In this document: positions 1 to 64,000 of the stretch, piece after piece | Layout of the letters: each line of letters begins with the position of its first letter | How positions within the stretch are numbered: position 1 is the stretch's first letter | From: Candidatus Kapaibacterium sp. | GTDB lineage: Bacteria; Bacteroidota; Ignavibacteria; Kapaibacteriales; UBA4661 | DNA: 64,000 bases | NCBI GenBank assembly: GCA_004292595.1 | Contig: RDXM01000106.1 | Location: forward strand, 4,946 to 68,945 | Direction of reading: 5' to 3' | Made by a program: the position numbers and the translations under genes | Notes under the pieces: model-generated | The model's database searches: none | Seen by the model: only the letters and a program-made list of their open reading frames with translations | What the model was told of the DNA's origin: nothing

Positions 1-826
1 CGCGGTCAATCATAATAATTTCGTTATGCCCGACCTCGCGCACAAACTCTGCACTCACAATATCCAATGCGCAGGTTTCGGAAACCACAAAATACGCATA
101 TTCTTTCGTGCCATTTGCCTGTTCAACAAGTTTTCGCCCAATGCAGAGCGGACGGAAACCATGCGGGTCGCGGGCAGCAAAGAGCGCGTTTTCCGTCAGC
201 ACCACGAGCGAATACGCGCCTCGTGCGCCTTGCAAGGATTCTTTCAACTGAAGTGGCTGCGTTTTAGCTTTGCTGCGAGCAATGAGATGGAGGAAAATTT
301 CGCTATCGGTTGTGGTCTGAAAAATTGCACCGTCATTTTGCAAACGCTCGCGTAAGAGGCGAGTATTGGTCAGGTTTCCATTGTGTGCAAGGGCGATATT
401 TCCCGCACGATATTTTATCCAAAACGGCTGGATATTCGCAATTTTCGAGCTGCCTGTTGTGGAATAGCGATTATGCCCAACAGCCGCCGAGCCGCGTAAC
501 TGCTCGGTCAGCAGCCCTGCATCCGAAAAAACATCCAGCACCAAACCTTCGCCTTTGTGCGCGGCAAAGCGCACACGGTCATCGTCATTGTGCAAAGCCG
601 CTACAATTCCCGCCGCTTCTTGCCCGCGATGCTGCAAGGCGTGAAGCGCGTAGTAGGTCATCAGCGCGGCTTCGGGATGATTGAACACGCCCACAACCCC
701 GCAATTACACTGGGGTTTGTCGAGGAGGGCGAGTTCTTCTTGGGAAAATACTGGTTGTTTACCATGCTGCGAGGCGCATGAAATCTGTCCTGTGGGAGAA
801 GATAATAAATGTGATGTGATAGCCAT
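1..826 (-). CDS. purF: amidophosphoribosyltransferase (glutamine PRPP amidotransferase), 5' part only. The gene runs off the window start.
   Basis: Manual translation of the minus strand gives ...QCNCGVVGVFNHPEAALMTYYALHALQHRGQEAAGIV...NIQPF...LAHNGNLTN...GAIFQTTTDSEIFLHLIA...RPLCIG...YFVVSETCALD. This matches the Ntn glutaminase domain of PurF, including the nucleophile Cys. It is absent from the ORF track because the stop lies beyond position 1. The start codon is uncertain; an in-frame ATG lies at 824-826. Confidence 0.7.
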   Translation of the reverse strand, partial: MAITSHLLSSPTGQISCASQHGKQPVFSQEELALLDKPQCNCGVVGVFNHPEAALMTYYALHALQHRGQEAAGIVAALHNDDDRVRFAAHKGEGLVLDVFSDAGLLTEQLRGSAAVGHNRYSTTGSSKIANIQPFWIKYRAGNIALAHNGNLTNTRLLRERLQNDGAIFQTTTDSEIFLHLIARSKAKTQPLQLKESLQGARGAYSLVVLTENALFAARDPHGFRPLCIGRKLVEQANGTKEYAYFVVSETCALDIVSAEFVREVGHNEIIMIDR

Positions 827-1017
827 GAATATCGAAAAGTAAGACGAAAAGTGAACGATAATAAAAAATAACCACTATAAAAATACAAAAAAGTCTAACA
901 ACGCAGGACGTAAAAATGCAGCAAGCAAGCGCCAAAGAATTCTTGGAAAATAGCGGTATTTCAGGCATATTCGGCGCAGCAAAAATGTTTAGATTTTCTC
1001 CATAACAAAAAAATCGC

Positions 1018-1452
1018 ATGAAAAATATATGGCTTATCATCGGCGCAGGCGGCAGCTTTCTTGTCGCAGTATTACACGTGTTTGTGATTGTACAAGGTGC
1101 GGAAGCCTATCGCTATTTCGGCGCAGGTGAAGAATTTGCACGAGCCTCCGACGCTGGTTTGCTGTTTCCCGCCATTGCAACAAGCGTGATTGTGCTGATA
1201 TTCAGCGTTTTAGGCGTGTACGCGCTTTCAGGCGCAGGTGTGGTGCGGGCATTGCCATTTTTCCGCGCTGTCATTCTTTTCACTGGAACCATGTACACCC
1301 TACGTGGATTGGCACTGGTGGTCGAACTCAGTGCCGCGCTAAATCTCTTTGCGTGGCGTGATGGTATTCGTGCGCAAGACCCGTACTTCTCGCTTGTTTC
1401 CTTGTGTTTAGGACTGATTCATCTGTGGGGCTGGCGAATGCTGCGTTCCTAA
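1018..1452 (+). CDS. hypothetical integral membrane protein, about 4 TM helices
   Basis: ORF of 144 aa with four hydrophobic segments. It is followed directly by a hairpin with flanking A and T tracts. Confidence 0.45.
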   Translation: MKNIWLIIGAGGSFLVAVLHVFVIVQGAEAYRYFGAGEEFARASDAGLLFPAIATSVIVLIFSVLGVYALSGAGVVRALPFFRAVILFTGTMYTLRGLALVVELSAALNLFAWRDGIRAQDPYFSLVSLCLGLIHLWGWRMLRS

Positions 1453-1457
1453 AATGA

Positions 1458-1494
1458 AAAACTCTTGCTGCATTTTTTGCACAAGAGTTTTTTC
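1458..1494. terminator. bidirectional rho-independent terminator candidate
   Basis: aaaaaCTCTTGctgcattttttgcaCAAGAGtttttt: a stem flanked by an A tract and a T tract, lying between convergent genes. Confidence 0.45.
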
Positions 1495-1542
1495 AATTTT
1501 CTGCAACACCAGTATTGATGCGCTCTTTGAATCATACATTCC

Positions 1543-3246
1543 TTAAAAATTCACTGCCAAACCCAGTCTGCCAAACGCACCGATATTCACAATGCCGCCA
1601 TCTATCGTCAAACCTGGAATTGCGCCTGGGTCGATTGGGGGTTCTGTGCCGTTCCGTCCCGTATAATGCCCGCCCGCGCTCAGTTCTAAAAACACCCCAA
1701 CTTGACGAGTGAAATTATACTGAAAACCCCCCAGCAAACCAACATACAAGCGCACGGGAGTAAAATTACTCAGCATCGTACCAATCGGCAGCCCCACGTA
1801 GGCATCAAGAGTTTGATTGCGCACAAAATGGTACGCTGGGCGCACGGTGAGAAAATGATAATCTGTGTAGCGAATCCTCGTTGTGGTGGTGGTTGTGGTC
1901 TGAATGCCTGTTCCTGTGGTTATTCGCGTTGTGTCGTTGATGTTTGGTCCTGGAAAATAGCCATACATCAAGCCTAAAGAAAACTGCGGCGATACATAAA
2001 AATCGCCTGAAATACTAAGCATTGGGAAAGAAACATCGCCCGAACCGCCTGTAAATCCTGTGGGAAAAGTACTCGGTGCGATAATTGTTGCCGGGATACC
2101 CATAATTGGACGATTCAGCGCGAAGCCCGCACCAATGCCCACGCGCAGCGTAAAGATGGGCAAGGCAGTGTCTTTGACAACAGCACGTGCGGTATCGCGT
2201 TTTATGGCTGGTGGCGGCGGAACAGGTTTTTTATCCGTTTGATAGGGTGCAAATTCGCCTTGCGGCTTGTCGCCCGTGCTTCGTTGTGGCATCGTGCGGG
2301 CAATTCCGCCCGGAGGATTGCTGCTGGTGGTCGGTGCTGTGGTCGTGCCTACGGGAGAGCGGCTCGCACTCGCTCCAGCACTGGGTTGTACGTTGTCCAA
2401 ATTTTTAATGCGCTCTTCCAATGCCGCCAAGCGTGCCGTCAGCTGTGCATTCAAAGCGCGTTCTTGCTCAAGGGGCGATAGTGATGGTGTACGCGACGGC
2501 GCATTCGAGCTAGCCGGCGGCGCAGAACGTGGCGGTAAATCACGCGGACGTAAGTTCTGCGGCGGTACTGACGAAGTTGGTGGCGCAGTGCGGCGTGTGT
2601 TTGGATTGAGACTGGTGCTGGTATTGGCGTTCAGTGCTGCATCGCCGCGTGAGGCGGGCATGGGCTGAAGGCGCGAGGCATCATCGCTCATCATGTTATC
2701 CAAGAGCATTTGCGTTGAATTGCGACTGGACTGCGGCGAGCGCGATTTGATGATGTCGTTAAAAATGTCCGAAGCCCGTTGCAATGCCGCGAGTGCTGCT
2801 TGGCGGTCGCCCATATCGCGGTAAACTAATCCCAAGTATTCGTAGCCTGTTGCTTGCCAATAGCGGTTGCCAGAGCGCGTTGCTCGCTCAATTCCCTCAT
2901 TGATATTTTTCTGCGCAAGGTCGTAATTACGTGCCTCGCGGTAGGTATTACCCATTTTGAGCAAACGCATTGTTTCCTCATTGTTTCCGCGCTCGCTTGC
3001 TCGCTCGTTTGCGCGGTCGCTTGTTTGCGCTGGTGGTCGTGCCGTCGCAGAGCGCGTCGGAACTGGTCTCGCGGGACGGCTCTGCGCCCATAGTTCCGAA
3101 GAAGCACAACAGCACACAAGCGCAAATGCGAGTGCGAGTGCAAAAATATTGAGACAACTCGGCACAAAGCGCAGGCGTGACAACGAGGATTCATGCGCAA
3201 AGCGTGGCGCAAAAAAGCGCGGCGAGGAAAAAGATATGAACTTCAT
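1543..3246 (-). CDS. secreted protein with a TPR region, coiled coil, Pro/Ser/Thr-rich linker and a C-terminal outer-membrane beta-barrel
   Basis: The N-terminus carries a signal-like hydrophobic segment. A TPR-like block follows (YREARNYDLAQ...YWQATGYEYLGLVYRDMGDRQAALAAL), then a leucine-zipper coiled coil and a long low-complexity P/S/T linker. The C-terminus has alternating-hydrophobic beta strands ending ...GLAVNF with a terminal aromatic residue. It is a paralog of the ORF at 3534-4835. Confidence 0.55.
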   Translation of the reverse strand: MKFISFSSPRFFAPRFAHESSLSRLRFVPSCLNIFALALAFALVCCCASSELWAQSRPARPVPTRSATARPPAQTSDRANERASERGNNEETMRLLKMGNTYREARNYDLAQKNINEGIERATRSGNRYWQATGYEYLGLVYRDMGDRQAALAALQRASDIFNDIIKSRSPQSSRNSTQMLLDNMMSDDASRLQPMPASRGDAALNANTSTSLNPNTRRTAPPTSSVPPQNLRPRDLPPRSAPPASSNAPSRTPSLSPLEQERALNAQLTARLAALEERIKNLDNVQPSAGASASRSPVGTTTAPTTSSNPPGGIARTMPQRSTGDKPQGEFAPYQTDKKPVPPPPAIKRDTARAVVKDTALPIFTLRVGIGAGFALNRPIMGIPATIIAPSTFPTGFTGGSGDVSFPMLSISGDFYVSPQFSLGLMYGYFPGPNINDTTRITTGTGIQTTTTTTTRIRYTDYHFLTVRPAYHFVRNQTLDAYVGLPIGTMLSNFTPVRLYVGLLGGFQYNFTRQVGVFLELSAGGHYTGRNGTEPPIDPGAIPGLTIDGGIVNIGAFGRLGLAVNF

Positions 3247-3306
3247 AGATGCTTGAATTCAAGAGGTTTGGTCGAATTGAACTACAAGAAAGTAGGCAAA
3301 AAAATA

Positions 3307-3501
3307 GGTAACTGGTCAGGTCTCAGCCATGAAGAGGGGACGCAGATGAAGATGATTGGATTGATGAAGATGATAGTGATAAAAAAAGAAGAGCGTCAAT
3401 GCAGACTTCATCCGTTGTTGATATTTTCTGCATTTTCGTCATCTTCATCCATTCAATCATCTTCATCTGCGTCCAAAAAAAATCACGACCTGACCAGTTA
3501 C
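3307..3501. repeat. 195-bp near-perfect palindrome with terminal inverted repeats GGTAACTGGTCAGGTC (family 2, MITE-like)
   Basis: GGTAACTGGTCAGGTC at 3307-3322 is the reverse complement of GACCTGACCAGTTAC at 3487-3501. The inner arm ggacgcagatgaagatgattggattgatgaagatga (3338-3373) pairs with the arm at 3438-3474 with 2 mismatches. The element sits in the gap between two paralogous genes. Confidence 0.55.
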
Positions 3502-3533
3502 AAAAATAGTAGAATGCTGAAGGCAGAACAGTA

Positions 3534-4835
3534 TTACTTCTTGCCAATCAAGAAACAGAAATACGCGCCTTCGTTGTCGCAATCGTACATCGTTACCAAG
3601 AATGTATGTGTGCCGCCATATTCATTGCTCCAGCCTATTTTCGCTAATGCCTCGCGGGTATTGGGCTTGCGAGAGAGCGTTTCGATGGGCTGTGCGCTGG
3701 TATCGGTTGATTGCGTTTGAGTCTGATTTTGCCCTGACGTTTGCGAGGATGTATTTTGCTGCTGATTTTGCTGCTGATTTTGCTGCCCGTTGTTGGACTG
3801 ATTGACCGTAGAGCTAGAATCAGTGCGCTGTCCAGCACTTGCTTCGTTGGGATTGAAGCGAATATCCTTGCGCTCAAGCACTACGCCTTGCGAATTGATG
3901 ATGCGCACGTCCAAATCACGCGCCTTCTGCGTACAGGCATCGCCCAAAATGAGGTATTGTCCAATCGGCACGTTGATTTCAATTTTCGTGGATTCGCCGC
4001 GCTTCAAGTAGCCAACAATCACCGTCCCGTCCACTCGCGCATTGCCGCCTTGCAAGCGGACTGCGCGGTCATTGATACCAAAATCTAAAGGCGCAAAACC
4101 GTTCATCCAGAGCGTACTTTCGCGGTATTTTGCGGTCGCTTCTAGCTCACGCTTACACTCGCTCATATCCAGCGACGACGAGCTTTTGAGCGACATGACG
4201 CTGCTGGATTCCAGTTGTTTTATGCGTCCTTCCAATTCTGAAATTTTTGATTGCAGCATCCGATTTTCATTTTGCAAGCGCGTGTTTTCGTCCTGCAAGC
4301 GTGTGTCGGTGGCGCTGACGGGCGGCGGTGTTGCCATTGCCATTGAGTTCTGCGCAGACATGGACGGCGGCGGCGCGGATGCACCCTGCTCTACATCAGC
4401 AATCACGGCGCGGAGAGCGTCATCGCTGCCTTGTCCGTTGCGCATCGTTACAATGCGGTCGTAGAGCGAAGCCGCTGTACGCAAGTATTCAAGCGCGAGC
4501 TGACGGTCGCCCATATCGCGGTAGAGCAAGCCCAAATACTCATATCCGACAGCCTCCCAGTACGTGCCGCTTCGTCCGCCCCGCACCATATCTATCCCAC
4601 GCTTGATGTAGTATTGCGCGAGGTCGTAGTTGCGAGCTTCGCGGTAGCTATTGCCCAATTTCAAATACCGAACACCCAGATTTTCTGCATTCACTCCGCC
4701 CGTGCGGCGATAGGTGGTCGGGGCATCGTTTGGCGGTGCATCTTGCCCCCAAAGCGTCCTTGGCTGGAAAGCAAGCACCGAAGCGGCAAGTGCCAATCCC
4801 GTACAAAGCGTTGATACTGTGTGCAACATTTTCAT
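3534..4835 (-). CDS. secreted TPR/coiled-coil protein, paralog of 1543-3246, with a different C-terminal domain and a Q/N-rich tail
   Basis: It begins with a signal peptide (MKMLHTVSTLCTGLALAASVLA). It shares with its neighbour the block LGNSYREARNYDLAQYYIKRGID...YWEAVGYEYLGLLYRDMGDRQLALEYL, followed by the coiled coil ENTRLQNENRMLQSKISELEGRIKQLE. The C-terminal domain is unrelated to the neighbour's. An NQQQNQQQN low-complexity stretch is present. Confidence 0.55.
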   Translation of the reverse strand: MKMLHTVSTLCTGLALAASVLAFQPRTLWGQDAPPNDAPTTYRRTGGVNAENLGVRYLKLGNSYREARNYDLAQYYIKRGIDMVRGGRSGTYWEAVGYEYLGLLYRDMGDRQLALEYLRTAASLYDRIVTMRNGQGSDDALRAVIADVEQGASAPPPSMSAQNSMAMATPPPVSATDTRLQDENTRLQNENRMLQSKISELEGRIKQLESSSVMSLKSSSSLDMSECKRELEATAKYRESTLWMNGFAPLDFGINDRAVRLQGGNARVDGTVIVGYLKRGESTKIEINVPIGQYLILGDACTQKARDLDVRIINSQGVVLERKDIRFNPNEASAGQRTDSSSTVNQSNNGQQNQQQNQQQNTSSQTSGQNQTQTQSTDTSAQPIETLSRKPNTREALAKIGWSNEYGGTHTFLVTMYDCDNEGAYFCFLIGKK

Positions 4836-5017
4836 AGACCTTTTCTCTGGAAACCACCCTGCTTTAGCGGGTGGAGGAAAGAGCAGCGAAATAGGTGCGG
4901 TTTTGCGGAGTCACACGGCTGCCGTGGCGGAGCAAACGCGCAGTTTTTCGCTTTCTTCTGTTAGTGATTGAATTAGTTGGTTTATTTTCAACATTTTTAA
5001 CTTGGTGTTTCGCTATC

Positions 5018-6304
5018 TCACACCGCATACCGATAGCCATCGCAACGCTGGACAATCTTGCAATATTTGTAGCTCACGCCTTGAACAGTGCCGTTTTTAT
5101 CCGTAATATTAAAACTACCTGACGACCGCACCGCCACTTTGCCCTCGTGTGTTCCACGCTTTGCACCGCTTGGAACTACCGCTTTGACCATATCGCCTGT
5201 TTGAAATCCTTTGACACTTTTTGCGCCCTTCGCACTCGTGCGTGGAAAGCCGTATTTGTCCACACGGCACATTTGGCGATTGCCCCAGCCTTGCGCTGTA
5301 ATGGTGAGCGGGCGCATTCCTGCGTCTATTCGTACTGCTTCGCCGCTTGCACCAACACACGCCGCATCTATCCAATGCGCTTTTGCGTACCCTTGGCGGT
5401 TGCGATTGTACTTTGTTCGCCCGCCACTACCAAGCTCAACGGGCAAACCAAATAATTGCAAACGATTATACAATTCCCATCGTGGTGCGTTCACCGCCGC
5501 CGTGTCTTTGAGCGGCATTCGTGCTTGCTTGTGCAGATGTTCGTGTCCAAATTCTTCCGCCGTTTGTGTGCCTTTGCGCTCGTTGCATTTGCGACAAGCA
5601 AGCGTCAGGTTTGACACGCGATTTGAGCCGCCACGTGCTTTCGGAATGATATGCTCTACCTCAAGCGGAACATCCTTTGCCGTGCAGTATGCGCACCTGC
5701 GCTGCCATTTTTCCAGCAAATATTCCCGCACTTCGTAGCCTTGTAACGCGCCTTGCTGGTATTCTACACCTGAAATTTCCGCATCCTGCATCTTCTGTGT
5801 GTCGAAGCGCACGAGTTCTTGACTCATGCTTTTTACGGGCGACAACCGCGTGAGGCGTTGCACCCACGTTGTTATGTTTGCCAAACGGCTTTCGAGCGAT
5901 GGCGGCAGCCAAGCACCACGATTACCGTGGCGTGGGCGTGTTCGGTTCAAAAAACGTGGTTTGCGATAGCGTGTGTGGCGATTGCGCCGTCCGCGTCGCA
6001 CACCGCGCCGTTGCTCCAATGCTTCGTGGACGCGCTGCCCTCGGTGTGTGAGTTCGGCAGCAAACACTACCTCGCCCGTCGTTTCCTCTACCAGAGCAAT
6101 ACCTGTAGTTTTGCTTCCTGGGTCGAGTTTTGCCCGCAACGCTCGTGGCGTTGCATCGGGATAAGAACGCTTCAAAATAATCGTAAACGGAAACCTCCGA
6201 TAGACTGCCGCTTTGCCTTCGCCAAGCAGCATACGCGCTCGCTTGGGGCGACACGGTGCAAGAGGTCGTTTGTCCGTATCTAGCACAAAAACTTTTTGCA
6301 TCAA
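5018..6304 (-). CDS. iscB: IscB, an OMEGA-class RNA-guided endonuclease of the RuvC/HNH type that is ancestral to Cas9
   Basis: The 428-aa protein shows the full IscB domain order. The N-terminal PLMP-like domain reads VFVLDTDKRPLAPCRPKRARMLL. RuvC-I is KLDPGSKTTGIALV. An Arg-rich bridge helix follows (RRGVRRGRRNRHTRYRKPRF). RuvC-II is EISGVEYQQGALQGYEVREYL. The HNH domain is CAYC...EVEHIIPKARGGSNRVSNLTLACRKCNERKG. RuvC-III is AKAHWIDAACVG. A C-terminal TAM-interacting-like beta domain completes the protein. Confidence 0.85.
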   Translation of the reverse strand: MMQKVFVLDTDKRPLAPCRPKRARMLLGEGKAAVYRRFPFTIILKRSYPDATPRALRAKLDPGSKTTGIALVEETTGEVVFAAELTHRGQRVHEALEQRRGVRRGRRNRHTRYRKPRFLNRTRPRHGNRGAWLPPSLESRLANITTWVQRLTRLSPVKSMSQELVRFDTQKMQDAEISGVEYQQGALQGYEVREYLLEKWQRRCAYCTAKDVPLEVEHIIPKARGGSNRVSNLTLACRKCNERKGTQTAEEFGHEHLHKQARMPLKDTAAVNAPRWELYNRLQLFGLPVELGSGGRTKYNRNRQGYAKAHWIDAACVGASGEAVRIDAGMRPLTITAQGWGNRQMCRVDKYGFPRTSAKGAKSVKGFQTGDMVKAVVPSGAKRGTHEGKVAVRSSGSFNITDKNGTVQGVSYKYCKIVQRCDGYRYAV

Positions 6305-6560
6305 AAATACTCCTTAAAGAGTGTCGCGGCTTGCACCGCGTAATGGTCGCCTCGACAATGTTTTAACGGCTTTTTGCACTCAACACACTGGCTTACACCG
6401 TCCGCCTGTTTAATGTTGAGCGACAGAGCGTAAGACTGGCAAGCATCCTACGGTGTCCTGACCGAAAAAACGTAGATTACTCTCTACAAGAGCAATCTGA
6501 GTCTGGTCAATGTCGGCTTGTATTTCCTACAAGCCACCCGTCTTTAGCCGGTGGTGATTG
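6305..6560 (-). ncRNA. candidate omega-RNA (IscB guide RNA scaffold) in the iscB 5' leader
   Basis: About 250 nt of non-coding sequence lie between the iscB start codon and the left-end hairpin. The region is rich in local stems, for example gtcGCGGCttgcaCCGCgtaatggtcgcctcGAC and the terminal CCACCC/GGTGG hairpin. The position matches where IscB omega-RNAs are known to be encoded. The guide segment would lie at or beyond about 6555. Confidence 0.4.
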
Positions 6561-6836
6561 ACAATGTGCATCTCCGAAAACTGTGAAAAAGTATGTGTAA
6601 TTGATTGCGTGTAGAAATGATACATGATGCACTTTAGAGGATTCAAACATTGTGCCAATCGCTGCAAAGGCTCGTAAAATCTGGATAAAAAAAGCACAAA
6701 AAAAACGCACAAAAAAAAACGCACAAAAAAGGACGTACAAAAAAAGCTGGACAAAGAGCCTCGAAAAACCTCTTTGATAACCACAACTTTTTTGTACGTC
6801 CTGAATGTAATAATTTTCTGTTTCGTTTTCGCTTTT

Positions 6837-7436
6837 TTAGTGTGTTTCGCCTTCAATCGAAGCAAGCGTATGATTTTTTGCTCGCGATTCAGCTGCCATG
6901 CGCTCTTTATAGGAAAGCACTTTCGTTTGAAGTGCTTCATCGCTCGCGCCCAGAATCTGCACTGCCAGCAAGCCCGCATTCTTGCCCGCACCAATCGCTA
7001 CCGTCGCAACAGGTACGCCGCCGGGCATCTGCACAATCGAGAGCAGCGAATCTACGCCCGCAAGCGTTTTCGTGAGAATCGGTACGCCAATCACAGGCAA
7101 CGGCGAATACGCAGCCACCATACCCGGCAAATGTGCCGCGCCACCCGCACCCGCAACAATCACCCGAATCCCGCGTGAATGTGCATTTGTAGCGTAATCA
7201 GCCATATCCGCAGGTGTGCGGTGCGCCGAAATAACGCGCATTTCGTAGGGAATACCAAAATCGCGGCAAACCTGCGCCGCTTCTTGCATCGTGGGCAAAT
7301 CGGAATCGCTTCCCATGATAATTCCAACAAGTGACGAGGGCAATTCTTCGGAATTGCGCTCTACAAGCGGCTCTGCGACTTGTATTGCCAGCGAAAGAGG
7401 AACGGGTTTGTTCATACGGTCTTCAAAATTTTTCAT
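6837..7436 (-). CDS. purE: N5-carboxyaminoimidazole ribonucleotide mutase
   Basis: [39 protein letters not shown]...[18 protein letters not shown]...[10 protein letters not shown]. The first 35 aa appear to be an N-terminal extension, so the true start may be an internal codon. Confidence 0.85.
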
Positions 7437-7480
7437 AGAATCATGAGAGAGTCAATATTCGTCAAAGCAATACAATTCAA

Positions 7481-7834
7481 TTACTTGTTCTGAATTTCTT
7501 GCTTCTTTTCCTGTTGTGGGTGCTGCTTTTGTTCTTGCTTTTGTTCTTGTTCGCCAATGCGCCGAGCGCGATTTCGTGCGCTGTCGAGGATTTGCCGCAA
7601 GCGTTCTGGTTTCCCAGCTAATTCCTGAAAACGCTGCCGAAAAGAAAATTCGGTAAATCCGTGCTGTTTCAACACCTCCGCAACCCGCTTATTTGCTTGG
7701 TTGCTATCAAGAAATTGCTCCCGCGCAATAATCACTTCCGTGTAGGTTTGCATAAAAATTTCATCGTCATTCGACCACCGCGAACACGCCGCCAGAGCGC
7801 AGCACAACACGATTCCAAGCAATATTCGTTTCAT
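7481..7834 (-). CDS. hypothetical lipoprotein
   Basis: Signal peptide with lipobox (MKRILLGIVLCCALAACS) and an E/Q/K-rich C-terminus. Confidence 0.45.
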   Translation of the reverse strand: MKRILLGIVLCCALAACSRWSNDDEIFMQTYTEVIIAREQFLDSNQANKRVAEVLKQHGFTEFSFRQRFQELAGKPERLRQILDSARNRARRIGEQEQKQEQKQHPQQEKKQEIQNK

Positions 7835-7846
7835 GTATTATCCTGA

Positions 7847-8539
7847 TTATCTTTGTATTCGTTCGTGCGCAAAAGCGAGTATTTGCGCCACTTGCTGGTC
7901 AATCGAAAGAGCGGACGTGTCAATTTCAATCGCATCGGTGGCTTTGGTAAGCGGGCTGATTTCGCGCTCAGAATCTTGACGGTCGCGCTCGCCGAGCTGG
8001 GCGCACATTTCATCAAGCGTGATGTTTGCTGCGCTCGCGCCAGCACCAAGCTCCGCCAAACGCCGCCGCGCCCGCTCTTCTAGCGACGCAACAAGGAAAA
8101 TCTTGAGTTCTGCTTGCGGAAAAACGACCGTGCCAATATCGCGCCCGTCCATGACCACGCCGCCTGCGCTGCCCAGTTCGCGCTGCCGCTCGACCATTGC
8201 AGAGCGCACCACGCCGAGTGCGCTCACGCCGCTCACGGCTTCGGTTACTTCATGCGAGCGTATTTCCGCGCTTACGTCTTCGCCATTCAGCAACGTGCGT
8301 TGTCCGTCGGTGCTTGGTAAAAGCTCAATTCGTGCGCTCTGCAATATTGCTTGCAGAGCGTCGTTGTGAATTGCCGCACCCGCTCGCAAGGCTGCAAGCG
8401 TGATTGCGCGGTACATTGCGCCTGTGTCGATGTACACGTAGCCGAGCGTGTGTGCTATGTTGCGGGCAGTGGTGCTTTTTCCCGAACCCGCCGGACCATC
8501 CAGCGCAATAATGATGCGCCGTTCAGAAGATTGTGGCAT
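7847..8539 (-). CDS. cmk: cytidylate kinase
   Basis: IIIALDGPAGSGKSTTARNIAHTLGYVYIDTGAMYRA: a P-loop with the CMP-kinase signature. Confidence 0.9.
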   Translation of the reverse strand: MPQSSERRIIIALDGPAGSGKSTTARNIAHTLGYVYIDTGAMYRAITLAALRAGAAIHNDALQAILQSARIELLPSTDGQRTLLNGEDVSAEIRSHEVTEAVSGVSALGVVRSAMVERQRELGSAGGVVMDGRDIGTVVFPQAELKIFLVASLEERARRRLAELGAGASAANITLDEMCAQLGERDRQDSEREISPLTKATDAIEIDTSALSIDQQVAQILAFAHERIQR

Positions 8540-8716
8540 TGGTGTTTACGGTATGTTTACGGTGTGTTCACAGTGTCAGTTGTAGTCAATTATTCCAGCA
8601 AACAAGCCGCTAAGTTACGAGAATTTTCAGAATTGCGCCGTAAAATTTTGAGCATGGTTTTTGCATCATTACCACCGTTACTTTGTTCAATACCTTTACA
8701 AACTTCTCCTTCTCGC

Positions 8717-11700
8717 ATGAAACCTCGCTTTTGCGGCACTCGCACGTGCATTTATCTTTTCGCGCTTGGTTGTCTCATTTTAGAATGCGCCTTTGGTCTC
8801 AGTCTTGGAATGATACGACCAGCAATGGTGAATGCTTCCCCGCGCAAAAACACTGCAAACACAAGCAATGACAATGCTTTGAAGCAATCGCACGAGCAAA
8901 CAATCTACGTGAAAATGCGCCCGCGCATTCACTCGGAAAGACTGGCACGGAAATGGCTTCAATCCTTTCTGCGGAGCGTTTTTGTACAAGTTTCTGCGCC
9001 ATCGTTCTTTGAAAATAACAGAAATACTATTCTTCCTACACAGCAGCATTTCTTCAAGAGTGGCACAGACATTCTTGTCTGTGAGCGTTGGCGCGGGATG
9101 CTAGCGGAAACACAGACAAGAATGTCTGTGCCACGGAAGCCTGATTTTACAGGGCTTTCAGAACCTCTCTCATTTGCCCAAGGCGTAATCGCAGAAAGCA
9201 TTCACACCTTTCGGCTTGGAAACGCCGTCATTGCTCGCTTTCAGCTTCCGCAGAATGTTTCTACGGAAAAATTATGCAGTGTGCTGGAAGAGCAGCGCGA
9301 GTGCGTAGAATACGCCGAAAGCGCACAAACACTCGCTCCTCGCCAAATTCAAACACCAACACAAGTAACCGACCCGCTTGCCGCGCAGCAATATCACCTC
9401 GACCGCATCCAAATGCGTGAAGCATGGACAGCCGCATGGAATCAGGCTTCTGGCTCTTCCGCTCGGCAGCCCGATAGCAGCATGGTAATTGCCGTTGTGG
9501 ATACAGGCGTGGATTGGGAGCATGAAGAATTAGCGGCAAATATTTGGACAAATCCCGCCGAAAGCGGCATGGATGCAAGCGGACGCGACAAACGCTTCAA
9601 TGGCATTGACGACGACCGCAATGGGAAAATTGACGATTGGCACGGTTGGGATTTTGTCGGTAGCATTTCCGAAGATGAGCGCGAGGCAGGCTTATTTCGT
9701 GAAGATAACGACCCCAAACCCCGCATCAACGCTACTCTCGACCCCGCAGAGCAGTTGCAACACGGCACACACGTCGCTTCCACACTCGCTGCGCTGATGG
9801 ACAATGGCAAAGGCGGCGTAGGAATCGCGCCACGATGCCGCATTCTGCCGATAAAATGCTCGACCGATGGCTCGCGTGTTGGCGGGATTTCCCGTCCTTA
9901 CGAAGCGGTGCTGTATGCTGCGCAAATGGGCGCGAAAATTATTGTGTGTAGCTTTGGAGGCGGCGTATTTAGTCGCTTCGAGCAGGAAGTCATTCACACC
10001 GTGAATAGTATGGGCGCACTCGTCGTTGCCGCCGCAGGAAACGACGCACAAGTGAGCGACAATGCGGACTTTCCCGCTTCCTACGACAAAGTATTGTGTG
10101 TTGGTGCGAGTTTGCAGAGCGACATTGCTGCTTCGTACAGCAATTACGGCTTGAAAGTTCATGTGTTTGCACCTGGCGACCGCATCACCAGCGCGATTAT
10201 TGGCAACAGATATAGCAACGAATGGTCGGGAACATCAATGGCAGTGCCGATTGTAGCGGGTGTGGCAGCACTGGTGCGCCTTCAAAACCCCGCGTGGTCG
10301 CCCGAAGCGGTGATTCAGCAGATTCGTGCAAGCTCAGACAATGTTCTTACAAACCAAAGAACCACGCGCCCTCTGGGCTATTTCGGTAGAATAAACGCGC
10401 TCAAAGCACTCACGACGCACCCTCCGGGACTAACGATTGCAGAAACAAGCATTAGTGCGGCAGGTGGCGTGATGAACGATGCCGTTCCAACACAGGTAAC
10501 GATTCGCTGCCGCAATCTTCTCCAAGCCGCACAAAATGTACGTTTGCTGCTGGTTTCGCTGGACAATCGCGCAAGTATTGTTGGTGAATTGCAAACGCTC
10601 GGAAGCATTGCAAACAACGACGAAAAAACGGCGCAATTCAGCATTCAACTTGAACCAAGCGCATTTCAAGGTGCGGCGCAAACCACGCAAAACGGCACGA
10701 TTGCTCGTACGGCGGAGTTTGCACTGGTGATGCTTGCAGATAATCAAATTGGCAATGAGAATTACTCGAATTACGAGCGCGTCTCCCTTCCGTATTCACT
10801 TCGTCCGCAGAATGGCGCACAAATACTGGCTTCCGCGCAATTAAACTTCGGAACTGCCGATGTTGTAAACAGCACACTCAGTTCTTTGCCAAGTTCTTTG
10901 CCAACATTTACCAAAACAGCGAATCTCACCCTGAGAAATTTCGGCACAGAAAGCTGTACGCTTCTTTCCATGCAGCTTTCGGGCGTGAATCCATCAGATT
11001 TTTCAGCGCAAATGCCCGCTTCTCCGCTCGCTGCGGGAGCGACGGCGCAAGTTCCTATTCAATTTCGTTCTCAACAAGCAATGGCGGGGCTTCGCACGGC
11101 GCGAATCACAACAGAAGTGCAATCAGCGCAGGCGGGAACGCAAGGGAATACGGGCTTTGGCAGTACAAGTTTTGGCAGCATTCAAGGCGGGTATGATTTT
11201 TCGAGAGAACGCGAGCAGTACCGCGAAATCACGGATGGAAACTCGCTTCGCCCCACGCCAACAGCACCATTGGACGATATTCAAACAGACGTGAATCTTG
11301 GTTTTTCGTTCGCAATCAACGGCACACGCTACGAGCGTGTAACGGTCAGCTCGAACGGTTTTTGCGCTTTCGCGCCCGCATCAACGCTTGTTTCGCAAAG
11401 TACGCCCGTTTTTTCGCCATTAAGCACAAGTCTCCGCGCAAATGCGTATATTGCAGCCTTCGCCCGCGACCTTGTTGCTGCCGCGCCGAATGCGAGTATC
11501 AGCACGAAAACCGAGGGTGCTGCACCGAATCGGGTCTGCATTCTGCAATGGCAAAATATGAACGCCATGCAAACGGCAAAACGCTCTGCACGCGAGACGG
11601 ATACTGCTCTTACGGTTTCAATGCAACTCCGATTCTATGAAAATTCCAATGTGATTGAATGCGTTTTTGGCAAATGCCGCGCAAGCAGGTTTTTCGATGG

Positions 11701-12310
11701 CGAATGCGGTGTTCGCGGCACGGAAATACAGCCAAGCATCGCGCTACAAGGCGCATCAATACACGATGTTCAGAGTCGGCGCGTGTCGGATGATATTTCG
11801 GCTTCGTGGGCAAATTCGGTAGAATCGCGCTCGCACGAGGACAAATGCGAAATAACGCCACGTCTCGCGCCAGAAGAAGGCACGATTTTTCGCTGGACAC
11901 CGCGCCTTGCAACGTCTCCACGTGTGCGCACGGCACAGACGTTTCTCCGCCAAACCGACCTTCGCGTGAACGTTCCCGCGCTGCAAATGACTTCTGTTTT
12001 TCAGCAAAATACACCACAACGTCAGGAAAATGATGAATACAGAATTTCACCAAACCCCGCCCGCGATGAAGCAACGGTGCGCTTTGTCGCCGAATCTGGC
12101 ATGACGCTCACGTGTTCGGTGAAAAATAGTCTTGGCGCGGAAGTCTGGCAAGAGCGCATTAATGCTCATGCGGGCGAGAATTTCTTCGTTTTGCCCGTGC
12201 GAAGTTTTGCAAGCGGCGTGTATTTTGTAACCATCATAAAACCCTTGAATGCCGCAGTGTATCAAAGGTTACAGCAAAGATTACAGCAACGTTTAGTTGT
12301 TGTGCATTAA
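8717..12310 (+). CDS. secreted subtilisin-like serine protease (peptidase S8) with an I9 propeptide and a C-terminal T9SS sorting domain
   Basis: A signal peptide starts at the ATG at 8717 (MKPRFCGTRTCIYLFALGCLILECAFG). The listed ORF start at 8351 is a spurious upstream extension. The S8 catalytic triad motifs are present: AVVDTGVDWEHEE (Asp), HGTHVAST (His) and GTSMAVPIVAGVAAL (Ser). The C-terminus carries a Por_Secre_tail (ISPNPARDEATVRF...GVYFVTII). Confidence 0.8.
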   Translation: MKPRFCGTRTCIYLFALGCLILECAFGLSLGMIRPAMVNASPRKNTANTSNDNALKQSHEQTIYVKMRPRIHSERLARKWLQSFLRSVFVQVSAPSFFENNRNTILPTQQHFFKSGTDILVCERWRGMLAETQTRMSVPRKPDFTGLSEPLSFAQGVIAESIHTFRLGNAVIARFQLPQNVSTEKLCSVLEEQRECVEYAESAQTLAPRQIQTPTQVTDPLAAQQYHLDRIQMREAWTAAWNQASGSSARQPDSSMVIAVVDTGVDWEHEELAANIWTNPAESGMDASGRDKRFNGIDDDRNGKIDDWHGWDFVGSISEDEREAGLFREDNDPKPRINATLDPAEQLQHGTHVASTLAALMDNGKGGVGIAPRCRILPIKCSTDGSRVGGISRPYEAVLYAAQMGAKIIVCSFGGGVFSRFEQEVIHTVNSMGALVVAAAGNDAQVSDNADFPASYDKVLCVGASLQSDIAASYSNYGLKVHVFAPGDRITSAIIGNRYSNEWSGTSMAVPIVAGVAALVRLQNPAWSPEAVIQQIRASSDNVLTNQRTTRPLGYFGRINALKALTTHPPGLTIAETSISAAGGVMNDAVPTQVTIRCRNLLQAAQNVRLLLVSLDNRASIVGELQTLGSIANNDEKTAQFSIQLEPSAFQGAAQTTQNGTIARTAEFALVMLADNQIGNENYSNYERVSLPYSLRPQNGAQILASAQLNFGTADVVNSTLSSLPSSLPTFTKTANLTLRNFGTESCTLLSMQLSGVNPSDFSAQMPASPLAAGATAQVPIQFRSQQAMAGLRTARITTEVQSAQAGTQGNTGFGSTSFGSIQGGYDFSREREQYREITDGNSLRPTPTAPLDDIQTDVNLGFSFAINGTRYERVTVSSNGFCAFAPASTLVSQSTPVFSPLSTSLRANAYIAAFARDLVAAAPNASISTKTEGAAPNRVCILQWQNMNAMQTAKRSARETDTALTVSMQLRFYENSNVIECVFGKCRASRFFDGECGVRGTEIQPSIALQGASIHDVQSRRVSDDISASWANSVESRSHEDKCEITPRLAPEEGTIFRWTPRLATSPRVRTAQTFLRQTDLRVNVPALQMTSVFQQNTPQRQENDEYRISPNPARDEATVRFVAESGMTLTCSVKNSLGAEVWQERINAHAGENFFVLPVRSFASGVYFVTIIKPLNAAVYQRLQQRLQQRLVVVH
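9059..9134. repeat. family 1 palindromic repeat copy in inverted orientation, lying in frame within the S8 protease propeptide
   Basis: agTGGCACAGACATTCTTGTCTGTGagcgttggcgcgg...CACAGACAAGAATGTCTGTGCCAc. It translates in frame as GTDILVCERWRGMLAETQTRMSVPRK, between I9 propeptide segments. Confidence 0.6.
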
Positions 12311-12337
12311 CCTTAGAATGAGTTGCTCAAAGTCAAT

Positions 12338-12429
12338 AGTGGCACAGGCATTCTTGCCTGTGTTTGTCGCCTAAAACCAGTACCAACACTCACAGACAAG
12401 CTGAGGGAATCCCTCAGGTCTGTGCCACC
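12338..12429. repeat. family 1 palindromic repeat copy, carrying an internal 18-bp palindromic insertion
   Basis: agTGGCACAGGCATTCTTGCCTGTGtttgtcgcctaaaaccagtaccaacactCACAGACAAG[ctgagggaatccctcagg]TCTGTGCCAc. Confidence 0.6.
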
Positions 12430-12436
12430 TCTGTAC

Positions 12437-12552
12437 ACGACAAAACCTCTGAAAGGTGCATAAAATCAGACTTCAGTGGCTTGAGGCTTCTTGCCTGTGT
12501 TTGTCGTCTGAAACCCGCACCAACACTCACAGACAAGAATGTCTGTGCCACT
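12437..12552. repeat. family 1 palindromic repeat copy with an extended left arm, in tandem with the previous copy
   Basis: acacgacaaaacctctgaaaggtgcataaaatcagaCTTCAGTGGCttgaggcttcttgcctgtgtttgtcgtctgaaacccgcaccaacactCACAGACAAGAATGTCTGTGCCACt. Confidence 0.6.
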
Positions 12553-12646
12553 ACAAAAATATTTTGAACCTCGAAGGCATTTTTCGTTGCAACCCTCATT
12601 GTATCAACAATTTCTCAAACCTTTTCACCTTTTTTGGAGAATATTT

Positions 12647-13993
12647 ATGAACTCCCTCGTACCCTCGTCCCTGCTTGGGCGTGCCGTTGGGCTTCTTGCA
12701 GGTGCAATCGCGCTTGTTTCCTTGTCATTGACGGCAAGCTACGCGCAAAACAGCGCAAAATCACGTGTTTCGATTGAAGTTGTGCGCGAAGGCAAGAATA
12801 CGTCTGCCGCGAATGATTCCACGTTTGCTGGAACGCTTTTGCTGCGCGAGCGCACGGTGAGTCTCTTCCGCCGCGACTCTGCATTTCAAACTGGCTCTGT
12901 TGCTATTCGCCGCAATGGTGGCGATTTGGAGCAGCTTTTGGTCGTTGCCTATTCCGCAGAATATCTGGATTCGCTTGGGAATCTTTTGCCAAACACCAGC
13001 ACAAGTCCAATAAATTTGCCGCAACCCTTGCCAAGCGGCGCGGTTACCTCTCCGCCAATGCCCGCACCAACGCCCGTTTCTATCAATACCTTTCAAGGCG
13101 ACCTTTCGCCAACAACCACCGACCCAAATGGCAATCGCATTTCGTTCCCGCTCGGCAGCGTAACCTTGCCGAACACCGCGAACATTCTTCCTGGTCAAAC
13201 ACAAATATTATTGCGCTTTCAAGCCCGTTGGTCTGACCAATCGCTGCAACCGCGCACTGCTGGTTTGCAAGGTCGTCGCTTTGTGCGTATCCGCCTTTTG
13301 CAAGCCTTGGGCAATTCATATGAACTCGGCGCGACGCTTGCAACGGTGGTGCTTGACGACCCGCTTCGCGTTGGTCCCGTGATTATGAATGCCATTCAGG
13401 ACAAAAATTTAGCGCGAAATGTGAGCGATGTGATCGAATTGGAGTCGCCAATGTTCCGCTCTGACGGGCTTCCTGGCACGGTTTTCTATGATGAAAACTA
13501 CAATGCCATGACGTACACCACGTTTTCGTCGGATGCTTCGAGCGTGAGCGTGCAAGCACTCCAGTCAGATACACGCTTTGGTGGTCGTCCGTCGCTGTTT
13601 TATGTAGTGCAGCCAGGCGCAGTGCTGGGCAGTCGCATAACTCTGACAGTGATTGCGAATGACGGTACAGGAATGCTTGCGCGAGACGAGTTTGATGTTA
13701 CGGTTGTTCAAAACACAACGTCGGTAAAAAGCGATGAGCAAGCACAATTTGTGGCATCTCCCAACCCAACAACAGAGCGGCTTTCGGTCAAATCTACCGC
13801 AAAAGCAACGGGTATTATTCGCACAAAAATCTCCTCGCTCTTGGGCGAAACCTTACACGTTGCCGAGCAGTCAATTTCGGCAGGCGCGGAATACCGCCAA
13901 GAGCTTGATTTGAGCAGCTTCCCAAGCGGTGTGTATATGGTGGAAGTGCAGGACGGCGCGTCGCGCAGTGTTCGCAAGGTTGTTAAGCAATAA
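12647..13993 (+). CDS. secreted protein of unknown function with a T9SS C-terminal sorting domain
   Basis: A signal peptide (MNSLVPSSLLGRAVGLLAGAIALVSLSLTASYAQ) begins at the ATG at 12647. The listed ORF start at 12539 lies inside the repeat. The C-terminus reads ASPNPTTERLSVKS...SGVYMVEVQDGASRSVRKVVKQ, which is Por_Secre_tail-like. Confidence 0.6.
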   Translation: MNSLVPSSLLGRAVGLLAGAIALVSLSLTASYAQNSAKSRVSIEVVREGKNTSAANDSTFAGTLLLRERTVSLFRRDSAFQTGSVAIRRNGGDLEQLLVVAYSAEYLDSLGNLLPNTSTSPINLPQPLPSGAVTSPPMPAPTPVSINTFQGDLSPTTTDPNGNRISFPLGSVTLPNTANILPGQTQILLRFQARWSDQSLQPRTAGLQGRRFVRIRLLQALGNSYELGATLATVVLDDPLRVGPVIMNAIQDKNLARNVSDVIELESPMFRSDGLPGTVFYDENYNAMTYTTFSSDASSVSVQALQSDTRFGGRPSLFYVVQPGAVLGSRITLTVIANDGTGMLARDEFDVTVVQNTTSVKSDEQAQFVASPNPTTERLSVKSTAKATGIIRTKISSLLGETLHVAEQSISAGAEYRQELDLSSFPSGVYMVEVQDGASRSVRKVVKQ

Positions 13994-14023
13994 TTGTTTG
14001 AATTTTATAGATTGAAAAACGCG

Positions 14024-14060
14024 CAACGCCTGTTAGAATCACGGTTCTAACAGGCGTTAT
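14024..14060 (+). terminator. rho-independent terminator
   Basis: AACGCCTGTTAGAAtcacggTTCTAACAGGCGTT followed by a U-rich tract, directly after the stop codon. Confidence 0.6.
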
Positions 14061-14104
14061 GCGTTTTAAAATGCTGTGTAAAAATAATGATACCAAATTT
14101 AATA

Positions 14105-14211
14105 GACTTTCGCAAAATACGTGGAGTGCGGAATGTATTTCGCATATTTACTAGCTTCTCGTGTGATTACGGAATAAATTCCACACTCCAAGAGGCTCAT
14201 TTGCGAAAGTC
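14105..14211. repeat. family 3 MITE-like element with a perfect 12-bp terminal inverted repeat, GACTTTCGCAAA
   Basis: GACTTTCGCAAAatacgtGGAGTGCGGAATgtatttc...ggAATaaATTCCaCACTCCaagaggctcaTTTGCGAAAGTC. A second copy lies at 33470-33562. Confidence 0.55.
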
Positions 14212-14334
14212 CTAACTCTATCGTCCAACCCCCCTTGCTCAAGAGCGTTGGTTTCTTCAGCAATACGCGCCGCTCCAGTAGCGGCAGAGCGAATCTGCAC
14301 TTCAGAGCCTCATCTTTCAGATTTCATCCTTTCT

Positions 14335-15078
14335 TCAATGCGTCAACGCCCAAACGAGGATGTTTACACCAAACTTCAACGCTTCCAAGCGTTTTTCGGG
14401 CGGGTCGTTGTGGACATCTTTATCTGCCCAGCCGTCGCTAGGATTGCTTTCGTAGGTGTAGTACACGCACAAACGTCCTTTGTGGAACAGCCCGAAGCCT
14501 TGCGGCGGCTTGTTATCGTGTTCGTGGGTTTTCGGAACGCCGTTTTGAAATTTGAAAAAGCTCGAATACAAGCCATGCGAAAAAGGCAGTTCGGCAAACT
14601 TTTGTTCGGGAAAAATCTTTTGCATTTCCTTGCGAATCGAAGCATCCATACCGTAATCATCATCAATGTACAGAAAACCGCCATTTTCCAAGTACGCGCG
14701 GAGATTGCGCACTTCGCGGTCGGAGAAATTCACGGTGCCATGTCCAGTGAGAAAGAGGACAGGGTAGAGAAAAACGTTGTCGGAGGATAAATCAACCGCC
14801 TCGAAGCCAGGCGCAGTCTCAATTCCCGTCTGTTCTTGGAAAAAGCGCAGCACGTTAACTTCGGCAGAAGCATCGTTGTACCAATCGCCACCGCCGCCGT
14901 ACTTCACGCGCGGGAGCTTGAGTGCGCTTGTAAGGCGCGTACTTACTGGCTCGCTGGCAATGCGCGGTGCGCCCGTAATCTGCACATTTCCGCCCTGCCC
15001 GCCTATGATGCGGACTTGAGGGAAAAGAGTATAAGAGGAAAGAAGGAAAATGCTGAGAAAGCAAGGAATACGGCGCAT
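14335..15078 (-). CDS. secreted hypothetical protein, possibly of the DUF4159 family
   Basis: The signal peptide MRRIPCFLSIFLLSSYTLFPQ begins at the ATG complementary to 15076-15078. The listed upstream extension translates the repeat. Motifs LFLTGHG...LRAYLENGGFLYIDDDYG are present. The family assignment is from memory only. Confidence 0.4.
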   Translation of the reverse strand: MRRIPCFLSIFLLSSYTLFPQVRIIGGQGGNVQITGAPRIASEPVSTRLTSALKLPRVKYGGGGDWYNDASAEVNVLRFFQEQTGIETAPGFEAVDLSSDNVFLYPVLFLTGHGTVNFSDREVRNLRAYLENGGFLYIDDDYGMDASIRKEMQKIFPEQKFAELPFSHGLYSSFFKFQNGVPKTHEHDNKPPQGFGLFHKGRLCVYYTYESNPSDGWADKDVHNDPPEKRLEALKFGVNILVWALTH

Positions 15079-15130
15079 GGTGGAGGCAGAGAGAGTGAGG
15101 GGAGAAAAATTGATGATGTGTGGTGAGGTT

Positions 15131-15218
15131 TCAGGCTTCAGTGGCTTGAGACATTCCTGTCTGTGTTTGTCGCCTGAACCCTTCACCAACACTCACAGAC
15201 AGGAATGTCTGTGCCACT
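15131..15218. repeat. family 1 palindromic repeat copy
   Basis: tcaggCTTCAGTGGCttgagacattcctgtctgtgtttgtcgcctgaacccttcaccaacactCACAGACAGGAATGTCTGTGCCACt. Confidence 0.6.
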
Positions 15219-15251
15219 ACGGAAGATTTTTATGGTACAGAGGAAAATGAC

Positions 15252-16166
15252 TTAGAAAAAATGCAACCAACCGTGCGTATCATTACCATCTTTCACGACA
15301 GCATCCATGCGGTCTTTGAGCATTTTCGTCATTTCACCAATTTTCCCTTTGCCAACGTCCAGTTTATCCACCGAGCGCACCCAGTTGATTTCCACTGCCG
15401 TGCCAGCAAGGAAGATTTCATCGGCAGTATAGACCATGCCGCGTGGGAGCAGGGTTTCTTTCACGGTAATTCCTGCCTCTTTCGCCAATGCAAGCACCGT
15501 GTCGCGTGTGATACCCATAAGCAATGAATCGTTTATTGGCGGCGTGTAAAGGATGCCATCTTGCACCATGAAGACGTTTGCGCCGCTTGCTTCCGAGACG
15601 TTCCCGTCGATATCCAGCGTCAATGCTTCGTCGTAGCCGTTGCGGACGGCTTCCATTTTCATAAGCTGGGCGTTCATGTAGTTGCCGCCCGCTTTGGCGA
15701 GCGCGGGCATGGTGTTTGGCGGCAGACGATTCCACGTGGAAATGCACATATTCGCGCCGCGCTCGGCTGCTTCGCCTAAGTACGCGCCCAGTTCCCATGC
15801 GGCAATCGCGCATTCAGTAGGACAGTTTATCGGCGAAATGCCCATTTCACCATAGCCACGAAAAATAATTGGACGCAAATACCCCGCTAAAAGATTATTT
15901 TTCTTCAACACGCCCACACACGCCTCTTCGAGCGTTTCAATACTGTACGGCATTTCCGTATGGTAAATGCGCAAAGAACGCTCCAAACGCTTGATGTGGT
16001 CGCGCAAGCGGAAAATTGCTGCGCCGCGCTTGGTTTCGTAGGAGCGAATGCCCTCGAACCAACTTGTGCCATAGTGAATCACGTGTGCGAGAACGTGGAC
16101 GGTTGCGTCTTTCCACTGAACGTACTCGCCGTTCATCCAAATAAGTCCGCTTTCGGGTAATTTCAT
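15252..16166 (-). CDS. ilvE: branched-chain amino acid aminotransferase
   Basis: WMNGEYVQWKDATVHVLAHVIHYGTSWFEGIRSY...: a fold-type IV PLP enzyme, 304 aa. Confidence 0.85.
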   Translation of the reverse strand: MKLPESGLIWMNGEYVQWKDATVHVLAHVIHYGTSWFEGIRSYETKRGAAIFRLRDHIKRLERSLRIYHTEMPYSIETLEEACVGVLKKNNLLAGYLRPIIFRGYGEMGISPINCPTECAIAAWELGAYLGEAAERGANMCISTWNRLPPNTMPALAKAGGNYMNAQLMKMEAVRNGYDEALTLDIDGNVSEASGANVFMVQDGILYTPPINDSLLMGITRDTVLALAKEAGITVKETLLPRGMVYTADEIFLAGTAVEINWVRSVDKLDVGKGKIGEMTKMLKDRMDAVVKDGNDTHGWLHFF

Positions 16167-16221
16167 ACTTTCCCTTTATTGAATTTTATAGAGTGCTTGA
16201 AAAATATACGAATAAGCATAT

Positions 16222-16299
16222 AGTGGCACAGACATTCCTGTCTGTGTTTGTCGCCTAGAACCAGCACCAATACTCACAGACAAGAATGTCTGTGCCACT
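16222..16299. repeat. family 1 palindromic repeat copy
   Basis: agTGGCACAGACATTCCTGTCTGTGtttgtcgcctagaaccagcaccaatactCACAGACAAGAATGTCTGTGCCACt. Confidence 0.6.
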
Positions 16300-16339
16300 A
16301 TTGGTTTAGTCTACTGAATTTGGTCAGTAAAGCAGCGTA

Positions 16340-17614
16340 TTACAACGCTGCAATGCCCTCTGCTACTCGCCTGCCAGAGACCATCGCGCCGTGAATGGAA
16401 GCCGTATCGCGGTGGTCTCCTGCAACAAAAAGACGCGGCGAAAGCTGCACGGGGCGTTCTGTGGGCGAGAGTGCGGGCGGTTCTTGGCTTGGCAGCGCGT
16501 GTTCAATGCGATAGGTGCGCAAGTGCCGCCAGTCCTGCACGTGCTTCCCAAAAACATTCTGGCATTCTTGACGCACCGCATTCAACAAAGTTTCATCATC
16601 GGTCTTGGGAATGCCAATGATACTAGTGGAAATCAAAAATTCCCCGTCTGGTGCGTACAATGGCGCGACCAAGTTCGGAACGCACATATTATTCACCAAG
16701 CCGCGCCCAGTTCCGTTCAGAACCAGCATCTGAGCTTGTACGGGCGGTTCTTTTGCGGCAAAATAGACCGTCGTTGTGCCACAACTTTTTGGCGCAGAGA
16801 CCGCTTCTTTGCTGAGTTTTGCGGCTGTCTGCCAATCACTGGCAATTACGACGTGGCGGGCTTGCACAGTTTCGCCAGAATTAAGCACCACATTCATTCC
16901 TTTGTTCATTCCAGAAGCCTCATCATTGCTTGTTTCTTCCAAATAATTCACGGGAGAATTGAGGCGAACTTTGCTCGCATCTAGTCTGGAAGTCATCTGC
17001 AAGGGAATCTGCTCCATTCCTGCGGCGGGAAGCGTTGCCTGCCCAAGCGCAAACATTCGGAAGAGAAATTCAAACATTCGGCTGGAGGTTTGCAATTTCA
17101 TATCGAAAAAAACACCGCCGAAAAAAGGCTGGAAGAAGCGTTCTATCATGCGTTCGCTAAAGCCGTATTCGCGCAAGTACGCTGCCGTTGTGCGCTCGCG
17201 TCCTTGCAATGCCGCATCAAAGCTCATTTTCGTCAATGTTTGTTGCAAGGTGAGAATACGGAGTTTATCGGCAAACGAGCCAATCGGTGCGAACAAGGTT
17301 TCAAGCGCGTTCTGGGGATGCTTGAGCGGATTAGCAATCGTTGTGAAGCGGTCGCCGAGCCAAATTTTCGCGCCCGCATCGAAAGCGCGGAGATTGAGTG
17401 CGCCGTAGTCCAGAACCCGCTTGGCTTCTGGGTATTCAGAGAGAAGAATTTGAAAGCCTCTGTCGAGCAAAAAACCGTCCAGATGGTCAGTCGCAACGCG
17501 CCCACCGACGCGCCCTGTACTTTCCAGAATAACGTAATCAATGCCACGCTTTGCAAGCTCGGCAGCGCACGCCAAACCCGCTACACCAGCACCAATGATA
17601 CAAACATCAAGCAT
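16340..17614 (-). CDS. NAD(P)/FAD-dependent oxidoreductase of the amine-oxidase / CrtI-like fold
   Basis: The N-terminus has a Rossmann dinucleotide-binding motif, MLDVCIIGAGVAGLACAAELAKRG...ESTGRVGGRV. The C-terminus reads FVAGDH...GAMVSGRRVA. Confidence 0.7.
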   Translation of the reverse strand: MLDVCIIGAGVAGLACAAELAKRGIDYVILESTGRVGGRVATDHLDGFLLDRGFQILLSEYPEAKRVLDYGALNLRAFDAGAKIWLGDRFTTIANPLKHPQNALETLFAPIGSFADKLRILTLQQTLTKMSFDAALQGRERTTAAYLREYGFSERMIERFFQPFFGGVFFDMKLQTSSRMFEFLFRMFALGQATLPAAGMEQIPLQMTSRLDASKVRLNSPVNYLEETSNDEASGMNKGMNVVLNSGETVQARHVVIASDWQTAAKLSKEAVSAPKSCGTTTVYFAAKEPPVQAQMLVLNGTGRGLVNNMCVPNLVAPLYAPDGEFLISTSIIGIPKTDDETLLNAVRQECQNVFGKHVQDWRHLRTYRIEHALPSQEPPALSPTERPVQLSPRLFVAGDHRDTASIHGAMVSGRRVAEGIAAL

Positions 17615-17826
17615 AATTTTTCACCATCGAAATTCTACAAATGAAAAGTTGTGGAGCGCAATGCCGCATCAATGCGCATGAGAGCGAAGAATGTATTTTG
17701 GAAACAGCACGGCTAAATTTACGCAGAATCTTGGCAGTATGCAATTACGATGGCAGAAAATCTCTGTTTTTGATTTGATGAGTTTGCACGAAAGGTTTTA
17801 TGCGACCTCTGAGTCAAAATCACGGC

Positions 17827-18555
17827 TCAATGTTTGTAATACCACGCTGCAAGCCGCTTCGGATGGACTCCCGCACGGTACAAGAGTTGCAGCAGAATGT
17901 TTCCCGTTGCGCGTTTCCAATAGCCTTCTTGCTCGTAGCGTCGCGCGGAGGTAAACACGGGCGCATCAATCACCCTGAAGCCCGCGTCTTTATTCACTCG
18001 CTGAACAAATTCCATATCCTCCATAAGCGGAAAATCTTCGCGGAAACCGCCCTCGTGCTGGAAGAGTTCTTTACGAACAAAAATTGCTTGGTCGCCAAAG
18101 GGAAGTTTCAGGAAACGGCATCGTTGCTGCACGTACCATTCCAAATACCGATACCGCGAGCGTTCATGCGCTATGCGAAAGGTGAATGCGCCAGAGGTGA
18201 GTTGGTGGTGGATGGTTGTTTGTGCAGGAATGATGCGGGCTTCGTGGAGAAATGTTTCGTAGGAGCTTGGTGGCAAATCCGTATCAGCATGAAGGAATAA
18301 TAGCCACGAGCCTTGTGCTGATGCGGCTCCTGCGTTCATTTGCTTGGCACGCCCACGCTCGGCTTGCAGCCATCGGCAGTTGGAAAAATGCTCAGAACAG
18401 GCTTGCAGCAATGCTTGTGTGCCATCGGTGCTGCCGCCATCAACAAAAATACATTCTGCCTGTGCGAGCAAAGACAGCGAAGCCGCAAGCGTGTGGACAC
18501 GTGCGGCTTCGTTCAAGGTTGGAATGATAATCGAAACAATACTTTCTGTCGCCAT
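17827..18555 (-). CDS. family 2 glycosyltransferase (TIGR04283-like)
   Basis: SIIIPTLNEAARV...FVDGGSTDGT...LFLHADTDLP: a GT-A fold with the DxD motif. Confidence 0.7.
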   Translation of the reverse strand: MATESIVSIIIPTLNEAARVHTLAASLSLLAQAECIFVDGGSTDGTQALLQACSEHFSNCRWLQAERGRAKQMNAGAASAQGSWLLFLHADTDLPPSSYETFLHEARIIPAQTTIHHQLTSGAFTFRIAHERSRYRYLEWYVQQRCRFLKLPFGDQAIFVRKELFQHEGGFREDFPLMEDMEFVQRVNKDAGFRVIDAPVFTSARRYEQEGYWKRATGNILLQLLYRAGVHPKRLAAWYYKH

Positions 18556-18576
18556 GAGCGTTCCTTAAATATCGTC

Positions 18577-19365
18577 TTATTCGTTGATGCTCCAATCGTA
18601 TTCGGTGTAGTTTACCGAAAAATTGTTCGCGTTTGCAAGCAGCATATCTCCTTGTTCTTTGGGCAAAAAGCGGGCGATGTACTGCAAGGGCGTTTTGCCC
18701 GTTTTTTCAAAATCGCCTTTGAACCAGTTGAAGATATTCGAGATATTACAGGATTTCTTGCTAAAATCAAAGGTATTTTTCTTGGTTTGCGCAAGGAAAT
18801 CACGCCCTTGGTCTTCGAGTTGCTCGTTCAATTTGTCCGCTTGAAACGCCTCGTTCCTCAGCGGCGGACAACTTTTCGCCGCGCAGACCATCGCAAAATG
18901 CACACGTGGGTCGCCTTTGGGACGAATGATGTCATTTTCAACGCCGTTGAGCGAATATTTTTTACCGTTAATTTCCACGAGCTGCTTGTCCCAAATCGTA
19001 CTTTTGGCAATCGTGGCAATAATCAAACCGCCCGCGCCGCTCGGAAAATTCAAATCCGTAATGCTCTTGAGCGGATAATGGTCGCACATCACCTTCAGCG
19101 TGAAGGCATTATAGACATTCAGCCAGAAAGCAAGCTCTTCCTTGCCTGAAAGCGTTTTGGGGTCGGTTTTGCTGAGTTGCTGAAGGTAATCCGTGAAGCG
19201 TTTGTCGTTTTTGATTGCTTTGTAATTTACCCGTCCGTCTTTGACGTGTTCGCTCAAAAGGGCTGAATAGCCCGTATTATCAATGCTTGCGAGCGGTCGT
19301 GCGAACGCGCTCAACGCCGAAAGCAGCGCGATTGCACAAACGCAAGAAAAAGAATGCGACATCAT
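18577..19365 (-). CDS. DUF547 domain protein with a signal peptide
   Basis: FWLNVYNAFTLKVMCDHYPLKSI...RVHFAMVCAAKSCPPLRNEAF is characteristic of DUF547. The N-terminus carries a signal peptide. Confidence 0.65.
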   Translation of the reverse strand: MMSHSFSCVCAIALLSALSAFARPLASIDNTGYSALLSEHVKDGRVNYKAIKNDKRFTDYLQQLSKTDPKTLSGKEELAFWLNVYNAFTLKVMCDHYPLKSITDLNFPSGAGGLIIATIAKSTIWDKQLVEINGKKYSLNGVENDIIRPKGDPRVHFAMVCAAKSCPPLRNEAFQADKLNEQLEDQGRDFLAQTKKNTFDFSKKSCNISNIFNWFKGDFEKTGKTPLQYIARFLPKEQGDMLLANANNFSVNYTEYDWSINE

Positions 19366-19895
19366 ACAATAATGAAAAAGTGAATGAAAACCGAGGTTGT
19401 TTGGATAATACGCAAGAATGCGGGAAACGGATTGAAAATGAGCAAAATGTTCTGAAAATTATATCAGAATCATCGTCACTGACCTTGAAAGCAAAAATGC
19501 TTGAATGGTAGATTCTATCTTGCTTGTAGAGAATGGACTTGTAAAGAGCAAAAATTGAAAAATAGGCTTACAAGGCAGATTATATCGTGCTTTGAAGCAC
19601 TTTAAAAAGAAATTCTGGCTGAAAAATCCTTAAAAACCGCTCTGTTGCTTGGCTTTGGCGAAAGACAACAAACATTGCGAAAAATAATTGAAACTTTTTT
19701 GCAGAACAAGCGTTTAGATGAAAGTACACGGTAATTTCACATCATCATTCTGCGTCAAATGGGTTTCATTGCACAAGTCTGGTATGGTCGTTGTTGAAAA
19801 AATGTCGGAAAAATGCTGATATTCCGTGTGCAACATTAAATTCGCTGTTGCTGTATTTCTTTGATTTTTCTGTTTTTGAACGAAGGTGATTGTCT

Positions 19896-20081
19896 ATGGA
19901 ACTTTTCAAAAAAATCGCGCTTGTTGTTGGAGCATTTGTCATTGCGGGATTTATTCTCAAAATTATCTTCGGTATTTTGGGAGCGGTCTTTTCTTTGATT
20001 TTCTCCATCAAAGGCTTACTTCTGATTGCCGCAATCGCGCTGCCAATCTATCTTTTCGCGGAAAAGAAGTTTTTGCGCTAG
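19896..20081 (+). CDS. small hydrophobic membrane protein, hypothetical
   Basis: About 61 aa, almost entirely two TM helices. Its end overlaps the coaE stop codon on the opposite strand. Low confidence. Confidence 0.3.
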   Translation: MELFKKIALVVGAFVIAGFILKIIFGILGAVFSLIFSIKGLLLIAAIALPIYLFAEKKFLR

Positions 20082-20746
20082 TTTTTCGCGGTAAATTTTT
20101 GACGAATATCATCCAAGCAGCTCATCGTTGCTTGCTCTGCGTCGTTGCGCGAGCCGTCGTTATTGATAACGAAATTGGCTCGCGCTTTTTTTTCTTCTGC
20201 GGGCATCTGCGCGAGAATGCGCTTCCGTGCTTCTTCGGGCGGGATATTGCGCCCTTCTGCGAGGCGCTGGATACGAATTTCTTCCTGCGCATCCACCACA
20301 ATCACGGCATCGTACACCACATCTGCACCTGTTTCAAAGAGCAATGCTGTTTCATTAAACACAAGCGTTTCTCCCTTTGCAAAGCACGATTGTACGCGCT
20401 CTGCAACTGCTTTCCAGACAGCAGGATGCACAATCGCGTTCAAGCGGACAAGTGCTTCAGCGTGTGCGGGACTTGCGCCGAAGACGAGTTCCGACATTTT
20501 TGCACGGTTCAGCGTTCCGTCCGCGTGATACATTTCCCCAAACTCCGCATTAATACTCGCTTTCACGGCTGCATCGCTGTTCGTAAGTTCTCGCCCAATA
20601 TCATCGGCACTCAGCACCGTATAGGCATTTGCGCGGATAATCTCGGCAATGGTGCTTTTTCCCGAACCGATTCCGCCTGTAATGCCGATAAATGCTTGCG
20701 TTGGAGCGGTTTTGATGTTTTGAAAATGTTGGAAATTCATAGCCAT
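20078..20746 (-). CDS. coaE: dephospho-CoA kinase
   Basis: FIGITGGIGSGKSTIAEII: a P-loop in the CoaE context, about 220 aa. Confidence 0.8.
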   Translation of the reverse strand: MAMNFQHFQNIKTAPTQAFIGITGGIGSGKSTIAEIIRANAYTVLSADDIGRELTNSDAAVKASINAEFGEMYHADGTLNRAKMSELVFGASPAHAEALVRLNAIVHPAVWKAVAERVQSCFAKGETLVFNETALLFETGADVVYDAVIVVDAQEEIRIQRLAEGRNIPPEEARKRILAQMPAEEKKARANFVINNDGSRNDAEQATMSCLDDIRQKFTAKN

Positions 20747-20962
20747 TGAAAGAAAAACACAACAGTTATACCGTTTTGACTATATTTTGAATACTTTGAT
20801 TTTAGCAAGGCAGCATGCTGCCTTGTTTCGGAGAATTGAAAGTATTCATTTTACAATCGAAACGGTGTCGTGCATCTGTTTGAAAATTGTGATTTTTGAA
20901 AGATAGGAAAAGAATGAAATGAAACAAAAAAAACAAGGGTCGTGTCCTAAAAGTGTTGCTAA

Positions 20963-21085
20963 GTTAAGTACGTGACTAAATATAGTTGAGGATGCTTCGA
21001 CAGGCTCAGCATGAGGTCGGAGGCGGTCTTGACCCTGAGCTTGTCGAAGAGTATAATGCAAACTATATTAAGCGACGTACTTAAC
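20963..21085. repeat. 123-bp nested hairpin element, either a structured RNA or a MITE-like sequence
   Basis: The outer arm gttaagtacgtgactaaatatagtt pairs with aactatattaagcgacgtacttaac with 2 mismatches. The inner arm cgacaggctcag...ctgagcttgtcg also pairs. The element lies in the AT-rich leader of the M1 peptidase gene. Confidence 0.4.
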
Positions 21086-21109
21086 TTGAATTCAAGGGAT
21101 GCAATTTGG

Positions 21110-21145
21110 TATGAAGTTTGCACCAACACTTACAGGCAAGAATGC
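21110..21145. repeat. family 1 palindromic repeat, right half only (truncated copy)
   Basis: gcaccaacacttACAGGCAAGAATGCCTGTGCCACt. The left hairpin is absent. Confidence 0.5.
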
Positions 21146-21203
21146 CTGTGCCACTAAGGTTTTTAGAAACTACATTTTTGCCATTTATACTTTTCCGTTC
21201 ACT

Positions 21204-24200
21204 ATGCTCCGTTTCGCTACTTTTTGCTTTTTTTTTGCTACAATCAACATCCTCCAAGCCCAGCAACCAAGCGGATTTCCCGCAGACATGGAATCCCGCT
21301 TGCAACAGGAACGCCTCGCAGGACTCGTCCACACCATACACGTAACGGTGAATGATGACGACTACACCTTCAAAGGCACATCGCGCGTTGAGTTCACGAA
21401 CAACACGCCCGACACGCTGCGCCAAATCTTCTTCCACGCACATTTCAACGCTTTTCAGCCGAATAGTTTGACGGCAAAGCGCGTGGCGGCAATCGGTCCG
21501 AACCGCTTAAAACCTGAAACCTTTGCGAATTTGAAACCCAGCGAAATTGGCAAATTAGAAATATTGCCCGGAACAAGCACCGTAGCCGGTATCGGTGCGG
21601 CGTTCACGGTAGAACGCTTGGGGACGATTATTCGACTGGATTTGTCCAAACCGCTTTTGCCCGGGGAGCGCACCACGCTTGAGTTTGCGTTTGAGGGACA
21701 AGTGCCAGTGCAGGTGCGGCGTTCAGGGCGCAATAATGCTCAGGGTGTGCGCTATTCGATGGCGCAATGGTTTCCGAAATTGTGCCAATACGACCAGCAC
21801 GGCTGGCAAAATAACCAGTTTGTGCTGCGCGAATTTTACGGCGTGTGGGGCAAGTACGATGTGAAAATTACGCTGCCCGCAAAGTACGTCGTGGGCGCGT
21901 CGGGCGACCTCCAAAACCCGCTTGAAATGGGATACGGCTACGAATTCGACCGCGATTCGGTGAAACTTCCTGCGCCTGACAGCGAAAAGCCGCAAGGCAC
22001 AAAAACATGGCACTTCGTCGCCTTTCCCGTGCATGATTTCGCGTGGGTGGCGGATGCGGACTACATTCACCGCGTTGTGAAAATGCCTACTTCTTCAGCA
22101 ATTTCACCAAACATGACCTTTCACATTCTTACCAAACCCAAGTACGATGCGGTCTGGAAGAATGCGACGGACTGGCTGCCGCGTATTTTCCACTTTTTGG
22201 GCGAAAAATATTTGCCGTATCCGTACAAACAATTCACCTGTACGCAAGCGGGCGACGGCGGTATGGAGTACCCGAACCTAGTAATGATACGCTCTTCGGA
22301 CTACAACGGCACATTGGGAACAGTCGCGCACGAGGCGATTCACCAATGGTTTTACGGCATGGCGGCGAACAACGAAACCAAACACGCGTGGATGGACGAA
22401 GGCATCACGGATTATCTCACGGACCGCATTATGTCGGAAGAGTTCAACATTGACGAACAGACGCACTCTACGTGGCTTGAAAACGCGCTTATTCCGCGTC
22501 GCAAGGATGCGTTGGAATCGAACCGCGCATTTCTCCGCGTGTACGCGCTTGGCTACGACGAACCGCTCTCTATCCCGCATGACCGCTTCAACGAGGACAT
22601 GACCGCCGTGATGGTCTATCGCAAAGGTTCGGCGTGGATGCGGCAGTTTGAGTATTCGTTTGGAAAAAATAAAATGGATGAATTACTCAGGAATTATCAG
22701 GGTTTGTGGCGATTCCGTCATCCGTATCCGCCAGATTTTGAGAAAATTGCGTCGGAAACCTTCGGACAGCGCATGGATGAAGTCTTTGACACGTTCTTGC
22801 GTGGAACAGAACTGCCCGACTACACGCTCCAATCCTTGCGTTCTGAGCCGACAAGCGACGGCAAATACAAAAACACGTTGCAGCTAACGAAGCGAGAACG
22901 CGCCCACGTACCGCTCAATCTCTACGCAAGTGATGGTGCGGGTTCTGTGGCTAAAATTCATATTCCGAGCGATATGCTGAATGCGCCGAATAAGGACACA
23001 AGCCGCCTCGCACCTTGGTTTTGGGCAGCAGGCGACTACACGGCGGAGTTTATCACGCCGCGCCCCATAACGAGTGTTCGACTGGACACCGCAGGAAATC
23101 TGCTTCGGAACGACCTTACGAAAAATCAAATTCAAGCTGGTGGATTATTTCCCGCAATGCCAGAAGTGAAACTTGGCTTTATGACGCGCTTCGATGAAGC
23201 ACAGCCGCTTGATTATTATGGCGTGTCGGTGCGCCCTTCGGTGTGGTACGACCCGCTTGGGGGCTTACAGCTTGGGGTTCGGGCGGATGGTGTTGGTGGT
23301 TACAATACGCCGAAACTCACGGCTGGGGCGTATTACAATTTGGGGAATCAGCGTTTTGATTGGCAGCTAGGATATTCACAAATGCTGGGCGGTGCAGGTG
23401 CGTCGGGAACTGCGCAAGTAGAGGCTCGTTTTTTTAGTATGGACGGCGTTACGGCATTCACAAACCGTATTCTGACTGATGTTCGACCTGTGCGCTATGC
23501 GCGTGAAAATTTGCAGATTAGTTCGATTTATACAGATATTTGGAACTTCCGCGACCCGTCGCATTATGGCGGGGAATTGTTCATACGCAATGAGCAGTTT
23601 ATACGGTTTGGAACAGTTGCCGAACAGCGTTGGAAGACAGGTTTTACGCAGATGGAAGCGAATTTTGCAATCACTTTATCGGGCAATGTATCGGTACGTC
23701 CGCAAATTCGTTTTGAATGGGCAGAAAACCTTGTAAGCGGCAATATTGCTGTGCTTTCGGCACGATTATTTGGCAATCTTTCCTTAGGAACGCCGTTTGC
23801 AACGCGCTATTCACTGCAAAGTGGCACAGCCATTGAACGCTTTGAAAATATTCCGTCGCGCTTCACGCGCTTTGCCGCATACAGTCTGGGTTTACCCGTC
23901 TTTACGCCTGGCGGAGCAGGTTTTGTGCGCTCTACGCCCGAACTTATGGAAGGAATTGCTGCCGTTAATCTCTTTCTTGGCAATCGCACACTGCGACAAT
24001 CTTTCGGTTTAGACCTCATCGGTGTTGATGCTCTGAAGCCTGGAATATGGCTGGCGGCTGGGCTTGCGGCGGCGGAGTTTGGCAGAAATTCAGGCAGTTT
24101 GCTGAATACATTCCACTTCGATTCTGGCATTTCCCTCAGCATCAATCTCGCCGATACACGCTCGGCAGGCAGGTATCTTTTCATGTTCCAAGATGAAGTA

Positions 24201-24305
24201 TCGTTGACCGCCTACGTGCCGCTTGTTTCCTACATTCCTGGGCGGAATTGGGTGCTTGGCTACGACGGTGTGCGCATTGGCGTAAGTACGACGATTCCGC
24301 GATAA
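21204..24305 (+). CDS. secreted M1-family zinc metallopeptidase with a long C-terminal extension, possibly an outer-membrane beta-barrel
   Basis: The signal peptide MLRFATFCFFFATINILQAQQ begins at the ATG at 21204. A GDGGMEYPNLVMI motif is present, and the gluzincin signature HEAIHQWFYGMAANNETKHAWMDEG fits HExxH-x18-E. The C-terminal 450 aa show alternating-hydrophobic beta patterns. Confidence 0.7.
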   Translation: MLRFATFCFFFATINILQAQQPSGFPADMESRLQQERLAGLVHTIHVTVNDDDYTFKGTSRVEFTNNTPDTLRQIFFHAHFNAFQPNSLTAKRVAAIGPNRLKPETFANLKPSEIGKLEILPGTSTVAGIGAAFTVERLGTIIRLDLSKPLLPGERTTLEFAFEGQVPVQVRRSGRNNAQGVRYSMAQWFPKLCQYDQHGWQNNQFVLREFYGVWGKYDVKITLPAKYVVGASGDLQNPLEMGYGYEFDRDSVKLPAPDSEKPQGTKTWHFVAFPVHDFAWVADADYIHRVVKMPTSSAISPNMTFHILTKPKYDAVWKNATDWLPRIFHFLGEKYLPYPYKQFTCTQAGDGGMEYPNLVMIRSSDYNGTLGTVAHEAIHQWFYGMAANNETKHAWMDEGITDYLTDRIMSEEFNIDEQTHSTWLENALIPRRKDALESNRAFLRVYALGYDEPLSIPHDRFNEDMTAVMVYRKGSAWMRQFEYSFGKNKMDELLRNYQGLWRFRHPYPPDFEKIASETFGQRMDEVFDTFLRGTELPDYTLQSLRSEPTSDGKYKNTLQLTKRERAHVPLNLYASDGAGSVAKIHIPSDMLNAPNKDTSRLAPWFWAAGDYTAEFITPRPITSVRLDTAGNLLRNDLTKNQIQAGGLFPAMPEVKLGFMTRFDEAQPLDYYGVSVRPSVWYDPLGGLQLGVRADGVGGYNTPKLTAGAYYNLGNQRFDWQLGYSQMLGGAGASGTAQVEARFFSMDGVTAFTNRILTDVRPVRYARENLQISSIYTDIWNFRDPSHYGGELFIRNEQFIRFGTVAEQRWKTGFTQMEANFAITLSGNVSVRPQIRFEWAENLVSGNIAVLSARLFGNLSLGTPFATRYSLQSGTAIERFENIPSRFTRFAAYSLGLPVFTPGGAGFVRSTPELMEGIAAVNLFLGNRTLRQSFGLDLIGVDALKPGIWLAAGLAAAEFGRNSGSLLNTFHFDSGISLSINLADTRSAGRYLFMFQDEVSLTAYVPLVSYIPGRNWVLGYDGVRIGVSTTIPR

Positions 24306-24376
24306 CGCACCGTTGGAAAAACAAGGTTCTTTCAGTAGATTTGAAATACGATATTTCCCACTATTTTTTGTATCAA

Positions 24377-24718
24377 ATGCTTCCAAAACGTGGTGAAATC
24401 TGGCTTGTCGAGTTCGACCCTCAGCGTGGTGCGGAGATTGCGAAAAAACGCCCTGCTGTTGTCTTGTCCGTAGATAGCATCGGGCATTTACCATTGCGTA
24501 TGGTCGTTCCATGCACCGATTGGAAACCTGAGTTTGAGTCGTATTCGTGGTTTATCGCTCTTCAAGGCACAGCGAGTGGACTTCGTAAGCCAAGCGGCGC
24601 GGATGCTTTTCAATGCAAAAGTTTTTCACTTGACCGTTTTGTGAAAAAACTTGGTTCTGTTACACCGAGCGAACTGAATGAAATTGCGCTTGCCGTTGGC
24701 TTGTGTATTGGGCTTTGA
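24377..24718 (+). CDS. MazF/PemK-family endoribonuclease toxin
   Basis: KRGEIWLVEFDPQRGAEIAKKRPAVVLSVDSIGHLPLRMVVPCT is the PemK/MazF signature. The upstream extension of the listed ORF (24248) overlaps the peptidase gene and is unlikely to be real. Confidence 0.7.
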   Translation: MLPKRGEIWLVEFDPQRGAEIAKKRPAVVLSVDSIGHLPLRMVVPCTDWKPEFESYSWFIALQGTASGLRKPSGADAFQCKSFSLDRFVKKLGSVTPSELNEIALAVGLCIGL

Positions 24719-24747
24719 TTCAATTCTCTTCTTATTTTTGTACCATT

Positions 24748-25086
24748 ATGGCTACTCTGCATTCCTCCTCAAAAAGTCTTGCACAACAGACAAAAGATGC
24801 TGTGCCAATAACCATTCGCCTTATGCCAGAGGAGAAGGCGGCATTCCGCAAACTTGCTCAAGCAAAAGGACTTTCCTATAGGCGACTGCTCATGGAGCTT
24901 GTTCATACTGCGCAAGGCACCGATGCGCAACCGCACTCAGGAGTACCACGACCATCGGAACTCTATAAATTGTCTCGACAAGAACGTGATTCTATCTTGC
25001 AAAAACAGAGTATTGCGGCTGCGAGTTTGTATGCACAGCATCCTGAACTTATTGCCGATGGCAGTGATGACGTGATTGAGTATTAG
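24748..25086 (+). CDS. ribbon-helix-helix (CopG/ParD-like) protein, putative antitoxin, with a C-terminal extension
   Basis: Beginning at MATLHSS..., the sequence ITIRLMPEEKAAFRKLAQAKGLSYRRLLMELV matches RHH motifs. It lies immediately downstream of the mazF-like gene. Confidence 0.45.
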   Translation: MATLHSSSKSLAQQTKDAVPITIRLMPEEKAAFRKLAQAKGLSYRRLLMELVHTAQGTDAQPHSGVPRPSELYKLSRQERDSILQKQSIAAASLYAQHPELIADGSDDVIEY

Positions 25087-25099
25087 AGGTGATATTTTC

Positions 25100-25963
25100 C
25101 TACTGCTTCGCATGAATCGACCACAGGAGCTTGTTTTTCAGCAAATCATAGTACGAATTTTCCACGCGCTTCAGGAGCTTCACAACGCGCTCTGATTTGC
25201 GAATAACAACGCGCTCCTGCGGCTCAAGCGGCGTAAGATGCTGCCCGTCGGCAACAAGGCTTGTAATGCCACTTTCCGCGCCAGTGGTGAGCATAATTTC
25301 GAGCGTGTCGGGAATAACTAAGGGGCGCATATTCAGCGAGTGCGGCGAAACGGGCGTTAGCACAATCACGTGGCAATTCGGCGCGATGATTGGACCACCA
25401 CTTGAGAGCGAGTACGCCGTTGAACCCGTCGGCGTGGCAATAATCAAGCCGTCAGCGTGGTATTCTGCGACGGGAACATTATCAATCACCGCATCAATGG
25501 TAATCATGCGGGCAAAATCGCGTTTGTGAATCACGAAATCGTTCAGCGCGTAGAGCATCGTATTATTTGCCTTTGTTTCAAGAATGGTGCGGTCTTCAAT
25601 GATAAAATCTCCTTTCAAAAGCGCATTAAAACCATCTTCCAATTCCTTCACCGAGTATTCCGCCAAAAAGCCCAGCTTCCCAAGATTCACGCCCATTATC
25701 GGCAATTCCGCCGCGAGAAATTCCTTTGCCGCACCCAGCATCGTGCCATCGCCGCCAAAAGAAACGATTGCATCCACGTACTTGTCGAAATGTGCGTATT
25801 CATGCGCTTCAGCGAGCTTTTTTGCTTCCGCACTAAAGAGCGCGTGAACTTCTGGCGACACATAACAACTCATACCCCTCTCGCGGGTAATCCGCGCCGC
25901 CGCTTCCGTGCAGGCGATTGCTTCGGGTTTGGTGGTGTTTACAAAAAGTCCGATGTTTTTCAT
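25100..25963 (-). CDS. nadK: NAD kinase
   Basis: GGDGTMLGAAKEF...PIMGVNLGKLGFLAE (GGDG and NE/D motifs). Confidence 0.85.
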   Translation of the reverse strand: MKNIGLFVNTTKPEAIACTEAAARITRERGMSCYVSPEVHALFSAEAKKLAEAHEYAHFDKYVDAIVSFGGDGTMLGAAKEFLAAELPIMGVNLGKLGFLAEYSVKELEDGFNALLKGDFIIEDRTILETKANNTMLYALNDFVIHKRDFARMITIDAVIDNVPVAEYHADGLIIATPTGSTAYSLSSGGPIIAPNCHVIVLTPVSPHSLNMRPLVIPDTLEIMLTTGAESGITSLVADGQHLTPLEPQERVVIRKSERVVKLLKRVENSYYDLLKNKLLWSIHAKQ

Positions 25964-26171
25964 ACTATTGGGAAAAAGTGAGTTTTTATGCGGGTTCTGG
26001 GGTTATGCCAGCATCAATAGCAAATTTAGGAAAAATGTGCGAGAAAAATGTGCGAAAAACACGGGGAAGTTCCCAAGAAAAAAGCCTTGCAATGCGAAGA
26101 CTACAAGACCTTACGAGAACGGAAATCTATTGCTTGGAAACATCAATAACTTTTATTGCTCGCAATTTTTC

Positions 26172-26948
26172 TTATTTCTCTTTCCCTTCCCAGCGCAAGC
26201 CTTCGCATGGAATGTAGCTTTCGCTCACGTGTTCATCCATGACGCGGCAAAAATGCCCTGTTGCATCGAAGTAACGGCAGGTGGCGCAGAGCGAGTTTTG
26301 CTCTAAATGCTCGGTTTGTGATTTGAAGCGTTGGTACTGCAAGTACGCTGGATACGCCACCAAAAGCCAGAACACGCCTAAGCCCGCGTACCAATACTCG
26401 TACAAGCGATACCGCTCCACAACGAACCACGTAAGCGCAACAAGAACAGCAGTTTTTATCAAGCCCCACAGTAAAATTGAACCAACGGTAATTTCTGGTA
26501 CAGGACTGTACACAAGCTGCGATGAGCCTTTCGTGCCTTTACTGCTATTGCTTTCATCTTCCTCCGCATAGAAACGCGAGTGTTCAAGCGTATCATCGAC
26601 GAGTTTATCAATGTCGTCGGTGTTTTTATTGTCGATAACGTCAGCATCTCTGCGGTTAAGGGGGTGTTTTGGTTCGTCGTCGTCGGTGCTTTTCGGGCGT
26701 GATTGAAATGCGTGTGGATGCAGCTCGCGCTCGTCGAGGTCGCTGATTTTTGTGTCAATTCCCAAGCTCCGAAGCTCAATTCCACCAATCATTTTGCCAC
26801 GATGTAAGCCCGTAATGCCGCTTTCAGAGCGACTTTTGGGCGATTGCGTTGGTAATGAAGAAGATTGCTCGGAAAGACCAGTCGTGATGCTGCTTGCAGG
26901 ATATTTTCCCGTCAGCTTGAACCAGAAGGAAGCGAAGAATTGACGCAT
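26172..26948 (-). CDS. hypothetical membrane protein with a C-terminal Cys cluster
   Basis: Two TM helices and an acidic low-complexity region. The C-terminus reads CATCRYFDATGHFCRVMDEHVSESYIPCEGLRW. Confidence 0.4.
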   Translation of the reverse strand: MRQFFASFWFKLTGKYPASSITTGLSEQSSSLPTQSPKSRSESGITGLHRGKMIGGIELRSLGIDTKISDLDERELHPHAFQSRPKSTDDDEPKHPLNRRDADVIDNKNTDDIDKLVDDTLEHSRFYAEEDESNSSKGTKGSSQLVYSPVPEITVGSILLWGLIKTAVLVALTWFVVERYRLYEYWYAGLGVFWLLVAYPAYLQYQRFKSQTEHLEQNSLCATCRYFDATGHFCRVMDEHVSESYIPCEGLRWEGKEK

Positions 26949-27204
26949 AAAATGTGAGGAAGAGCGTGGGAAAGCAGTGCTTTGAAGCCCGTTTTGCGCT
27001 TTACGAAAGCGTAACGCGGGAGAAGGTGAGAATGTAGAGATTTTTTTGTGTAATCCTCGTTATCCGCGTATATTACGGGGATTTGTCGGCATTTAAAATA
27101 CGATACCTTGAGCATTTACGCAAATGTGCGAGGTTTGTTCCCATTTGTTTGCAATCATTTTTGTCACCCATTTCGCAATTACCTCTCTCCACCCCGTTCA
27201 CACC

Positions 27205-30200
27205 ATGACAACAGAATCTCACCATACCAACGCCAGTAACCACGACGGATTGAACGAATTTGGCGAATACACGCACGTCATTGTGCGCGGCGCGAAAGAG
27301 CATAATTTGAAAAACGTTTCGGTGGATATTCCTCGCGAGCAGCTTGTCGTGATGACGGGTTTGTCGGGTTCGGGGAAATCTTCGCTCGCCTTCGATACCA
27401 TCTACGCTGAAGGGCAACGCCGCTACGTGGAATCGCTCTCGCCCTACGCTCGGCAGTTCTTGGGCGCAATGGAAAAGCCTGATGTAGAGTCGATTGAAGG
27501 CTTGTCGCCCGCGATTTCGATTGAACAAAAAACTGTTGGCTCGAATCCTCGCTCGACCGTCGGCACGGTGACAGAAGTGTATGATTACATCAGGCTTCTG
27601 TACTCAAAAATCGGCGTGCAGCATTGCGTGGAGCATCCCGACATTCCTGTAAAAAAGCAAAGTTTCGACCAAATTATTGCAAGCATTCTCGCGCTGGGTA
27701 TGAGTGCGAAATTGTACATTCTCGCGCCGATTGTGCGCGGGCGCAAAGGGCATTACCGCGAGCAGTTTGAACAGCTTCGCAGACAAGGCTACACGCGGGT
27801 TCGCGTGGATGGGCGTTTGCAGGAAATCACCGACGGAATGCAGCTTTCACGCTATCAAATTCACACTATCGAAGTTGTGATAGACCGACTTGCCGCAGAC
27901 CCCGCACAGGAACAGCGTTTGCGGGATTCCTCCTCGCTTGCAATGAAAATGGGCGAAGGCGTAATGACGGTGCTTGTGGAGGAGCAGGCGAAAGAAGAAG
28001 GCGGCAAAACGGGCGTGATTGGGCTGCCAGAGCGCAAAGAAATGTTTTTCAGCCAAGCCAACGCCTGCCCAATGTGCCAGCGTTCCTACGAGCTTCTTGC
28101 GCCGAATGCTTTTTCCTTCAACTCGCCTTTTGGTGCGTGTCCGTCGTGCGAAGGCTTGGGTGAAATTCGAGATTTCAACACCGCACTTTTTAGCCCTGAA
28201 AAACATCTTACGTTGGAAGAAGGAGGCATCGCTCCGCTAGGAAAGAAGCGCGATACGTGGCTTTGGCGGCAAGTGGAAGAGGTGGCAAAACATTTCAATA
28301 TCAAAACCACAAAACCCGTTTCTAAGCTCACCGAAGACGAATGGAATATTTTGCTGAACGGCGCTGGCAAGGAAATTTTTTCGATAAAACATACGTTTTC
28401 TAATGGGCGCACAAGCACCTACAAACAACGCTTTGACGGCATTCTCGCCTTTTTGAAAGACCAATACGACAAGACCAATTCCAGCGCGATTCGTGGCAAC
28501 ATTGAGCAGTATATGTCGTCTGTACCGTGTCCGACGTGTAGTGGCGGGCGTTTGAAGGCAGAAAGCCTGAACGTTCGCGTGGGCGGATTGACGGTTACTG
28601 ATATTAGCAAAATGTCCGTGAGCGAAGCATTGGCGCACTTTTCAGCAGTGACGCTCTCGGAACGCGAAGAAGTTATTGCGCGGTTAATTTTGAAAGAAAT
28701 TACCTCGCGTTTGTCATTTTTGGAGGAAGTTGGGTTGCAATACCTGACCATTTCCCGCGCAGCCCGCACACTCTCTGGCGGCGAGGGGCAACGTATTCGC
28801 CTCGCGTCGCAGATTGGCTCGCAGCTGACGGGCGTGATGTATGTGTTGGACGAACCCAGTATTGGTCTGCATCAGCACGATAATCGCAAATTGATTGGTT
28901 CGCTAAAAAAGCTCCGCGACTTAGGAAATACGGTGATTGTGGTCGAGCATGACCGAGAAATGATTGAAGAAGCAGATTTTGTGATTGACTTAGGACCTCG
29001 TGCTGGCGTTCACGGTGGTGAAATGATGTTTGCTGGAACACCTGAGGAACTCACGAAACTCGAAGGCTCGACAACGGCGGATTACCTTGCGGGACGGCAA
29101 GTTATTCCCTACGCAACGCCCGAAGAACGCCGCGTGGGAAGCGGCAAGGAAATCGTGCTGGAAGGCGCGAAAGGCAATAATCTGCACAATGTCGCGCTCC
29201 GCATCCCGCTTGAAACCTTCACGTGTATTACGGGCATGAGCGGAAGCGGGAAATCCACGCTTGTGTACGACACGCTGTTTCCGATTTTGGCGCGGCATTT
29301 CACCGAAACCGTGATTGTTCCCTTGGAGTACGATACTATCACGGGTTTGGAGCATATTGACAAAGTAATTGATATTGACCAATCACCGATTGGGCGTACA
29401 CCCCGCTCCAATGCTGCCACCTACACGGGTTTGTTTACGCTGGTGCGCGACCTTTTTGCGCAGTTACCCGAGTCGAACATTCGCGGCTACAAGCCTGGAC
29501 GTTTTTCTTTTAATGTCGAAGCGGGCAGAGGCGGCGGGCGTTGCGAGGCGTGCGAGGGCGATGGCATGAAGAAAATTGAAATGAATTTTTTGCCCGATGT
29601 CTATGTTCCGTGCGATGTGTGCAACGGCAAACGCTATAACGCCGAGACTTTGCAGGTGAAATACAAGGGAAAATCTATCGCCGACGTGCTGGCAATGACG
29701 GTGGAAGAAGGAGTTTCATTTTTCAAGGATATTCCAAAAATTTACCGTAAAATTGAAACATTAAACGAAGTCGGGCTAGGCTACATCACACTTGGACAAT
29801 CGGCGACGACACTTTCTGGCGGCGAGGCGCAGCGCGTGAAATTGGCAACCGAACTCGCCCGCGTCAGCACGGGAAAGACGCTCTACATCTTGGACGAACC
29901 CACGACGGGCTTGCATTTCGAGGATGTGCGAATTTTGATGGAATTGTTGCATAAATTGGTCGAAAAGAAAAATACGGTTGTGGTAATTGAACACAACTTG
30001 GATGTGATAAAAACGGCGGATTGGGTGGTGGATGTTGGTCCGCAGGGCGGAAAGTTGGGTGGGCGGATTATTGCCGAAGGTACGCCCGAAGCGGTTGCGG
30101 CTGTTTCAGAATCGTACACAGGGAAATATCTCACCGAAGAGTTTGAGCGTGATGCACGTTTACGCGCAAATGGCGTAACGACGGCGGTTTCGCGGAATGT

Positions 30201-30357
30201 AACGAAATCTTCATCAGAAAAATCTGTGAAATCGGCTTCAGCGAAAAAAAATGGAATAGTGATTGATGCTGAAAATGGTGAAAGCGAATCAAAAGCGGCA
30301 ACTCCGAAGAAAATAACAACAGCAAAAACGAAGACAACAAAAAAGACGAAAACGTGA
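27205..30357 (+). CDS. uvrA: excinuclease ABC subunit A with a Lys-rich C-terminal tail
   Basis: [55 protein letters not shown], two ABC modules and zinc fingers (CPMCQRSY...CPSCEGLG). The final 60 aa or so are K/T/A-rich (...[16 protein letters not shown]). Confidence 0.9.
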
Positions 30358-30989
30358 ATAGAGCAACAAAATATCTTTCCGCAATATTGTCCACAGTTCG
30401 CACCAAAGCGGTGGTGTGGTGTGGTGTGGTGGTGATATTTTTTGCAGTGGCTCCATCCATGCACGGTAGTATTGATGAGGCGTTGAAGCTGATAGAAGCA
30501 AAAACAACGGGATCACAGCAAATCGCCGCCGAAGAGGAAAAACTTCAAGCCTTATATGTTTGGCAATTTTTGCAGTTTATTGAATTTCCTACACCTACAA
30601 CCCCACAAGAGCCGTTTATTGTGGGTGTTTTGGGCATTACCCGTGTAGAGAATTATTTGCAAGAAGTGGTACGGCAAAAGCAACTTGGCGAAGGCAGAAG
30701 TGTAGAAGTACGCCGTTTGGGGAGTGTTGAGGATGCGCTTCGTTGCAATACAATTTTCATTGCGCCAGGCGAAACAATTCGCACAGCACAGCTCTTGGCG
30801 AAAACGCGCAGTAAGCCTATTCTCACGATTGGGCGCGACGATGGGTTTCTTGACAAAGGCGGCTTGATAAATTTTTATGTGGAAAACGCCAAAGTCCGCT
30901 TTGAATATAACGCCGAAGAAATCCCATCCTCCAAACTCCGCTTCAGTTCTAAGCTCTTGCGCTTGGGGAAATCGGTATCGAAAAAGTAA
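30354..30989 (+). CDS. YfiR-like periplasmic protein (DUF4154 family)
   Basis: TM/signal N-terminus, then PFIVGVLGITRVENYLQ...GRSVEVRRL...LRCNTIFIAPGE...KGGLINFYVENAKVRFEYNAEEIPSSKLRFSSKLLRLGK. Its start overlaps the uvrA stop by 4 nt. Confidence 0.55.
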   Translation: MNRATKYLSAILSTVRTKAVVWCGVVVIFFAVAPSMHGSIDEALKLIEAKTTGSQQIAAEEEKLQALYVWQFLQFIEFPTPTTPQEPFIVGVLGITRVENYLQEVVRQKQLGEGRSVEVRRLGSVEDALRCNTIFIAPGETIRTAQLLAKTRSKPILTIGRDDGFLDKGGLINFYVENAKVRFEYNAEEIPSSKLRFSSKLLRLGKSVSKK

Positions 30990-31088
30990 AGTACTGCAAA
31001 GCCCGTATTTGCTTGATTCTGTGAAATTCATTCCTCTTTTGATTTTGCTCCCGCCGTTATGTCATCCTCTATCCTTTCATCATCAGAA

Positions 31089-31652
31089 ATGCACCGCAAG
31101 CTCCGCCACGACGAACTTCTTCAGCAGCGCCGCTCGCTAGAAGGCATTCATGCCGAAACGCGGCATCCCATCTCGCTTTTGCTATATAACATTCGCAGTT
31201 TGTACAATGTCGGTTCGCTTTTTCGCACGGGTGATGCAGGTTTCATCACGAAGTTGTATTTATGCGGCTACACGCCGCACCCGCCGCGTAAGGAAATTGA
31301 GAAAACGGCTCTGGGCGCGGTAGATACTGTGCCTTGGGAATATTCGCCCGACGCGAAGCTGCTCATTCCTCGTCTCCGTGCCGAAGGCTTGAACGTGATG
31401 GCACTAGAAATGACGACACAGAGCCGCCCCGTGTATTCCTTACAGCGCGAAGATTATCCGTTGTGTTTGGTGCTGGGGAATGAAATTACGGGCGTGGATG
31501 ACGATGTTTTAGAGCTTTGCTCTGGCGCGGTGGATATTCCGATGTATGGCGTAAAACACTCGCTCAATGTTGGTGTGGCGGGCGGTATTGCGCTCTTTGA
31601 AGCGGTGCGGGCGTGGAAGGATTTTTCTTCGATGCCCGTGGCGCATTTGTGA
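31089..31652 (+). CDS. SpoU/TrmH-family RNA 2'-O-methyltransferase
   Basis: IRSLYNVGSLFRTGDAGFITKLYLCGYTP...CLVLGNEITGVDDDVLELCSGAVDIPMYGVKHSLNVGVAGGIALFE are SPOUT motifs. The start is either 31059 or 31089. Confidence 0.7.
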   Translation: MHRKLRHDELLQQRRSLEGIHAETRHPISLLLYNIRSLYNVGSLFRTGDAGFITKLYLCGYTPHPPRKEIEKTALGAVDTVPWEYSPDAKLLIPRLRAEGLNVMALEMTTQSRPVYSLQREDYPLCLVLGNEITGVDDDVLELCSGAVDIPMYGVKHSLNVGVAGGIALFEAVRAWKDFSSMPVAHL

Positions 31653-31653
31653 G

Positions 31654-31923
31654 CTACAAGACGACGACGAATCCCACCAAGCCCGACGAACTCTTGCGGT
31701 TCATACGGTTGATAGCATTTAGCTCTTGCTCTTGTTCCTCAAACGACATGGCGGCAAATTTATCGGCAAAAGCAACCATACCGCGATACATATTGATAGT
31801 GCTGGCTTCGTAGTTGCTGTATTCCTTCACCATTTCTGGGTCGCCTGCATCTAGGCGGGCAAGCTCGCTCCGCAATTCGTCAGATTCGCTTTTGATAGAT
31901 TCTCGTGTTGCAAGTCTTGGCAT
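31654..31923 (-). CDS. small hypothetical protein
   Basis: ORF of 89 aa with coiled-coil-like, charged composition. No recognisable family. Confidence 0.25.
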   Translation of the reverse strand: MPRLATRESIKSESDELRSELARLDAGDPEMVKEYSNYEASTINMYRGMVAFADKFAAMSFEEQEQELNAINRMNRKSSSGLVGFVVVL

Positions 31924-32001
31924 GGGAGATGATTATGATTTTTACGACTATCACTATACTAAAAATGGATAAAAATTGCATATCGAAACGTGAAGGAGTT
32001 G

Positions 32002-32034
32002 AGATGTAGTCCACCTTGAAGGTGGACTACATCT
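32002..32034. other. strong stem-loop with a 14-bp perfect stem
   Basis: AGATGTAGTCCACCttgaaGGTGGACTACATCT, inside a 370-bp AT-rich non-coding region upstream of the HsdR_N-like gene. Confidence 0.4.
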
Positions 32035-32300
32035 GAAGCACCAAACCTTTTTCAGTATAATCATCAAACTCCGTACTGACAAAAAACGATGTGCTTCCAG
32101 CAGTAACAGTCAAAATGATATTGAATTTACCAAGTATTTATACCTGTCGTGCTTTCGCTCGTAACGGTAAAGTAAAACGTAGAAAATTTCTCCACAAGCT
32201 AATATTTTTCTCTTCCACAAAAAATCTTTTTGAAGAGAAAACAAGATTTTTCTAGCTTTCCGTCCAATAAATTCTTCTCAAAACCATTCCTTTTCTTGCC

Positions 32301-33464
32301 ATGACGACCGCACCTGCACCAAGCGCAAACAGCGAACCCAAGCGCGATGTTTTCAAAGAGCAATTAGCACAAATTCAAAAGCACGTCCAGGCCTTTCACG
32401 CCGACATCCTGACTGAAGAAGGTGCAAAGACAGCCTTTATCTTACCCTTTATCAACTTTGTGCTGGGCTATGATATTTTCAATCCGCTTTCGGTTATGCC
32501 AGAGTACAACGCGGATGTGGGTATGAAAAAAGGTGAAAAGGTAGATTACGCCATTTTGATGAATGGTACGCCCGTGATTTTGATTGAGTGCAAGCAAGCA
32601 TCGGATACGCTTTCGGTGGATAATGCAGCGCAGTTGTATCGGTATTTTTCGGTAACCCCCGCAAAAATTGCTATTTTGACAAATGGTGTGCAGTACAAGT
32701 TCTTTTCGGACACAGAGGAAATCAACAAGATGGACTTGAAGCCGTTTCTGGAATTTGATATGCGCACTTTGGACATGACCAATGCAGCGATACTTGACCA
32801 GATTCGGAGCTTTAGCCGAGAGCATTTTAAGATTGACGAAGCAGGACGCATGGCGATTGAAATGAAGTATGCCGAAGGCATCAAGCAGTTTTTATTCAAG
32901 CAAGTGCAAGAGCCGAGCGACGACTTTGCGGCAACACTTTTAGGTGCGGTCTATCCTGGACGGCGCACCGCCAAAGCGATTGAGCAGTTTCGACCTGTTG
33001 TACAAAAGGCGTTTCTGGGCTTTCTCGAAGAGCGTGTCGCGCAGGTGGTGAGAGCAATGAACATTGCTGCCCACAACTCCCAATACGCCAAAGAAAATGG
33101 CATGGACACGGTTGTGAATGTCGTTGGCGATGCAGCAACGGGCAAAGAAATTATCACAACCGTCGAGGAGTTGGAAGGATTTTACTTGGTGAAAAGTCTT
33201 TTGACAGCGATTGTTTTACCAGAAAGAGTAAGCTACAAAGACACACTATCGTACTGCGCTGTGATTTTGGACAACAATGTTCGCAAAACTATCTGCCGTT
33301 TGTACTTTAACAACACTGAAAAAAAGCAAATTGGTGTGTTCGAGGCAAATACCGAAAAGAAATACGACATTCAAACGCTATCGGATGTGTACAAATTTGC
33401 CGAACCTATCCTAACAATGGCACGGTATCACGACCAGAAAACGATGCCGTCTGCTGCTGTCTGA
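32301..33464 (+). CDS. stand-alone protein with an N-terminal HsdR_N-like (PD-(D/E)xK restriction-endonuclease-like) domain
   Basis: EEGAKTAFILPFINFVLGYD...KVDYAILMNGTPVILIECKQASDTL...AQLYRYF..AKIAILTNGVQYKFF matches the type I R-subunit N-terminal nuclease fold. No helicase domain is present. Confidence 0.55.
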   Translation: MTTAPAPSANSEPKRDVFKEQLAQIQKHVQAFHADILTEEGAKTAFILPFINFVLGYDIFNPLSVMPEYNADVGMKKGEKVDYAILMNGTPVILIECKQASDTLSVDNAAQLYRYFSVTPAKIAILTNGVQYKFFSDTEEINKMDLKPFLEFDMRTLDMTNAAILDQIRSFSREHFKIDEAGRMAIEMKYAEGIKQFLFKQVQEPSDDFAATLLGAVYPGRRTAKAIEQFRPVVQKAFLGFLEERVAQVVRAMNIAAHNSQYAKENGMDTVVNVVGDAATGKEIITTVEELEGFYLVKSLLTAIVLPERVSYKDTLSYCAVILDNNVRKTICRLYFNNTEKKQIGVFEANTEKKYDIQTLSDVYKFAEPILTMARYHDQKTMPSAAV

Positions 33465-33469
33465 GTGAG

Positions 33470-33562
33470 GACTTTCGCAAAATACGTGGAGTGCGGAATA
33501 TGTTTCATGCTTCGCATACTGTGCTGGCTTCTGATGCGACTGCGAAATACATTCCGCACTCC
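33470..33562. repeat. family 3 MITE-like element, degenerate copy
   Basis: GACTTTCGCAAAatacgtGGAGTGCGGAATatgtttc...gcgaaatacATTCCGCACTCC. The left end is intact and the right end is eroded. Confidence 0.5.
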
Positions 33563-33608
33563 AAATCATGCTCATTATGTCATGCTCATATGCGAACGTC
33601 ATATGAGC

Positions 33609-35705
33609 TTACACATAGCCTTGCTGCTGCAAGCGAAAAAGCTCGGCATAGCGTCCATTTTTTGCAAGTAATTCTGTATGCGAGCCGATTTCAAGCGGGG
33701 TTCCGCCTTCCAAAACTAAGATTCTATCTGCCATGCGCACCGTTGAAAAACGATGCGAAATAAGAACCGCCGTTTTTCCGTGCGTGAGTTCCGCAAAGCG
33801 TTGAAATACCTCGTGTTCGGCGCGTGCGTCGAGCGCGGCGGTGGGTTCGTCCAATATCAGTACCTCTGCATCGCGCATATATGCTCGCGCCAGCCCAAGT
33901 TTTTGCCATTCACCGCCCGACAAATCCACGCCTTTTTGGAAATATCGCCCAACCATTTGCTGATAGCCGTCGGGAAGCCGCTTGATAACGGAATCCGCGA
34001 GGCTTTGTGCGGCTGCGTGGTCTATTCGTGCTTGATTTTCGCGCTCCTCAATCCGCCCAACCGTGATATTGAGCGCGGCTTGCATTTGATAGCGGATAAA
34101 ATCTTGAAAAATCACTCCAATTCCTGAGCGCAAACTTTCCACGTCGTACTCACGCAAATCCCGCCCGTCCAAGAGAATACGCCCTTCGCTGGGGTCGTAC
34201 AGTCGCGCAAGCAGTTTGACTAAGGTTGTTTTTCCTGCGCCATTTTCGCCCACCAACGCCAGTTTTTCTCCTGCCTTCAGGTGAAACGAAACATTACGCA
34301 ATGCCCAGCGTTCTGAATTGATGTACTTAAATCCAACATTTTCAAAGACAAAACCGTTGCGCAAGGGACGCGGTGCAAGAATAGTGCTGTTTGGCACACG
34401 AGGGCTGGAAGCAAGGTTTTGTGAGCTTTGGAGGGAATTTGTGGTCGAAGCGTGGGGTACACTCAAATTGCCCGCAACCTGAGCGGTGATGCGTGCTTGG
34501 AGCTTAAAAAAGTCAAATAAATCTTGCAAATACATCGCACCTTCGGCAATGCTTGCAAACCGCCCCAATACGCCTTCCAGCGTACCGCGCAAGCTCCGAA
34601 ACGAGCCAGCAAGAAAGGTCATATCGCCCAGCGAAAGCTGTCCGCGCACGGTCTGGACGATGATAAACGTATATGCGCCGTAGTAGCCCGCCGTTCCCAA
34701 AATAGCCAGCACACCGCCCCAGAAGGCGCGTCCAGCCGCAAGTAAGCGATTTTCTGCATAGTAGCTGTCCGCAAGCTCTTTGTAGCGCGAGGCGAGATAA
34801 TCCGCCAGTCCGAAGATTTTTATTTCTTTTGCTGTTTCGTCGCTCGCACCGATGTAGCGCAGATAATCAAGTTCGCGGCGCTTTGGTGTCCAAGCATTCA
34901 TAAGCGAGTAACTGCGCTGGTTGAAACGGGTTTCGCTGATAAATGCTGGAATGACGGTGAGAAAAAGCAACAAAATGAGCCACGGGGAAAAAACGACAAG
35001 ACTTATCGCCAAAACCAGCATGGACACTGCATCCTGCACCTGCGCAAGTGATTGCGTCATGAGCGAAATCCGCGAAGTGGTCTGCCGACGCGCTTTTTCC
35101 AGTTTGTCATAAAACGTGGAATCCTCGAACATCTCCAAATCTAGCGTCGCTGCGTGGCGCATGAGCATCACGGAGGATTCATTGGTGAACTTATCGCCTA
35201 GCATACTATCCAAGAAAGCAATGGTGCGGTTTAGCAGGTCGGAGGCGATTGCTAAAGCAAACTCTGCGCCGACGAGCAACCATAAATGCTGCATTTCCAC
35301 GCTTGCAAAAAGCTGTTCGAGCGGCAAGGGAATATTGCTGGGAATATTGCTGGAAATATTGCTGGGAACGCCCGTCGTTGCTGGTGTTTGGGTGTGAATG
35401 AATTGTATTTGCACAAGGCGCACAATTTCATCCACAATCAATTTTCCAATAAACAACATGGAGGTCGGCACTGCCGCTCTGAGAAGGCGCAAAAGCATGG
35501 TAGAGAGCATCATTGCTGGGCTGACACGCCAAATCAGAGCGAAGAATTTGGGTAAATTGCGCAAGGCAACAAAGCGTTCGCGGTAGGTATTTGCTCGTCC
35601 CTGAGGTGCAGTATTGCTTGCGGGGCGAGTCAGAAGCATTTCGAGAATTTTTGTGAACATATGAGGAAGAAATAATAAATTTTTCAGTGATAAGCAAGGA
35701 TTCAA
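33609..35705 (-). CDS. ABC transporter, fused permease/ATPase exporter (MsbA-like)
   Basis: Six TM helices, then an ABC domain with GENGAGKTT, LSGGEWQKLGLARA and ILDEPTAALD motifs. An in-frame tandem-repeat insertion (SNISSNIPSNIP) lies in a TMD loop. The start may be 35639. Confidence 0.8.
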   Translation of the reverse strand: MNPCLSLKNLLFLPHMFTKILEMLLTRPASNTAPQGRANTYRERFVALRNLPKFFALIWRVSPAMMLSTMLLRLLRAAVPTSMLFIGKLIVDEIVRLVQIQFIHTQTPATTGVPSNISSNIPSNIPLPLEQLFASVEMQHLWLLVGAEFALAIASDLLNRTIAFLDSMLGDKFTNESSVMLMRHAATLDLEMFEDSTFYDKLEKARRQTTSRISLMTQSLAQVQDAVSMLVLAISLVVFSPWLILLLFLTVIPAFISETRFNQRSYSLMNAWTPKRRELDYLRYIGASDETAKEIKIFGLADYLASRYKELADSYYAENRLLAAGRAFWGGVLAILGTAGYYGAYTFIIVQTVRGQLSLGDMTFLAGSFRSLRGTLEGVLGRFASIAEGAMYLQDLFDFFKLQARITAQVAGNLSVPHASTTNSLQSSQNLASSPRVPNSTILAPRPLRNGFVFENVGFKYINSERWALRNVSFHLKAGEKLALVGENGAGKTTLVKLLARLYDPSEGRILLDGRDLREYDVESLRSGIGVIFQDFIRYQMQAALNITVGRIEERENQARIDHAAAQSLADSVIKRLPDGYQQMVGRYFQKGVDLSGGEWQKLGLARAYMRDAEVLILDEPTAALDARAEHEVFQRFAELTHGKTAVLISHRFSTVRMADRILVLEGGTPLEIGSHTELLAKNGRYAELFRLQQQGYV

Positions 35706-35828
35706 ATTACCTTCTTTCCATGAAAAACGACGCGCAAAACGTCGTATTTGTTTGGTTACTCATGGAATTTTCAATAAGTTGCTGTCTGTTCAAGGGCGCA
35801 AAATAGTGGGTTTTCATGTCGGTACTCC

Positions 35829-37007
35829 TTGTCTGGCTCAGATATCACGTCATTTTCTACAATTACCATGACACCGCAGCATCACAACCTCGTTCGTAAA
35901 GGATTTTTTTCCATTCTGTGGACGTTTGTTTTTTTTCTTCTCACTTCTACGTGTTGTCTTGTCTATTTTTCTTCAACCGCATATGAGTTTGCCGACCTTG
36001 CCATGATGGACGGTACGCTGGATGAATCTAATCAGCCGATGCCCGATAAGGAGCAGTTCCGCAACACAGGCGCACGTATGGCATATGCCTACGCAACCAT
36101 GCACGAATCGGATATTTTTGCGGGACTCTTCATCTTTAGTTTTGCCGTATCATTATTTGCGGGCTATGTGGGTATTCTGCCCGGTACGGACGACGAAAGT
36201 ATGCAGTTTTTTATGGAGCGTGGCGCAGAAGACGCATCAATGCTGGCATTGTCGCCGTATTGCCCAAATTGCGGAACGTCCTTACAGCAGGACTGGAACT
36301 TTTGCTCGCAATGCGGACAAGAGCGCACCGTAGCGCAAGAACTAACGCTTGGGAACTTTGTGCGCTCGACGATTCCCGATATTTTGAACATTGACGGTAA
36401 ATTTTTTCATACCGTGCAGCTTCTCTTGACCAAGCCTGGATTTCTCACGCTTGAGTATTTGCAAGCAAAAAAAGCAAGCTATACGCTTCCTACGCAGCTC
36501 TATTTTGTTATTGCGGCGGCATTCTTTGTTGTAAGTATCAATTTAGATTTTAGTACTGATGTTCTCTACCAACAAGCACCGCAGCTTGCGGAATTGATTA
36601 CCCAAAAAGCGCAGGAAAATAATCTTCCCATTGAAATCATTAAGCAACGTGTAGATAATACATTAGAGAATTTTATTCCCATCTATACCTTTTTTATGGT
36701 GATTATGTTTGCGGCGTGTTTGAAAGTTCTTTATCCGCATTGGTACTACGTTGAGCATCTCGTCTTTTCCTTGCATTTTATCGCATATTTTCTCATTCTT
36801 TGGATGGGTCTTATTATCGTTGCGGCGCGGTTTCCCGCATTGGATAACTTTGCGGTATTCTTGCCGCTTCCGTATTTGTTCTTTTGTTTGAAGAATGTAC
36901 ATTTTTCAAGTGCAAAATGGAAGTTTTTTCCAGCAATGATATTCTTCTTTGTTCTCTTTCTTCTGTACATTGCCTTTTCTCTGTACATCGGCATCTTAGT
37001 TTTGTAA
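35829..37007 (+). CDS. DUF3667-domain membrane protein with a zinc ribbon
   Basis: CPNCGTSLQQDWNFCSQCGQERT, then RSTIPDILNIDGKFFHTVQLLLTKPGFLTLEYLQAKKASYTLPTQLYFVIA, which is DUF3667. An unusual 150-aa N-terminal extension carries 2 TM helices. An internal start near 36210 is possible. Confidence 0.55.
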   Translation: MSGSDITSFSTITMTPQHHNLVRKGFFSILWTFVFFLLTSTCCLVYFSSTAYEFADLAMMDGTLDESNQPMPDKEQFRNTGARMAYAYATMHESDIFAGLFIFSFAVSLFAGYVGILPGTDDESMQFFMERGAEDASMLALSPYCPNCGTSLQQDWNFCSQCGQERTVAQELTLGNFVRSTIPDILNIDGKFFHTVQLLLTKPGFLTLEYLQAKKASYTLPTQLYFVIAAAFFVVSINLDFSTDVLYQQAPQLAELITQKAQENNLPIEIIKQRVDNTLENFIPIYTFFMVIMFAACLKVLYPHWYYVEHLVFSLHFIAYFLILWMGLIIVAARFPALDNFAVFLPLPYLFFCLKNVHFSSAKWKFFPAMIFFFVLFLLYIAFSLYIGILVL

Positions 37008-37058
37008 GAGTTTGGTAAAATTACGACGTACTACGAATCTTCAATCTTTTGTATTACC

Positions 37059-37973
37059 ATGAAAAATCGCACACTTATTTTTGCCTTCTTTGTTTTTGCT
37101 ATTGTTGCGCTGGCTATCATTGGCTCGCTCTTTCGCGCCCGCTCCGACCAAGCAAAAAAGCTCGAAGTTCAAGGGCGAGAACTCGTTGCTTTTTCTGCTG
37201 AGAAGGACAGTATTACGCAGGTGCTGGCAGATGCAACGCAGTCTATCAATAATGTGTACAATCAAGTATCTAATGTAGCAGGCGCGGTTGCAATTTCGCG
37301 GACGCTTGAAAACATTGATAACGTGAACTACAAAAGCGAGGTAGCATCGAAGCTCGTAGGTATTAGCGATATGGTCAATAGCTATAAAAATCAAATGAAA
37401 ACTGCCGAATCCCGCGTGATATCCTTGAAGCAGCGCAACGCAGGGTTCGCACAAAAACTTGTTGTGCTGGAGGAAACCGTCAAAAAACTCCAAGAAACGA
37501 TTGCGCAGCAAGAAATACGCATTACGCAGCTTTCGGATGAACTCAACATCACCCGCGCCGAGCGCGACCGCTACCGTGCCGATGCCTTAGCAAAAGCAAA
37601 ATCGCTCTTAGCAAAAGAAAAAGAGCTTGAAGCAACAACCGAAGAACTCAACACCGCATTTTTCATCATTGGCAAAACAGACGACCTCGCAAAGCAAGGC
37701 TACATCGAAAAGAAAGGCTCGGTGCTGATTTTCGGTGGTGCGTGGAAGCCGTCGGATTCCTTGAAAGTGGATTCCAATTTCCAACAAATCAATATCACGA
37801 AAACACTGGAATTGCCGATGAAATCAAAATTTTATCGTCTTGTCTCCGCCCACGACCAGCGTTTGCTCGCGCCACAGCCCAATGCGTCGGAAGTTTTGCC
37901 GTATATGCTGAAAATCAGTAAACCAGAGAAGTTTTGGGCGCAGTCTAAAATTTTGATTATCACCGAAGATTGA
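37059..37973 (+). CDS. membrane-anchored coiled-coil protein with a conserved C-terminal domain, paralog of 51998-52942
   Basis: N-terminal TM helix, a long coiled coil, and a C-terminal block FFIIGKTDDLAKQGYIEKKGSVLIFGG...INITKTLELP...KFWAQSKILIITED shared with the second locus. Confidence 0.5.
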   Translation: MKNRTLIFAFFVFAIVALAIIGSLFRARSDQAKKLEVQGRELVAFSAEKDSITQVLADATQSINNVYNQVSNVAGAVAISRTLENIDNVNYKSEVASKLVGISDMVNSYKNQMKTAESRVISLKQRNAGFAQKLVVLEETVKKLQETIAQQEIRITQLSDELNITRAERDRYRADALAKAKSLLAKEKELEATTEELNTAFFIIGKTDDLAKQGYIEKKGSVLIFGGAWKPSDSLKVDSNFQQINITKTLELPMKSKFYRLVSAHDQRLLAPQPNASEVLPYMLKISKPEKFWAQSKILIITED

Positions 37974-37986
37974 GGAAATTGCGTTC

Positions 37987-38922
37987 ATGAACTATGCAAA
38001 ATTTTACCTTGTTCTTCTTCTTGCTCTTCTCGGAAAGCTCTCTATTGCGCCACTTTTCGCAGACAAAACCTTCGGGAGCAAGGACAATCCTATCCGCTTG
38101 GCTCTTGTGCCTTCGCAGGAAGCAGGCAAGGTGATAAGCAATGCTGAAAAGCTCCTTGAGCATCTGCACACAAAAACAGGCTATTACTTCACGGCGTATA
38201 TGCCCGCAAATTACATCGTTGCCATTGAAGGATTTGGCTCGTCGAAGGTTGATATTGCGATGGTAACAACCTTTAGCTATCTTTTGGCAAATCAAAAATA
38301 TGGCGCGACGGCAGTGCTAAAGATTGTGCGTCGCAATGGCGATACCTGCTACGGCGGGCAGTTTCTCGCTTTGAAAGGCAGTAACATTCGCTCTATTAAA
38401 GACTTGCACGGCAAGCGTGTTGCCTTTACCGACCCCGCCTCTGGCTCTGGCTACGTTCTTCCGAAAGCAATGCTGAAAAAGCTCGGTGTGCAGCCCGCCC
38501 AGGAAGTCTTTGCTCAACGCCACGACAACGTTGTGATGATGATTTATCAACGCCAAGTGGATGCGGGCGCAGCCTACTACTCTGCGCCAGACCAGAAAAC
38601 AGGCGAGCTTCAGGACGCACGTGCGCTGGTGAAAAAGCAGTATCCCGACGTAGCAGAAAAAGTTGTGAATATCGGTTATACGGATAAAATCACAAACGAC
38701 CCGATTAGCTTTCGCCGCGATTTTCCGCCCGATATGAAAGCACGTATTGTGAAGGCATTGGTTGATTACGCAAACTCACCCGAAGGAAAGCCGATTATGA
38801 TTCATCTCTACGGCATTGAAGGCTTGCTTCCAACAACAGATGCCGACTACGACGGGCTTCGCACCATGCTCAAAGAACAAGGCATGGACGTAGAAGAGCT
38901 TGTGAAAAAAACAAACAAATAA
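37987..38922 (+). CDS. ABC transporter substrate-binding protein of the PhnD/SsuA phosphonate-type family
   Basis: A signal peptide, then IRLALVPSQEA...VDIAMVTTFSYLLANQKYGATAVLKIV...KGSNIRSIKDLHGKRVAFTDPASGSGYVLP. Confidence 0.7.
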   Translation: MNYAKFYLVLLLALLGKLSIAPLFADKTFGSKDNPIRLALVPSQEAGKVISNAEKLLEHLHTKTGYYFTAYMPANYIVAIEGFGSSKVDIAMVTTFSYLLANQKYGATAVLKIVRRNGDTCYGGQFLALKGSNIRSIKDLHGKRVAFTDPASGSGYVLPKAMLKKLGVQPAQEVFAQRHDNVVMMIYQRQVDAGAAYYSAPDQKTGELQDARALVKKQYPDVAEKVVNIGYTDKITNDPISFRRDFPPDMKARIVKALVDYANSPEGKPIMIHLYGIEGLLPTTDADYDGLRTMLKEQGMDVEELVKKTNK

Positions 38923-38940
38923 TTTCCTCATGCTTATCTC

Positions 38941-39417
38941 ATGAAAAACTTCTTTACAAACCGCATCATTCCGTGCTTGTGCGTCTGCGTCATGGCAAGT
39001 ATTTCCGTGCAAGAAGCATCTGCTTTCTTCACGCCACCGTTGCTTGCAGCCCGCGCCACAACTGCATATCAGCAGCTTTCTTTCCGTACGCTTCGCACCT
39101 ATCTTCCGGGCAAGAAGCCGCCGCAAGAAATCATGGAATTGAATGGCAAAAGCGTTGAAATTATGGGCTTTATGGCGGCACTGACGCAGCTAGAAGAGAT
39201 TGATGAATTTGTGCTTTCTTCTTCACCGCCAATGAATTGCTTTTGCCATCCGCCGCTTCGGGTAAACGAGGTGATTTTTGTGCAGATGAAAAAAGGCAAA
39301 AAAACTGATTACAAAGGTGGCGTGGTGCGCATTCGCGGCAAACTTGTTGTCAATACCAGTGTTACCGACGAATTTGCCGATATTATGTACACCGTCGAAT
39401 GCGATGAAGTATTGTAA
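38941..39417 (+). CDS. DUF3299-like secreted protein
   Basis: Signal peptide, then FVLSSSPPMNCFCHPPLRVNEVIFVQMKKGK: a buried Cys/His motif typical of DUF3299, which is often found next to ABC substrate-binding protein genes. Confidence 0.45.
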   Translation: MKNFFTNRIIPCLCVCVMASISVQEASAFFTPPLLAARATTAYQQLSFRTLRTYLPGKKPPQEIMELNGKSVEIMGFMAALTQLEEIDEFVLSSSPPMNCFCHPPLRVNEVIFVQMKKGKKTDYKGGVVRIRGKLVVNTSVTDEFADIMYTVECDEVL

Positions 39418-39526
39418 AAAGCATTGTCAATATGTTTGACTCGCGCAATTTTTCCAGTTGGAAGCCGCTTCGGAAGGAGTTTCCAACTTTTTTCTTTTCT
39501 TCCCTTCAGAATATTCACACCTTTCC

Positions 39527-40933
39527 ATGAAAAAATCTCCTCGTCCCGCACCCAAAACGGGCATTATTTCTCGTAGTGGCGGCAAAACATCCTTCCGCAA
39601 ACTCGACCCCAATGCGCCTCCCAAAAGCCGCACCAAACCTACTCGCGCTGGCGAATCCCCTCGCTCCCGCACCGCTCGACCCGATACAGACGACGAAACA
39701 AAGCCCGCTCGCAAAACCAGTGCGCCCGCACGAAAGCTCTATGGTGATAAAAAATCTGAAGGCAAGAAATTCGGGGACAAGAAGTTTGGTGAGAAGAAGT
39801 TTGGCGAGAAAAAATTTGACGACAAAAAATCTGCTGAGAAGAAGTTTGGTGAAAAGAAATTTGAGGATAAAAAATTTGAGGATAAAAAATTTGAGGATAA
39901 AAAATTTGGTGAGAAGAAGTTTGATGATAAGAAGCTCGGCGAGAAGAAGTTTGGCGAAAAGAAATTCGGTGAGAAACGATTTGAAGGGAGGAAGTTTGAA
40001 GGTAAGAGGGTTGAAAATGAACACTTTAGCACGAAAAAATCAGATCGAACAAGCCACAAAGCCGTTTCAGAAGCTGCCGCGTCCGCCAAATCCAGTCCGC
40101 AAGCGGGCAAGGGTGGGAAGCGACCACCAAGCACGAAAGCCAGCAACACTGCGCTTCTGCGCTTGAATAAATACATTGCCGATGCAGGTATTTGTTCGCG
40201 GCGGCAGGCAGATGAGTACATTGAGCAAGGCAGGGTCAAGGTCAATGGCAAATTGGTAACCGAACAGGGAATGAAGGTGCATCTTGCTGACCTCGTAACG
40301 GTAAACGGCGAGCCAATAAATGCGGAAAAGCATCTAACATACGTCGTACTGAACAAGCCAAAAGATTATATCACAACGACCAGCGACGAAAAAGGGCGCA
40401 AAACCGTGATGGAGCTTATTCCTTTGAAACAACGTATTTATCCCATTGGTAGGCTCGACCGTCATACGACGGGCGTTCTTTTGCTGACCAACGACGGGGA
40501 TTTAGCGCACCGTCTCATGCACCCAAGTTATGAAGTATCAAGGATTTATCGTGTGTATATTGACAAACGCCTCACGCAAAACGATATGCGCAATATTTCC
40601 AAAGGTGTGAAAGTAGAGGACGAAAACGGTGATTTTTATATTTCTGGCGAGTGTAACATTGCCATTGACCCCGAAGACCCACGCGCCGTTACGGTGGAAC
40701 TTGCTGAGGGAAAAAACCGTGAGGTACGGCGTATTTTTGCGGCTCTGGGCTATGAAGTGGAAAAGCTCGACCGCAAGGCATATGCAGGTATTTCCTCGCG
40801 TGGGCTGGGACGCGGCGAGTATCGCCATCTTTCGCCACTGGAAGTACGGGCTTTGGAGCAGTTAGTCAAACTCGACCACCGCTTAGAAAACGCCACGACT
40901 GCTGCGAAAACCCGCACAAAAGCTCGGCGGTGA
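39527..40933 (+). CDS. rluB: 23S rRNA pseudouridine synthase (RluB/RsuA family) with a long Lys-rich N-terminal tandem-repeat extension
   Basis: An S4 domain (LLRLNKYIADAGICSRRQADEYIEQGRVKVNGK) and the catalytic motif IYPIGRLDRHTTGVLLLTNDGDLAHRLMHP. The N-terminal 200 aa consist of (E/D)KKFG pentapeptide repeats. The start at 39527 (MKKSPRP...) is preferred over 39458. Confidence 0.8.
   Translation: MKKSPRPAPKTGIISRSGGKTSFRKLDPNAPPKSRTKPTRAGESPRSRTARPDTDDETKPARKTSAPARKLYGDKKSEGKKFGDKKFGEKKFGEKKFDDKKSAEKKFGEKKFEDKKFEDKKFEDKKFGEKKFDDKKLGEKKFGEKKFGEKRFEGRKFEGKRVENEHFSTKKSDRTSHKAVSEAAASAKSSPQAGKGGKRPPSTKASNTALLRLNKYIADAGICSRRQADEYIEQGRVKVNGKLVTEQGMKVHLADLVTVNGEPINAEKHLTYVVLNKPKDYITTTSDEKGRKTVMELIPLKQRIYPIGRLDRHTTGVLLLTNDGDLAHRLMHPSYEVSRIYRVYIDKRLTQNDMRNISKGVKVEDENGDFYISGECNIAIDPEDPRAVTVELAEGKNREVRRIFAALGYEVEKLDRKAYAGISSRGLGRGEYRHLSPLEVRALEQLVKLDHRLENATTAAKTRTKARR
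39745..40015 (+). repeat. about 17 tandem copies of a 15-bp unit (GAGAAGAAGTTTGGT-like) encoding (E/D)KKFG repeats inside rluB
   Basis: Direct repeats are visible in the DNA (gagaagaagtttggcgagaaaaaatttgacgacaaaaaa...). They are translated as KKFGDKKFGEKKFGEKKFDDKK... The antisense ORF at 39515-40024 is an artefact of this repeat. Confidence 0.7.
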
Positions 40934-40965
40934 AGGCTTTCTACAAAGGATTTTTGCAACGTGTT

Positions 40966-41041
40966 TTCGGGAAACCCGTTACCGCGAAACCCGTTCTACG
41001 CTTAGGAAAGCGTAGGACGGGAAAGACCTGACCAGTTACGA
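40966..41041. repeat. family 2 repeat, truncated copy (right half only)
   Basis: gggaaacccgttaccgcgaaacccgttctacgcttaggaaagcgtaggacgggaaaGACCTGACCAGTTAC matches the right half of the copy at 45801-45945. Confidence 0.5.
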
Positions 41042-41047
41042 CTAATT

Positions 41048-42313
41048 TTAACTATCGTACCGGCGGCGCATTTGGCGGAAGAAATTCATCACCAAACCCA
41101 GCATTGCCAAATTGATAACGAGCGATGTACCGCCTGCACTCATAAACGGCAGAGGAATCCCAATGACGGGCAATAATCCCAACGCCATACCGATATTGAC
41201 AAACGTGTGGTAGGTCCAAATCGCCGCAATCCCAGCAATTATCGTGCTTTCAAAGCGACGCTGCACAAGTTCTGCGATGCTTACTAAACGCATACATAAG
41301 CCTGCAAGCAAGGCAAGAACAAGCGTTCCGCCGACAAATCCAAATTCTTCCGTTGGTACGCAATAAATAAAATCCGTCCATTGCTTGGGAATGTAGCGAA
41401 GTTGGGTTTGCGTGCCTTGTTGGAAGCCGCGTCCCCACAAGCCTCCACTTCCTACTGCCATTTTTGATTGCATCACGTTGTAGCCTTGACCGCGTGGGTC
41501 TTTGTTGGGGTCGAGGAGAATTTCAATCCGTGTTTTTTGGTATGGTTTCAGCACATTATTTACCACCCAAGGCATCCCGTAGCCCGCACCAACACTGAGC
41601 GCAATCACCACAGCCGTAACGATAACGGTGCGCCGAAAAGCAAACACACCCAAACTAATCAACACGAGTGTCATAATCAATGTTTGCTGCCCAAATAACG
41701 CTGCCACTGCCGCAATCGGCGGTGCGACAAGCGCGTAGAGCAGGAATAAATCTGCTCCGCCCCAGAGAACGATTCCCAAAAACATTCCCATAAAAACTGT
41801 CGCAGAGCCATAGTCTGGTTCGAGAATTATCAAGCCAACTGGTGCGGCAATGTAGAGAAAAACAGTAAATAAATCGCGCAAGGTGTGTAAATTCACATTC
41901 GGACGTGCCATGTAGAGCGCGATTGCCATGAGCGTACAGACTTTCGCCACTTCCGATGGCTGAAACGTTACTGGTCCGAGCGGAAGCCAGTTTTTTTGAC
42001 CATTGACTGTTTTTCCAACGAACAGCACCGCGCCCAACAACGCAAGAGAAATGCCGTACAAAAATGGCGAAGCTACTTCGAGCCAGCGCGTCGGGATGTA
42101 GATAATTCCTACCATAATTGCCACACCGACAAGCGTAAATATGCCTTGTCGGATAAAATAGGTCGGCATACCAGCATTGACCGTCGCACTGTAAATAGAT
42201 ACCAAGCCAATGATACAAAGAGCGAAAACGCAAAAAAGCGAGAACCAATCCACCACGCTTGCGCCCTCTCGTTTGCTGCCGATGCGCTCACCAAGATATG
42301 TTATTTGTGCCAT
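41048..42313 (-). CDS. rodA: FtsW/RodA/SpoVE-family peptidoglycan glycosyltransferase, probably RodA
   Basis: Ten TM helices with motifs GQKNWLPLGPVTFQPSEVAKV and IPTEEFGFVGG, typical of SEDS proteins. Confidence 0.75.
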   Translation of the reverse strand: MAQITYLGERIGSKREGASVVDWFSLFCVFALCIIGLVSIYSATVNAGMPTYFIRQGIFTLVGVAIMVGIIYIPTRWLEVASPFLYGISLALLGAVLFVGKTVNGQKNWLPLGPVTFQPSEVAKVCTLMAIALYMARPNVNLHTLRDLFTVFLYIAAPVGLIILEPDYGSATVFMGMFLGIVLWGGADLFLLYALVAPPIAAVAALFGQQTLIMTLVLISLGVFAFRRTVIVTAVVIALSVGAGYGMPWVVNNVLKPYQKTRIEILLDPNKDPRGQGYNVMQSKMAVGSGGLWGRGFQQGTQTQLRYIPKQWTDFIYCVPTEEFGFVGGTLVLALLAGLCMRLVSIAELVQRRFESTIIAGIAAIWTYHTFVNIGMALGLLPVIGIPLPFMSAGGTSLVINLAMLGLVMNFFRQMRRRYDS

Positions 42314-42394
42314 AAAAGAAAAAATGAGTAATGAACTTTATCTAAGTTAGTCAATATAGCGAGCAAGATTACGCTGAAGGCTCATAAAATCTGC

Positions 42395-42476
42395 CTTCAG
42401 TGGCACAGACATTCTTGTCTGTGATTCTTCAAACTCTGATAAGGACTCACAGACAAGAATGTCTGTGCCACTGAGG
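42395..42476. repeat. family 1 palindromic repeat copy with a divergent core
   Basis: CTTCAGTGGCACAGACATTCTTGTCTGTGattcttcaaactctgataaggactCACAGACAAGAATGTCTGTGCCACTGAGG. Confidence 0.6.
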
Positions 42477-42531
42477 AATTAACTTGGATAAAGTTTAATG
42501 AACAGTAATAAACCTCGCAATATCTCTAGCA

Positions 42532-45078
42532 TCAATTCCGAAATACTTCGCTCAGTGCCTCGCTAATATGACCCACAGCCACAATGCGCAAACCTGCAAG
42601 CGTTTGCTCGTTCATTTCCAACAAATCAACTTCATTTTCTTTGGGAATAAGCACGGTCGTAATTCCTGCGTGCTTTGCTGCGAGCAGTTTTTCTGTAAGT
42701 CCGCCGATAGCAAGCACATTGCCGCGCAGCGTTACCTCGCCCGTCATCGCAATATCGCCTCGCGCTGGACGCTGCGCGGCGGCAGAAATCAGTGCCATCG
42801 TCATCGTAATTCCCGCCGACGGACCATCTTTTGGAATTGCGCCCTCAGGCACGTGGATGTGAATTTCTCGCTCCTGAAGCGCATCGTTGCTCATGCCGAG
42901 CTTTTCTGCATTTGCCCGCACATATGACAATGCCGCCATTGCGGATTCTTTCATCACATCGCCGAGCTTGCCGGTCAGGGTCAGTTTTTCTTTGTTGGAC
43001 GATGGCATAATCGTTACTTCGACGGGCAAAATATCGCCACCTAAGCTCGTCCAAGCAAGCCCAGTAACAACGCCAATTTTATCGCTCAATTCCTTCTCGC
43101 GCCTCCGATTGACGGGCGTTTTGAGGTATTCATGTACCAATGCTCCTGTAATCTCACGTTCCACTGTGCGCACTTGCTCACGAGCCTTGATTTTATGGGG
43201 ATGTGAAAGGACTTCTGCTTCGCTGGAGGTGAGTTCTACAACCTCTGCAATTTCTGGATGCAATGCTTTCTTGCGTGGGCGTTTTGTGCTTGCCGATTCT
43301 TTGTGCCGTGCTTCGTCGGTCATGTCTTGTTCGGTTTTGCTCAAATCAAACACAATGTTTCGTGCGGTTTTGCGAATCACAGCAGCAATTTGGCGTTCTA
43401 AATTCCGCACACCTGCTTCTTTGGTATAGCTGCGAATAAGTTCCAAAACGGCATCCTTGGTAAATTTCACAGGAAATTCCTGAACGCCGTGCTTTTCTAA
43501 TTGTCGCGGAATCAAGTGTTGATGCGCGATTTGCTCTTTTTCAAACTCTAAATAGCTCGAAAGCTCAATAATTTCCATGCGGTCTAAGAGCGGCGCAGGA
43601 ATATCGTATTTCACGTTTGCCGTCGCAATAAACAGCACTTTGGAAAGGTCGTAATCCACTTCAAGATAATGGTCGTTGAACGCTGAATTTTGCTCGGGGT
43701 CGAGAACTTCCAACAGCGCGGCGGAGGGGTCGCCACGAAAATCGGTTACCATTTTATCAACTTCATCCAGCAAAATGACGGGATTCACTGTGCCAGCACG
43801 TTTCATGCTTTGGATAATGCGTCCGGGCATCGCGCCAATGTAGGTGCGGCGGTGTCCGCGAATTTCTGCCTCGTCGCGCACACCACCAAGCGACATTCGC
43901 ACAAATTTCCGTCCCAGCGCACGAGCAATAGAGCGGGCGAGCGAGGTTTTTCCCACGCCTGGAGGTCCAGAAAAGCAAATAACCTGCCCTTGCACACCCT
44001 TGACTAAGCTGAGAACCGCAATATATTCGATAATTCGTTCTTTAATTTTTTCTAAACCAAAATGGTCTTCATCCAAAATGGTGCGGACGTGCATAATATT
44101 CAGGGTGTCGGCGGTGGCATAGCTCCACGGCAAGGCTGCAACAAGCTCCAAATAATTGCGCAGTACGCCGTATTCGGGCATCATAGGCTGCGTTTTTTTC
44201 AATTTCTCAAATTCTTCATCAATTTTTTTGCGCGTTTCGGGCGGCATATTTGTGTTATCAAGGTCTTCGCGGATTTTGGTCAATTCCGGAAACGCATCGC
44301 CTTCGTCCTCTTCTAGTTCTATTTGCAGAGCGCGAATCTGCTCTTGAATAAAGTAGCGTTTTTGCGTTTTTTGTATTGTTTCCTGCACTTTATCATCAAT
44401 ATCCTGCTCGAGGCGTAGCACTTCTAGCTCGGCGGTCAGCAAGGCAACCAGCACAAAATACTGCTCTTGCAGCGTGAACTTATCCAAAATTGCTTGCTTT
44501 TCATCAATCGCCGTTTCGATATTCGCTGCCGCGTAGTAGAGCCGCCGGACGGGGTCTTGGAGGTTGTCGAATGCGGTCAGCACTTCTGGTGGAATGCCGC
44601 GATTTGTGCGAACATATTGTTTGAAAAAATCGCCCGCATGGCGCATCATTGCTTGCAGTTCGGGATTGTCATCTTCTTCGCTTGGCGGAACAATTTCCAC
44701 ATCCGCTTCCATGAAATTTTCTTCTTCGGTGAATTCAATCACACGTCCCTGCACAACGCCATCAACGAGGATTTTGATAAGATTATTCGGCAAGCGCACA
44801 ATTTGGATAATCTTTGCAATCGTGCCAGCTTCGTAAATATCACCCGGACGCGGGTCTTCGGCGAGGGGATTGCTTTGTGCAGAGAGAAAAATATATTTCT
44901 CGCGTTTCAATGCTTCCGAGACCGCTTGCAATGACGATTCTCGCCCAATCAGCACGGGAAAAATCATATGCGGATAGACAATGACCTCGCGCAAAGGTAG
45001 TACAGAAAGCCGCTTTGGGATTTCCGTTGTCAAGACATTCTGCAATGCGGGGTTTTCCTTGATGGATTTCTTTTTCAT
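42532..45078 (-). CDS. lon: ATP-dependent protease Lon
   Basis: LON N-terminal domain, AAA+ motif [22 protein letters not shown], and protease domain [16 protein letters not shown] with the catalytic Ser and Lys. The probable start is MKKKSIKE at 45078. Confidence 0.9.
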
Positions 45079-45285
45079 GACGGATATTCTCGAATTCAAA
45101 ATTGAGATGAACAAAAAACAGTGCAAGACCGCAATTTACGCTTTTTATGCAAAGAACATGGAGTCTAAATGCTGTTTGGTGGAAAGAATTACGAAGAATT
45201 ATGCTGAGATTGGCTGCTAAAACCTCATCGTGTCTGCACGTGCGTATCGTTCCTAGAGCAATCAAATACTATTGCCACAAAAGAG

Positions 45286-45322
45286 AACCGCCGCTTGAAA
45301 TCTGGGTTTCAAGCGGCGGTTT
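45286..45322. other. 16-bp-stem hairpin, first copy of a duplicated stem-loop
   Basis: AAACCGCCGCTTGAAAtctggGTTTCAAGCGGCGGTTT is repeated almost identically at 45968-46004. Confidence 0.5.
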
Positions 45323-45384
45323 GCGAATGTTGGGAAATGAATGTATTTTTGATGTATTCGCATTGTCATCAACTATCTCACGCC

Positions 45385-45792
45385 ATGACGTTTACCTTTC
45401 CCATCGAAACCTACGCGCTTCTTGAGAAACAAATCGGTCAGGAAGCCGCATTACACATTGCTCGCTCAATGGAGCAGGCGGCAAATGCTTTTGCCCAAGA
45501 AGCACAGAATGTTGCCCAACAAAAGAAGATTGAAATTCGGGATGAAATGAGCAAAGAACTTGCCTCGAAGGCAGATGTAGCACTAGTGCGGGTAGAACTT
45601 CAAGCAGTTGAGAATAAACTTCAAGGCAAAATTGATACGCTCGAAGCACGATTGTCAGGTAGAATTGATGCCGTCGAAGCCCGTCTTGACCGCAAATTGA
45701 CAATTTACATGATTGTCATTCTTTGCGCTATTTTCATCACCAACCAAGATACGGTCTCGTTTTTGCTGCGATTGCTGGGTGTGCTGAAGTAA
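45385..45792 (+). CDS. small coiled-coil protein with a C-terminal TM helix (DUF1640-like)
   Basis: MTFTFPIETYALLEKQIGQEAA... repeated ELQAVENKLQGKIDTLEARLSGRIDAVEARLDRKL heptads, then IVILCAIFI. The family assignment is from memory. Confidence 0.4.
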   Translation: MTFTFPIETYALLEKQIGQEAALHIARSMEQAANAFAQEAQNVAQQKKIEIRDEMSKELASKADVALVRVELQAVENKLQGKIDTLEARLSGRIDAVEARLDRKLTIYMIVILCAIFITNQDTVSFLLRLLGVLK

Positions 45793-45800
45793 CGAAAGAA

Positions 45801-45945
45801 GTAATTGGTCAGGTCTTGGTCTTCCCGTCCTACCGTTTCTGAACGGTAGAACGGGTTTCACGGCACTGTTTTTTGGGAAAACCGTTATCGCGAAACCCGT
45901 TCTACGCTTAGGAAAGCGTAGGACGGGAATACCTGACCAGCTACC
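45801..45945. repeat. family 2 MITE-like element, full copy of 145 bp
   Basis: Terminal inverted repeats of about 30 bp: GTAATTGGTCAGGTCTTGGTCTTCCCGTCCTAC ... GTAGGACGGGAATACCTGACCAGCTACC. An internal palindrome gtagaacgggtttc/gaaacccgttctac is present. Confidence 0.6.
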
Positions 45946-45967
45946 AAAAAAATTTGGTATAAAACGC

Positions 45968-46004
45968 AAACCGCCGCTTGAAATCTGGGTTTCAAGCGGC
46001 GGTT
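45968..46004. terminator. duplicated 16-bp-stem hairpin (second copy), likely a bidirectional terminator for the lipoprotein gene
   Basis: Same sequence as 45286-45322, located just 3' of the minus-strand gene at 46033-46536. Confidence 0.5.
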
Positions 46005-46032
46005 TGTGTTTCTGTAAAGCGAGGAAGATGCT

Positions 46033-46536
46033 TTATCGCACTGTTAAAATTACTGTTCCCGCGCCAGAAACACCCGAACCAGAGAAGGACTCTCCACCTG
46101 CGGTTACAGCACTTCCAACCAAGAAAATACGGGAGTTCGGTGCTGCTGTTGTGGGAATCGTATAGGTAAGATTTTGTGTTACCCTGTTCGGCGACGGGCT
46201 GATGTTTACCGCAACATTGCTAACGCGGGTGCGAGAAACGCTTGCCGTTGTGCTTGGACCAATCTGCGTGTACAGATTTACTGCCGTTACTGGTGATTCA
46301 AGTGTTGTGTACGTCATTACAAACGTGAGTTGTGTTCCTGCGGCGGCAGTGAGTGCCGCTACCTGTGCATTGTTTGTGGGATTGACGACGGTAAATGTCC
46401 GAATAATCGCCACTGGACCGCCAATATCAACCACGCCATTCCAAGGGTTATTCGGTGCATAGCAAGAATTGAGCAGCGTAGAGCCGACAATCACGCTAAA
46501 AATACCGACGATACAAAGATTTGAAAAACGTTTCAT
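46033..46536 (-). CDS. hypothetical lipoprotein downstream of susD (accessory protein of a polysaccharide-utilisation-like locus)
   Basis: Lipoprotein signal MKRFSNLCIVGIFSVIVGSTLLNSC followed by a T/S/A/V-rich beta-rich body. Confidence 0.5.
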   Translation of the reverse strand: MKRFSNLCIVGIFSVIVGSTLLNSCYAPNNPWNGVVDIGGPVAIIRTFTVVNPTNNAQVAALTAAAGTQLTFVMTYTTLESPVTAVNLYTQIGPSTTASVSRTRVSNVAVNISPSPNRVTQNLTYTIPTTAAPNSRIFLVGSAVTAGGESFSGSGVSGAGTVILTVR

Positions 46537-46599
46537 AGTTATTGAGAATCAAGAGAAATTCAAAAAATGGTAATTGAGAATACCGATGCAAGCTAGATA

Positions 46600-48168
46600 C
46601 TACGGGCGGTCTCGCCACATCTTTTCAGCAGCGTAGGCAGCATTTGTACCTGTCCAATTCGCACGGAACGCTTGGGCATTGCGTGTCTGCTCGCTTGTCG
46701 GATAAATTGCCCGTTGAATCCAGCGTCCTTGCAAATCAGGATTGTGTCCCAAAGGCAAACGCAAGTTCGGGAAAACACTCGCATTGTAATCATAACGACG
46801 CATATCAACCCAAACTTCAGGGTTTAGGAAGATAGTTTTGAATTTTTCCATCATAATCGTGCTGAGGCGCACACTGTCAGCAGACGGAATTTGACGCAAG
46901 TATGTATCCACCGTTGTTGCAGCGATACCCATTTTCGTCATGTTTGCGCGAATGCCATCCACAAGTGCTGTTCGTGCTGCTGCTGGCGCACCGAGCGAGG
47001 TCGGAGTGCCGCCCGCTTCTAAGAAGAGTGCTTCCGCTTCGATAAACTTTGATTCCGCAAAGGTCAAGATTTGGAGCGGGTTAGAGGGATACCACGAAAG
47101 CGGTGTGATGTACGCATTTGCTGTTCTGCCCATGGTGGTTGTTCCGTTGCCATTGACTGCACCGATAAAACTCGTCAAAAGCTGGTCGCTGTTGGTCGTA
47201 GGCGTTCCGCGTGCGATGAGCGGCAAACGCGGGTCGTTCATTGCAACCATTGAACTCATGTAATAATCCGAGAACAAAATGGTGAAAATGCGCCCTTGCA
47301 CAGTCTCGTTCGCATTTTGCAACAGCAAACTCGGAACAGCTGCTGCTGCAAACGGAACATCGAAATCATCCGCATTACTCCGCAATGTGCCAGCACGGAG
47401 TGCAGTCAAAGCATTGGTAGCCGCTTGGCGAGAGCCTTTTGCCGTCAGATGAATTGCATTTCGCGCGAGCAGCGTATTTGCTACTCTGCGCCAACGGTCA
47501 GAGCCAGCCGTTCCGCCGCGAAAAACGAGATCGTCATTGCCAGGAACAGGGCTAATCGGCACAGGGCGCGGATTGCCTTCCAAAAGCGTTATCGCCTCAC
47601 GCAAAAGCGTGTCCATACGTCCGTACAGTTGCTGTTGCGTATCGTAGGAAGGCGTGAAATTTGCTTGCCCTTGAAACGCTTGCGAAAATGGAATATTCTC
47701 CCAAAAATCGGTTGCGTAGCTAAGATTAACGGCTTGCAAAATGTTGAAAACAGCTCGGTAGTGTGGTGCTTGCACGACTGTATCACGCGCAAGGAGCGAA
47801 GCGCGGGAAAGCGTTGTGAGAGCATCCAGATAAATGCTCTGCCATGCAGAATTAGAGCCGTCGCCGCTTGTAATGTGGGAATCAGCGCCGCCCGCCTGTT
47901 GCCAAGCGGTTTGCTGCGACCATTGACTTGCCAAAAATGCGACACGATATTGGCTGTTCGCCGTAAAAAGAATCGTACTCGGAAGGAGCGATTGAATCGT
48001 AACTTGCGAGGGCGCAGGGCGCGTGGGATCCACATTCACATTACCGCCGACGTAGCTTTCGCAAGCACTGAACGTCATGCTCACGACTGCTCCGAGAGCG
48101 AATGCCGCTTTTCGCCAGCCCGAACGCATACTGCCGGAAGCAAGAAAAGAACGTTTGAACGTATTCAT
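46600..48168 (-). CDS. susD: SusD/RagB-family nutrient-binding outer-membrane lipoprotein
   Basis: Lipoprotein signal (...VVSMTFSAC). Size and TPR-like composition fit the family. It lies immediately downstream of susC. Confidence 0.75.
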   Translation of the reverse strand: MNTFKRSFLASGSMRSGWRKAAFALGAVVSMTFSACESYVGGNVNVDPTRPAPSQVTIQSLLPSTILFTANSQYRVAFLASQWSQQTAWQQAGGADSHITSGDGSNSAWQSIYLDALTTLSRASLLARDTVVQAPHYRAVFNILQAVNLSYATDFWENIPFSQAFQGQANFTPSYDTQQQLYGRMDTLLREAITLLEGNPRPVPISPVPGNDDLVFRGGTAGSDRWRRVANTLLARNAIHLTAKGSRQAATNALTALRAGTLRSNADDFDVPFAAAAVPSLLLQNANETVQGRIFTILFSDYYMSSMVAMNDPRLPLIARGTPTTNSDQLLTSFIGAVNGNGTTTMGRTANAYITPLSWYPSNPLQILTFAESKFIEAEALFLEAGGTPTSLGAPAAARTALVDGIRANMTKMGIAATTVDTYLRQIPSADSVRLSTIMMEKFKTIFLNPEVWVDMRRYDYNASVFPNLRLPLGHNPDLQGRWIQRAIYPTSEQTRNAQAFRANWTGTNAAYAAEKMWRDRP

Positions 48169-48219
48169 GAGATTTCTATAAAATTTGAATGATAAACAAA
48201 AGTAGCTGTGAAGCCAACC

Positions 48220-51200
48220 TTAGAAGGTCAAGCTGATACCAAACGCATAACTGCGGGTTGCGGGAGTATTACGACCCACAAAGCCCACATTGTTGCTACC
48301 TGCACCAAAGGCAAGATTATCGGGGTCAAAACCGTAAAACGGTGTTGTTACCCAAAGGTTGTTGCCGGTCAAGGTTACGCGGAAGGCTTTGATAAAGCTG
48401 TCGTCGCCAAGAATTGTGCGCGGCAGATTGTAGGTCAGCGAAACGTTGCGCAGGCGAATCCATGAAGCGTCTTGGAAGTTGAACGGGTACGCATCAATCA
48501 CGCGCCCGAAGCTGCGATAGAGCAGGTTTGTGGTATTGATACCAGCTTGTGTCCAGAGTACGGGCGTTGTATTCGTTTCGCCCGCTTCATTCACACCGCG
48601 AAAGACCATGTTTTGGAAACGTGGCTCCGTCCAAGCACTGATGCCGTTGCGGAAGCGATTACGCTCTGCCATGTCATGCACGATGCCGCCTTGACGGAAT
48701 TCCAGCAAGAAGGAAAGCGAAAGTCCATTCCATGAGAACGTATTGGTGATGCCGCCTTGCCAATCGGGAAGTGCATTACCAACTTTCACCTGACGACCAA
48801 CATTCACCGTCGGAAAGCCGTCAGCACTCACAATGACGCGCCCTTGAGCATCGCGGCGGAAGTCCAAACCGTATAAATCACCGACAGCAGGCTCAGGATT
48901 TTCGGGTGTTGGGCGGGTTGCTTTGGAAAGTGCCACGCCAACGTTATCGAAGAAGACAATTTCGTTGATACCTTCGGCGATACTTGTTACCGCACCGCGC
49001 AGACGCGACCAGTTCAGGGTAACATCCCATGAAAAATCGCTGGTCAAAATCGGCGTTGCCGTCAGCAAGACTTCAATACCAGTATTGCGAATGCTGCCGC
49101 CGTTGATGAGGAACGTGTTATATCCGCTTGATTGCGAAACAGGCAGATTCACGATTTGGTCGCGGATATCTTGAACAAAGTATGCCACGTCCAAGCCCAA
49201 ACGACGCTCGAAGAATTTCGCTTCCAAGCCAAATTCCAAGCCTGTTGTGCGCTCAGGGCGAAGATTGGTGCTGCCTGCACTTGGCGAAACGCGGTAACCA
49301 AGCAAGAATGTATTCGTTTGCGGGTTATTGAAAGGAAAACCCGTTGCTACGTCGTAGTATTCACCGATGCGATACGGACCAATGCCGTCTTTACCGACTT
49401 CCGCCCATGAAGCACGAAGTTTACCAAAACTGAACCATTCCATACCTGCATCGCCTTTGAAGAGTTCGCTAAAGACAAATCCCAAACTTGCCGAAGGATA
49501 GAAGAATGAACGATTTTGCGCGGGAAGCGTGGAAGACCAGTCATTGCGAGCAGTCAAATTCAAGAAAAGCATATCTTTGTAGCTGAGACGAGCATCGGCA
49601 AAAACGCCGACCAAACGCTGAATCGCAAACTCGCGTGTATTGAAGCGGTTAATGGTATTGCTGATATCCAAAAAGCCGCTAATACCCAAACGCTCGCCGC
49701 GAGCAAAAATGCCGCTTGTTTCAATATCGGTGATTGCATTACCAACGGTGAAAGAAACGTCCAAGTCATCGAATTTTTGTGCTGCGGTAACCAATAACTG
49801 AGAATTAATTTCACGGCGGTTGATGCTTTGCTCAATGATAAAGCCGTTCAATGCTTGCGCAGGACCAACTTCTGGTGGCGCAACACGACGACGGGCATCG
49901 TTGTAATAGTCCATCGTGAACTGATACATAACCGTAAGCCAGTCAAACGGCTTGTAATCAAGTTTAACATCCCCAAAAACGCGGTTTACGTTGTCGGAAA
50001 GAGGGCTGCGAAGCGCGTAAAATAATGGGCTGTCAATAACACCATCGGTAAAATTGATGTTCGTGATACGCCCATCGGGAGTACGAATTGGGCGATACTG
50101 CTCGGTAACGCGCTGTCCAACAGGCGATGCGGCAATGGCAGCATCGTTAATGTCGTAAGAAGGAATCCAGAAATTAAGCGCAGAGAAGATAGAACGGTCG
50201 CCACCAGACGGGCGATTACCGCCTGAGTTAGAATAATTTACCGAGCCGCTAAAGCTGAGTTTATCATCGAAATCATTCGAGGCACGAAGGCTGACGGTTG
50301 TGCGCTGGAAATCTGTTCCTGGCACAATACCGACTTGATCCATCCGCGAAAGAGACATAAAGTATTTCGTATTTGCCGTGCCGCCGGAGATGCTCAAATT
50401 CTGGTCGTAACGCTGTCCTGTACGGAAGAAGTTACGATAGTTGTCAAAAAATTGGTCGTTACCGCCCGTGAGAGCGCGCGGCAGACCAAATGACCAGAAA
50501 TTTGTGCGGGTGTCCGATGTGTCAGCACCGCCGCCTTGCCCCCATTTGCGCTGAACAAGCGGTGTCATGCCAACTTCATCAAAGGTAGCGTTAGAACTGA
50601 AATTGATTTGTGTTTTTCCCGTCAATCCCTTTTTGGTGGTGATAATCACAACACCATTGGCTGCACGCAAGCCGTAGAGCGCGGTTGCAGCCGGACCTTT
50701 GAGAATGTTGATAGATTCAATGTCGTCGGGGTTAATATCCGCCGCACGGTTGGTGAACGCGAACTGTTCCGCACTGCTGGGCGAGTTGCTGCCTGTGCTG
50801 GGAAGCACGTTGCCAGCTTGTGTGTCATTGCTAATCGGAATACCATCCACGACAAAAAGCGGTTGGTTATTCGCGCCCGGAGAAAGCGAGGAAATACCAC
50901 GAATGATAATCTGCGAACCCGCACCAACGCCGCCACCTGAGCCGGTAATCGTTACGCCCGCCACGCGCCCTTGCAAGCCCGCCACGACGTTTGGTTGATT
51001 TGTTCTCTTAATTTCCTGTGCGCCAATTTCCTGCACCGAGTAACCAAGAGCTTTTTTCTCTTGCTTCACGCCGAAAGCAGTAACAACAACGTCGTCGAGA
51101 GATTTTGCATCAAGTTCGAGGCGCACATCAAGCGTTGTACGGTCGCCGACGGTAATTTCTGTCGGCACATAACCGACGGAATTGAACACAAGTGCTGATG

Positions 51201-51408
51201 CGCCTTCGGGCAAGGTAATTTTGTATTGCCCGCGAGCATCGGAAAATGCTCCAACTTTTGTACCTTTTGCGACAACACGCGCTCCACGTAATGGCGCACC
51301 GTCGTCGGCAGAGATAATACGACCCGAAACTGTCTTTTGTGCAAAAGCAGTAAAGCTACACACACACACAAGCAGTATCGGCACTATACTGAGAAACAAT
51401 CGTTTCAT
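48220..51408 (-). CDS. susC: SusC/RagA-family TonB-dependent outer-membrane transporter
   Basis: Signal peptide MKRLFLSIVPILLVCVCSFTAFAQ. A CarbopepD_reg-like domain (TVSGRIISADDGAPLRGARVVAKGTKVGAFSDARGQYKITLPEG) and a TonB plug (LQGRVAGVTIT). The C-terminus ends ...AFGISLTF. Probable start at 51408. Confidence 0.85.
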   Translation of the reverse strand: MKRLFLSIVPILLVCVCSFTAFAQKTVSGRIISADDGAPLRGARVVAKGTKVGAFSDARGQYKITLPEGASALVFNSVGYVPTEITVGDRTTLDVRLELDAKSLDDVVVTAFGVKQEKKALGYSVQEIGAQEIKRTNQPNVVAGLQGRVAGVTITGSGGGVGAGSQIIIRGISSLSPGANNQPLFVVDGIPISNDTQAGNVLPSTGSNSPSSAEQFAFTNRAADINPDDIESINILKGPAATALYGLRAANGVVIITTKKGLTGKTQINFSSNATFDEVGMTPLVQRKWGQGGGADTSDTRTNFWSFGLPRALTGGNDQFFDNYRNFFRTGQRYDQNLSISGGTANTKYFMSLSRMDQVGIVPGTDFQRTTVSLRASNDFDDKLSFSGSVNYSNSGGNRPSGGDRSIFSALNFWIPSYDINDAAIAASPVGQRVTEQYRPIRTPDGRITNINFTDGVIDSPLFYALRSPLSDNVNRVFGDVKLDYKPFDWLTVMYQFTMDYYNDARRRVAPPEVGPAQALNGFIIEQSINRREINSQLLVTAAQKFDDLDVSFTVGNAITDIETSGIFARGERLGISGFLDISNTINRFNTREFAIQRLVGVFADARLSYKDMLFLNLTARNDWSSTLPAQNRSFFYPSASLGFVFSELFKGDAGMEWFSFGKLRASWAEVGKDGIGPYRIGEYYDVATGFPFNNPQTNTFLLGYRVSPSAGSTNLRPERTTGLEFGLEAKFFERRLGLDVAYFVQDIRDQIVNLPVSQSSGYNTFLINGGSIRNTGIEVLLTATPILTSDFSWDVTLNWSRLRGAVTSIAEGINEIVFFDNVGVALSKATRPTPENPEPAVGDLYGLDFRRDAQGRVIVSADGFPTVNVGRQVKVGNALPDWQGGITNTFSWNGLSLSFLLEFRQGGIVHDMAERNRFRNGISAWTEPRFQNMVFRGVNEAGETNTTPVLWTQAGINTTNLLYRSFGRVIDAYPFNFQDASWIRLRNVSLTYNLPRTILGDDSFIKAFRVTLTGNNLWVTTPFYGFDPDNLAFGAGSNNVGFVGRNTPATRSYAFGISLTF

Positions 51409-51602
51409 TGGATAGACCTTTCTTTGGGTGAAAAAATATGGTGATTGAGGCGACGGTATTGGCTGTTGCACGAAGAAAACAAGCCGTCTGCAAAAGAAGC
51501 GCAAAAAATACTCTGAAATATCCTGAGAAGCAAGTATTTTCGGACTGTTTGGCGGAATAATTTGTTAAAAATCCACAGAAAACGAAATATCAAATAATCA
51601 CT

Positions 51603-51887
51603 ATGAATGAACATCGTTTGTACATCGTTTTGGGCTTATTGTTGCTCGTTATGGGTGCGCTTGCCGTGCGCAGACGAGATATTATCGGCTCGGTAGCCTT
51701 TTTGATTGCTGGAATGGGTGTGTTAATCAACGGCATCAATTCGCTACGCAAGCGCGTGATTCCGCAGTATTCGCTCGCAATGCAACGCCTTCGTATCGGT
51801 GTTCTGCTCTTCAGCATTCTTGCGGCTATTGTGATTATTATTTTGGAAGAAACTGTCGAAAAGTTTGGCGGAATGATGTGGCGATAA
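51603..51887 (+). CDS. small hypothetical membrane protein
   Basis: 94 aa with 3 hydrophobic helices and no recognisable family. Confidence 0.3.
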   Translation: MNEHRLYIVLGLLLLVMGALAVRRRDIIGSVAFLIAGMGVLINGINSLRKRVIPQYSLAMQRLRIGVLLFSILAAIVIIILEETVEKFGGMMWR

Positions 51888-51997
51888 GCTGCAAAAACAT
51901 TGAAAAACAAAGAAGGTCTGACGCTCTACTCGGCATCAGACCTTCTTTGTTGTATGAATATGTTGTATGAACAGAACAAACATTGGAAGAAATGGTT

Positions 51998-52942
51998 CTA
52001 TCCGTCAATCTGTACAATCAAATAGCGCGAGGTTTGCCAGAATTTTTTCGGGTCGGTAATCGTGATAAGTTTTTTATCATCCGACACTTTGAGGAGCTGC
52101 GGATTGTGCGGCGACACAATTTCTGTAAAATTCGCAGGCAAAGTAATTTCGGTTTGGCGTGTGATATTGATTGCCGTAAACGCGCTGGTATTCAAATTTT
52201 CATTCGGAACATTTTTCCCGCCAATAAAGCCCAGCACTGCGCCCTTGCGGTCGATAATTTTATTTTGCTGCAAGAACGTCTGCGTCCCGACCACGTAGTA
52301 ACAGGTGTTTCCTTCTTCGGTGAGCGTATTTACTTGGTCGTTCAGCACTGTTTTTTCTTCCGTCAGCGTGGCTACTTTGCCTGTCAATTCAGAAACTTTA
52401 CCATTCAAGGTAACGATTTCTTCTTTTTGATTTTGGATAATATTGTTCAAGTCCGCAATGACTTGTTCGTAGCTGGCAATTTGGTTCGCAAATTTCGTAT
52501 TACTTTTCTTCAATTCCTGAATCCGCGATTGGCTTTCTTTCAAGCGTTTTTCGTTGTCGCTCATGCGCTTGGAAAGAAGCTGAATCTTCTTGGTAATTTC
52601 TTGGCGATAATCGGGTGATTTTTGCTCAATGCTGCGGGAATTCAATTCACCAGAAAGCGACGAAAGCTCCGTATAAACCTCGCTGATAAACTTTGTACTT
52701 TCAACAACTTCATTGAACAAGCTATCTTTTTCGCTGGCTGTAACGCTCAAACGCCGTACTTCATCGGCAAGTTCTTCACGAGTTTTATTGGCAAGGCGCG
52801 GATCTTCGATGATTGGCTCGCTATCTCGTTTATCCTTGCAATGTGTGAGTGTGAGCATTCCCAAAACAAGCAAGAATGCGGCAAGCGGTCGCCGAAGGCT
52901 CTGTCGAGTAGCAAAATGGGGGAAAATATTCATAATGCCCAA
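51998..52942 (-). CDS. coiled-coil lipoprotein, paralog of 37059-37973
   Basis: Lipobox (LTLTHC), a long coiled coil, and a shared C-terminal domain (CYYVVGTQTFLQQNKIIDRKGAVLGFIGG...INITRQTEITLP...KFWQTSRYLIVQIDG). Confidence 0.5.
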   Translation of the reverse strand: MGIMNIFPHFATRQSLRRPLAAFLLVLGMLTLTHCKDKRDSEPIIEDPRLANKTREELADEVRRLSVTASEKDSLFNEVVESTKFISEVYTELSSLSGELNSRSIEQKSPDYRQEITKKIQLLSKRMSDNEKRLKESQSRIQELKKSNTKFANQIASYEQVIADLNNIIQNQKEEIVTLNGKVSELTGKVATLTEEKTVLNDQVNTLTEEGNTCYYVVGTQTFLQQNKIIDRKGAVLGFIGGKNVPNENLNTSAFTAINITRQTEITLPANFTEIVSPHNPQLLKVSDDKKLITITDPKKFWQTSRYLIVQIDG

Positions 52943-53041
52943 ATGTAAAAAAGTGAAAAGGAAGAGTGAGTAGTTGGCTTGAAAAAATGAGGGATGAAAT
53001 CTGAGGGATGAAGTGCATTATGATGCGCTCTATATCTCATC

Positions 53042-54205
53042 TTACACTTCATTGCGCTCGGCAATCTCTGCTCCACGTTTCGGGATAGCCACCTGCGGCG
53101 TTTGGCGAAGGATTGTGATAAACGCGAGCGACAATATAACAATACCGAGCAAAGCAACCAAAAAGGCTTGAAAAAGTGTGATACTTTGCGGCGGCAATTC
53201 GCCGTTTTGCTGCGGCGCAAAGAGCGCGACAATAGCAATGGCATTGCTGAGAAAGTGAGCAACTATCGGCAGTGCGAGGCTTTGGGTGTAATATGCCAAA
53301 AAGCCCAAATACGCACCAATGAGCATAAGCGGCACGAGCGAAAGCGGATTAAAATGCAATGCACCAAAAATGACCGCCGTGATAGCAATAGCGCGGCGTA
53401 CAGAATACACTTCCTCCAAAGAACGCTGAAATAAGCCACGAAAAAGGAACTCTTCGGCAAAGGCTGGCACAACTGCGCCAATGATGAGCGCACGAAGGGC
53501 TTGCCATGCCGTTGTTCCAGCAAAAAAGTCGCGGTATGCCTGCTCGACGAGTTCCGACCAGTGACGTAATTGCTCAAAAAAGCTCGGCGCAATTATGGGA
53601 ATCATCCGCTCTTGCATAACCACAAACCCAGCATCGAAAAGCTGCACACCAAACACGCCCAGCAATCCGACGCACCACTGCACAAGCGTAATTTCCCCGC
53701 CAAAGCGCATCAAACCCTCCATGCGGAGCGGCGAATAGCGCATCACAAAAAGCGCAGGAATAAGCATGAACAGCACCTGCCCAACGCCCTGCGCAATCGC
53801 TGCCATTGTGATAGACTGGGAACGCATTGCCGAATGCAACGCACCGCCAGCAAACTGATACATCAAATAAATGCCAAACACCGCAACAAAGGCATATTTT
53901 GCGTGCGCAAACGGCTCATCTTGCTCTGGAGCAGTCAGAATGCGGTCATTCGAGGCAAGAAGTGGCTGAATCTCGCGTGGAATCTCGCTTTGCGGAGCTT
54001 CATGGTGAGAAGTTTCATGGTGAGAAGTTTCATGGTTCGGAACTTCATCTTGAGGTATCTCGTTTGGCGGGGTTTGGTGTTCTGGTAATGGCACAGCCGC
54101 ATCGCTCGCGCTGGTACTGTTCTCCAGAGCTTTTTTGTTGATTCTCTCATGGGCTTGGTCGCTGTGATGGTCGTCATCAAAAGGGCGTTCCTGCGATTCA
54201 CTCAT
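53042..54205 (-). CDS. CPBP-family (CAAX/Abi) intramembrane metalloprotease with a His-rich N-terminal repeat
   Basis: Motifs EEFLFRG, FGALHF and HFLSN correspond to the EExxxR, FxxxH and HxxxN signatures. The N-terminus is cytoplasmic and carries HETSHHETSHHE repeats. Confidence 0.7.
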   Translation of the reverse strand: MSESQERPFDDDHHSDQAHERINKKALENSTSASDAAVPLPEHQTPPNEIPQDEVPNHETSHHETSHHEAPQSEIPREIQPLLASNDRILTAPEQDEPFAHAKYAFVAVFGIYLMYQFAGGALHSAMRSQSITMAAIAQGVGQVLFMLIPALFVMRYSPLRMEGLMRFGGEITLVQWCVGLLGVFGVQLFDAGFVVMQERMIPIIAPSFFEQLRHWSELVEQAYRDFFAGTTAWQALRALIIGAVVPAFAEEFLFRGLFQRSLEEVYSVRRAIAITAVIFGALHFNPLSLVPLMLIGAYLGFLAYYTQSLALPIVAHFLSNAIAIVALFAPQQNGELPPQSITLFQAFLVALLGIVILSLAFITILRQTPQVAIPKRGAEIAERNEV

Positions 54206-54445
54206 GCGGGCAAGGGATTATTGAATGAGTATGTTTTGAATGAATATCTGAAGAAGAGAACAGAGGCAATTTTTTAAAGCAAAAGCAGATTTGGTGCGGC
54301 TTGTGAGGCTTGTTGTCTGTATTGCAACCGCTTCTAAAAAAACAAGTTCCGTTACCCTAAAAGATAACGGAACTTGAGAATCTTTACACAAAGGAAGATA
54401 GCAAACTCCGAGAACATGAGCAAATATCTTTCCTTTCTCTTTTTC

Positions 54446-55414
54446 TTATCCTTTTGCTGGTGCGTGCGAATGGTGATGATGCCCGTGAGCGTGATGATGA
54501 CCATGCTCAGACGGGATTGCACCTTTGTCCATTGCCGCAACTTCGCGGGCTGCTGCTTCGCGAGCCATACGCTCCAAGCGCATAGAACTGCGGCGGACGG
54601 AAGGAACAACCGGCGCAACGAGATAGGTGCGAATCATGTAGGGCCAGAAACCACGCTCTTTCAGCGAATCATCAATCAAGTGGTCAATTTTTGCGTGCAA
54701 TGCTGGAACCTCGCTCCAATGCGTGTTTGCGCGGATATGATGTGCCGTGTGCAAGCCGTTATTGAAGAGTGTCCAGTTGGTGAACTTACTCACAAAATTG
54801 CGCGAGTGATTATATTCTGATTCCTCGTCCGCATGAACGTGCTGAATATAATTAAACACTAACACAGTAAAGGTCGAAACTTGTTGCGGAATAATGATAT
54901 ACAACAATGCTTTTTGCCAATCCAGATACAATGCCGTTCCAATAAATGCCACAAGTGCAATACCTTGACCCATCGAAATCAAAAACTTTGAACGATTGCG
55001 CGTCCAGAGGTCTTGCAAATATGCGGTAATCGGGAACTTTTGGAAATAGCTGCTTACGGCGGGGTAGGTAATCACCGTGCCTAAATTATTTTTTTCGCTG
55101 TAGCGATAGGTTATCGTGTAATCACCTTCGCGGTTGGTGTAGTGATGGTGATTGCGGTTGTGCGTCGGAATCCACGCAAAGACGGGGAAACCATAAAAAA
55201 GCGTAATCCAATAATCGGTGATGTGGTTCAAAGTTTGATTTTTCCACATCGGAACGTGGTTGTGGTTGTGGGCGATAACTGCTGCCGTAATTGCGAGATA
55301 CAGCGTGAGAAAGTAGAGAATCGGGTTAAAACCGATAGTCCAATTCGTTGCGAGCATGGCAATCATTGCGGTCAAAAAGGCGAGGCTGCGCCAGTCGGAT
55401 TTGTATTTGAGCAT
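54446..55414 (-). CDS. membrane fatty-acid desaturase family protein (di-iron, histidine-box)
   Basis: Three His boxes (HNHNH, HNRNHHH, HTAHHI), a multi-TM topology and a His-rich C-terminal tail (HGHHHAHGHHHHSH). Confidence 0.65.
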   Translation of the reverse strand: MLKYKSDWRSLAFLTAMIAMLATNWTIGFNPILYFLTLYLAITAAVIAHNHNHVPMWKNQTLNHITDYWITLFYGFPVFAWIPTHNRNHHHYTNREGDYTITYRYSEKNNLGTVITYPAVSSYFQKFPITAYLQDLWTRNRSKFLISMGQGIALVAFIGTALYLDWQKALLYIIIPQQVSTFTVLVFNYIQHVHADEESEYNHSRNFVSKFTNWTLFNNGLHTAHHIRANTHWSEVPALHAKIDHLIDDSLKERGFWPYMIRTYLVAPVVPSVRRSSMRLERMAREAAAREVAAMDKGAIPSEHGHHHAHGHHHHSHAPAKG

Positions 55415-55481
55415 ATGATGAAAAAAAATGAAGAAAAATGGGATGGTAGTGCGAGATAATCGAAATAAACGTCTTGAAGGC

Positions 55482-57500
55482 TTATTTCACCACCGACAAG
55501 CGTGTAACGACGCTGCCTCCGGTGCTATTGCCCAAGCGCACAATGTACGTGCCTTGTGGAAGATTTTCTGTGTCAATCGCCATCGTGTGTTTGCCTGTGG
55601 TATATTGCTGCGCTGCGGAAGTCCACACGGTGCGCCCTTGCGCGTCAATTACCTGCACCGAAGCGTTCATGGTCTCGTTCAGCGCGAAGTTCAGTGTTGC
55701 TTGGTCGCGGGCGGGGTTTGGCGAAATGGGAGAGATGGTCATTCCTTGCGATTGCACCGTCAGACCGCCATTATCGCGGACAGAAAGAGCAATCGTTGGC
55801 ATCATAAAGCTGCGTCCCACATTGCCTGCACTGGCTGTGCTGTCATTCACAACAACAAGCAGACCAAGCGACGGACCTGCTTGGTTGCGCAAGGGCGAAA
55901 TAAAGCCCGTTGCTGCAACGAGAATGCGCTTGCCGCCTAAGCCTTGCCGTGCAAATTCTGCGCTAAACGTCCCAAGAATATTGGTCGTGCCAACTTGGCG
56001 GACATCGAAGGTGTAATCCGAAAGGGGCAAATTAGCATTGATACCCGATGCTGCGTAACTGAGCGGGCGTACGGTTTCGGTAAAGCCACGAAGCACGATT
56101 TCAAGCGGTCCGGCATCGGTTACGGCGTTTACAAAACGAACGCGAACATTAGAATTTGCAACGCTCGTTGTTGTATCAATAATGGGCAAAATGGTCAAAC
56201 TCGTGCTGCGTCCTTCGGGATTGCGAGCAAAGCGCGTTGTGTCTAAAACACCCATTGCGATTGCCCAGTTCCCGCCTGCTTGCAAGCCATAGCCCGTAAA
56301 GCCGCGAAGCGTTGGCGTGGGAGCAGCTTGGTTCGGTGGAGTGATATTCAAACTAAAGTTGTTCATGTTTACTACCTGCGAAAGAGGCAACAATGTGCCA
56401 ATGCTGGTAATTGCTGGCGTTGCGCTGCGGAAAGGGAAATTATTGACAAGCGGGAAAAATTGAAAGGTCGGTGGCATAAGTGCCATTGTTCCCAACCATA
56501 CGCCAACACTAGAAGCGGCGGGGTCTGCAGCCGCATGAATGGCTTGCAAACTCACGGGCGCAAGGCGTGTTGTTCCGAAAGGATTTTGCGCGGGCGTGGG
56601 CGGCGTGGTTGTTTGTAGTGCCGTTGCTACGCCTGTGCTGGTGTGCGGTACGGCGAGCATCCCGAAAGCTGGTCCGTTGCGGTTTGTCGTCGGGTTGAAA
56701 AAGCCCGTTGTGGTCAGCACCACGCGCTGTCCTGCGGCGTTCAACTGTGAGCGAAGCGGCAAGCGGAACGAATTGACAAGCGTCGCGCCGTTGTTTGTAT
56801 AGACATCAATCGTGTAATCGTCGGTGGGAATCACATCGCCAATAAGACTTGTATAGCCCATACCATTTACCACAATGCGCCCAAGTTCGCGGACAACAAA
56901 GTCCATACCGGGCGCATCCGTTGTCGCATTAAAGTAAATGAGGCGTGTAAAATTTTGTGGGAAAGCAAGCGTATCGCCGCCAATCGTGTAGATGTTCAAA
57001 CCGCGAGCAATGCCTTGCGGATTCGGTGCGTAGGCAGTGGTATCGCTCAAACCCGCGATAAACACGTAGTTCGCGCCATTAAGCAAGCGAATACCCGTTG
57101 CTGCACGGAGAACGTCCGTCGTGCCGTTGGTGCTTGTTACGCGGGTGATGTTTGTGGCAATAGGAACATTGGCAAGAGGAGCCAATGAAGGAACAACGGG
57201 CGGAAAGCCAGAAATGGCGGGCGTTGCAGCGCGAAAAGAAATATTTTGCGATACTGGCGCGAACACTGTGCTTCCGCCAGTGGGAAGCCCTGCCCAAAAC
57301 GCAACGGGACTCAGCGTGGCTTCGGGTGCGAGGTGAATAAGCTGGAACGTAACTGGCTGCTGTTGCTGTGCTGCCACGCGCGGCACAAAACAGCAAAACA
57401 TCAGCATTGATGCGGCAAATACGGCGGCAAAGCGTAGGGTGCGAGAATGCACGGCGCGAAGGCGCGCGGTCGAGAGCGATGGTCGTTGGACGTTGTTCAT
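55482..57500 (-). CDS. secreted repeat protein of unknown function with a T9SS C-terminal sorting domain
   Basis: Signal peptide, internally repeated beta-rich modules, and a C-terminus ISPISPNPARDQATLNF...GTYIVRLGNSTGGSVVTRLSVVK. Confidence 0.6.
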   Translation of the reverse strand: MNNVQRPSLSTARLRAVHSRTLRFAAVFAASMLMFCCFVPRVAAQQQQPVTFQLIHLAPEATLSPVAFWAGLPTGGSTVFAPVSQNISFRAATPAISGFPPVVPSLAPLANVPIATNITRVTSTNGTTDVLRAATGIRLLNGANYVFIAGLSDTTAYAPNPQGIARGLNIYTIGGDTLAFPQNFTRLIYFNATTDAPGMDFVVRELGRIVVNGMGYTSLIGDVIPTDDYTIDVYTNNGATLVNSFRLPLRSQLNAAGQRVVLTTTGFFNPTTNRNGPAFGMLAVPHTSTGVATALQTTTPPTPAQNPFGTTRLAPVSLQAIHAAADPAASSVGVWLGTMALMPPTFQFFPLVNNFPFRSATPAITSIGTLLPLSQVVNMNNFSLNITPPNQAAPTPTLRGFTGYGLQAGGNWAIAMGVLDTTRFARNPEGRSTSLTILPIIDTTTSVANSNVRVRFVNAVTDAGPLEIVLRGFTETVRPLSYAASGINANLPLSDYTFDVRQVGTTNILGTFSAEFARQGLGGKRILVAATGFISPLRNQAGPSLGLLVVVNDSTASAGNVGRSFMMPTIALSVRDNGGLTVQSQGMTISPISPNPARDQATLNFALNETMNASVQVIDAQGRTVWTSAAQQYTTGKHTMAIDTENLPQGTYIVRLGNSTGGSVVTRLSVVK

Positions 57501-57740
57501 AGAAGTATCCTTTTCTTTCTAATGGTTCTTTCCGAAGGTGGACAAAATCTTGAAATATAAGACGAAAATAGCAAAATAGTTGATGTGTAAACTATATGCC
57601 GTACTTGTTCAAATATACGAAGAACTGCACTCAATAGCCACTTTTCCGTAGTATTTTCGTGGAAAATAGTCATTGGTTCGTTAAAAGAAACGGGGCAGGA
57701 AACCAAAAGAGCGTACAAAAAGCACGTATTTACTGAGTAT

Positions 57741-60275
57741 TTACTGAATCGCTGCATCAGCAAAGGTTAATGCTCCTACGCCGCGTGGCGTGGCAAGCCA
57801 GGGACCCTCATACACCGTGCAGGGCGCATTGTCGCTTGCTGCATAGCACTTCTCTGGAATATAGCTTATCGTTTTGGCTTGCTGTGCGCTGGCAAATTTC
57901 ACAAACACCATATTCTTCTCCGAGCGTACCGATACTGCTTTTGCGGGTTTTTCGTCCAATAAAAATCCATCCTGCGCCAAGCTGCGTATTTTTCCGCCAA
58001 TGCTTGTATCTGCGCCGCAAATGAGCGCGTCGTTTGTTGCAAAGGTAAGCGCGATTTCATTCCGCGAAGCATTTGTCCATGCGGCTTTCAGGAGACGTGG
58101 CGAGGAAATGCCGAGTGTATCGGGCGAGCGGTAAAAATCACGCGCAACGAGCGCGGAAAGCTGCTTGCCAAGCGCAATGTAGCCTGCATTGCCGTAATGA
58201 CAACCGTCGTGTGCGGGAATAGGCGCAGAGGCAGCGATGACTTCCACGTCGGCATAGCGCACAGGGAAGCGTCCTTGCGCATCGCGGAGGAGATGTTGCG
58301 TGGACTGCCCGCACGCGGAAGGGCGAATCTGCACAGCATAGATTTTCTGTAATGCTGGATAGTGTGCTTTCCACATTGTACGAAGCGAATCGAATTTTTC
58401 TGCGTATTTCGCGGCAACGTCTGCCTCGCCTTGATACCACATCATTCCTCTTGCAGCAGCTTTCATACCAGAATATTCCAGCATGATTTTTAGTTGTCCA
58501 CCGAGCGTGAACGGGTCGTTGGTGTCGTTTTTTGCAGAAGAGTAATGATTCTCAATCTTTGAACCGTTGAATGCACCATTGATGAGAGCAATCGGCACGG
58601 CAGAACGCTGTAAAAGGTTTTCCATGAGCGCACTAGCAAGCGTATTGCGCGTTGTGGGCGGCATTGTCCAAAATGTTTCGCTAGTATTGATACTGAAACT
58701 GCGCAAATACTCGCTTTCGTGTGCTGTGTATTCCGCGCCGAAAATAGCGTTGGATTGACCGCTAACCATAAAAGCATCGCCGCAAACGATGCTGTCCCGC
58801 ACTGCGAGCAGCGTGTCGCGCTGGGCATTTTTCACGCCGAGTTCAAAGCGGTAAAGTGCTTTTTCCGCATGGATATTGGTGCTGAGGGAAAAAGGTGCGC
58901 GGCGGACGCTATCGTTGATGTTTTCATAGCGAAGTGCCTCGGCGAAACGACGCATCAATACTGCATTTTTGAAGACCCGCACGTACACGGAATCGTAGCC
59001 TGTATGAGCGATTGTACCTTGAAGTGGCACTTGTGCAGAGTCATTTGTAGCGCGAGGATAGAATTGCAGATTGTGCGGGAATTTCCAATACTCAGGGTGC
59101 AGACAGAGCGTGGTTTTGGTGCGGAAATCAGTGTTGAGCATTTCTTTGAGGCTGGTAAATCCTTGCGCAAATGCGAGAATATTCGCCTCTGGAATGCCAA
59201 GAACTCCTGCCTTCTGAATGTCGTTCTGCCACGCCGTTTGACCTAACATCATTGTCGATAAACCACGAATAACAAACATTACTGCGTGCGAATGCACACT
59301 GACACCAAGCGAAACGCTCGAAACCGACAAATCAAGTAGCGACCCCATTTGGTTCGTGATGCTGACATCGCTTGGATTATCCGTAAAAAAAATATTACAA
59401 TCCTTGACAGCCTCCGCATATTGCGTATTGCGGAAATACGCTTCGGCACGAAATCCACGCGCCTTGATGTTGGAGGGGTCTTTTGCCAATACGTCCGTAA
59501 ACTGCTCAATGGCTTCCTGAAAGGCTTGTGTGCGAAGAGCGATAGACCCAAGCAATATTCGTTCTAACGGCTCATTTGGGCGCAACTGAATTTTCTTTTG
59601 AATGACTGCTTTTGCCTTATCGAATTTTTTTGTCAGAAGATAGACCTGTCCCAAGTTATGTAATGCGTTGTAATTATTAGGTTCTATCTGCAAAATTGCT
59701 TGTAAATCACCTTCCGCTTCCTGTGTGCGTCCTGTTTGTGTGTATAAAAAATTCCGCGCTTCGAGGGCAGGTAAATACTTTGGCTCAAGTTTCAGTGCTG
59801 TGTTGATGTGGTAGAATGCTTTTTCTATATTTCCTTTTTGCACGTACATCACCCCGCAGTTGTAGTGCGCGTCGGTATTTTTTGGAGTAATTTTCAAAAC
59901 ATATTCAAAATCGGCAATACTGGCATCGTGCCGTTTCAGGCGGAGATACGCCAGTCCACGCACAAAGTACGGTTGAGGATTTTTCTTGTTGAGGCTGATA
60001 GCCTTATCCATATCGCGCACACTGGCTTCGGGACGAGACAGTTCTAAATTCACCGCTGCACGACCAATAAGAACCATTTCATTCGTTGGTAAGGCTTGCA
60101 CCAACGTATTGAAGTCCTGCAATGCCTCTGCAAACTTTTGTTGTTGCATAAAAGCATTGGCACGCTCGTACAGAGCTTGTATTTGCTGATTACTGAGTTT
60201 TGGTGTTTGGGCAAGAGTCATCGCTGGTTGCCAGATAACACAACATACCAATAACAGAAGTATTCGTTGGTGCAT
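57741..60275 (-). CDS. secreted TPR-repeat protein fused to a sialate-O-acetylesterase-like (SASA/DUF303, SGNH) domain
   Basis: Signal peptide and at least 8 TPR motifs in the N-terminal half. The C-terminal half has a GQSN motif (FMVSGQSNAIFG) and other SASA-like blocks. Confidence 0.55.
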   Translation of the reverse strand: MHQRILLLLVCCVIWQPAMTLAQTPKLSNQQIQALYERANAFMQQQKFAEALQDFNTLVQALPTNEMVLIGRAAVNLELSRPEASVRDMDKAISLNKKNPQPYFVRGLAYLRLKRHDASIADFEYVLKITPKNTDAHYNCGVMYVQKGNIEKAFYHINTALKLEPKYLPALEARNFLYTQTGRTQEAEGDLQAILQIEPNNYNALHNLGQVYLLTKKFDKAKAVIQKKIQLRPNEPLERILLGSIALRTQAFQEAIEQFTDVLAKDPSNIKARGFRAEAYFRNTQYAEAVKDCNIFFTDNPSDVSITNQMGSLLDLSVSSVSLGVSVHSHAVMFVIRGLSTMMLGQTAWQNDIQKAGVLGIPEANILAFAQGFTSLKEMLNTDFRTKTTLCLHPEYWKFPHNLQFYPRATNDSAQVPLQGTIAHTGYDSVYVRVFKNAVLMRRFAEALRYENINDSVRRAPFSLSTNIHAEKALYRFELGVKNAQRDTLLAVRDSIVCGDAFMVSGQSNAIFGAEYTAHESEYLRSFSINTSETFWTMPPTTRNTLASALMENLLQRSAVPIALINGAFNGSKIENHYSSAKNDTNDPFTLGGQLKIMLEYSGMKAAARGMMWYQGEADVAAKYAEKFDSLRTMWKAHYPALQKIYAVQIRPSACGQSTQHLLRDAQGRFPVRYADVEVIAASAPIPAHDGCHYGNAGYIALGKQLSALVARDFYRSPDTLGISSPRLLKAAWTNASRNEIALTFATNDALICGADTSIGGKIRSLAQDGFLLDEKPAKAVSVRSEKNMVFVKFASAQQAKTISYIPEKCYAASDNAPCTVYEGPWLATPRGVGALTFADAAIQ

Positions 60276-60318
60276 GATGATGGATAATAAGGAAAGTTTT
60301 ACACGAAAAAACCTTTGT

Positions 60319-60436
60319 ACACGACAAAACTTATGAAAAGCGCGTAAAATCAGGCTTCAGTGGCACAGGCATTCTTGCCTGTGTTCATCGCTTGAACCTC
60401 GCACCAACACTCACAGACAAGAATGTCTGTGCCACT
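60319..60436. repeat. family 1 palindromic repeat copy with an extended left arm
   Basis: acacgacaaaacttatgaaaagcgcgtaaaatcaggCTTCAGTGGCACAGGCATTCTTGCCTGTGttcatcgcttgaacctcgcaccaacactCACAGACAAGAATGTCTGTGCCACt. Confidence 0.6.
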
Positions 60437-60496
60437 ATGGAAAAAATTTTGTCGCGTACTCGTATGACGACGTTGAAAAATTTGAATGGACAAGCG

Positions 60497-61402
60497 TTAA
60501 TTTTTACGACTTACGAAATAATCCCACGCTGCTTTTGCTACGTCGGCAATGATTTTTTCATTTGTTTTGAAATCTTCTTTGGAATTGGTCACAAAAACGC
60601 TGATGAAAAAATGTTGTCCGTTTGGTAAAAATACAATGCCAATATCGTTCACGGCGGCGGTGATGCCATCCTTGTTTGCGCCCGACCAGCCTGTTTTATG
60701 CGCAACAACGGTACCGCTTGGGAGCTGCCCTTTTAGCCTGTCCTTGCCTGTTTCTGTTTGCTTCATCACCTTCCAAATGAAGCTATGGCTTTTTGCGGAA
60801 AGAAATTTATTTTTATTGCCATAAAAACTTGCCAGCACGTGGTTTGCAGCTTTTGGTGTTGTCCAATTTTGAAACTGCAAATCCCAATTATTTTGCATTG
60901 TTTCTTCGTTGATTTTTATGGCAATATCGGTGAAATTATTTTTGGCAAAATAGCGTTCAACGACGTGCGGACCGCCCAGAAGCCTGAGCAGTGCATCGCA
61001 TCCAGCATTATCGCTTTGAGAAACCGTGTATTCAATAACTTCTGCAATGGTAAGGTTTGCTCCTTCGGGATATTTTTCCCTGATTGGGCTATACAGCCCT
61101 GGCAGCAAGTCTTTCCCTTTGATACTTATTTTTTGCTTCAATGAAAATTTCCCTCTGTCAATCTCCGACAGCAACGCCAGCGCAATGTGAAACTTGAACA
61201 CGCTTTGCATTGGGAAATGCTGTTCGCCGTTCAGAAAGAGCGTGTCTTTGCCATTCTTATCCATAATTGCAACGCCGACGGTTGCGTTTTTTGTTGCAAC
61301 GATAGTTTGTATTGTTTGGCGCAGCGCTTCGGTTGTTTGGGCAAATATTTGTGAAGTGCTACAAATGAGGAATAGTGCGGCGAGAGAGAGGGATTTGGTC
61401 AT
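60497..61402 (-). CDS. class A beta-lactamase
   Basis: Signal peptide MTKSLSLAALFLICSTSQIFAQ and the class A motifs SVFK (SxxK), SDN, E...N and KTG (AHKTGWSG). The ORF-track start at 61516 is an upstream extension. Confidence 0.75.
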   Translation of the reverse strand: MTKSLSLAALFLICSTSQIFAQTTEALRQTIQTIVATKNATVGVAIMDKNGKDTLFLNGEQHFPMQSVFKFHIALALLSEIDRGKFSLKQKISIKGKDLLPGLYSPIREKYPEGANLTIAEVIEYTVSQSDNAGCDALLRLLGGPHVVERYFAKNNFTDIAIKINEETMQNNWDLQFQNWTTPKAANHVLASFYGNKNKFLSAKSHSFIWKVMKQTETGKDRLKGQLPSGTVVAHKTGWSGANKDGITAAVNDIGIVFLPNGQHFFISVFVTNSKEDFKTNEKIIADVAKAAWDYFVSRKN

Positions 61403-61463
61403 GATGGAATGTCTGCAAGTGTAAAAGTTGCGGAAAATATTTTGACAATAGGCGAAACGGTCT

Positions 61464-61802
61464 TCACAAGAAAATCTCAAGGCAATCATTTTCGGTGCTG
61501 GTAAGAAAATCGGCAATACGAGAGCGATTCTTCAAAAGAATATCTGCCAACAAGGCTGTGGAGCAGTTTCCAACCCGCAGCCAAATTACTTTCGGAGGCG
61601 TTCCGTACTGCTGCCACAAGTAATGAAAATCTGCATCAAGCGTTACAACCGCATCAAAACTTGCTTCACGCGCAGCCATGAAGACAACGTAGTCATTCTC
61701 ATTTATTAAGCCAATATCCTTCACGTGCTGAACCTCTGGAAAGACAGTTTGTATGCGCCCTACAAGCCGATACGAGATATTTTGGTCGAGCAGAATTTTC
61801 AT
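61464..61802 (-). CDS. DUF5615-family PIN-like toxin
   Basis: MKILLDQNISYRLVGRIQTVFPEVQHV... matches the DUF5615 pattern. It overlaps the upstream DUF433 gene by 4 nt, in the typical operon arrangement. Confidence 0.55.
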   Translation of the reverse strand: MKILLDQNISYRLVGRIQTVFPEVQHVKDIGLINENDYVVFMAAREASFDAVVTLDADFHYLWQQYGTPPKVIWLRVGNCSTALLADILLKNRSRIADFLTSTENDCLEIFL

Positions 61803-62023
61803 GCTGCATACGCGATACGTTGCTGCTGGTTTGCGGCAAATTGCAAAGCAACCGTAATATCTTCGCGGGTAAGTTCAGGAAAATCCATCAAAATATCGTC
61901 AAAGGTCATGCCCGCAGCCAGCCAGCGAAGAATATCTTCCACTGTTATCCGCATCCCGCGAATACAGGGCTTTCCACCGCGTTTTCCTTCTTCGATGGTG
62001 ATGATGTTTTGGTAAAGAATCAT
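61799..62023 (-). CDS. DUF433-family antitoxin-like protein
   Basis: GKPCIRGMRITVEDILRWLAAGMTFDDILMDFPELTREDITVALQFAA matches the DUF433 signature. The upstream ATG at 62095 would overlap hicB. Confidence 0.55.
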   Translation of the reverse strand: MILYQNIITIEEGKRGGKPCIRGMRITVEDILRWLAAGMTFDDILMDFPELTREDITVALQFAANQQQRIAYAA

Positions 62024-62075
62024 AGTGTTGCCTCTTTGCTCGGTGAGAACATCAAATGAGAATAAAAGTATTGAT

Positions 62076-62351
62076 TTATGCGAGTTCTGGCACATTCACC
62101 GTAACGTGCGTGAGAATATCATCGGGCGAAAGTTCGAGTTCGCCGGAATGAAGGTGGTATTGCAGACTTTTGGGTTCGGGTATTTCGCCGCCCTCTTCAA
62201 GCGTATATTCTACCCATAGTGCAATCGCCTCTTGCATAAGCTGCAAGGTTTCATCTATGGTGTCGCCTGTCGCTATGCAAGCAACGTCATCTAAACAGTA
62301 TGCCGAATAGTTGTTTTCGGCACGTTCAATGACAATGAGAAAAGATGTCAT
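62076..62351 (-). CDS. hicB: HicB-family antitoxin
   Basis: UPF0150-like N-terminal domain (FLIVIERAENNYSAYCLDDVACIATGDTIDETLQLMQEAIALWVE), lying immediately downstream of hicA. Confidence 0.6.
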   Translation of the reverse strand: MTSFLIVIERAENNYSAYCLDDVACIATGDTIDETLQLMQEAIALWVEYTLEEGGEIPEPKSLQYHLHSGELELSPDDILTHVTVNVPELA

Positions 62352-62371
62352 ATATCCTCCAAGCGTTATCG

Positions 62372-62566
62372 TTACTTGAGTCCAGTTTGTTTATAGATTT
62401 GCTTTTCTGTCGGTTTAGGCATATCACCATTCTCTTTTCCCGCAACGACTGTTGTTTTGCCCGTAACAGGGTTCTTGAAAATCCGATGACTACCGTTCAT
62501 CCGCACAAGTTGCCAGCCGTTTGCCTCCAACTTGCGAATCATTTCTTTCACCTTGATTGCGCTCAT
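62372..62566 (-). CDS. hicA: HicA-family mRNA interferase toxin
   Basis: KVKEMIRKLEANGWQLVRMNGSHRIFKNPVTGKTTVV: a dsRBD-like YcfA/HicA fold with the catalytic His. Confidence 0.7.
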   Translation of the reverse strand: MSAIKVKEMIRKLEANGWQLVRMNGSHRIFKNPVTGKTTVVAGKENGDMPKPTEKQIYKQTGLK

Positions 62567-62572
62567 ACAACC

Positions 62573-64000
62573 TCACTCCGCATAATACTCCTGCAACGAC
62601 CGCACCCGCACTACATCCGACGCACGAACATTCTGCAAGCCCTTCAGCGAAGCCTGTGCTGCTGCCAGCGTCGTGATAAACGGCACTTTGAATTTCATCG
62701 CAGCCCGCCCCATGACTTGCTCGTCCACGCGAGAATTTTCGCCCTTTGGCGTATTGATAACGAGGTTGATAGAGCCTTGTTCGATATAATCAATGACGTT
62801 TGGGCTGCCTTCGTAGTATTTCAGCAGCGTGGAAGCAGGAACGCCGTGTTGTTTCAGCCACGCAGCCGTGCCGGAAGTGGCAAAAATTTCAAAGCCAAGT
62901 TCGTTATAGCCTTTGATGATTTGAGCCGTGCGCGAGGTTTTATCGCGGTCGCAGAGCGAGGCAAATATGCGCCCCGTGTCGGGGATATTGATGCCCGCAG
63001 AGATATTCGCTTTTATCATTGCCGCCGCAAAATCGCGGTCAATGCCCATCACTTCGCCTGTGGAGCGCATCTCGGGACCCAAGTAAATATCAGCCTTCGG
63101 GAACTTATTGAACGGAAACACCGATTCCTTAATCGCCACGCGGCTTGCCGAGAGAGAAAATTCCTCAATCGGTGGAACACCTGCATCGCCGAACTTTTTG
63201 CCCGTCATTACGTGCGTTGCAATTTGCGCAAGTGCCACACCACGCGCCTTCGAGACAAAAGGAACCGTCCGCGAAGCACGAGGATTGACTTCCAGCACAT
63301 ACAATTCATCTTCCTGCAAGGCAAATTGAATATTCATTAAGCCCACCACATTCAGTGCTTTCGCCAGTTTGCGGGTATATTCCACGATGCGGTCAAACTG
63401 CTCGTTGGTGATATTGTACGGCGGCAGTACGCATGACGAATCACCCGAATGCACACCCGCTTCTTCGATGTGCTGCATCACCGCACCAATAATGACGCGC
63501 TCTCCGTCGGAAACGGCATCAACATCGAACTCGTAGGCATTCTCCAAAAATTGGTCAATCAAAATCGGGCGCTCTGGCGAAACGTTGATGGCGCGGCTCA
63601 TGTACTCCCGCAAGGAATCATCGTGGTAGCAAATCTGCATTGAGCGTCCGCCAAGCACGTAGCTTGGGCGCACAAGCGCGGGATAACCAATCCGCGCGGC
63701 AATTTCCAACGCCTCTTCAACCGTAGTAGCCGTGCCGTATTTGGGGCAGGGAACGCCAATCTTGTCAATCAGCGCACCAAAGCGTTTGCGGTCTTCGGCA
63801 AGGTCAATACCTTCAGGCGATGTGCCTAAAATTTTGAAACCCGCTTCGTCAATCGCGTGGGCGAGTTTGAGCGGCGTTTGTCCGCCGAAGGTAACAATCA
63901 CGCCGTCCGGCTGCTCGTGTTCCAGCACGTTCAGCACATCTTCCAGCGTGAGCGGCTCGAAATAGAGTTTGTCGGTGATGTCGTAATCCGTCGAAACAGT
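62573..64000 (-). CDS. carB: carbamoyl-phosphate synthase large subunit, C-terminal part. The gene continues beyond the window end.
   Basis: A second ATP-grasp half (VIVTFGGQTPLKLA...GYPALVRPSYVLGGRSMQICY...LEVNPRASRTVPFVSKA) and a C-terminal MGS-like allosteric domain (FATSGTAAWLKQHGV). The frame is open to position 64000. Confidence 0.85.
   Translation of the reverse strand, partial: TVSTDYDITDKLYFEPLTLEDVLNVLEHEQPDGVIVTFGGQTPLKLAHAIDEAGFKILGTSPEGIDLAEDRKRFGALIDKIGVPCPKYGTATTVEEALEIAARIGYPALVRPSYVLGGRSMQICYHDDSLREYMSRAINVSPERPILIDQFLENAYEFDVDAVSDGERVIIGAVMQHIEEAGVHSGDSSCVLPPYNITNEQFDRIVEYTRKLAKALNVVGLMNIQFALQEDELYVLEVNPRASRTVPFVSKARGVALAQIATHVMTGKKFGDAGVPPIEEFSLSASRVAIKESVFPFNKFPKADIYLGPEMRSTGEVMGIDRDFAAAMIKANISAGINIPDTGRIFASLCDRDKTSRTAQIIKGYNELGFEIFATSGTAAWLKQHGVPASTLLKYYEGSPNVIDYIEQGSINLVINTPKGENSRVDEQVMGRAAMKFKVPFITTLAAAQASLKGLQNVRASDVVRVRSLQEYYAE

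What the first reader, a model, noticed from the sequence alone, without database searches (positions are those of the whole stretch)
3307..3501. 195-bp near-perfect palindrome with GGTAACTGGTCAGGTC ends between two paralogous TPR genes; related family 2 copies elsewhere
The element has perfect 16-bp terminal inverted repeats and nearly perfect 36-bp inner arms. It occupies the whole gap between two tandem paralogs (1543-3246 and 3534-4835). The same terminal motif (GGTAAcTGGTCAGGTcTT) forms the ends of a 145-bp MITE-like element at 45801-45945 and of a truncated copy at 40966-41041. It therefore looks like a second mobile palindromic family rather than a simple terminator. A long palindrome between duplicated genes could also promote recombination or gene conversion between the paralogs.
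Basis: seen in the sequence. Interest (0 to 1): 0.5.

Follow-up and report, generated by a model that had tools for sequence, protein, structure and literature searches.

The report
Miniature IS66-type transposon between TPR genes
The 195-bp palindrome is a real but ordinary piece of selfish DNA: a small gene-less transposon (a MITE) that carries the end sequences of an IS66-family insertion sequence and jumped into the gap between two older tandem TPR genes of a Kapaibacterium genome.

Summary
Window 3308-3501 is a 194-bp element with perfect 15-bp (not 16-bp) terminal inverted repeats, GTAACTGGTCAGGTC. It has 36-nt inner arms that are 94% complementary. The window also holds a 144-bp relative (45801-45944) and a half copy (40964-41039).

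The window comes from a Candidatus Kapaibacterium MAG. Three related MAGs carry ten more complete elements with the same ends. All are intergenic and lie at unrelated sites, and 8-bp target-site duplications are perfect in 9 of the 12 complete elements. One copy (L162) belongs to the same subfamily as the 195-bp element, and its homology stops exactly at the repeat ends. The conserved TPR gene pair in three more distant relatives has a gap of only 62-98 bp and no element.

The same 15-mer, with 8-bp duplications, bounds single-ORF IS66-family insertion sequences. These are full-length elements in Actinomycetota, a 1528-bp degenerate copy, a 708-bp deletion derivative, and transposase-end fragments in the MAG that also carries MITEs.

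Verdict: a MITE family moved by an IS66-family (ISBst12-like) transposase. The recombination idea has no support. This is a new member of a known kind, of low to moderate interest.

The parts
3308..3501 (.). Complete 194-bp MITE, the focal element. It has no coding capacity of its own and folds into one long hairpin.
   Evidence: Homology to the L162:5244-5416 copy begins and ends exactly at these coordinates.
3300..3307 (.). Left copy of the 8-bp target-site duplication AAAAATAG.
   Evidence: read directly. Identical to 3502-3509.
3308..3322 (+). Left terminal inverted repeat GTAACTGGTCAGGTC.
   Evidence: The same 15-mer bounds IS66-family insertion sequences.
3338..3373 (.). Left inner arm of the palindrome. 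It contains GATGAAGATGA twice.
   Evidence: I1, D1.
3439..3474 (.). Right inner arm, 94% complementary to 3338-3373.
   Evidence: I1, D2.
3487..3501 (-). Right terminal inverted repeat (GACCTGACCAGTTAC on the + strand).
3502..3509 (.). Right copy of the 8-bp target-site duplication AAAAATAG.
3534..4835 (-). Upstream TPR gene (433 aa). Its stop codon lies 32 nt before the element.
   Evidence: The protein is 100% identical to a Ca. Kapaibacterium MAG protein, TAE28182.1.
1543..3246 (-). Downstream TPR paralog (567 aa). Its start codon lies 61 nt after the element.
   Evidence: The 5' leader block next to the ATG is conserved with L174.
45801..45944 (.). Second complete family member, 144 bp. 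Its interior is unrelated to the focal element. TIRs are GTAATTGGTCAGGTC and GTAGCTGGTCAGGTA, and the flanking 8-mers match at 6 of 8 positions.
   Evidence: (I5).
40964..41039 (.). 5'-truncated copy (right half plus right TIR) of the 144-bp subfamily. It lies between the convergent rluB-like and rodA genes.
   Evidence: (D7).

Best explanation
[quoted passage not shown] It is a non-autonomous transposon that keeps only the 15-bp ends recognised by a single-ORF IS66-family DDE transposase of the ISBst12-like group. A transposase supplied in trans by a full-length copy elsewhere binds the two GTAACTGGTCAGGTC ends. It then inserts the element at a staggered 8-bp cut in AT-rich intergenic DNA, and repair of that cut produces the AAAAATAG duplication.

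Here the element landed 32 nt downstream of the stop codon of the first gene of an older tandem TPR pair. The interior is a subfamily-specific hairpin with no sign of a function of its own.

What is shown:
- the element's anatomy;
- the target-site duplications;
- multiple copies at unrelated sites;
- the empty orthologous site;
- identity of the ends with those of IS66-family elements.

What is inferred:
- mobilisation in trans;
- that a working transposase exists, or existed, in this genome;
- any effect on transcription of the TPR genes. On the sense strand the 194-nt hairpin is followed by CUAUUUUUUU, so it could attenuate read-through.
For: (1) Perfect 15-bp TIRs and a perfect abutting 8-bp direct repeat.

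(2) There are 12 complete elements across the window and MAGs JAAFHM01, JAAFIV01 and JALONG01. Each has different flanking 8-mers. The duplications are perfect in 9, match 7/8 in 2 and 6/8 in 1. All 13 copies, counting the half copy, are intergenic.

(3) L162:5244-5416 is 88-91% identical to the focal element over its aligned segments. Its flanks are unrelated and its TSD is different (CTCAAATC).

(4) The TPR pair is conserved in L174 (83% aa), L175 and L177/178/179 (71-72% aa), with gaps of 98, 62 and 67 bp and no element. The window gap of 287 bp equals 85 + 194 + 8.

(5) The same 15-mer bounds a 1514-bp contig that encodes a 477-aa IS66-family transposase (PF03050 3e-40, zf-IS66, NF033517 3e-82). 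At least 10 further Actinomycetota loci have it next to IS66 transposase genes, with 8-bp duplications where both ends are visible (TTCGCAGA, CTAGCGCG).

(6) In the MITE-bearing lineage:
- the L127 contig end is the C-terminus of an IS66-like transposase whose stop codon overlaps the TIR;
- L090 is the matching left end, homologous to the left end of L189;
- L180 holds a transposase remnant abutting the TIR (PF03050 1.5e-5; all but 3 of its 99 homologues carry PF03050);
- L189 is a 1528-bp full-length IS with both TIRs;
- L186-188 hold a 708-bp internally deleted intermediate.

(7) Literature: IS66-family inverted repeats start with GTAA(GCG) and make 8-bp direct repeats (PMC11946415). The ISBst12-group element ISDge4 has the TIR GTAACTGCTCAGCA, a single ORF and an 8-bp direct repeat (PMC12898284).
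Against: - No IS66-family transposase gene lies in the 64-kb window. I could not search the rest of this MAG, so a source of transposase in the same genome is not shown.
- The only full-length copy I recovered from the likely same lineage (L189) has an in-frame stop and a frameshift, and its flanks show no duplication. The taxon of that 1.7-kb contig is unknown.
- MITEs and full-length IS share only 15-19 terminal bases. The MITEs are therefore not simple deletion derivatives of the IS copies seen.
- The relatives with the empty site are different species (at most 83% aa), and neighbourhood synteny beyond the TPR pair is not conserved. The exact pre-insertion sequence is therefore not available.
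Confidence: 0.88

Rival explanations
1. The hairpin is primarily a host transcription element for the TPR genes, such as an intrinsic terminator, attenuator or mRNA 3'-end stabiliser. On this view it is conserved for that role and is not mobile.
For: - It lies 32 nt after a stop codon, on the sense strand of both genes.
- The RNA hairpin is very stable (-94.3 kcal/mol, z = -10.7) and is followed by CUAUUUUUUU.
- 8 of 13 family members lie within 35 nt of a stop codon.
Against: - It is absent from the same gap in all relatives examined.
- It has target-site duplications and copies at unrelated sites.
- The terminator scan found no terminator-like site. The U-run starts 3 nt after a 194-nt stem-loop, which is unlike canonical terminators.
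- Two copies lie in divergent (5'-5') gaps.
- A secondary, exapted effect on read-through is not excluded. It would sit on top of the MITE origin rather than replace it.
Confidence: 0.05
2. It is a MITE, but it is moved by a different IS family that also makes 8-bp duplications, such as ISL3, IS256, IS1595 or ISAs1.
For: An 8-bp duplication alone is not diagnostic. The window holds no transposase of any kind next to the ends.
Against: - Every full-length or fragmentary element found with these exact ends encodes an IS66-family transposase.
- The ends start with GTAA, the IS66 hallmark (PMC11946415, PMC12898284).
Confidence: 0.04
3. It is a REP/BIME-type or IS200/IS605-type palindromic element (PATE). 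It would be moved by a Y1/RAYT or TnpA enzyme, possibly linked to the IscB/omega-RNA element 1.5 kb away.
For: An IscB gene with HEARO RNA lies at 5018-6562, and the genome is rich in small palindromes.
Against: Those systems use subterminal hairpins and have no terminal inverted repeats. They make no target duplication and insert next to a short fixed motif. Here the TIRs are perfect, and the 8-bp duplications have a different sequence at every site. The element shares no sequence with the IscB unit.
Confidence: 0.02
4. It is an assembly artefact: a palindromic chimera created by the metagenome assembler.
For: An independent short-read contig (L001, SRR7244341) ends inside the palindrome at window 3457. 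This shows that assemblers struggle at this site.
Against: - L001 still contains the right TIR and 45 nt of the element in the same context.
- The element is internal to a 73.6-kb contig.
- It has a clean 8-bp duplication, and a homologous copy exists in a different MAG.
Confidence: 0.01

Closest known systems
ISBst12 group of the IS66 family (single-ORF IS66-type insertion sequences, e.g. ISDge4 of Deinococcus geothermalis)
   Same: - The ends begin with GTAAC. ISDge4 has GTAACTGCTCAGCA against GTAACTGGTCAGGT here, 11 of 14 identical.
- Both make an 8-bp target duplication.
- Full-length elements with exactly the window's 15-mer encode one IS66-family DDE transposase and are about 1.5 kb long (PMC12898284).
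   Different: The window element is 194 bp and encodes no transposase. It shares only the terminal 15-16 bases with the full-length elements. It is a passenger of that family, not a member able to move by itself.
Bacterial MITEs in general (Correia elements of Neisseria, Chunjie of Geobacter, Nezha of cyanobacteria, MITEAba12)
   Same: - Size is 100-250 bp, with TIRs and fixed-length target duplications.
- Location is intergenic and copies are many.
- Size and sequence vary between subfamilies that keep the same ends.
- A strong hairpin fold forms across the whole element (PMC10969869).
   Different: - The parent family differs. The 2024 review of prokaryotic MITEs does not mention IS66, and my literature searches found no IS66-derived MITE. 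This is an absence in a partial library, not proof.
- The host lineage (Kapaibacteria/Ignavibacteria-like Bacteroidota) has no described MITEs that I could find.
SPRITE/RUP/BOX-type repeats of Streptococcus pneumoniae (terminator-like small repeats)
   Same: They are hairpin-forming intergenic repeats that often sit just after genes. They could act as transcription terminators or RNA-stability elements (PMC10969869).
   Different: No terminator signature was called here, and no expression data exist. The resemblance is positional only.

Membership tests
MITE (miniature inverted-repeat transposable element) | Short (under about 500 bp) and without a transposase gene | tested here: met
   The element is 194 bp. 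The only ORFs crossing it are mechanical ones that overlap the flanking genes. Rfam finds no RNA family there.
MITE (miniature inverted-repeat transposable element) | Terminal inverted repeats | tested here: met
   15 of 15 bases are complementary. The same ends occur on 12 complete elements.
MITE (miniature inverted-repeat transposable element) | Target-site duplication of fixed length whose sequence differs from site to site | tested here: met
   All duplications are 8 bp. They are perfect in 9 of 12 complete elements, 7/8 in 2 and 6/8 in 1. The sequences all differ.
MITE (miniature inverted-repeat transposable element) | Multiple copies at non-homologous sites, with presence/absence differences between genomes | tested here: met
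   There are 13 copies in 4 genomes. The same-subfamily copy in L162 has unrelated flanks. The TPR-TPR gap is empty in L174, L175 and L177-179. Whole-genome copy number is not known, because the scan was truncated.
MITE (miniature inverted-repeat transposable element) | An autonomous element with the same ends exists | tested here: met
   Examples are L099, L070, L089, L146 and others in Actinomycetota, L189 (1528 bp), and the IS ends L090/L127 in the MAG that also carries MITEs L067, L103 and L164.
MITE (miniature inverted-repeat transposable element) | The autonomous partner is present in the same genome, and mobilisation in trans is demonstrated | not testable with these tools
   The window has no IS66 transposase. 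The other contigs of this MAG could not be searched, and no transposition assay is possible.
IS66 family, ISBst12-like group (as the parent of the MITE) | Ends beginning with 5'-GTAA | tested here: met
   The ends are GTAACTGGTCAGGTC. The rule comes from PMC11946415 and PMC12898284.
IS66 family, ISBst12-like group (as the parent of the MITE) | 8-bp target duplication | tested here: met
   The literature values are in PMC11946415 and PMC12898284.
IS66 family, ISBst12-like group (as the parent of the MITE) | The same ends flank a gene for a DDE_Tnp_IS66 transposase, as a single ORF without tnpA/tnpB | tested here: met
   L099 has one 477-aa ORF with PF03050, zf-IS66 and NF033517 in 1514 bp. L189 has one interrupted reading frame in 1528 bp.
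Intrinsic (Rho-independent) terminator | Short GC-rich stem-loop immediately followed by a U-tract | tested here: not met
   No terminator-like site was called in 3100-3700. The structure is a 194-nt hairpin, and the U-run starts 3 nt after the stem. Whether it stops transcription is untested.
REP/BIME or IS200/IS605-type palindromic elements | No TIRs and no target duplication; hairpins recognised by a Y1 (HUH) enzyme | tested here: not met
   TIRs and 8-bp duplications are both present.

The most novel reading that the evidence does not exclude
This may be the first recognised MITE family derived from the single-ORF (ISBst12-like) branch of IS66. It has proliferated in Kapaibacteria/Ignavibacteria-like Bacteroidota as several modular hairpin subfamilies. 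Its 15-bp ends are identical to those of insertion sequences in Actinomycetota, which implies either extreme conservation of the transposase binding site or transfer between phyla. The copies cluster just after stop codons, and one subfamily keeps local stem-loops through compensatory changes. Some copies may therefore have been taken over by the host as 3'-end RNA structures.
Probability: 0.3. Interest if true: 0.4.

Novelty: new member of a known kind. Interest (0 to 1): 0.25.

Why it matters
- Annotation: the element explains a striking palindrome as a routine transposon insertion. It also gives a precise signature (GTAACTGGTCAGGTC ends plus an 8-bp duplication) for masking and counting this repeat in Kapaibacteria and Ignavibacteria MAGs, where it breaks short-read assemblies.
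- Transposon biology: it links a MITE family to the poorly studied single-ORF branch of IS66. It also supplies natural minimal substrates (15-bp ends) for testing what that transposase needs.
- The TPR genes: the insertion separates two formerly adjacent genes by a 194-nt hairpin, which may uncouple their transcription. That remains to be tested.

Tried and rejected
- Genome-collection scan with the 15-mer.
- Viral-contig scan. It returned 57 stretches, 56 with a single match and one with two same-strand matches 375 nt apart, which looks like chance; nothing was followed up.
- Metagenome scan with the subfamily 20-mer GGACGCAGATGAAGATGATT. It gave 5 hits, none with the TIR, all chance matches in other sequence. 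No further copies of the 195-bp subfamily were found that way.
- Protein search with the 35-aa transposase tail of L127. Padding with X found only one fragment. The 68-aa L180 fragment returned only short fragments. Two of these led to L186-L190.
- No intact transposase from the Kapaibacteria lineage was recovered.
- Sigma-70 promoter scan. It found one promoter-like match inside the element (TTGACG-18-TATCAT, minus strand), but 1.0 is expected by chance, and this phylum may use other promoter signals. I give it no weight.
- IS ends compared with MITE interiors. There is no similarity beyond 15-19 terminal bases, so I reject the idea that these MITEs are simple internal deletions of the IS copies seen.
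- Gene conversion between the TPR paralogs. The only shared DNA is 62 nt at 74% identity (D8), so there is no sign of it.
- A link to the neighbouring IscB/HEARO unit was rejected because the two share no sequence and the end architecture is different.

Full report
**1. The observation**

Window 3308-3501 is a 194-bp palindromic element.
- Its outer arms, 3308-3322 and 3487-3501, are 15 nt and perfectly complementary.
- Its inner arms, 3338-3373 and 3439-3474, are 36 nt and 94% complementary.
- The 16-mer with up to 3 mismatches occurs 6 times in the window against 0.17 expected. No shuffle of 100 reaches that count.
- As single-stranded RNA on the minus strand, which is the sense strand of both neighbouring genes, the element folds into one long hairpin of -94.3 kcal/mol (z = -10.7). 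As DNA it gives -53.4 kcal/mol (z = -10.2).

The other two sites are also real.
- 45801-45944 is a complete 144-bp element. Its ends are GTAATTGGTCAGGTC and GTAGCTGGTCAGGTA, and its interior is unrelated to that of the focal element.
- 40964-41039 is the right half of the same subfamily, with a perfect right end.

**2. Surroundings**

Both flanking genes run on the minus strand. They are 3534-4835 (433 aa) upstream and 1543-3246 (567 aa) downstream. Both carry TPR_12, and their N-terminal 250 residues are 36% identical. The gap between them is 287 bp. The element plus one copy of the duplicated 8-mer fills 202 bp of it, which leaves 85 bp.

The 433-aa protein is 100% identical to TAE28182.1 from a Candidatus Kapaibacterium MAG on a 73.6-kb contig. 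That genus belongs to the phylum Bacteroidota.

**3. The family in other genomes**

Most of its 115 stretches were single chance hits. Three related MAGs stood out: "Ignavibacteria" bin51 (JAAFHM01), bin62 (JAAFIV01) and Ca. Kapaibacterium Prado071 (JALONG01).

In those MAGs the motif occurs as inverted pairs 142-202 bp apart. With one more element found by accident in L174, there are 12 complete elements, counting the two in the window.
- Each has its own flanking 8-mer.
- The two 8-mers are identical in 9 elements, match 7/8 in 2 and 6/8 in 1.
- All 13 copies, counting the half copy, are intergenic, and 8 lie within 35 nt of a stop codon.
- The interiors fall into several subfamilies. One is a modular network that includes the window's 144-bp element. 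The "GATGAAGATGA" type is separate and shares only the ends with the rest.

L162:5244-5416 in bin62 is a second member of the focal subfamily.
- It is 88-91% identical over its aligned segments.
- The similarity starts and stops exactly at the terminal repeats.
- Its flanks are unrelated and its duplication is different, CTCAAATC.

**4. The empty site**

Homologues of the 433-aa TPR protein at 83%, 72% and 71% identity were traced to their contigs. In every case the same two TPR genes lie in tandem.
- The gap is 98 bp in L174 (bin62).
- The gap is 62 bp in L175/L176.
- The gap is 67 bp in L177/L178/L179.
- None of these gaps holds the element.

In the alignment, the leader next to the downstream start codon is conserved between the window and L174. 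The 202 bp form a clean insertion relative to all three. The tandem duplication is therefore older than the insertion. The element is not a conserved orthologous terminator.

One caveat applies. These relatives are different species, and gene order beyond the pair is not conserved. This is an empty orthologous gap, not the exact pre-insertion sequence.

**5. The parent element**

Ends that start with GTAA and an 8-bp duplication are the hallmarks of the IS66 family (PMC11946415). Its single-ORF ISBst12 group includes ISDge4, which has the end GTAACTGCTCAGCA and an 8-bp repeat (PMC12898284).

The scan itself provided the test.
- L099 is a 1514-bp contig bounded by the exact 15-mer. It encodes one 477-aa protein with DDE_Tnp_IS66 (3e-40), zf-IS66 and NCBIfam "IS66 family transposase" (3e-82).
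- At least ten further Actinomycetota loci carry homologous transposase genes next to the same ends. Where both ends are visible they show 8-bp duplications: TTCGCAGA in L070 and CTAGCGCG in L146.

The lineage that carries the MITEs also has traces of the parent.
- In bin51, contig L127 ends 110 nt inside an element. Its last 35 codons resemble the IS66 transposase C-terminus, and the stop codon overlaps the terminal repeat. L090 is the other end.
- L180 holds a 68-aa transposase remnant abutting the same end (PF03050, 1.5e-5). All but 3 of its 99 database homologues carry PF03050.
- Following two of those homologues gave L189. This is a 1528-bp element with both ends (63-77 and 1576-1590) and an IS66-type reading frame broken by one in-frame stop and one frameshift. 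Its left end is homologous to L090.
- The same route gave L186-L188, a 708-bp internally deleted derivative with both ends.

Together these cover the range from full-length IS through a deletion derivative to the MITE. The window itself has no IS66 transposase.

**6. Mechanism**

The best-supported reading is that an IS66-family DDE transposase, made by a full-length copy elsewhere, recognises the two 15-bp ends. It inserts the element at a staggered 8-bp cut, and repair produces the duplication. The perfect ends and perfect duplication suggest a fairly recent event in this lineage. Mobilisation in trans, and the presence of a working transposase in this genome, are inferred and not shown.

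An effect on the TPR genes is possible. The insertion puts a 194-nt hairpin followed by CUAUUUUUUU between two genes that are 62-98 bp apart in relatives. However, the terminator scan calls nothing, and the single promoter-like match is at chance level.

**7. Rivals**

- A conserved terminator is contradicted by the empty sites and the duplications.
- Another IS family with 8-bp duplications is contradicted by the transposase found next to these ends every time.
- REP- or IS200/IS605-type elements, and a link to the neighbouring IscB/HEARO unit, do not fit elements with terminal inverted repeats and target duplications.
- An assembly artefact is unlikely. An independent contig (L001) contains the right end in the same context, although it breaks inside the palindrome. 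A homologue also exists in another MAG.

**8. Novelty and score**

MITEs are a well-known kind of element. A 2024 review of prokaryotic MITEs does not mention IS66, and my searches of the held literature found no IS66-derived MITE. That library is partial, and I could not consult ISfinder. I therefore rate this a new member of a known kind.

The identity of the 15-bp ends between Actinomycetota insertion sequences and Bacteroidota MITEs is a modest curiosity. So are the compensatory stem-loops in the sister subfamily. Interest: 0.25.

Noticed in passing
window 5018-6562 (minus strand): An IscB-type gene (RRXRR + HNH, 428 aa, 5018-6304) lies next to its HEARO/omega RNA (6340-6562, 145 bits, E = 2e-30), directly upstream of the TPR pair. 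No such unit sits at that position in L174, L175 or L177, so it looks like another lineage-specific mobile insertion.
   Followed up: partly
window 9111-9134, 12528-12551, 15194-15217, 16275-16298, 42448-42471, 60412-60435 and partner arms (e.g. 42399-42472, 16222-16300): A different and more abundant small palindromic repeat family. Its roughly 25-nt ends, AGTGGCACAGACATTCTTGTCTGTG, are themselves hairpins. At least 7 copies of 75-130 bp lie in intergenic gaps. Its ends are unrelated to the GTAAC family. I did not examine its duplications or its parent element.
   Followed up: partly
window 45286-45323 and 45969-46006; similar at 14017-14061: An identical 38-nt GC-rich hairpin, AACCGCCGCTTGAAATCTGGGTTTCAAGCGGCGGTTTG, occurs twice 683 bp apart. 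The two copies bracket ORF 45295-45792 and the 144-bp MITE. It may be a repeated terminator-like unit or a third small repeat family.
   Followed up: no
window 39718-40017: About 20 tandem copies of a 15-nt unit lie inside the N-terminal part of the RluB/RluF-like pseudouridine synthase ORF (39458-40933). They encode a lysine-rich pentapeptide repeat (..FGEKK..).
   Followed up: no
window 45830-45849, 45902-45921, 40996-41015; L068:3338-3482, L164, L067: In the 144-bp subfamily each arm carries its own local stem-loop. The stems differ between arms and between copies by compensatory changes: CTACCGTT/AACGGTAG, CTACGCTT/AAGCGTAG and CTACGCC/GGCGTAG. This hints that the local hairpin, and not only the long palindrome, is maintained.
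   Followed up: partly
L174:9204-9348 (bin62, JAAFIV010000025.1): The related species with the empty TPR-TPR gap has its own family member, with TSD AATTATGC, just downstream of the second TPR gene. The same gene pair has thus been hit independently at a different position.
   Followed up: yes
L001 (Logan SRR7244341 contig, = window 3457-9088): An independent short-read assembly of the same sequence terminates inside the palindrome. Contigs L090 and L127 end 84-110 nt inside the IS. These repeats fragment MAG assemblies.
   Followed up: yes
L099, L070, L089, L146, L060 and other Actinomycetota loci: A group of single-ORF IS66-family insertion sequences in Pseudonocardia, Frankia and other actinomycetes has exactly the same 14-15-bp ends as the Kapaibacteria MITEs. 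Their transposases are only 34-41% identical to the L189 copy. L060 carries several copies in 8 kb.
   Followed up: partly

Follow-up and report, generated by a model that had tools for sequence, protein, structure and literature searches.

The 64,000-nt window, by which we mean the whole stretch of DNA that was analysed (Candidatus Kapaibacterium sp., GCA_004292595.1, RDXM01000106.1:4946-68945), carries on its minus strand a 1727 bp mobile element (4836..6562) of the non-autonomous IS200/IS605 type (ISC), which comprises a predicted omega RNA and an iscB gene, is devoid of tnpA, and by its insertion separates, to the base, the ribosome-binding site (GGAG) of a TPR-repeat gene from the start codon (ATG). 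A non-autonomous IS200/IS605-family element with IscB and omega RNA, inserted at a start codon and operating by a mechanism of the published type, would explain the locus as a whole, and we assign this reading a probability of about 0.88. The element itself, though intact, is an ordinary representative of a well-known family of small mobile elements that carry the RNA-guided nuclease IscB, the ancestor of Cas9, together with its guide RNA.

Comparison with independent copies in other contexts revealed that likeness begins at 6562 and ceases at ∼4831, the shared sequence opening at GTCAATCACC (window 6562) and closing at ...AAAGTCT (window 4836), with ATGAA next each time. In the orthologous loci L082, L083 and L084, which are free of the element, window position 6563 is joined straight to 4835. 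These empty sites read ...TTCGGAGATGCACATT|ATGAAAATG..., that is ...CACATT|ATGAAAATG around the motif, and the TPR orthologue loci ...cacagttttcggagatgcacatt|ATGAAAATG..., with zero bases gained or lost at the junction, over which the rebuilt window site and the orthologues could be aligned free of gaps. Since the flanks of these three loci join directly, the insertion occurred without target duplication, 5′ of ATGAA as read on the iscB strand, corresponding to 3′ of TTCAT on its complement; seen from the plus strand, the element thus resembles a canonical IS200/IS605 insertion 3′ of TTCAT. The original prediction had placed an element at 4850-6560; the element is there, but its exact ends are 4836 and 6562.

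Downstream of iscB lies a non-coding end of 182 nt (4836..5017, minus strand; the canonical left end), the last ∼50 nt of which are kept in L025 and ∼110 nt in L028, the flanks being unlike. The transposon/target-adjacent motif ATGAA (4831..4835, minus strand; TTCAT on the plus strand) is host DNA, its ATG being the TPR start codon. It abuts the element end in the window, L025, L028 and L029-L034, and removal of the element in silico gave ...CC|ATGA in L028, where an antitoxin stop and a toxin start overlap, and ...TTA|ATG (TAATG) in L029, where a parA stop and a parB start overlap. As the rebuilt empty sites give back canonical gene overlaps, ATGAA must belong to the host and not to the element.

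Related copies, mobility and end hairpins

Exact-protein look-ups identified independent copies, with IscB proteins 78-89% identical to that of the window, in other contexts: flanked by DUF2281 antitoxin and PIN toxin genes (L028; 89% identical IscB, 85% DNA identity), between parA and parB (L029-L035) and before an IstB-like gene (L025). A second sample (L024) contained the same insertion, 100% identical. The best relatives in a scan of a genome collection were 63-65% identical, and a metagenome scan with the protein yielded relatives at ≤63% identity. In L026/L027 (78% identical IscB, 1609-3330), the copy has a VapE-like gene as its neighbour, which may point to a phage or mobile context. 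The left flank of this copy consists of a (GT)n run, which would make its guide low in complexity, and the hairpin-plus-ATGAA pattern was not found at its downstream end. Close copies that end at the same motif exist in related genomes (L025, L028 and L029-L034), the window holding a single copy.

The absence of tnpA from the element, also part of that prediction, was borne out, and a Pfam scan of 10 ORFs of 106-211 aa in the window revealed no tnpA among them. As ∼98.5% of iscB genes are without a nearby tnpA and only ∼1.5% are near one (Meers et al., bioRxiv 10.1101/2023.03.14.532601), such an absence is the norm. A fixed remnant that is no longer mobile, having landed once without a transposase and carrying an IscB and an omega RNA that are idle or drifting, would be in keeping with the single copy in 64 kb, with the failure to find tnpA in the parts scanned and with the identical insertion in the second sample. 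However, all catalytic and zinc-binding residues of the protein are kept, the score of the omega RNA is far over its threshold, both end hairpins and the flanking motif are intact, and 89% identical IscB copies occupy other sites in related genomes. Because close copies at other sites indicate that the lineage moved recently, we regard a dead remnant as rather unlikely, though still worth bearing in mind, and favour the intact element with its predicted IscB system. Nothing was found in support of the suggestion that the element is a driver of local genome rearrangement.

Same-strand subterminal hairpins, the lack of terminal inverted repeats and the lack of target duplication place the element in the IS200/IS605 family. 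Two similar hairpins on one strand had been proposed at 4854-4874 and 6534-6554, and the hairpin pattern indeed has exactly two matches in the 64 kb, compared with 0.06 expected from shuffles; on the gene strand these read CCACCGgctaaagaCGGGTGG (6554-6534) and CCACCCgctaaagcaGGGTGG (4874-4854) and form a 24-nt direct repeat of 83% identity, 1680 nt apart. Their interpretation as structures of the element ends also holds, as they lie 8 and 18 nt, respectively, inside the ends fixed by the empty sites. The hairpin at the omega-RNA end (6534..6554, minus strand; the canonical right end) is the first stem-loop of the predicted omega RNA and corresponds to positions 9-30 of the HEARO model; it therefore belongs to the RNA in addition to marking an end, and only its description as an end structure alone had to be given up. 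The iscB-distal hairpin (4854..4874, minus strand) is situated 18 nt from the TPR ATG at 4835, just as claimed, but its designation as the right-end hairpin was mistaken, the TPR side being the left end in the convention of Meers et al.

With its GC-rich 6-bp stem straight after the gene, followed by TTT, the iscB-distal hairpin might be taken for a mere transcription terminator of iscB that resembles the upstream hairpin by chance. Yet three T residues only stand behind the stem, and a terminator scan gave no call. A terminator would also leave unexplained why this hairpin keeps a constant distance of 17-19 nt from the element boundary in every copy, and why both hairpins of one element resemble each other and change as a pair in the distant elements L013, L036, L039, L041 and L074; chance likeness, moreover, is at odds with the low expected frequency of the pattern. 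A terminator reading is thus very improbable, and we treat both hairpins as the ends of the element.

The omega RNA, its guide and the TPR gene

The original prediction of an RNA of roughly 200 nt upstream of iscB, making the locus a candidate OMEGA system, agrees with the putative omega RNA scaffold detected at 6340..6562 (minus strand), which matched HEARO (RF02033), the Rfam family of the IscB omega RNA, over the full model (1-211) with 145.2 bits against a gathering score of 83 (E = 2e-31). HEARO was the only Rfam family above threshold in the window and occurred as a single copy in 64 kb; other matches in the region, to miRNA families (E 0.03-1), were far under their gathering scores and were dismissed. 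A HEARO match was present upstream of iscB in all 17 related loci tested, and an alignment of 13 related loci showed compensatory changes in 32 of the 45 predicted pairs. A further covarying hairpin at ∼6326-6339, past the end of the Rfam model, probably belongs to the omega RNA too. Position 1 of the HEARO model coincides with the element boundary at 6562, and in L028, L029, L034 and L026 it coincides with the point where independent copies diverge.

Directly 5′ of HEARO position 1, and hence in host DNA outside the element, lies the putative guide segment of the omega RNA, TTCGGAGATGCACATT (6563..6578, minus strand), the 16-nt length of which we assume from characterised IscBs. The empty site of L082 has the identical sequence and that of L083/L084 a version with 1 base changed, with ATGAAA next, and no other exact match to the guide was found within the window. 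As predicted from these sequences, the guide can match the element-free allele only.

The TPR-repeat gene (3534..4835, minus strand; 433 aa) has an intact ORF, 83% and 71% identical to orthologues without the element, but its 5′ untranslated region has been replaced by the insertion. In the empty alleles, GGAG is found 9 nt upstream of the TPR ATG; in the window it lies 1.7 kb away at 6572-6575, inside the guide TTCGGAGATGCACATT, and the present TPR leader consists of the last bases of the element, AGAGAAAAGGTCT. As the TPR gene starts with the ATG of the motif, the insertion severed the gene from its own GGAG site and promoter, so that the proposed rewiring of the TPR promoter holds in a sharper form: the start codon was split from its own ribosome-binding site. 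Two sigma-70-like sites on the gene strand upstream of the guide (6658-6631 and 6646-6617) are weak evidence of a promoter there, since the scan used an E. coli-type consensus that may not suit the host phylum. Most likely, expression of the guide and omega RNA, of iscB and, by read-through, of the TPR gene itself is now under the control of what used to be the TPR upstream region.

This upstream region has several features of its own. The purE-TPR intergenic region contains ∼5 tandem copies of a 14-nt unit (AAAAAACGCACAAA on the plus strand, T-rich on the gene strand; 6684-6767) just upstream of the element, together with a perfect 15-nt inverted repeat (6730-6744 / 6788-6802). The 275-nt left flank (6563-6837), which holds these repeats, can be aligned with the sequence preceding the TPR orthologue in L082. 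The TPR gene is one of two in tandem (1543-3246 and 3534-4835) with a common N-terminal segment, LKxGNxYREARNYDLAQ...YEYLGLxYRDMGDRQ, and such a tandem pair is conserved in L082 and L083.

The element lies precisely at the 5′ end of a host gene, with which it is probably co-transcribed, and this would also suit a domesticated regulator, i.e. an RNA-guided DNA binder that controls the neighbouring TPR gene independently of any nuclease activity. Nuclease-dead relatives of the sister family TnpB act as repressors and provide a precedent. The active-site residues of the window protein are intact, however, the guide fits the empty allele, no second exact match to it occurring in the window, and the transposon ends have been kept, all of which makes a purely regulatory role highly improbable and leaves a nuclease guided to the element-free allele as the preferred reading.

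The IscB protein

The 428-aa ORF described on the minus strand (5018-6304) is present when read from an in-frame TTG at 6304. An ATG at 6301 sits 8 nt past AAGGAG (6310-6315) and is also the start of the public protein TAE28183.1 / P0001; in exact-protein look-ups, the 427-aa form starting with this ATG was on record and the exact 428-aa TTG-start form was not. Because of the AAGGAG spacing and the start of the public protein, the ATG at 6301 is the likelier start, and iscB was taken as 5018..6301 (minus strand; 427 aa), its assignment being based on NCBIfam, Pfam, PDB and residue alignment.

The sequence motifs by which the protein had been recognized as an IscB are in place: LDPGSKTTG, the RRXRR region, two CxxC pairs, EVEHIIP...N and HWIDA were found, and the N-terminal PLMP motif occurs as the variant PLAP (residues 13-16). 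Profile searches bore out the identification, with 437 bits for the NCBIfam IscB equivalog NF040563 against a cut-off of 175 and 225 bits for Pfam RRXRR over the full model (residues 5-185), and Pfam HNH was confined to residues 204-254. The key residues are D60, E162, H309 and D312 of the RuvC domain and H217 and N240 of the HNH domain, together with the zinc cysteines C203, C206, C236 and C239. When aligned with OgeuIscB, the N-terminus corresponds to residues 3-116 of that protein, and D60, E162, H217, H309 and D312 fall on its RuvC/HNH catalytic positions. No loss of catalytic residues, which would have spoken against an IscB, was seen, and in 38 homologues the key residues and the four zinc cysteines proved to be invariant or at least 90% conserved.

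A sequence search of the PDB matched only IscB, IsrB and small Cas9 chains. An AlphaFold model of the protein (pLDDT 77, pTM 0.70) found its best fold match in IscB-omegaRNA-DNA complexes (8csz, E = 5e-24). The last ∼55 residues are beta-rich in the model, with six modelled strands in residues 371-426 (pLDDT ∼80-89), in agreement with the C-terminal beta domain of the original prediction; the fold comparison was made on the whole chain. As judged from its sequence, the window protein is an IscB with intact nuclease active sites, and guide- and motif-dependent cleavage of double-stranded DNA is its predicted activity.

More than 8000 database proteins match at E ≤ 1e-30, and public annotation is lagging, with 'HNH endonuclease' at NCBI and '5-methylcytosine-specific restriction endonuclease McrA' for relatives at JGI, even though 'RNA-guided endonuclease IscB' is already the name of a sibling of TAE28183.1 in its 90% cluster. 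The first two of these public names would make the protein an HNH or McrA-type enzyme of restriction or homing that acts alone, without an RNA guide; this has a practically negligible probability, given that HNH accounts for residues 204-254 alone, that the full length fits the IscB equivalog model and solved IscB-RNA-DNA complexes, and that a HEARO RNA immediately precedes the gene here and in all relatives checked.

Proposed mechanism, known systems and the start-codon context

In the mechanism that we propose, transcription would have its start external to the element; the former TPR promoter, within the 274-bp intergenic region, is the most likely one. From there the transcript would extend over the guide (the final 16 nt of host DNA), the scaffold of the omega RNA, iscB and probably the TPR gene, in that order. 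The complex of IscB and omega RNA would recognise only the element-free allele, TTCGGAGATGCACATT followed by ATGAA, which would arise on excision by a TnpA supplied in trans; repair of the cut empty allele from an occupied sister copy would then keep the element or let it spread. A move to new sites would need a Y1 TnpA encoded elsewhere.

This proposal draws on the work of Meers et al. (bioRxiv 10.1101/2023.03.14.532601). There, the right end delimits the RNA upstream of iscB, with the guide falling beyond the element; TTCAT beside the left end serves both GstIscB and its TnpA; and cleavage after TnpA-mediated excision restores the element by recombination. The same authors found iscB elements to be co-oriented with the upstream gene, since the guide needs transcription from outside. 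The GstIscB element of Geobacillus stearothermophilus, ISGst5, accordingly resembles the window element in being a non-autonomous IS200/IS605 element with an omega RNA that is upstream of iscB and bounded by the right end, with a guide outside the element, with TTCAT by the left end (ATGAA on the iscB strand) and in co-orientation with the upstream gene. It differs in that the window host, a member of the Kapaibacteria, belongs to another phylum, that the motif in the window is the start codon of the next gene, and that the window system is known from sequence.

OgeuIscB and its omega RNA (PDB 7utn, 7xht, 8csz) share the domain order and catalytic residues of the window protein, and the fold match to the window model had a TM score of 0.55 (E = 5e-24). 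The sequence match, however, was 82-84 bits and the identity in the fold alignment ∼17-21%, and the window protein is shorter (427 versus 496 aa). The motif published for OgeuIscB is NWRRNA (PMC12660989), compared with ATGAA at the window element. The match to HEARO RF02033 (Weinberg et al., 2009) was full-length and well over the gathering score, with no material difference.

IS608 and ISDra2 likewise have subterminal hairpins on one strand at unequal distances from the ends, generate no duplication and insert 3′ of a short T-rich motif (TTAC and TTGAT, respectively; TTCAT in the window). The hairpin-to-end distances of IS608, ∼19 and 10 nt, are close to the 18 and 8 nt of the window. Unlike these elements, which encode TnpA and TnpB, the window element is without tnpA, carries iscB as cargo on the opposite strand and has an inward-reading guide RNA at its right end. 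Type II CRISPR-Cas9 and Cas9d have the RuvC-HNH nuclease core in common with the window IscB, and their models matched the HNH region only, with 26-46 bits against cut-offs of 100-375. An association with CRISPR was rejected, no array-like repeats being present in the window.

The iscB-distal end could be placed at 12 independent sites, at eight of them by comparing independent copies with one another (that of the window, three close ones and four paralogues from a single Chloroflexota MAG) and in L036, L039, L074 and L042 by the hairpin plus 16-19 nt only; L005, L006, L007 and others, where a downstream search for the hairpin repeat did not reveal a clear second end, do not enter the count. 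All 12 sites abut ATGA, and at 10 of the 12 that ATG opens a co-oriented ORF of 92-494 aa (L001-L004, L025, L028, L029, L036, L039, L042 and L074 are among the loci). Genes opened in this way include parB, a PIN toxin gene and an MBL-fold hydrolase-like gene. Of all ATGAA sites in the window, 31% have an ORF of this kind, which gives P = 3e-4, and 15% look like ORF starts, which gives P = 3e-7, both values being rough as the null was drawn from one genome.

The simplest reading of this pattern is that ATGAA(A) is a very common start context, that insertions within genes are purged and that the guide requires co-orientation behind a transcribed gene. Insertion at ATGA(A) of co-oriented gene starts might instead be a selected strategy by which elements embed themselves in operons and 5′ leaders, a possibility to which we lend tentative credence while leaning against it. 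Host transcription would in that case supply the guide and omega RNA, the last ∼18 nt of the element would take over as leader of the downstream gene, whose former ribosome-binding region would be the guide; the choice of motif would then be linked to host gene architecture. A statement of the start-codon pattern was not found in the papers that could be searched. In the original HEARO description of 2009, Weinberg and colleagues are reported to have noted insertion just upstream of ATGA or GTGA.

The locus is a further member of a well-characterised family, for which a curated equivalog model and many solved structures exist, and it leaves the view of how IscB systems work unchanged. It adds one fully resolved natural IscB locus, with exact ends, guide, motif and empty alleles, from an under-sampled phylum, and offers a clean example of an IscB element replacing the 5′ leader of a host gene. 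The weak public annotation as 'HNH endonuclease' is corrected, and the locus, which encodes a candidate compact nuclease with an ATGAA motif, could be used directly as a substrate for tests.

Two features elsewhere in the window may be recorded. An ORF for a MazF/PemK-type toxin (24248-24718; Pfam PF02452, E = 4e-19) adjoins a small ORF (24703-25086) that had no match in the Pfam scan. Within the ORF at 39458-40933, a tandem repeat of 15 nt × 14 (also 60 nt × 3.8) at 39746-39975 encodes lysine-rich KKFGE-like repeats.

What the first reader, a model, noticed from the sequence alone, without database searches (positions are those of the whole stretch)
6305..6690. Structured 5' leader of iscB as a candidate omega-RNA, with the guide expected near the left-end junction
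In IscB systems the omega-RNA is encoded upstream of the ORF and overlaps the transposon left end. The guide is its 5' segment, derived from sequence at or just outside the left-end boundary. Here about 250 nt of non-coding, stem-rich sequence lie between the iscB ATG and the left-end hairpin. A short GC stem (GCGGCttgcaCCGC) near the ATG is nested within a second stem (GTCG ... CGAC), and the left-end hairpin itself forms a further stem. If an omega-RNA is present, the segment around 6555-6600 would be the natural guide. Its sequence would predict what the element targets.
Basis: inference. Interest (0 to 1): 0.7.

Follow-up and report, generated by a model that had tools for sequence, protein, structure and literature searches.

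The report
IscB guide RNA (omega-RNA) gene
The structured stretch upstream of iscB is an ordinary member of the known HEARO/omega-RNA family, the guide RNA of a small IscB transposon, and a related genome without the transposon shows exactly where the transposon ends and which DNA the guide recognises.

Summary
Window 6562..6340 (minus strand) matches Rfam HEARO (RF02033), the IscB omega-RNA family, over the full model: 145 bits against a cut-off of 83, E 2e-30.

- **Protein.** It lies 38 nt upstream of an intact 427-aa IscB (RRXRR + HNH). All RuvC and HNH catalytic residues are present.
- **Structure.** A model built from this sequence finds 53 counterparts in other loci, each just upstream of an iscB homologue. 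89% of pair cells are paired, 65 of 73 pairs show compensatory changes, and the nexus pseudoknot covaries.
- **Guide.** Conservation stops exactly at 6562|6563. The guide is therefore 6578..6563 (UUCGGAGAUGCACAUU).
- **Empty site.** A related Kapaibacterium-like genome carries ...TTCGGAGATGCACATT|ATGAA... uninterrupted. This fixes the element at 4836..6562 and the TAM as ATGAA (TTCAT on the + strand). The target is the un-inserted allele.

- By the TnpA convention the omega-RNA end is the transposon right end, not the left.
- 6579-6690 is host 5'UTR and promoter, not scaffold.
- The proposed GTCG...CGAC stem is not supported.

This is known biology and a new, divergent member (63% or less protein identity to anything found).

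One side observation: elements of this clade sit precisely in front of host start codons.

The parts
6563..6578 (-). Guide segment of the omega-RNA (5'-UUCGGAGAUGCACAUU-3'). It is host DNA immediately outside the transposon end. The 16-nt length is taken from OgeuIscB; the natural 5' end is unknown.
   Evidence: Conservation among relatives stops exactly at 6562|6563. The same 16 nt followed directly by ATGAA occur in the empty site of L073. The guide has a single match in the window. The 16-17 nt guide length comes from Kato 2022.
6340..6562 (-). Omega-RNA scaffold as covered by Rfam HEARO (RF02033), positions 1-211 of 211.
   Evidence: 145.2 bits against a gathering score of 83, E 2.3e-30; 89.2% of pair cells are paired, against 35-40% for slid controls.
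6325..6340 (-). Terminal hairpin beyond the Rfam model (CGCGGU-GCAA-GCCGCG).
   Evidence: Helix 14: 6 of 6 pairs show compensatory changes and 91% of cells are paired. Meers et al. note that RF02033 lacks downstream structural elements.
6534..6554 (.). Subterminal imperfect palindrome at the omega-RNA end of the element (right end in the TnpA convention). The same bases form the first internal hairpin of the omega-RNA.
   Evidence: Its twin at the other end lies at 4854-4874. As DNA alone it folds weakly.
6438..6440 (-). Loop half (GCC) of the nexus pseudoknot.
   Evidence: it pairs with GGC at 6351..6349. The third pair covaries across 50 sequences (GC 16, UA 16, CG 8, AU 3), and the alignment model did not impose this pairing.
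6349..6351 (-). 3' half (GGC, inside the conserved CGAGGCG) of the nexus pseudoknot.
   Evidence: It corresponds to C93-C96:G155-G158 of the OgeuIscB omega-RNA (Kato 2022).
6310..6323 (-). Possible second terminal hairpin (ACUCU-UUAA-GGAGU) that contains the iscB Shine-Dalgarno AAGGAG (6315..6310). Predicted only; not visibly conserved in relatives.
   Evidence: MFE fold. No equivalent is obvious in alignment A1.
5018..6301 (-). iscB, 427 aa counted from ATG 6301. An in-frame TTG at 6304 is the mechanical ORF start.
   Evidence: Pfam RRXRR 9e-67 plus HNH. PDB IscB hits up to 3.7e-40. D60, E162, H309 and D312 align with OgeuIscB D61, E193, H340 and D343; HNH residues H217 and N231 are present. 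The gene is called with this start in the Logan assembly.
4836..4874 (.). Far end of the element (left end in the TnpA convention). An 18-nt terminal segment (4836-4853) is followed by the subterminal hairpin CCACCCTGCTTTAGCGGGTGG (4854-4874).
   Evidence: DNA fold -9.6 kcal/mol, z -2.7. The boundary is fixed by the empty site.
4831..4835 (.). TAM, the TnpA target motif: TTCAT on the + strand and ATGAA on the iscB strand. Its ATG is the start codon of the downstream host gene.
   Evidence: The empty site reads ...CACATT|ATGAAAATG. ATGA(A) is conserved at the far end of 17 of the 18 loci examined; L013 has GTGAA. GstIscB TAM is TTCAT (Meers). N|ATGA is a known ISC target (Kapitonov 2016).
4836..6562 (-). 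Whole non-autonomous IscB (ISC / IS200-IS605 superfamily) element, 1727 bp.
   Evidence: The joined flanks align colinearly, without a gap, to L073 and L074.
6617..6658 (-). Promoter-like hexamers in the host flank. They are candidates for the outside promoter that must drive guide and scaffold transcription. This is weak consensus evidence only.
   Evidence: The region is conserved in L073 upstream of the orthologous gene. Meers: omega-RNA transcription must start outside the IS.
3534..4835 (-). Host TPR-repeat gene (433 aa). The element now separates its 5'UTR and RBS from its start codon.
   Evidence: 100% identical to NCBI 'MAG: Candidatus Kapaibacterium sp.' TPR protein. Orthologues without the element are in L073 and L074.

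Best explanation
Window 6578..6325 (minus strand) encodes the omega-RNA (HEARO RNA) of a 1727-bp non-autonomous IscB transposon at 4836..6562, in a Kapaibacterium-like genome (Bacteroidota).

**Shown here**
- The scaffold (6562..6325) is the transposon's own terminal sequence.
- The roughly 16 nt just outside the end (6578..6563, UUCGGAGAUGCACAUU) are host DNA. In this family that position serves as the guide.
- The element sits between the 5'UTR (with a GGAG Shine-Dalgarno-like motif) and the ATG of a host TPR gene.
- The uninterrupted site, guide match + ATGAA, exists in a related genome.

**Inferred from characterised relatives (OgeuIscB, GstIscB)**
- Transcription starts at the host gene's promoter outside the element and runs through guide, scaffold and iscB.
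- IscB binds the scaffold.
- The ribonucleoprotein recognises DNA reading 5'-TTCGGAGATGCACATT-ATGAA-3'. That sequence is the donor joint, or empty allele, which exists only when the element is absent.
- IscB cuts that site with its HNH and RuvC domains. Recombinational repair from an occupied copy then re-installs the element (homing or retention after TnpA-mediated excision).
- The occupied site is safe because the guide match is followed there by GTCAA (TTGAC on the + strand). That differs from the TAM TTCAT at two positions.
- Mobility itself would need a Y1 TnpA supplied in trans.
For: **RNA family and structure**
- Rfam HEARO full-length hit, 145 bits, E 2e-30.
- Fold z-score -3.6.
- 14 of the 20 genome loci scanned carry HEARO at gathering score directly upstream of iscB, on the same strand.
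- A window-derived covariance model finds 54 matches (the window itself and 53 other loci), all in that position.
- 89% of pair cells are paired, 65 of 73 pairs show compensatory change, and the covariation score is 0.57 against 0.07 for slid controls.
- The pseudoknot pair covaries GC/UA/CG/AU although the model did not contain it.

**Guide boundary and insertion site**
- There is a sharp conservation boundary at scaffold position 1, with unrelated 5' flanks within single genomes.
- The empty site in L073 matches the guide 16 of 16, followed by ATGAA. L074 has the same junction with 1 mismatch.
- The far end has a twin hairpin, about 18 nt, then ATGAA, as in relatives.

**Protein**
- IscB is intact with all catalytic residues.

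**Literature**
- HEARO is the IscB omega-RNA. The scaffold comes from the right end, the guide lies outside the boundary, the TAM is TTCAT and the donor joint is targeted (Meers).
- 16-17-nt guide, pseudoknot and terminal hairpins (Kato).
- 5'-GTCA termini and N|ATGA targets (Kapitonov).
- 65% of HEARO nuclease 5'UTRs hit RF02033 (Goltsman).
Against: - No expression, processing or cleavage data exist for this locus.
- The natural 5' end, and so the exact guide length, is unknown.
- Promoter evidence is only weak hexamer matches.
- No TnpA-like ORF was seen in the 64-kb window, though only by a crude motif scan.
- Only this one copy was found in any collection, so current mobility is unproven.
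- The TAM is inferred from the insertion site and from GstIscB, not measured for this protein.
- 10 of 67 HEARO consensus pairs are non-canonical in this sequence. This is within the normal range for hits of this score.
Confidence: 0.88

Rival explanations
1. A relic: the RNA gene is homologous to omega-RNAs, but the element is a stranded, no longer active copy. There is no transposase and no other copy, and it is simply carried along and co-transcribed with the host gene.
For: Only one copy was found in any collection. No TnpA-like ORF is in the window. Orthologous sites in two relatives are empty, so the insertion is lineage-specific.
Against: The ORF is uninterrupted with every catalytic residue. 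The omega-RNA scores higher against HEARO than most relatives do. Both ends and the TAM are intact. About 98% of iscB genes lack a nearby tnpA anyway (Meers).
Confidence: 0.15
2. An ordinary 5' UTR or cis-regulatory leader that controls iscB translation, with no trans-acting guide function.
For: A predicted small hairpin (6323..6310) would sequester the iscB Shine-Dalgarno sequence. The RNA is contiguous with the mRNA.
Against: Full-length membership in a family experimentally shown to be the IscB guide RNA. A large covarying multi-helix fold with a pseudoknot is far more than a leader needs. The variable 5' segment abuts the scaffold and matches the empty site next to a TAM.
Confidence: 0.03
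3. Conservation reflects only DNA-level function: the region is the transposon end recognised by TnpA, and the apparent RNA structure is a by-product.
For: The first 30 nt of the scaffold coincide with the subterminal hairpin used as a TnpA binding site, and a twin hairpin is at the other end.
Against: TnpA needs only about 30-50 nt at each end. Here about 240 nt are conserved, with compensatory changes in 13 further helices and a long-range pseudoknot. None of these is mirrored at the other end. The right-end DNA hairpin alone is not even significantly stable.
Confidence: 0.02

Closest known systems
HEARO RNA (Rfam RF02033), the IscB omega-RNA; structurally characterised in the OgeuIscB-omega-RNA complex (PDB 7XHT/7UTN)
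   Same: Full-length covariance-model match. Same position and strand relative to iscB. A 5' guide abuts the scaffold. It has a nexus pseudoknot, a conserved CGAGG linker and a terminal hairpin.
   Different: The protein is only distantly related to OgeuIscB (phmmer E 4e-22). The 5' domain has an outer stem enclosing two small hairpins, whereas OgeuIscB has one long 14-bp guide-adaptor hairpin. One variable stem is extended to 11 bp (6498..6474). The inferred TAM is ATGAA, whereas OgeuIscB uses NWRRNA/NNRR.
GstIscB element of Geobacillus stearothermophilus (Meers et al. 2023)
   Same: Non-autonomous IS200/IS605-type element. The omega-RNA scaffold comes from the right end and the guide from outside the boundary. 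TAM is TTCAT. The right-end motif differs from the TAM at two positions (TTGAC against TTCAT here). The upstream host gene is co-oriented. The target is the donor joint.
   Different: Different phylum (Bacteroidota/Kapaibacteriaceae). No sequence comparison with GstIscB or its element was made here. A single copy is seen and no cognate TnpA was identified. No functional data.
ISC transposons with N|ATGA target sites (ISC1-1_MA, ISC2-1_HM, ISC2-1_MS; Kapitonov, Makarova and Koonin 2016)
   Same: 5'-GTCA terminus, insertion immediately 5' of ATGA with no target duplication, subterminal imperfect hairpins, iscB as the only gene, and boundaries verified by empty sites.
   Different: New host lineage and a divergent sequence. 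That paper predates recognition of the guide RNA. In the text searched it does not discuss start codons.
TnpB omega-RNA / reRNA of IS200/IS605 and IS607 elements
   Same: A transposon-end-derived scaffold is fused to a flank-derived guide that targets the donor joint next to the TAM.
   Different: The TnpB RNA overlaps the 3' end of tnpB, has a 3' guide and is transcribed from inside the element. Here the RNA lies 5' of the gene, has a 5' guide and needs an outside promoter.
Cas9 crRNA:tracrRNA
   Same: A 5' guide with a 3' structured scaffold directs an HNH+RuvC nuclease to a target that has a 3' adjacent motif.
   Different: It is a single RNA. The 1727-bp element is fully accounted for by the omega-RNA, iscB and its ends, so there is no CRISPR array or cas genes in it. 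The guide is fixed by the insertion site and is not acquired.

Membership tests
HEARO RNA / IscB omega-RNA (RF02033) | Covariance-model score at or above the curated gathering score, over the full model | tested here: met
   145.2 bits against 83, model positions 1-211 of 211, E 2.3e-30.
HEARO RNA / IscB omega-RNA (RF02033) | Encoded immediately upstream of, and on the same strand as, an IscB/IsrB gene | tested here: met
   The Rfam match ends 38 nt before the iscB ATG. The arrangement is the same in 14 genome loci and in all 53 hits in other loci with the window-derived model.
HEARO RNA / IscB omega-RNA (RF02033) | Conserved multi-helix fold with a nexus pseudoknot, supported by covariation | tested here: met
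   65 of 73 pairs show compensatory changes and 89% of cells are paired, against about 37% for slid controls (the alignment was fitted to the model). The pseudoknot pair was not in the model and covaries GC16/UA16/CG8/AU3.
HEARO RNA / IscB omega-RNA (RF02033) | Variable 5' guide derived from DNA outside the transposon end, abutting a constant scaffold | tested here: met
   Information drops from 1.0-1.3 to 0.0-0.2 bit at position 1. Copies within one genome diverge there. The empty site shows the 16 nt are host DNA.
HEARO RNA / IscB omega-RNA (RF02033) | Transcribed, bound by IscB, and directs DNA cleavage | not testable with these tools
   No RNA-seq or biochemistry is available for this organism.
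IscB nuclease | N-terminal PLMP/RRXRR region, with a RuvC domain split by an HNH insertion | tested here: met
   PF14239 RRXRR 9e-67 (residues 5-185) and HNH_5/HNH/HNH_4 at residues 204-254. PLAP is at residues 13-16. The best PDB hits are all IscB.
IscB nuclease | Catalytic residues of RuvC (OgeuIscB D61, E193, H340, D343) and of HNH | tested here: met
   D60, E162, H309 and D312 align with them. HNH residues H217 and N231 are present.
IscB nuclease | C-terminal TAM-interacting domain with a defined TAM | not tested
   The C-terminal ~80 residues were not aligned to solved structures. The TAM is inferred only from the insertion site (ATGAA) and from GstIscB.
ISC / IS200-IS605 superfamily transposon | Subterminal imperfect hairpins at both ends, with no terminal inverted repeats | tested here: met
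   Hairpins of the same sequence type lie in the same orientation at 4854-4874 and 6534-6554; these are the only two matches in 64 kb. The geometry is TAM, 18 nt, hairpin at one end and hairpin, 8 nt, end at the other.
ISC / IS200-IS605 superfamily transposon | Site-specific insertion next to a 4-5-nt motif, without target-site duplication | tested here: met
   The empty site ...CACATT|ATGAAAATG... in L073 and L074 equals the window flanks joined with no duplicated or lost base. N|ATGA is a documented ISC target.
ISC / IS200-IS605 superfamily transposon | Y1 (HUH) TnpA transposase encoded in the element (autonomous form) | tested here: not met
   The 1727-bp element holds only iscB. No HUH-type ORF was found in the window by a crude motif scan. 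The element is therefore a non-autonomous member, as are about 98% of iscB elements (Meers).
Type II CRISPR-Cas9 or CRISPR-associated IscB | An adjacent CRISPR array and cas1/cas2 | tested here: not met
   The element boundaries leave no room for them. The neighbours are purE and a TPR gene. No CRISPR family appeared in the Rfam scan.

The most novel reading that the evidence does not exclude
IscB elements of this ATGAA-TAM clade are found preferentially exactly between the 5'UTR/RBS and the ATG of a co-oriented host gene. The TAM's ATG is the host start codon.

- The host promoter then necessarily transcribes guide, scaffold and iscB.
- The guide is the host gene's own translation-initiation region.
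- The host gene becomes a downstream passenger of the iscB transcript.

If this is a selected strategy, and not just survivorship of harmless insertions, it would explain how IscB elements solve their need for an outside promoter. It would also predict polar effects on the expression of the genes they precede.
Probability: 0.35. Interest if true: 0.45.

Novelty: new member of a known kind. Interest (0 to 1): 0.22.

Why it matters
The biology is established, so the value is mainly as a clean, fully delimited natural example.
- It is a divergent IscB/omega-RNA pair from Kapaibacteriaceae, with 63% or less protein identity to anything in the collections searched.
- Its guide, TAM, both ends and natural target are all pinned down by an empty site in a relative.
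- It could be tried directly as a compact RNA-guided nuclease with a predicted ATGAA TAM.

The locus also shows concretely that the guide of such an element is the ribosome-binding region of the host gene it interrupts.

Tried and rejected
1. The exact-protein look-up with the mechanical TTG start found nothing. The ATG-start version found one Logan contig of the same locus, so no second copy is known.
2. The genome and metagenome scans with the protein gave no relative above about 65% identity. Boundaries could not be set from close copies, so they were set from the orthologous empty site instead.
3. A plain MAFFT alignment of the leaders (A1) misaligned the variable stems. It was replaced by a covariance-model alignment.
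4. The first hairpin pattern was mistyped and gave 0 hits. It was corrected.
5. It conflicts with covarying helix 5 and with the terminal hairpin.
6. A crude HUH/Y1 motif scan of all six frames of the window found no TnpA candidate.
7. The right-end DNA hairpin alone is not significantly stable, so no weight is placed on DNA folding.
8. The original HEARO paper (Weinberg et al. 2009, Nature) is not in the library. My recollection that it noted insertion next to ATGA/GTGA could not be verified.
9. Searches for prior mention of a start-codon association of IscB elements found none. That covers only the open-access library.

Full report
**What is at the coordinates**

- The minus strand carries a 427-aa ORF (ATG 6301 to stop 5018).
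- It matches Pfam RRXRR (9e-67) and three HNH families.
- Its best matches among solved structures are all IscB proteins: TbaIscB 3.7e-40, HfmIscB 1.4e-26 and OgeuIscB 4e-22.
- In the OgeuIscB alignment, D60, E162, H309 and D312 fall on the RuvC catalytic residues D61, E193, H340 and D343 named by Kato et al. 2022 (PMC9640706).
- The HNH motif EVEH217...N231 is intact.

**The leader is a HEARO RNA / omega-RNA**

- A gathering-threshold Rfam scan of the whole 64-kb window returns exactly one hit. It is HEARO (RF02033) at 6562..6340 on the minus strand: 145.2 bits against a cut-off of 83, E 2.3e-30, covering model positions 1-211 of 211.
- HEARO is the RNA later shown to be the IscB guide RNA (Meers et al., bioRxiv 10.1101/2023.03.14.532601; Goltsman et al., PMC9755519; review PMC13565253).
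- The RNA 6580..6305 folds 3.6 sd better than dinucleotide shuffles.

**Comparison with other iscB leaders**

- Scans with the protein returned 23 genome loci and 46 metagenome loci. The closest have only 62-65% protein identity.
- Of the 20 genome loci scanned, 14 have a HEARO hit above the gathering score directly upstream of the gene, on the same strand.
- I mapped the HEARO consensus structure onto the window sequence, where 57 of 67 pairs are canonical. I added the 3' hairpin, built a covariance model and searched all loci.
- That search gave 54 matches: the window itself and 53 other loci. All lie just 5' of an iscB homologue.
- On the resulting alignment, 89.2% of pair cells are standard pairs, against 35-40% when partners are slid by 1-3 columns.
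- 65 of 73 pairs show changes on both sides, and the covariation score is 0.574 against about 0.07. This alignment was fitted to the model, which favours the structure.
- An independent check is the nexus pseudoknot, which the model did not contain. Loop GCC (6440..6438) pairs with GGC (6351..6349) inside the conserved CGAGGCG. The variable third pair reads GC 16, UA 16, CG 8, AU 3 and other 3 across 50 distinct sequences.
- This corresponds to the C93-C96:G155-G158 pseudoknot stem of the OgeuIscB omega-RNA.

- The 'GC stem' is real. It is a 6-bp hairpin with a GCAA tetraloop (6340..6325), lying beyond the Rfam model. All six pairs covary (helix 14). Meers et al. also noted that RF02033 lacks downstream elements.
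- The end hairpin (6534-6554) is real. It is at once the first internal hairpin of the RNA and the subterminal palindrome of the transposon.
- The proposed outer GTCG...CGAC stem is not supported. G6356-C6354 pair instead with 6501-6503 in a covarying helix (column pair 209-607: AU 18, CG 18, GC 7). CG6326-6325 belong to the terminal hairpin.

**Where the guide is**

- Across 47 distinct loci, information content is 0.0-0.2 bit per position in the 30 nt upstream of scaffold position 1. It is 1.0-1.3 bit at positions 1-4, GUCA.
- Four copies in one Chloroflexota MAG (86-93% identical over 1.59 kb) lose all similarity exactly at that base. Three copies in Nitrospirota/Dissulfurispiraceae MAGs do the same.
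- In the window the scaffold therefore starts at 6562 and the guide is the sequence just outside it.
- With the 16-17 nt used by OgeuIscB, the guide is 6578..6563, 5'-UUCGGAGAUGCACAUU-3'.

**The other end, the TAM and the empty site**

- A hairpin of the same type (CCACC..CTAAAG..GGTGG) occurs only twice in the window, at 6534-6554 and 4854-4874, in the same orientation.
- In the window and in 17 related loci, the iscB-distal end reads hairpin, then TTTCC plus about 12-15 nt, then ATGA(A). L013 has GTGAA instead.
- ATGAA is the reverse complement of TTCAT, the experimentally determined TAM of GstIscB. N|ATGA is a documented ISC target site, with 5'-GTCA element termini (Kapitonov et al. 2016, PMC4810608).
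- The decisive evidence came from the downstream host gene. Its product is 100% identical to an NCBI 'Candidatus Kapaibacterium sp.' TPR protein (lineage Bacteroidota).
- Its 83%-identical orthologue in GCA_013298775.1 (L073) and a 71%-identical one (L074) have no IscB element.
- Their upstream sequence reads ...CACAGTTTTCGGAGATGCACATT|ATGAAAATG... The window's flanks 6563+ and 4835- joined together align to it colinearly, with no base gained or lost.
- This fixes the element at 4836..6562 (1727 bp).
- It shows that the 16-nt guide is host DNA.
- It shows that the guide matches the empty site 16 of 16 (L073) or 15 of 16 (L074), immediately followed by ATGAA.

**Convention and mechanism**

- The TAM abuts the transposon left end in the TnpA-centred convention.
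- The geometry fits IS200/IS605 elements: TAM, 18 nt, hairpin at one end and hairpin, 8 nt, boundary at the other.
- At the occupied site the guide match is followed by GTCAA (TTGAC on the + strand). This differs from TTCAT at two positions, the same relationship Meers et al. describe as protecting the donor.
- The guide has no other match in the window.
- The mechanism is inferred by homology, not shown here. An outside promoter transcribes guide, scaffold and iscB. The RNP cleaves the empty allele or donor joint. Recombination with an occupied copy restores the element.
- The outside promoter would be that of the interrupted TPR gene. Promoter-like hexamers lie at 6658-6617, in sequence conserved with L073.
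- The upstream gene purE is co-oriented, as is typical. It ends in a strong hairpin plus T-runs, so read-through from purE is probably limited.

**What is not known**

- There is no expression or cleavage evidence.
- No TnpA was found in the window (crude scan).
- Only this one copy exists in any collection.
- A stranded but intact copy therefore cannot be excluded.

**Comparison with the known**

This is a new, divergent member of a well-characterised kind: HEARO/omega-RNA, IscB and a non-autonomous ISC element with an N|ATGA target. Nothing about the RNA itself departs from the family beyond variable stem lengths.

**Side observation**

- In the window, the TAM's ATG is the start codon of the host TPR gene. 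A GGAG lies in the guide 9 nt upstream of the original ATG.
- In 16 loci where ORF length could be determined, the ATG of the terminal ATGA(A) opens an ORF of 90 codons or more in 11 (L013, with GTGAA, is among the 5 that do not). Two more ORFs run off the contig. By comparison, 15% of other ATGA sites in the same loci do so.
- Pfam shows these are real genes beginning there. Examples are Lactamase_B_3 from residue 4 at profile position 1, signal peptidase II from residue 10 at profile position 2, and AAA_15 from residue 15 at profile position 18.
- Shine-Dalgarno-like motifs are enriched in the guide position: 11 of 38, against 4 and 1 of 38 in control windows.
- I found no mention of this in the papers searched. 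The original HEARO paper could not be read.
- It may simply reflect survival of harmless insertions combined with the need for an outside promoter.

Noticed in passing
window 4831-4835, and the far ends of L001, L003, L004, L006, L022, L025, L028, L029, L063, L064: The ATG of the TAM (ATGAA) is the start codon of a co-oriented host gene in 11 of 16 determinable loci, against 15% of other ATGA sites. Pfam domains start within a few residues of that ATG. IscB elements of this clade therefore sit exactly between RBS and start codon.
   Followed up: partly
window 6563-6580 and the guide positions of 38 related loci: Shine-Dalgarno-like motifs (GGAG/GAGG/AGGA/AAGG) are enriched 4-18 nt outside the scaffold boundary: 11 of 38, against 4 and 1 of 38 in control windows. 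The natural guides are often the host gene's ribosome-binding region.
   Followed up: partly
window 6663-6802: Downstream of purE on the minus strand there is a perfect 15-bp inverted repeat (6730-6744 / 6788-6802, 43-nt loop). It is followed by T-rich units repeating every 11-14 nt (TTTTTTGTGCG-like, x3-7). This is probably the purE terminator with an unusual periodic T-tract. It is partly conserved in L073, although the upstream gene there is different.
   Followed up: no
window 4875-5017: The spacer between the iscB stop and the TAM is 183 nt here, against 62-159 nt in the 17 relatives and 62-70 nt in eight of them. The extra ~110 nt are A-rich and include a short palindrome, CACGGCAGCCGTG. 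Function unknown.
   Followed up: no
window 6310-6323: A predicted hairpin, ACUCU-UUAA-GGAGU, would sequester the iscB Shine-Dalgarno sequence right after the omega-RNA terminal hairpin. It is not visibly conserved in relatives.
   Followed up: no
window 1543-3246 and 3534-4835: Two adjacent paralogous TPR-repeat genes with signal-peptide-like N-termini share motifs such as NYDLAQ and YRDMGDRQ. The tandem pair is conserved in L073 and L074.
   Followed up: no
window 1-64000: HEARO is the only Rfam family reaching its gathering score in the 64-kb window. No tRNA, rRNA or riboswitch family was reported.
   Followed up: no
L074 1591-2217 (minus strand): A stand-alone 208-aa HNH-domain gene lies about 1.3 kb upstream of the empty site in the relative that lacks the IscB element. 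Its relation to IscB was not examined.
   Followed up: no
L002 2222-2296: A tRNA gene lies about 450 nt upstream of one Chloroflexota IscB element, on the opposite strand.
   Followed up: no
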